Source: Patescibacteria group bacterium (lineage in GTDB: Bacteria; Patescibacteriota; Patescibacteriia; Magasanikbacterales; GWA2-37-8). Taken from it: a DNA stretch of 4,068 nucleotides. Position numbers and translations under genes: made by a program. Under the pieces are notes generated by a model, which was not told where the DNA came from, made no database searches, and saw only the letters and a program-made list of their open reading frames with translations. Positions within the stretch are counted from its first letter, which is position 1, and each line of letters begins with the position of its first letter. Shown piece after piece: positions 1 to 4,068 of the stretch. Where the stretch lies: assembly GCA_004321885.1 (NCBI GenBank), contig SCQK01000011.1, positions 1-4,068 on the forward strand, read 5' to 3'.

Positions 1-55
1 GGATATTATCATTAATAATTTTGAGCAGGTGTTTGGGTGGACGAAGAGGGTGAAG

Positions 56-137
56 TTGTAAGGCGAAGCTTCGCAATCGCGGCAGGGCTCGGAAATGAAA
101 TTAAAATTTCATTTCACTCGCCCTTTGCGATTGTAGG
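56..137. repeat. Imperfect palindromic repeat element, copy A (REP/MITE-like), lying between a possible upstream gene end and the ATPase promoter
   Basis: Seen in sequence. There is a 12-bp perfect palindrome GCGAAGCTTCGC at 63-74. There is a perfect 11-bp-stem, 2-nt-loop hairpin GAAATGAAATT-AA-AATTTCATTTC at 92-115. Outer arms CAATCGC (74-80) and GCGATTG (127-133) pair around it, and AGGGC (84-88) pairs with GCCCT (120-124), giving an imperfect stem-loop of about 60 nt. The termini TTGTAAGG (56-63) and TTCACTC (113-119)-N10-ATTGTAGG (130-137) recur in copy B downstream. Confidence 0.55.
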
Positions 138-151
138 TGTGGATTCAGAGC

Positions 152-180
152 TTGACAAAAAGTTGTACTAATTGTATGAT
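152..180 (+). promoter_or_regulatory. Sigma70-type promoter: -35 TTGACA (152-157), 17-nt spacer, -10 TATGAT (175-180). Predicted TSS is near 187-188, about 22 nt before the ATG at 210.
   Basis: The -35 hexamer is an exact consensus match. The -10 matches TATAAT at 5 of 6 positions. The 17-bp spacing is optimal. The block sits directly upstream of the ATPase ORF in an AT-rich leader with no Shine-Dalgarno sequence. Confidence 0.6.
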
Positions 181-209
181 GAAGTTATAAAATAGTATTA
201 CTAATTATT

Positions 210-1388
210 ATGTTTTATTCACGCAAAATCCTCCCCTTTTTGAAGCAGCATCTAAAGAAGCGGCCGATTACGGTTATTACCGGGATGAGACGAACCGGCA
301 AAACAACGTTGGTAAAGCGTCTTTTGGATTTGGCGCCGGCAAAAAACAAAATTTATCTTGATTTGGAATTGCAATCCAATCAAGATATTTTCGCTCCAAG
401 AAATTATGATGAAATAATCCAAACCCTGCGCCGCCGTGGTTTGACGTTTGAACAAAAAGTATATATAGCGATAGACGAAATTCAGCTTGTACAAAACATT
501 CCAAGTATCTTAAAGTACCTTTATGATAATTTTGATATTAAATTTATTGTTACTGGTTCCAGTTCGTATTACATGAAAAATTTATTCGCCGAATCTCTGG
601 CCGGCCGTAAAAAAATATTTGAGCTTTATCCTTTGGATTTTGGCGAATTTCTTGATTTTAAAGAATTTCCGCGCGCGCGCGCAAATAATTGGCAGAGCAA
701 ATTTAATGTGGCGGAATACGAAAGAATCAGGATGTATTATGAAGAATACGTGGAATTCGGCGGTTTTCCGGAAGTGGTTTTGGCAAAAATCGCCGCTGAT
801 AAAAAGGAATTGCTGGACGATATTATTAGTTCATACATAAAAATTGACGTGGCGACTCTTTCGGATTTTCATGATCGGCAAAATGTTTATGATATAATCA
901 AGATGCTGGCAAGCCGCGTGAGCAACAAAATTGATTTTTCCAAACTCTCTCGTTTATCCGGAATTTCGCGAACGATGGCGCGGAACTATCTTGGTCTTTT
1001 TACCGATACCTATCTTGTTGCGCAGGTGCCTGTTTATACCAGAAATCGCGATCGTGAAATAGTAAAAGCAAAAAAATTGTATTTTTGCGACAACGGACTG
1101 CTGTCTTTTTTGGCAGACGTCGGCAGCGGGGCGAAATTTGAAAATGCCGTTTTTAACCAGCTCCGTCATAATGGGCAAATTAGTTATTTCTCACTTAAAA
1201 ACGGTAGGGAAATAGATTTTGTTTTGGATGAAAAAATAGCTTTTGAGGCAAAGGAAACGCCGACACAGACAGATTTAACCAATTTGAAAAATTTGGCTAA
1301 AACGGCCGGTTTGAGGAAACACCGTCTGATCGGCCGGCGACGGTCTCCCGTTTTTAGTGATTATATGTGGGGGGGAGAAATAGTATGA
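210..1388 (+). CDS. AAA+ superfamily ATPase, AAA_14 N-terminal domain plus DUF4143 C-terminal domain (COG1373-like 'predicted ATPase'); function unknown; 392 aa
   Basis: This is the 392-aa ORF from the supplied track. Walker A GMRRTGKTT sits at aa 25-33 (nt 282-308). Walker B hhhhDE is YIAIDEIQ at about aa 85-92, followed by a sensor-like IVTGSSS. The DUF4143 hallmark FSKLSRLSGISRTMARNYLGLFTDTYLV...KKLYFCDNGLL matches my recollection of the family consensus LAKELGIS..TV..YL..LE..FLI...KIYFYDTGL. The C-terminal GREIDFVLDEK (D336, nt 1215-1217) and IAFEAKE (E346-x-K348, nt 1245-1253) resemble a PD-(D/E)xK catalytic motif. ATG 210 leaves about 24 residues before the P-loop, which is typical for this family. 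Confidence 0.92.
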   Translation: MFYSRKILPFLKQHLKKRPITVITGMRRTGKTTLVKRLLDLAPAKNKIYLDLELQSNQDIFAPRNYDEIIQTLRRRGLTFEQKVYIAIDEIQLVQNIPSILKYLYDNFDIKFIVTGSSSYYMKNLFAESLAGRKKIFELYPLDFGEFLDFKEFPRARANNWQSKFNVAEYERIRMYYEEYVEFGGFPEVVLAKIAADKKELLDDIISSYIKIDVATLSDFHDRQNVYDIIKMLASRVSNKIDFSKLSRLSGISRTMARNYLGLFTDTYLVAQVPVYTRNRDREIVKAKKLYFCDNGLLSFLADVGSGAKFENAVFNQLRHNGQISYFSLKNGREIDFVLDEKIAFEAKETPTQTDLTNLKNLAKTAGLRKHRLIGRRRSPVFSDYMWGGEIV

Positions 1389-1470
1389 GAAATTAATTTT
1401 GAGATAGGGGGCGAAATTCGTTGTACGGTAAAATAGGGGGAGAGAAAATTAAAACCAAAAAAATTCAGCT

Positions 1471-4068
1471 ATGCTTGTCTGGCTGAAAATAATCTATTTC
1501 CGCTTGAAGCACAAATTGTTTGGCGTATTTTTACGTCGTTCGCTGAAACGAGCGTTCTCTTTGGTACCCTCCCCTATTAGGGGAGGGACAAAGGGTGGGG
1601 TTTCTCGCCATCGCCGCCAACGCGGCTATGGCCGGGCTGTCATTGCGAGCGAAGCGAAGCAATCCCATGCGTATTTAAGAAATGCCCTGCTTTTTTGTAA
1701 GGAATTGCTTCGTCGCTTCACTCCTCGCAATGACATTGTGGGCCTTCTCCACCCCCGCCACTTTCGCGCCGCCATCGCCTCGCTGGTCATCATCACCATA
1801 CTTCTCAATATTTTCAAACCGGCGCCGAGCAATATCGCCTATGGCGCCACATACACTTTTACCCAAACATCGTGGAGCGGCGGCGCCAGTTCTACCGCAG
1901 TGGCCACGCATGCCAGCGACCAGAGCGGGTGGAATAAATATGTTACGCTCGTGGATGGCGGTTTAGCGGGTCATTGGAAAATGGATGAAGCAAGTTGGAA
2001 TGGCACGGCCAATGAAGTGCGGGATAATTCTCAAAACAGAAATCATGGCGTGGTTTCCGGTTCAGTTCCTCTCTCAAATACCACCGCGGACGCGAAATAC
2101 AGCCGAGCCGGGAGTTTAGACGGCAATGACGCCGTAGTAGTTAGCGACTCCTCCAGTTTAAGGCCGGCGCAGCTCACAGTCTCTGCCTGGATTAAACCAA
2201 ACGGCGTTCAAGTCGGCGCTGCTAGAATCCTTGAAAAATATTGGGGCGGCGCTCCGACTTGGGATTCTTTTGTTTTGCGCTATGGATATACAGACAACGG
2301 AGAAAATCCAAACGCCATTACTTTTGACATCGGCAAATCCGGCGGGTGGACTGGTTGCATCAGCACTTCAACCAGTTTTAGCGGTGTATGGTCATTCATT
2401 GTTGGAACGTATGATAAGCAAAGTTTAAAAATTTATGTGAATGGTCAATTAGACAATGGCAACTGTCCGGAAACAGCGGATGTTATTTACACCAGCGGCG
2501 CTTTAAATATAGGTAAGTACGAGGGCGGCTCGGGCTTCAATTATAATGGCATAGTTGATGATGTTCGTGTCTATAATCGCGCCTTGTCCGCCTCTGAAGT
2601 GCGTAATTTGTACCGAGACACTTATCCGGATACTATTTCGGCCGGCGCCATGGTGCAACTGGCCTACATCAGTCCCACCTCTACGACCAGCACTTACTCC
2701 ACTGGCACCTCCACGCTCATCTCTTCTATTTTTGACGCTGGTGACGCGACCAATGTGGTCTCTAACATAAAATGGACAACCACGACCCAGCCGAGCGGGA
2801 CAGCCATTCTTTTTCAATTGCGCACAGCCAGCACTTCGGCTCTTGTTGACTTGGCCACTTTCGTAGGGCCGGATGGCACAGCCAATACATATTTTACCGA
2901 CCCCACCGGCGCGCAAAACACCACCACGACCATGCGCGACGGGGCCAACGACAGATTTTTTCAATACAAGGCGATTTTGACCACGACTAACGCGCTTAAT
3001 ACCCCCACCCTTGACCGGGTTCAAGTAACTTATGTTGTTAATGCCCCGCCTGAGGTGCAAAATGTGGTGGCGACAGCTAATGACGATGGCACGGTTACTG
3101 TTTCTTATCAAACACGCGATACAGACACTGATTCTGGCACTTTGGCCAATCGTTACAAAATTACGCCCTCGTTCCAATATTGTCCAAATGGCACGGGGTG
3201 TCAAAGCATTACCGCTCTCACGGCAAGTTCCACCGAGGCCAAAGCCGTGGCCACTTCCACTTGGACCACCCATACCGCCACTTGGACTCCGGCCACGGAT
3301 TTTTCCAACACCTATGACACTAATGCCGTAGTTAGAGTTACCGCCAACGATAACGAAGAAGCTAATAATACTGGTTCAGCCAATTCGGTTGGCTTTACTT
3401 TGGATACTATTGTTCCAACTTCCAGCGCTGTCAGTGTGAATGCTTCTGTTTCGCCTGTCGCTCTTGCTCTCTCGTCCTCGGATAGCTCCACCCTCTACAT
3501 GAAAATTTCTTTGAACAGCGATTTATCCGGCGCCAGTTGGCAAAGTTACGCCACAACCTCAACTATTACTCTGGCCAATCCCACCAGCACTGTCTATGTC
3601 CGCTATAAAGACGCGTATGGCAATCAGTCGTCAATTCTTTCCGCCGCTCCCCCAGAACAGCCAACTAATGCTGTTGTCCAAGACACAACAAATATCCTTA
3701 ATGGTCAGACGGATTATCGCCTGTTTATCGCCTGGAAAAAAATTGCCACGCCTGCTTCTGGTTTTGCCAATTACAAAGTTTATCGCGCCACTTCCACTGG
3801 CGGCAGTTATTCTCTTGTTGGCACTGTAATTGACATTAACACAAATTTTTTTACCGACACTACCACTGCCTATAATACTGATTATTACTATTACATTACG
3901 GCCACGGATAATTCCAGCAGCATCTCCTACAAGTCCTCAATCTTAAACGGCAAAGCCAACGGCACCCAAGACGCGGGCGAGGGCGGGGGCATCATACCGG
4001 CGGCCAACACCCCCACCATTTCCAATGTCGCCACTTCCTCGCCCACACCCTCGTCAATCACCATTACC
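1471..4068 (+). CDS. Large secreted or membrane-anchored surface protein, 5'-partial at the window end. N-terminal signal-anchor helix, then a LamG/concanavalin-A-like lectin domain (Laminin_G_3 type), then Thr/Ser-rich beta-sandwich (FN3/Ig-like) modules. It continues beyond 4068.
   Basis: My manual translation of the frame with codons at positions congruent to 1 mod 3 is stop-free from the TAA at 1450-1452 to the window end. The track omits it because there is no stop in the window. The first in-frame ATG is 1471. An in-frame GTG at 1738 begins a textbook signal anchor, VGLLHPRHFRAAIASLVIITILLNIFKPAPS. LamG hallmarks span about 1990-2630: ...LTVSAWIKPNG...WSFIVGTYDKQSLKIYVNGQLD...NGIVDDVRVYNRALSASEVRNLY. 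FN3-like hallmarks lie downstream: YKVYRATSTGGSYSLVGTV...TDTTTAYNTDYYYYITATDNSS. The composition is rich in T/S/A/G/N and low in charged residues, which fits an extracellular protein. The start is uncertain. ATG 1471 would give a basic tail of about 89 aa that contains the repeat elements. GTG 1738 gives a classical signal peptide but sits in GC-rich structured sequence. Confidence 0.8.
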   Translation, partial: MLVWLKIIYFRLKHKLFGVFLRRSLKRAFSLVPSPIRGGTKGGVSRHRRQRGYGRAVIASEAKQSHAYLRNALLFCKELLRRFTPRNDIVGLLHPRHFRAAIASLVIITILLNIFKPAPSNIAYGATYTFTQTSWSGGASSTAVATHASDQSGWNKYVTLVDGGLAGHWKMDEASWNGTANEVRDNSQNRNHGVVSGSVPLSNTTADAKYSRAGSLDGNDAVVVSDSSSLRPAQLTVSAWIKPNGVQVGAARILEKYWGGAPTWDSFVLRYGYTDNGENPNAITFDIGKSGGWTGCISTSTSFSGVWSFIVGTYDKQSLKIYVNGQLDNGNCPETADVIYTSGALNIGKYEGGSGFNYNGIVDDVRVYNRALSASEVRNLYRDTYPDTISAGAMVQLAYISPTSTTSTYSTGTSTLISSIFDAGDATNVVSNIKWTTTTQPSGTAILFQLRTASTSALVDLATFVGPDGTANTYFTDPTGAQNTTTTMRDGANDRFFQYKAILTTTNALNTPTLDRVQVTYVVNAPPEVQNVVATANDDGTVTVSYQTRDTDTDSGTLANRYKITPSFQYCPNGTGCQSITALTASSTEAKAVATSTWTTHTATWTPATDFSNTYDTNAVVRVTANDNEEANNTGSANSVGFTLDTIVPTSSAVSVNASVSPVALALSSSDSSTLYMKISLNSDLSGASWQSYATTSTITLANPTSTVYVRYKDAYGNQSSILSAAPPEQPTNAVVQDTTNILNGQTDYRLFIAWKKIATPASGFANYKVYRATSTGGSYSLVGTVIDINTNFFTDTTTAYNTDYYYYITATDNSSSISYKSSILNGKANGTQDAGEGGGIIPAANTPTISNVATSSPTPSSITIT
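1567..1587. repeat. Perfect GC-rich palindrome/hairpin CCCTCCCCT-ATT-AGGGGAGGG with a 9-bp stem and 3-nt loop
   Basis: Seen directly: 1567-1575 is the exact reverse complement of 1579-1587. No U-tract follows (the downstream sequence is ACAAAGGGTGGGG), so it is not a canonical intrinsic terminator. It lies 180 nt after the ATPase stop and inside the stop-free frame of the downstream gene. Confidence 0.7.
1639..1741. repeat. Imperfect inverted-repeat element, copy B: arms of about 25-31 bp at 1639-1663 and 1704-1734, a 40-nt loop, and terminal ATTGTGG (1735-1741)
   Basis: The left arm is GTCATTGCGAGCGAAGCGAAGCAAT. The right arm ATTGCTTCGTCGCTTCACTCCTCGCAATGAC is its reverse complement apart from a roughly 6-nt insertion. 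It shares TTGTAAGG (1694-1701), GCTTCG/TCGCAAT and TTCACTC (1717-1723)-N11-ATTGTGG with copy A at 56-137. Every frame translates to VIASEAKQS / LLRRFTPRND / DCFASLAMT-type peptides. I recall, unverified, that these are hallmark pseudo-peptides of a widespread palindromic repeat family. The overlapping small track ORFs 1626-1832(-), 1675-1911(-) and 1682-1966(+) derive from this element. Confidence 0.6.

Follow-up and report, generated by a model that had tools for sequence, protein, structure and literature searches.

What does it mean that the gene of a candidate defence ATPase stands between two long hairpins on a small Patescibacteria contig? The window analyzed here is the entire contig of a metagenome-assembled genome (MAG), 4,068 bp long, and a sequence-only reading had taken the hairpins for two related, similarly oriented copies of a palindrome that bracket the ATPase, as expected of a REP/MITE-like family or of a cassette moved by recombination between direct repeats. 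Its observation was partly confirmed and its interpretation partly supported. We conclude with good confidence that the window contains three independent things, a self-contained ATPase gene, an orphan hairpin (A) and a stray palindrome of a cross-phylum type (B), and that the ATPase is not bracketed by repeats. The features are collected in Table 1.

Table 1. Features of the 4,068-bp window in order of position.
Feature	Position	Strand	Evidence or remark
Upstream gene, 3' end (last 19 codons)	2..61	+	Open frame ending in DIIINNFEQVFGWTKRVKL, stop TAA 59-61
Perfect 12-nt palindrome GCGAAGCTTCGC	63..74	.	Overlaps the foot of hairpin A; read from the sequence
Hairpin A	73..134	+	Stem-loop 12 nt past the upstream stop codon, 17 nt ahead of the ATPase -35 box
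Sigma70-like promoter of the ATPase	152..180	+	TTGACA 152-157, 17 nt, TATGAT 175-180; 11/12 matches
Two operator-like repeats	157..207	+	AAAAAGTTGTACTAATTG 157-174, AAATAGTATTACTAATTA 190-207; core AGTAWTACT, repeat family D6
AAA_14 + DUF4143 ATPase, 392 aa	210..1388	+	Pfam AAA_14 E 5e-32, DUF4143 E 2e-26
Terminator-like stem CGTTCGC-TGAA-ACGAGCG, then T-rich tail	1537..1564	+	Consensus scan
Small palindrome CCCTCCCC-TATTA-GGGGAGGG-ACAAA-GGGTGGGG	1567..1600	+	Second widespread repeat family
Element B, whole	1638-1735	-	Full-element HMM match 1734-1639, E 9.6e-20, model positions 1-81 of 81
B short arm TGTC-ATTGCGAGCGAAGCGAAGCAAT-CCC	1638..1666	-	Short-arm HMM 1666-1639, E 3e-9; aligns with the family
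B variable spacer, 34 nt	1667..1700	.	35 nt between HMM-hit ends; within the family range
B long arm TGTC-ATTGCGAGGAGTGAAGCGACGAAGCAAT-TCC (minus-strand reading)	1701..1735	-	Long-arm HMM 1734-1702, E 7.6e-13
Large LamG-domain surface protein gene	1738..4068, runs off the contig	+	Laminin_G_3 E 5e-26 (Pfam)

Comparison of the Two Hairpins

The presence of two long imperfect hairpins was borne out, both folding strongly (A, 56-137, at -32.9 kcal/mol, z -4.73; B, 1639-1741, at -38.5 kcal/mol, z -4.93), and they do stand about 1.6 kb apart with the promoter (152-180) and the open reading frame (210-1388) of the ATPase in between. The strings quoted in favor of their kinship are also present, namely TTGTAAGG at 56 and 1695, GCGAAGC, TCGCAAT, TTCACTC at 113 and 1717, and ATTGTRGG. 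The kinship itself did not survive formal alignment, which remained at chance level: the Smith-Waterman score of A against B was 19, equalled or beaten by 139 of 2,000 dinucleotide shuffles. The HMM of the B family (nhmmer) matched B over its full length (E 9.6e-20) and was blind to A, for which the long, short and full models gave no match with nhmmer --max at E<=100. A chain of exact words common to A and B did reach 26 nt, above chance (4 of 3,000 shuffles and 8 of 1,014 other segments of the window), a statistic that is inflated because both are palindromes and each common word is counted twice.

The common words also occupy non-equivalent places. In A, TTGTAAGG overlaps the TAA (59-61) that ends the upstream gene, in B it falls in the spacer, the GCGAAGC/GCTTCG words originate in the 12-nt palindrome at 63-74, and the polarity of the stems is opposite, A reading TCGCAA...TTGCGA and B reading TTGCGA...TCGCAA. 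To speak of a common orientation makes no sense for A; B matches its family consensus on the minus strand. The limits of B are 1638 and 1735, and the ATTGTGG proposed as the end of a copy spanning about 1639-1741 lies outside them. Judged by these comparisons, there is no homology between A and B, and the ATPase is therefore not a repeat-bracketed cassette. Membership in a REP/MITE-like family held for B, which has very many copies elsewhere, and failed for A, of which no further copies were found.

Hairpin A

Hairpin A consists of an outer stem (GCAATCGCGG/UUGCGAUUGU), a middle stem (GGGC/GCCC) and an AT-rich inner stem (GAAATGAAAT/ATTTCATTTC). Its stem pattern had no match in 596 Gb of GTDB genomes, two patterns (whole-hairpin and inner-hairpin) had none in viral contigs, and nhmmer and blastn against the fetched loci returned only A itself and its Logan copy. 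A is an orphan stem-loop with no repeat-family membership detectable in GTDB genomes, viral contigs and fetched loci. At E<=5, Rfam gave nothing credible for either A or B (best scores 19-21 bits against thresholds of 44-84, E ~1). Both resemble intrinsic terminators in being stable stem-loops between same-strand genes, but in a consensus scan neither A nor B had, on either strand, the T-run that canonical intrinsic terminators carry, and a separate terminator-like site lies at 1537-1564. The intrinsic-terminator reading of B was rejected, since there is no site with a GC-rich stem and T-run at A or B. A terminator or insulator role is plausible for A: as a stem-loop present in a single copy (in the data scanned), behind the upstream stop codon and ahead of the ATPase promoter, it would most likely be a 3'-end or insulator structure shielding this promoter from read-through.

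It is unlikely that A is instead a tagged REP that has degenerated or is of another kind, such as a GTAG-tagged REP or a B arm that was rearranged. The ATPase would then be flanked by two REP-type elements that belong to one broad class without being true direct repeats. The GCGAAGC, GCTTCG, TCGCAAT and TTGCGA words are common to A and B above shuffle expectation, and the GTAGG at 133-137, directly 3' of the stem of A, contains GTAG, the tag of another REP superfamily in the survey by Di Nocera, De Gregorio & Rocco (2013, BMC Genomics 14:522, PMC3733652). Downstream of a coding region and between same-strand genes, A also sits where, according to the same text, REPs usually do. In addition, a Logan contig of the same sequence, which extends exactly from 91 to 1636 (2 nt short of B), breaks inside A; both of its ends may be branch points of the assembly graph. 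Against a REP origin of A stand the lack of a second copy in everything scanned (GTDB genomes, viral contigs, fetched loci), the blindness of the B HMM and the opposite stem polarity, and its size, the 62 nt of A in three stem segments exceeding that of described REP units; moreover, a tag of 4-5 nt beside a hairpin end is expected by chance in about 5% of cases by our own estimate.

Element B and Its Palindrome Family

The B-type family was defined from 24 two-armed copies, composed of a long arm, an inverted short arm and a variable spacer. Each arm has a C/TGTC head (mostly CGTC), an ATTGC...GCAAT clamp and a CCA-like tail, whereas the spacers, 10-87 nt between HMM-hit ends with a median of 19, are not conserved in sequence. 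B is alignable end to end with family members: the long arm GTCATTGCGAGGAGYGNAGCGACGAAGCAATCC was found at 1734-1702, where it fits the 28-nt arm pattern used for the family scans, and the inverted short arm GGATTGCTTCGCTTCGCTCGCAATGAC, within the distance of 10-87 nt, at 1666-1639. Its tag is TGTC at 1638-1641 with the complement GACA at 1732-1735, and its tails are CCC and TCC, against a family consensus of CCA(G).

The 28-nt arm pattern was recovered in 67 viral contigs and in at least 120 stretches of GTDB genomes from many phyla. Among the matches listed were Alpha-, Gamma- and Deltaproteobacteria, Bacteroidota, Chloroflexi and Omnitrophota, as well as Armatimonadota, Spirochaetes, Bacillota, Verrucomicrobia and Marinimicrobia, with arms almost identical across phyla. 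The 409 arms resolved into 117 hairpin pairs (105 of them long plus short) and 175 solo arms. From its alignment and HMM matches, B is a member of a very widespread family of two-armed palindromes. A literature search with the B-type sequence and peptide strings gave no relevant match. B lies in the spacer between the ATPase and LamG genes, beside a second ubiquitous mini-palindrome (1567-1600), whose pattern CCCTCCCCN{3,8}GGGGAGGGN{2,8}GGGTGGGG had at least 120 matches in viral contigs, with flanks that were not conserved. In this contig, B would be a passive insertion, a solitary and gene-less copy of the cross-phylum repeat.

B was compared with several known systems. It resembles MITEs in being short, non-coding and intergenic, with terminal inverted repeats and many copies, but it has no known parent IS with a transposase, and its flanks (…GCCGGGC on one side and TTGTGGG… on the other) have no direct repeat in common, GGGC and TTGT thus giving no target-site duplication, the absence of which at the window copy led us to reject the MITE reading. 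Integron attC sites end in RYYYAAC/GTTRRRY and are accompanied by an integrase and a cassette array. Like them, B is an imperfect palindrome with conserved ends, a variable center and bulged bases that distinguish the strands; unlike them, it ends in GTCATTG/CAATGAC and has neither integrase nor cassette array, and the attC reading was rejected on both counts.

B also resembles the CGTC-tagged REPs, which include Neisseria dRS3 and Rickettsia RPE-4/RPE-6. The 2013 survey (PMC3733652) describes them as having an unpaired CGTC/TGTC tag (CCTC allowed), an 8-9 bp stem starting with AT, a 4-5 nt loop and a 3-nt CCA tail, and as occurring in several phyla as singletons and, mainly head-to-head, dimers. 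B has the C/TGTC head, the AT stem start, the head-to-head layout and a variable spacer, and the tail is CCA(G) in the family consensus and CCC or TCC in the window copy; its family likewise covers several phyla with singletons and dimers, and B itself is an outward-headed pair, as are 117 pairs among the 409 arms. The ATTGC...GCAAT clamp is also that of CGTC-3, CGTC-ATTGCCGGG-CTTGA-CCCGGCAAT-CCA as deduced from the REP-encoded peptides. In contrast to that description, a single B arm does not fold into a stem of 8-9 bp closed by a loop of 4-5 nt: only ATTGC/GCAAT (5 bp) pairs within the arm, the interior of 12-18 nt (GAGGAGCGAAGCGACGAA) is not palindromic, and the 8-bp stem ATTGCGAG/CTCGCAAT forms solely between the two arms, which are paired as a long/short heterodimer. 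No B-derived peptides appeared among the intragenic REPs of the survey.

B might also have been co-opted as a 5'-leader hairpin that controls translation or mRNA stability of the LamG gene, which would be compatible with a selfish origin and which we consider quite unlikely. B ends at 1735 and the ATTGTGG that follows it contains GTG 1738, the probable start codon of LamG, 3 nt past the element; downstream of it the N-terminus is basic and followed by a membrane helix, and the LamG homologues begin with a short N-terminus and a hydrophobic segment. In several GIY-YIG loci and phage-like contigs, too, a start codon follows an arm of the same orientation at a distance of a few to about 20 nt. 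The weaknesses of this leader function are that LamG homologues, at about 35% identity, offer no orthologous loci, that the start codon is a probable one and that most family copies occur in unrelated contexts. Frame 1 is open from ATG 1471 and continues uninterrupted across B into LamG, so gene callers can wrongly extend the LamG protein through the repeat.

The ATPase Gene

The ATPase matched the PADLOC single-gene defence candidate PDC-S01 (E 4e-63); an identical database protein is named 'ATP-binding protein [Patescibacteria group bacterium]', and the nearest relative is 66% identical. The same promoter layout precedes its homologues in other Patescibacteria loci, and the repeats at 157-207, which overlap the promoter and follow it, recur at the same place upstream of the homologues in loci L069-L082; they are operator-like and may function as operators. 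The stem at 1537-1564 is likely the end of the ATPase transcript. The gene has a GC content of 39.7%, against 50.2% for the downstream gene, and the shift on the right side occurs near 1450-1550, ahead of B. The genomic neighbors vary; the homologues lie, for example, between ruvC and yebC in Nealsonbacteria and not in another lineage. Own promoter, conserved operator-like repeats, variable neighbors, low GC and the PADLOC match give indirect support for a self-contained gene that may well be mobile, and we picture it as a candidate defence gene with a probable terminator at 1537-1564.

No B-type element was found around 17 homologous ATPase loci (216 kb), and B was discarded as a general companion of this ATPase family; nine homologous ATPase genes were flanked by unrelated hairpins, tRNA genes or terminators. 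It is very improbable that recombination between direct repeats of one palindrome inserted, or could excise, promoter and ATPase as a cassette: the gene is compositionally distinct and self-contained, its homologues occupy varied sites and hairpins do stand on both of its sides, but A and B are contradicted as homologues by the alignment tests, their longest common exact word, 8 nt at non-equivalent positions, leaves no substrate for recombination, the homologous loci lack B elements and have flanking hairpins that all differ, and the right-hand GC shift precedes B. Nothing shows a delivery or excision of the ATPase via recombination of A and B.

Association of B-Type Palindromes With a GIY-YIG Nuclease Gene

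Palindromes of the B type, or others with a CGTC tag, flank genes for GIY-YIG proteins of about 95 aa (PF01541, UPF0213-like). Of 80 GIY-YIG loci chosen by protein similarity alone, 48 had B arms no more than 200 nt from the gene and 35 had them on both sides, with a density of 4.16 arms per kb beside the gene versus 0.24 farther off. When any CGTC-type head was counted, the gene had one in 70 of 75 metagenomic loci, on both sides in 54, and lay within an outward-facing palindrome pair in 42, the controls giving 1/400 and 3/400. The same arrangement was recovered in all six records from cultured organisms (Aeromonas, Rhizobium, Spirosoma, Planktothrix, Neisseria, Novosphingobium). Among loci selected by their arms, 1 of 187 held a GIY-YIG gene, and more than 99% of copies were solitary. 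The idea, drawn from locus L154, that B arms flank the gene solely as single inverted long arms was contradicted by the wider sample, in which the gene was also commonly accompanied on each side by a whole hairpin, be it direct or inverted. GIY-YIG proteins with the same flanking repeat type were more similar (58.2% versus 54.0% identity; 0 of 2,000 permutations), a co-variation that is confounded by phylogeny and was thus not taken as evidence of specific recognition. The source MAG is represented by the single 4,068-bp contig, and no GIY-YIG gene is known from it.

The link between GIY-YIG genes and palindromes is an association, and any role in cleavage or mobility is putative. REPINs and RAYT genes (Bertels & Rainey 2011; REPtrons) offer a parallel: two inverted REP-like arms and a spacer form a hairpin, many copies are solitary, and rare copies stand inverted on the two sides of a gene for a small nuclease, those at GIY-YIG genes usually facing outward like the REPs around RAYT genes. 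The differences are that the flanked gene is of GIY-YIG/UPF0213 type and not a cognate Y1 (HUH) transposase, and that B arms are nearly identical across phyla, whereas vertical inheritance and restriction to a lineage are described for REPINs. CGTC REPs were reported without a dedicated transposase, and with no RAYT flanked by them, in the survey (PMC3733652), which found no enzyme linked to them, whereas the B type is associated with the GIY-YIG gene. We found no published link between CGTC-tagged repeats and GIY-YIG in the searchable literature, much subscription literature lying outside this scope; the hits for GIY-YIG and repeats were only fungal mitogenome papers and unrelated work.

We infer that B-type elements are non-autonomous palindromes spread or maintained in trans by this nuclease, as REPs and REPINs depend on RAYT; alternatively, they could be preferred landing sites of the nuclease gene. 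Further, we tentatively propose, as a possibility still short of probable, that the CGTC/TGTC-tagged palindromes (B-type, Neisseria dRS3-like CGTC-1 and CGTC-3-like) form a REPtron-like system, in which the stand-alone GIY-YIG protein of about 95 aa (UPF0213/YhbQ-like) would be the dedicated enzyme encoded between outward-facing repeats.

Discussion

For the window itself, the analysis mainly lowers expectations: what it leaves is an orphan hairpin and a stray REP-like palindrome, close to an ATPase that is a candidate for defence. It has a consequence for annotation, since the LamG frame runs through B without a stop and gene callers thereby fuse repeat-derived peptides (...VIASEAKQS...LLRRFTPRND...) to real proteins. 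At the level of the family, a nearly invariant arm of about 30 nt common to Patescibacteria, proteobacterial, Bacteroidota, Chloroflexi and other genomes needs explanation. If the proposed system is real, the Patescibacteria copy of B would be a non-autonomous offshoot of it, and the GIY-YIG nuclease would fill the place of the 'missing transposase' for which the authors of the 2013 survey had no candidate among CGTC REPs. This tiny uncharacterized nuclease is a testable candidate for spreading or maintaining CGTC-type REPs, including Neisseria dRS3 and Rickettsia RPEs.

Hairpin A and Element B Are Unrelated Palindromes

The sequence-only reading had presented the ATPase gene as bracketed by two direct copies of a single REP/MITE-like palindromic repeat. 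The two palindromes concerned, hairpin A upstream and element B downstream of the gene, were indeed strong hairpins, with energies of -32.9 kcal/mol (z -4.7) for A and -38.5 kcal/mol (z -4.9) for B, far beyond those of shuffled sequences, and the motifs quoted for them were literally found in the sequence. Their proposed relationship did not hold. The best local alignment of A and B scored 19, a score equalled in 139 of 2000 dinucleotide shuffles, the repeat finder (7-nt seed) did not join them as a direct-repeat pair, and the HMMs of the B family, run unfiltered and up to E<=100, were silent at A. The chain-of-exact-words score between them was unusual (4 of 3000 shuffles, 8 of 1014 other window segments), but both elements being palindromic, every common word scores again as its complement. 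Moreover, the common words occupy non-equivalent positions: TTGTAAGG covers part of the stop codon of the upstream gene in A, but falls within the spacer in B. The stem polarity is also reversed (TCGCAA...TTGCGA in A versus TTGCGA...TCGCAA in B). The description as a REP/MITE-like repeat was retained for B, a widespread REP-like palindrome, but not for A, for which the GTDB genomes, viral contigs and retrieved loci scanned gave no second copy. Since A and B are unrelated and the signs of ATPase mobility involve no recombination between them, we abandoned the idea of a cassette recombining through its flanking repeats.

Features of the window and their positions
Feature	Position	Remark
Upstream gene, 3' end	stop 59-61	last 19 codons
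Hairpin A	73-134	
Promoter	152-180	sigma70-type, near-consensus
Operator-like repeats	157-174, 190-207	two
ATPase gene	210-1388	AAA_14/DUF4143
Terminator-like site	1537-1564	
Small G/C palindrome	1567-1600	
Element B	1638-1735	
Large LamG-domain protein	frame open from 1471	likely start GTG 1738

Hairpin A lies 12 nt past the upstream stop codon and 17 nt ahead of the -35 box, with no T-run. A pattern of its outer and middle stems had no match in GTDB genome contigs, two patterns had none in viral contigs, and in nhmmer and blastn comparisons with the retrieved loci A matched only itself. Other ATPase homologues likewise have a hairpin, a tRNA gene or a terminator directly upstream of this conserved promoter/operator module, with sequences that are all unlike. 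We infer that A is a local 3'-end or insulator stem-loop. Directly past its 3' stem, the window reads GTAGG (133-137), which resembles, maybe by chance, the tag defining the GTAG superfamily of REPs; given this tag, A could instead belong to an unsampled REP family of its own genome. In another locus (L071), the hairpin TATTTCAAGGAAAAYRATTCCTTGAAAT adjoins the -35 box of both neighbouring ATPase paralogues (about 9,930-9,960 and 12,270-12,300); the hairpins being identical, hairpin, promoter and ATPase gene may have been duplicated there as a single unit.

The ATPase Gene and Its Surroundings

Hairpins aside, the ATPase gene looks self-contained and possibly mobile. Its 392-aa product has an exact counterpart at NCBI, listed as 'ATP-binding protein', and matched the PADLOC phage-defence candidate family PDC-S01 (E 4e-63). 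A promoter of its own precedes the gene, together with an operator-like motif that is kept across ~60%-identical homologues. This motif, with the palindromic core AGTAWTACT, occupies two sites, one between the -35 and -10 boxes, the other right before the start codon, with a partial third copy across the ATPase stop codon (1378-1395). The ~60%-identical AAA_14/DUF4143 genes of other Patescibacteria (L069-L082) have it upstream in matching positions, and this conservation suggests a shared repressor site, perhaps auto-regulatory.

The GC content is 39.7% for the ATPase gene versus 50.2% for the LamG gene, with a shift near 1450-1550, ahead of B. Close homologues of the ATPase number in the thousands, many of them on contigs hardly longer than the gene. 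In two loci (L069, L070) the homologue directly follows a tRNA gene, and in Nealsonbacteria it is located between ruvC and yebC, whereas in another lineage ruvC and yebC are adjacent and the ATPase gene is elsewhere (L075-L077 versus L082-L083). These varied placements are consistent with the gene moving. In Jacksonbacteria-type contigs (L078-L081), ATPase homologues lie intermixed with giant LamG/NosD proteins and with several copies of 23S_rRNA_IVP (four-helix-bundle) genes. A single LamG+IVP unit distinguishes L079 from L080, a difference that resembles the outcome of recombination between IVP copies.

The Logan contig L001 (run SRR8426592), an independent assembly, corresponds exactly to window 91-1636, beginning inside hairpin A and ending 2 nt short of the TGTC head of B. 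Candidate causes of these ends are branching of the assembly graph at repeats, an insertion polymorphism, or a loss of coverage where the hairpins lie.

The small G/C palindrome, which reads CCCTCCCC-TATTA-GGGGAGGG-ACAAA-GGGTGGGG, is a member of another mini-palindrome family, unrelated and very widespread, whose gapped pattern had at least 120 matches in viral contigs. The flanks vary, some copies having a matching CCCCACCC at left, and some copies are arranged as inverted pairs. Frame 1 is uninterrupted from ATG 1471 across both this palindrome and B into the LamG gene (window 1471-1740), and the Logan gene call begins at this ATG. With the frame open through the palindromes, annotation pipelines can fuse repeat-derived peptides (here PSPIRGG..., VIASEAKQS... 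and LLRRFTPRND) to the LamG protein.

Element B Belongs to a Widespread Palindrome Family

Element B adds a new copy, from Patescibacteria, to a widespread group of REP-like palindromes, itself a variant of a class already described. A pattern of 28 nt of its minus-strand arm, with two positions free, was found in 67 IMG/VR contigs and gave at least 120 matches across a set of one genome per GTDB species. Among the GTDB matches listed were Bradyrhizobium, sphingomonads, Gamma- and Deltaproteobacteria, Chryseobacterium, Rikenellaceae, Anaerolineae, Omnitrophota, Armatimonadota, Spirochaetes, Bacillota, Opitutaceae and Marinimicrobia, and unannotated copies were also present on plasmids of Novosphingobium, Methylosinus and Methylocystis. 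Rfam had no model for B. With HMMs made from 24 viral copies, B was the sole match in the window, the full model being covered from first to last position (1734-1639, E 9.6e-20).

The anatomy of these B-type palindromes is fixed, with a long arm (C)GTCATTGCGAGGAGCGNAGCGACGAAGCAATCCA, a non-conserved spacer (median 19 nt, range 10-87) and a short inverted arm TGGATTGCTTCGCTTCGCTCGCAATGAC(G). Of the 409 arms in 187 arm-selected loci, a sample biased to exact long arms, 175 stood alone and the others formed 117 hairpin pairs, 105 of which joined a long arm to a short one. In some phage-like and cyanobacterial contigs (L029, L013, L409), truncated arm heads (GTCATTGCGAGGC..., TGTCATTCTGAG...) form tandem arrays beside full arms.

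The closest described elements are the CGTC-tagged REPs, which, as described by Di Nocera et al. (2013; PMC3733652), have a CGTC head (often TGTC), a stem of 8-9 bp starting with AT, a loop of 4-5 nt and a CCA tail, mainly form head-to-head dimers, are known from five phyla, include Neisseria dRS3 and Rickettsia RPEs, and 'apparently lack a dedicated transposase'. The supplement of that paper gives REP-encoded peptides, judging from which two of the families would read CGTC-ATTCCCGC-GAAA-GCGGGAAT-CCA (CGTC-1) and CGTC-ATTGCCGGG-CTTGA-CCCGGCAAT-CCA (CGTC-3). The B arms have this frame, CGTC-ATTGC...GCAAT-CCA, and the same dimer layout, but their interior is non-palindromic, and the supplement contained no B-derived peptide. 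On these two grounds, B is best called a variant inside or beside the CGTC superfamily and not a member of any of the four families described for it.

GIY-YIG Nuclease Genes Are Associated With CGTC/TGTC-Tagged Palindromes

In the arm-selected Sphingopyxis locus L154, two inverted B-type arms enclose a frameshifted GIY-YIG gene of ~99 aa. We collected 80 metagenomic loci solely by protein similarity to the family of this gene (PF01541). B-type arms were located <=200 nt from the GIY-YIG gene in 48 of them (on both sides in 35), with a density of 4.16 arms per kb beside the gene versus 0.24 per kb farther away; Patescibacteria ATPase loci had none in 216 kb. The GIY-YIG loci without B arms mostly carried other CGTC REPs, of ATTCCCGC, ATGCCGGA and further types.

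Counting any [CT]GTCAT[TCG] head in the 75 GIY-YIG loci having both flanks, we found one in 70, on both sides in 54, and the gene lay within an outward-facing pair in 42, versus 1/400 and 3/400 in controls with random pseudo-genes. The same arrangement was present in annotated records (L406-L411) of Aeromonas caviae, Rhizobium sp. CIAT894, Spirosoma oryzicola, Planktothrix agardhii, Neisseria gonorrhoeae (dRS3) and Novosphingobium aromaticivorans. Throughout L206-L285 and L406-L411, small GIY-YIG (UPF0213-like) genes lie almost always between CGTC/TGTC-tagged palindromes of varied types; in L210 the two hairpins around the gene are identical, spacer included.

Conversely, only 1 of the 187 arm-selected loci had a GIY-YIG gene. 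As in the RAYT/REP system, nearly all GIY-YIG genes are repeat-flanked and nearly all B-type repeats are solitary. The sole solved relative of the protein is the uncharacterised UPF0213 protein BH0048 (PDB 1ZG2). We found no paper on this link in the searchable literature, outside of which lies much subscription work. The association itself is established; located outside the window, it is the most interesting by-product of the analysis. The GIY-YIG nuclease may mobilise the palindromes, or it may just home into them.

What the first reader, a model, noticed from the sequence alone, without database searches (positions are those of the whole stretch)
210..1388. Orphan AAA_14/DUF4143 ATPase with its own strong promoter and a nuclease-like C-terminal motif
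The gene is self-contained, with a consensus promoter and no operon partners on its 5' side. The P-loop NTPase module is fused to a domain whose conserved D...ExK pattern (EIDFVL ... FEAK) is the signature of PD-(D/E)xK phosphodiesterases. COG1373-like ATPases are widespread and often multi-copy. I recall them being over-represented in defense islands, yet no biochemical function is known. An ATP-driven nucleic-acid-cutting or NTP-sensing single-gene module would be consistent with this, but that is not demonstrated. The AT-rich composition relative to the neighbouring gene and the flanking repeats make it look like accessory or horizontally acquired DNA.
Basis: partly seen in the sequence, partly recalled or inferred. 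Interest (0 to 1): 0.5.

Follow-up and report, generated by a model that had tools for sequence, protein, structure and literature searches.

The report
Self-regulated ATPase–nuclease gene, known family
This is an ordinary member of a very large, still uncharacterised family of single-gene ATPase–nuclease proteins already listed as an anti-phage candidate, but its strong promoter holds a conserved palindrome, different in each subfamily, which suggests the protein shuts off its own gene.

Summary
ORF 210-1388 (+) encodes a 392-aa AAA_14 + DUF4143 protein behind a near-consensus promoter (152-180).

An AlphaFold model (pLDDT 89) shows three modules:
- an ORC/STAND-like NTPase with a helical lid
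- a winged helix
- a C-terminal PD-(D/E)XK domain

D336, E346 and K348 are kept in at least 102 of 104 distant relatives.

None of this is new. DUF4143 was placed in the PD-(D/E)XK superfamily in 2012. The family is PADLOC's untested candidate PDC-S01, described as the fourth most common 'defence' in prokaryotes. The single homolog tested in E. coli was not among the candidates that protected.

What I add:
- The promoter is conserved across homologs from several phyla.
- Its spacer holds a palindrome, CAAAnAGTnnnACTnTTTG. This occurs almost only upstream of this subfamily's genes.
- A second subfamily carries a different palindrome (core TATCnGATA) at the same place. Other paralogs have palindromes of their own.
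- Divergent paralogs cluster. The gene is AT-richer than its flanks in 48 of 55 loci. Relatives are on plasmids and hardly ever in phages.

Best reading: a horizontally mobile, self-repressed, ATP-gated DNA nuclease cassette. Its biological role (defence or addiction) is not shown.

The parts
152..180 (+). Sigma-70-type promoter: -35 TTGACA (152-157), 17-nt spacer, -10 TATGAT (175-180)
   Evidence: One search gives 11 of 12 matches. A match of at least 10 of 12 is found upstream of 42 of 54 homologs, against 8% of shuffles.
156..174 (.). Operator-like palindrome O1, CAAAAAGTTGTACTAATTG, filling the promoter spacer
   Evidence: It matches 13 of 14 specified positions of the template CAAAnAGTnnnACTnTTTG. 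At least 12 of 14 is reached upstream of 38 of 78 close homologs, 1 of 21 paralogs and 0 of 348 other genes.
189..207 (.). Second operator copy O2, AAAATAGTATTACTAATTA, between the predicted transcription start and the ATG
   Evidence: The 17-mer at 190-206 differs at one position from the consensus AAATAGTATTACTAAAT. All 26 hits with at most 1 mismatch in 1.055 Mb of loci lie within 135 nt upstream of close-family genes.
210..1388 (+). CDS, 392 aa: AAA_14/DUF4143 (COG1373, PADLOC PDC-S01) ATPase-winged helix-nuclease
261..653 (+). AAA+ NTPase core (residues 18-148). Walker A is GMRRTGKTT (residues 25-33, nt 282-308). Walker B is D89-E90 (nt 474-479). Conserved R133 is a possible arginine finger.
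876..1085 (+). Winged helix-turn-helix (residues 223-292), the N-terminal part of Pfam DUF4143. The presumed recognition helix is residues 254-266.
   Evidence: Secondary structure of the model. The NBD-lid-winged-helix stretch aligns over about 250 residues with 2qen, CED-4, NB-ARC and Cdc6.
1125..1334 (+). PD-(D/E)XK nuclease core (residues 306-375, alpha-beta-beta-beta-alpha-beta). E311 is on helix 1. D336 is nt 1215-1217, E346 is nt 1245-1247 and K348 is nt 1251-1253.
1537..1564 (+). Terminator-like hairpin followed by a T-rich tail, 150 nt after the stop codon (candidate only)
   Evidence: Consensus scan. Not conserved in homologs.

Best explanation
The gene is a stand-alone, horizontally mobile cassette made of a promoter, an operator and one ORF.

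Shown:
- The protein has three modules: an ORC/Cdc6- and STAND-like AAA+ NTPase with a helical lid, a winged helix-turn-helix, and a C-terminal PD-(D/E)XK nuclease with intact catalytic residues.
- It belongs to the AAA_14/DUF4143 family (COG1373, PADLOC candidate PDC-S01).
- A near-consensus promoter travels with the gene.
- The promoter spacer is filled by a palindrome that is specific to each protein subfamily.

Inferred:
- A dimer of the protein's own winged helix binds that palindrome. This represses a strong promoter and keeps a potentially toxic nuclease at a low level. The logic resembles autoregulated restriction or toxin cassettes.
- ATP binding and hydrolysis drive assembly on DNA and license cutting by the nuclease domain.
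- The biological role is in genetic conflict: defence against incoming DNA, or addiction/stabilisation of the DNA that carries it. This last step is the weakest.
For: - Domains: Pfam and PADLOC hits.
- Model quality: pLDDT 89, pTM 0.88.
- Motifs: Walker A, Walker B and D336/E346/K348 are kept in at least 101 of 104 representatives of 29-49% identity.
- Promoter: at least 10 of 12 matches upstream of 42 of 54 homologs, against 8% of shuffles.
- Palindrome: 26 of 26 near-exact 17-mers lie in the 1.1% of sequence that is upstream of close-family genes. The general template is matched upstream of 38 of 78 close genes, 1 of 21 paralogs and 0 of 348 other genes. It is also present on a Runella plasmid homolog of 47% identity.
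- Second subfamily (34% identical to the query, 55 non-redundant metagenome loci): it carries a different palindrome at the same promoter position. The TATCnGATA core is found in 36 of 55 of its upstream regions, 0 of 78 of the first subfamily's and 1 of 348 controls. The reciprocal counts for the first core are 29 of 78, 1 of 55 and 1 of 348.
- Other paralogs in the same loci have their own palindromes with 11-12-bp arms: 7 of 21, against 16 of 348 control genes.
- No conserved neighbour could supply a separate repressor.
- Accessory nature: lower GC than flanks in 48 of 55 loci; relatives of 52-66% identity in Patescibacteria, Ignavibacteria, Bacteroidota and Acidobacteriota; homologs on 451 plasmids.
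- Conflict-type neighbours in some loci: AbiE, SoFic, PIN, HicA, type I restriction-modification.
Against: - No binding, ATPase or nuclease activity has been measured for any member that I could find.
- The one PDC-S01 representative tested in E. coli B against T4, T5 and T7 was not among the four protective candidates (PMC12881386).
- Many loci are housekeeping (RuvC | gene | YebC next to dnaA). Defence enrichment was not measured against a genome background.
- About a quarter of the close homologs (22 of 78 score 9 or less of 14) show no clear match to the palindrome template.
- Conservation of the recognition helix was no more informative than that of the other domains.
- A palindrome of about 19 bp suits a repressor but says nothing about what the nuclease cuts.
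Confidence: 0.55

Rival explanations
1. It is a conventional single-gene anti-phage defence system (PDC-S01). The nuclease degrades phage DNA after ATP-dependent sensing, and the palindrome is incidental or bound by another factor.
For: The PADLOC PDC-S01 models match at 4e-63. The family was nominated because members are embedded in BREX, DISARM or type I restriction-modification systems (bioRxiv 10.1101/2024.01.29.577857). One close homolog sits beside toxin-antitoxin genes and a type I restriction-modification system. AbiE, SoFic and PDC-S04 are among the neighbours. The family is almost absent from phage records.
Against: One representative was tested against three phages and was not among the protective candidates. 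Many contexts are housekeeping. The subfamily-specific palindromes at one fixed promoter position are hard to call incidental.
Confidence: 0.3
2. It is a selfish addiction or stabilisation module, or part of an unrecognised mobile element. An ORC-like initiator or partition-type protein binds repeats next to its own gene, and the nuclease acts on the element or on cells that lose it.
For: The NTPase and winged helix resemble Orc1/Cdc6, which binds inverted repeats beside its own gene (own knowledge). Homologs are on 451 plasmids, including small Acinetobacter, Moraxella and Coxiella plasmids. Paralogs cluster. GC is lower than in the flanks.
Against: There are no conserved ends, target-site duplications or downstream sequence. 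No transposase, integrase or Rep partner is conserved. The conserved DNA stops at the -35 box.
Confidence: 0.12
3. It is a housekeeping DNA repair, recombination or regulatory factor of Patescibacteria.
For: The position RuvC | gene | YebC next to dnaA-dnaN is conserved in two assemblies. About 60% identity is kept across many Patescibacteria lineages.
Against: Contexts vary. Several divergent paralogs occur per locus. The same subfamily is found in unrelated phyla and on a plasmid. Composition is atypical.
Confidence: 0.06
4. The PD-(D/E)XK domain is not a nuclease here. It serves DNA binding or oligomerisation, and the protein is only an ATP-dependent transcription factor.
For: Inactive PD-(D/E)XK domains are known (own knowledge). 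One paralog (L081 5623-6849) reads QVS where the ExK motif is expected (judged by eye, not from an alignment).
Against: E311, D336, E346 and K348 are kept in 95 to 103 of 104 distant representatives. That level of conservation is expected only under selection for catalysis.
Confidence: 0.07

Closest known systems
Pfam AAA_14 (PF13173) + DUF4143 (PF13635) = COG1373; PADLOC candidate PDC-S01
   Same: It is a full member. Both Pfam models score far above threshold and the PDC-S01 HMMs match at 4e-63 over residues 3-342. It has the same length and the same single-gene organisation.
   Different: Nothing about the protein differs. The closest relative found is 66% identical. The conserved promoter palindromes reported here are not mentioned in the papers I could search.
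Archaeal ATPase_2 (PF01637) proteins PABY2304 (2qen) and SSO1545 (2fna), COG1672, often fused to DUF234
   Different: The PF01637 score is below its threshold (26.3 against 33.2 bits). The solved chains do not cover a C-terminal nuclease domain.
STAND NTPases with nuclease effectors (Avs/AVAST; CED-4; plant NB-ARC)
   Different: There is no C-terminal sensor repeat region. The nuclease is C-terminal rather than N-terminal. The protein is only 392 aa. The nSTAND Pfam models score below threshold. A conserved R133 fits an AAA+ arginine finger, which STAND proteins lack (own knowledge).
Orc1/Cdc6 replication initiators
   Different: Orc1/Cdc6 has no nuclease domain. There is no evidence of an origin here. 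The repeats sit inside a promoter.
PDC-S27, McrBC and other ATPase + PD-(D/E)XK defence systems
   Same: An NTPase is coupled to a PD-(D/E)XK nuclease. [quoted passage not shown]
   Different: McrBC is a two-protein GTPase system that reads modified DNA. PDC-S27 models hit this protein only at 0.004.
Controller (C) protein operators of restriction-modification systems; autoregulated type II toxin-antitoxin promoters
   Same: This is a comparison of regulatory logic only. In both, a palindromic operator overlaps the promoter of a potentially lethal nuclease gene that moves between hosts (own knowledge).
   Different: No separate regulator gene is present here. The DNA-binding domain would be part of the nuclease protein itself.

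Membership tests
AAA_14/DUF4143 (COG1373) | Both Pfam HMMs score above their gathering scores, in the order N-terminal NTPase then C-terminal DUF4143 | tested here: met
   111 bits against a cut-off of 27, and 93 bits against 28.1.
PADLOC PDC-S01 | Match to the PDC-S01 HMMs | tested here: met
   Seven PDC-S01 models match, the best at 4.2e-63.
PADLOC PDC-S01 | Single-gene system with no conserved partner | tested here: met
   No neighbour family is found in more than 6 of 150 nearest genes (paralogs of the gene itself included), and 8 of 131 more distant genes.
PADLOC PDC-S01 | Embedded in or next to known defence systems | tested here: inconclusive
   One close homolog lies beside type I restriction-modification and toxin-antitoxin genes. 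AbiE, SoFic and PDC-S04 occur near some loci. Many loci are housekeeping. No genome background was available.
PADLOC PDC-S01 | Protects against phage | not testable with these tools
   From the literature: one representative was tested against T4, T5 and T7 and was not among the protective candidates.
PD-(D/E)XK phosphodiesterase superfamily | Alpha-beta-beta-beta-alpha-beta core fold | tested here: met
PD-(D/E)XK phosphodiesterase superfamily | Catalytic D on strand 2 and (D/E)xK on strand 3, conserved across the family | tested here: met
   D336 is kept in 103, E346 in 102 and K348 in 103 of 104 distant representatives. D336 and E346 are invariant and K348 at least 90% conserved in 120 close homologs.
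PD-(D/E)XK phosphodiesterase superfamily | Metal-dependent cleavage of nucleic acid | not testable with these tools
   Needs biochemistry.
AAA+ ATPases (ORC/Cdc6-like) | Walker A GxxxxGK[ST] and Walker B hhhhDE | tested here: met
   K31 and D89 are each kept in 104 of 104 and E90 in 101 of 104.
AAA+ ATPases (ORC/Cdc6-like) | Arginine finger and ATP-dependent oligomerisation | tested here: inconclusive
   R133 is kept in 101 of 104 and lies between the sensor-1 strand and strand 5. Its role as an arginine finger was not shown.
STAND NTPases | NBD, helical domain and winged-helix domain in order | tested here: met
STAND NTPases | C-terminal sensor repeats (TPR, LRR or WD40) and a match to the family HMMs | tested here: not met
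   The protein ends about 100 residues after the winged helix, with the nuclease domain only. nSTAND6 scores 18.3 bits against a cut-off of 27.7.
Archaeal ATPase_2 (PF01637) | HMM score above the gathering score | tested here: not met
   26.3 bits against 33.2. It is a structural relative only.

The most novel reading that the evidence does not exclude
Each subfamily of these proteins reads its own palindrome of about 20 bp through the winged helix. The same sequence-reading ability, beyond shutting off the gene, would decide which DNA the ATP-gated nuclease attacks or spares. Clusters of divergent paralogs would then form a repertoire of different DNA specificities. That would be a restriction-like innate system without a methylase, in one of the most abundant uncharacterised prokaryotic gene families.
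Probability: 0.12. Interest if true: 0.7.

Novelty: new member of a known kind. Interest (0 to 1): 0.35.

Why it matters
The gene adds nothing new on its own. Its family is large: 10,138 clusters at 50% identity, and it is described as the fourth most common 'defence' in prokaryotes. I found no solved structure, no biochemistry and no confirmed phenotype for any member.

The conserved, subfamily-specific promoter palindromes give the family its first concrete, cheap experimental handle: a defined DNA ligand for binding, footprinting and structural work. They also suggest a reason why heterologous tests might fail, since a strong promoter that is shut off by its own product could hold expression low.

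Tried and rejected
- **Flanking repeats as element ends.** The repeat finder gave only short AT-rich families. The copy at 1378-1395 is not found at the 3' end of homologs. No conserved sequence follows the stop codon, and none precedes the -35 box.
- **RNA elements.** Rfam at E up to 1 gave only two chance-level hits. There are no tRNAs.
- **Solved relatives.** Sequence and profile searches of the PDB found only 2fna.
- **Phage origin.** No close relative is in IMG/VR. Only 16 weak hits came from 50,697 phage records, mostly short unannotated metagenome contigs.
- **Linkage to giant LamG or beta-helix surface-protein genes.** I saw this in the window and in 4 long contigs. Only 4 Laminin_G_3 and 2 Beta_helix proteins are among the 150 nearest neighbours, so I treat it as a feature of variable regions and not as a partnership.
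- **Recognition-helix conservation as a test of co-variation.** It was no more informative than the other domains.
- **Literature searches** for AAA_14, PF13173 and PF13635 returned almost only unrelated papers.
- **A loose 3-mismatch motif scan** was dominated by AT-rich noise. I replaced it with stricter scans.

Full report
**What is in the window**

The window is a complete 4068-bp contig of a Patescibacteria metagenome-assembled genome. The identical protein is on record as 'ATP-binding protein [Patescibacteria group bacterium]', with a longest contig of 4068 bp.

ORF 210-1388 (+) encodes 392 aa. Pfam finds AAA_14 (residues 18-148, 5e-32) and DUF4143 (residues 213-348, 2e-26). NCBIfam has nothing meaningful. 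PADLOC's phage-defence-candidate models PDC-S01 match at 4e-63.

Upstream there are only 209 nt, with no credible ORF. A strong hairpin lies at about 73-134. The promoter is TTGACA-17-TATGAT at 152-180.

Downstream there is a 349-nt structured spacer. After it comes a large secreted or anchored Laminin_G_3 protein that runs off the contig.

The gene has 39.7% GC against 50.2% for its neighbour.

**The protein**

A 120-sequence alignment of homologs of about 60% identity gave a confident AlphaFold model (pLDDT 89.4, pTM 0.88).

Among 103 full-length cluster representatives that are 29-49% identical to the query (104 rows with the query), the conservation is as follows:

| Residue | Kept in (of 104) |
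|---|---|
| K31 (Walker A) | 104 |
| D89 (Walker B) | 104 |
| E90 (Walker B) | 101 |
| R133 | 101 |
| E311 | 95 |
| D336 | 103 |
| E346 | 102 |
| K348 | 103 |

**What is already known**

DUF4143/COG1373 is listed as a PD-(D/E)XK family of unknown function in Steczkiewicz et al. 2012 (PMC3424549).

PDC-S01 is one of 145 untested candidates. They were nominated because members are embedded within BREX, DISARM or type I restriction-modification systems (bioRxiv 10.1101/2024.01.29.577857).

PMC12988326 calls PDC-S01 the fourth most common defence across prokaryotes and describes it as an ATPase fused to a PD-(D/E)XK domain. It also notes that single-gene candidates are enriched in small-genome lineages such as Patescibacteria.

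One PDC-S01 representative was expressed in E. coli B and challenged with T4, T5 and T7. It is not among the four candidates that protected (PMC12881386).

I found no biochemical study. The family has 10,138 clusters at 50% identity with E up to 0.001.

**Context of relatives**

Nine long contigs and 80 genome loci were examined. Relatives of 52-66% identity occur in many Patescibacteria lineages. They also occur in Ignavibacteria, Saprospiraceae and Flavobacteriales, in Pyrinomonadales, and on a Runella plasmid. That spread points to horizontal transfer.

The settings vary:
- RuvC | gene | YebC, a few kb from dnaA, in two assemblies
- among giant Laminin_G_3 or beta-helix genes
- ahead of a type IV secretion-like cluster
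- in a toxin-antitoxin, PDDEXK_1 and type I restriction-modification island

Among the 150 nearest neighbours (two genes on each side), the commonest families are further AAA_14/DUF4143 paralogs (6), Laminin_G_3 (4), Fic/SoFic (4) and AbiE (3-4). Housekeeping genes are also present. Genes five to six positions away show the same paralog signal (7-8 of 131) and scattered defence hits.

Seventeen loci hold two to five paralogs within 21 kb, and these are only 24-44% identical to the query.

The gene is AT-richer than the rest of its locus in 48 of 55 cases, by 3.5 points on average. Homologs are on 451 of 72,556 plasmids but in only 16 of 50,697 phage records. No close relative is in IMG/VR.

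The gene is clearly accessory and has no partner. Its link to defence genes is real in some loci but was not quantified here.

**The new observation**

A match of at least 10 of 12 lies within 120 nt upstream of 42 of 54 homologs, against 8% of shuffled controls. A match of at least 11 of 12 is found in 19 of 54, against 0.6%.

Lining up the upstream regions shows that the 17-nt spacer between the two hexamers is itself conserved and palindromic. The consensus is TTGACAAATAGTaTTACTAAATGTAtAaT, which contains CAAAnAGTnnnACTnTTTG. A second copy or half-site lies between the -10 box and the ATG.

In the window these sites are O1 (156-174, 13 of 14 template positions) and O2 (189-207).

The motif is tied to these promoters:
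- Near-exact 17-mers occur 26 times in 1.055 Mb of fetched loci. All 26 lie in the 1.1% of sequence that is within 135 nt upstream of a close-family gene.
- The template is matched at 12 or more of 14 positions upstream of 38 of 78 close genes, 1 of 21 divergent paralogs and 0 of 348 other genes with upstream spacers of at least 80 nt.
- Nothing is conserved beyond the -35 box or after the stop codon.

**Subfamily specificity**

Divergent paralogs in the same loci carry different palindromes with long arms in their own promoters. Arms matching at 11-12 bp are found for 7 of 21 paralogs, against 16 of 348 control genes.

I tested one such paralog (from L072, 34% identical to the query) by fetching 80 metagenome loci of its subfamily, which are 43-62% identical to it. 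Their promoters hold a different conserved palindrome at the same place: TTGACAAATACAnAnTATCnGATAnnATGTATTT. In the more distant members the outer arms change to AGTATAA...TTATACT, while the TATCnGATA core stays.

The reciprocal counts are clean:

| Operator core | First-subfamily upstreams | Second-subfamily upstreams | Control upstreams |
|---|---|---|---|
| A[AT]AGTnnnACT[AT]T | 29 of 78 | 1 of 55 | 1 of 348 |
| TATCnGATA | 0 of 78 | 36 of 55 | 1 of 348 |

**Interpretation**

The palindrome travels with the gene across phyla and contexts. It changes when the protein subfamily changes, and no conserved neighbour exists. The simplest reading is that the protein's own winged helix binds it as a dimer and represses a strong promoter. 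O1 occupies the RNA polymerase spacer, and O2 covers the start of the transcript.

This is inference. No binding has been measured. About a quarter of the close homologs lack a clear template match, and helix conservation gave no extra support.

The rest of the mechanism is also inferred, from the conserved Walker motifs, R133 and the D/E/K residues. It proposes ATP-driven assembly on DNA that licenses the PD-(D/E)XK domain to cut.

The biological role is the least certain step. Defence and addiction/stabilisation are both compatible with the data. A housekeeping role is unlikely given the paralog clusters, the spread across phyla and the atypical composition.

**Verdict**

Its 'flanking repeats' are partly the operator copies and are not element ends.

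The gene is a new member of a known, uncharacterised kind. The promoter-operator finding is a modest but testable addition.

Noticed in passing
window 73-134: A strong hairpin with a stem of about 28 bp, including the perfect palindrome GAAATGAAATT..AATTTCATTTC, lies upstream of the promoter (z = -3.1 against shuffles). It could be the terminator of an unseen upstream gene or a REP-like element.
   Followed up: partly
window 1568-1588 and 1637-1736: The intergenic spacer after the gene is highly structured (z = -4.8). It has a CCCTCCCC/GGGGAGGG hairpin and a 100-nt imperfect inverted repeat (GTCATTGCGAGCGAAGCGAAGCAATCC ... GGAATTGCTTCGTCGCTTCACTCCTCGCAATGAC). These produce spurious ORFs of the 'VIASEAKQS' and 'FVASLLAMT' kind. 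From my own knowledge this looks like a widespread bacterial repeat-element type. Its right arm abuts the likely GTG start (about 1738) of the next gene.
   Followed up: partly
window 1738-4068 (+), runs off the end: This is a partial giant surface protein with an N-terminal hydrophobic anchor and a Laminin_G_3 domain (5e-26). Thr/Ser-rich sequence follows, with no further Pfam match. Similar giant LamG or beta-helix genes flank homologs in L004, L006 and L009/L010.
   Followed up: partly
L009 6819-7187, 9379-9747, 18955-19299; L010: Small 23S_rRNA_IVP (four-helix-bundle, Avd-like) genes are interspersed between the giant LamG genes and two AAA_14/DUF4143 paralogs. The region looks like a mosaic variable region.
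   Followed up: no
L025 3298-12758; L028 3433-7708: Arrays of three to five very divergent AAA_14/DUF4143 paralogs (24-31% identical to the query) sit on one strand within about 10 kb.
   Followed up: partly
L081 5623-6849: By eye, one paralog reads 'IQVS' where the ExK motif is expected. It may be a catalytically dead copy, yet it keeps a perfect promoter palindrome (ATGGTACAAT..ATTGTACCAT).
   Followed up: no
L048 and L049: Two contigs appear to share the same sequence over this region: they give identical motif hits and identical paralog upstream stretches. One is labelled an uncultured Gammaproteobacteria MAG and the other a Helarchaeota (Asgard) MAG. Many 'binchicken' MAG labels (Gammaproteobacteria, Planctomycetia, Bdellovibrionales) also sit on Patescibacteria-like loci. 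This suggests mis-binning or placeholder taxonomy.
   Followed up: no
L046, L058, L065, L068, L074, L076, L085 (upstream of the match): In one group of homologs the -10 box (TAAAGT) ends only 11 nt before the ATG. The transcript would therefore be nearly leaderless. No Shine-Dalgarno sequence is evident in the window either.
   Followed up: no
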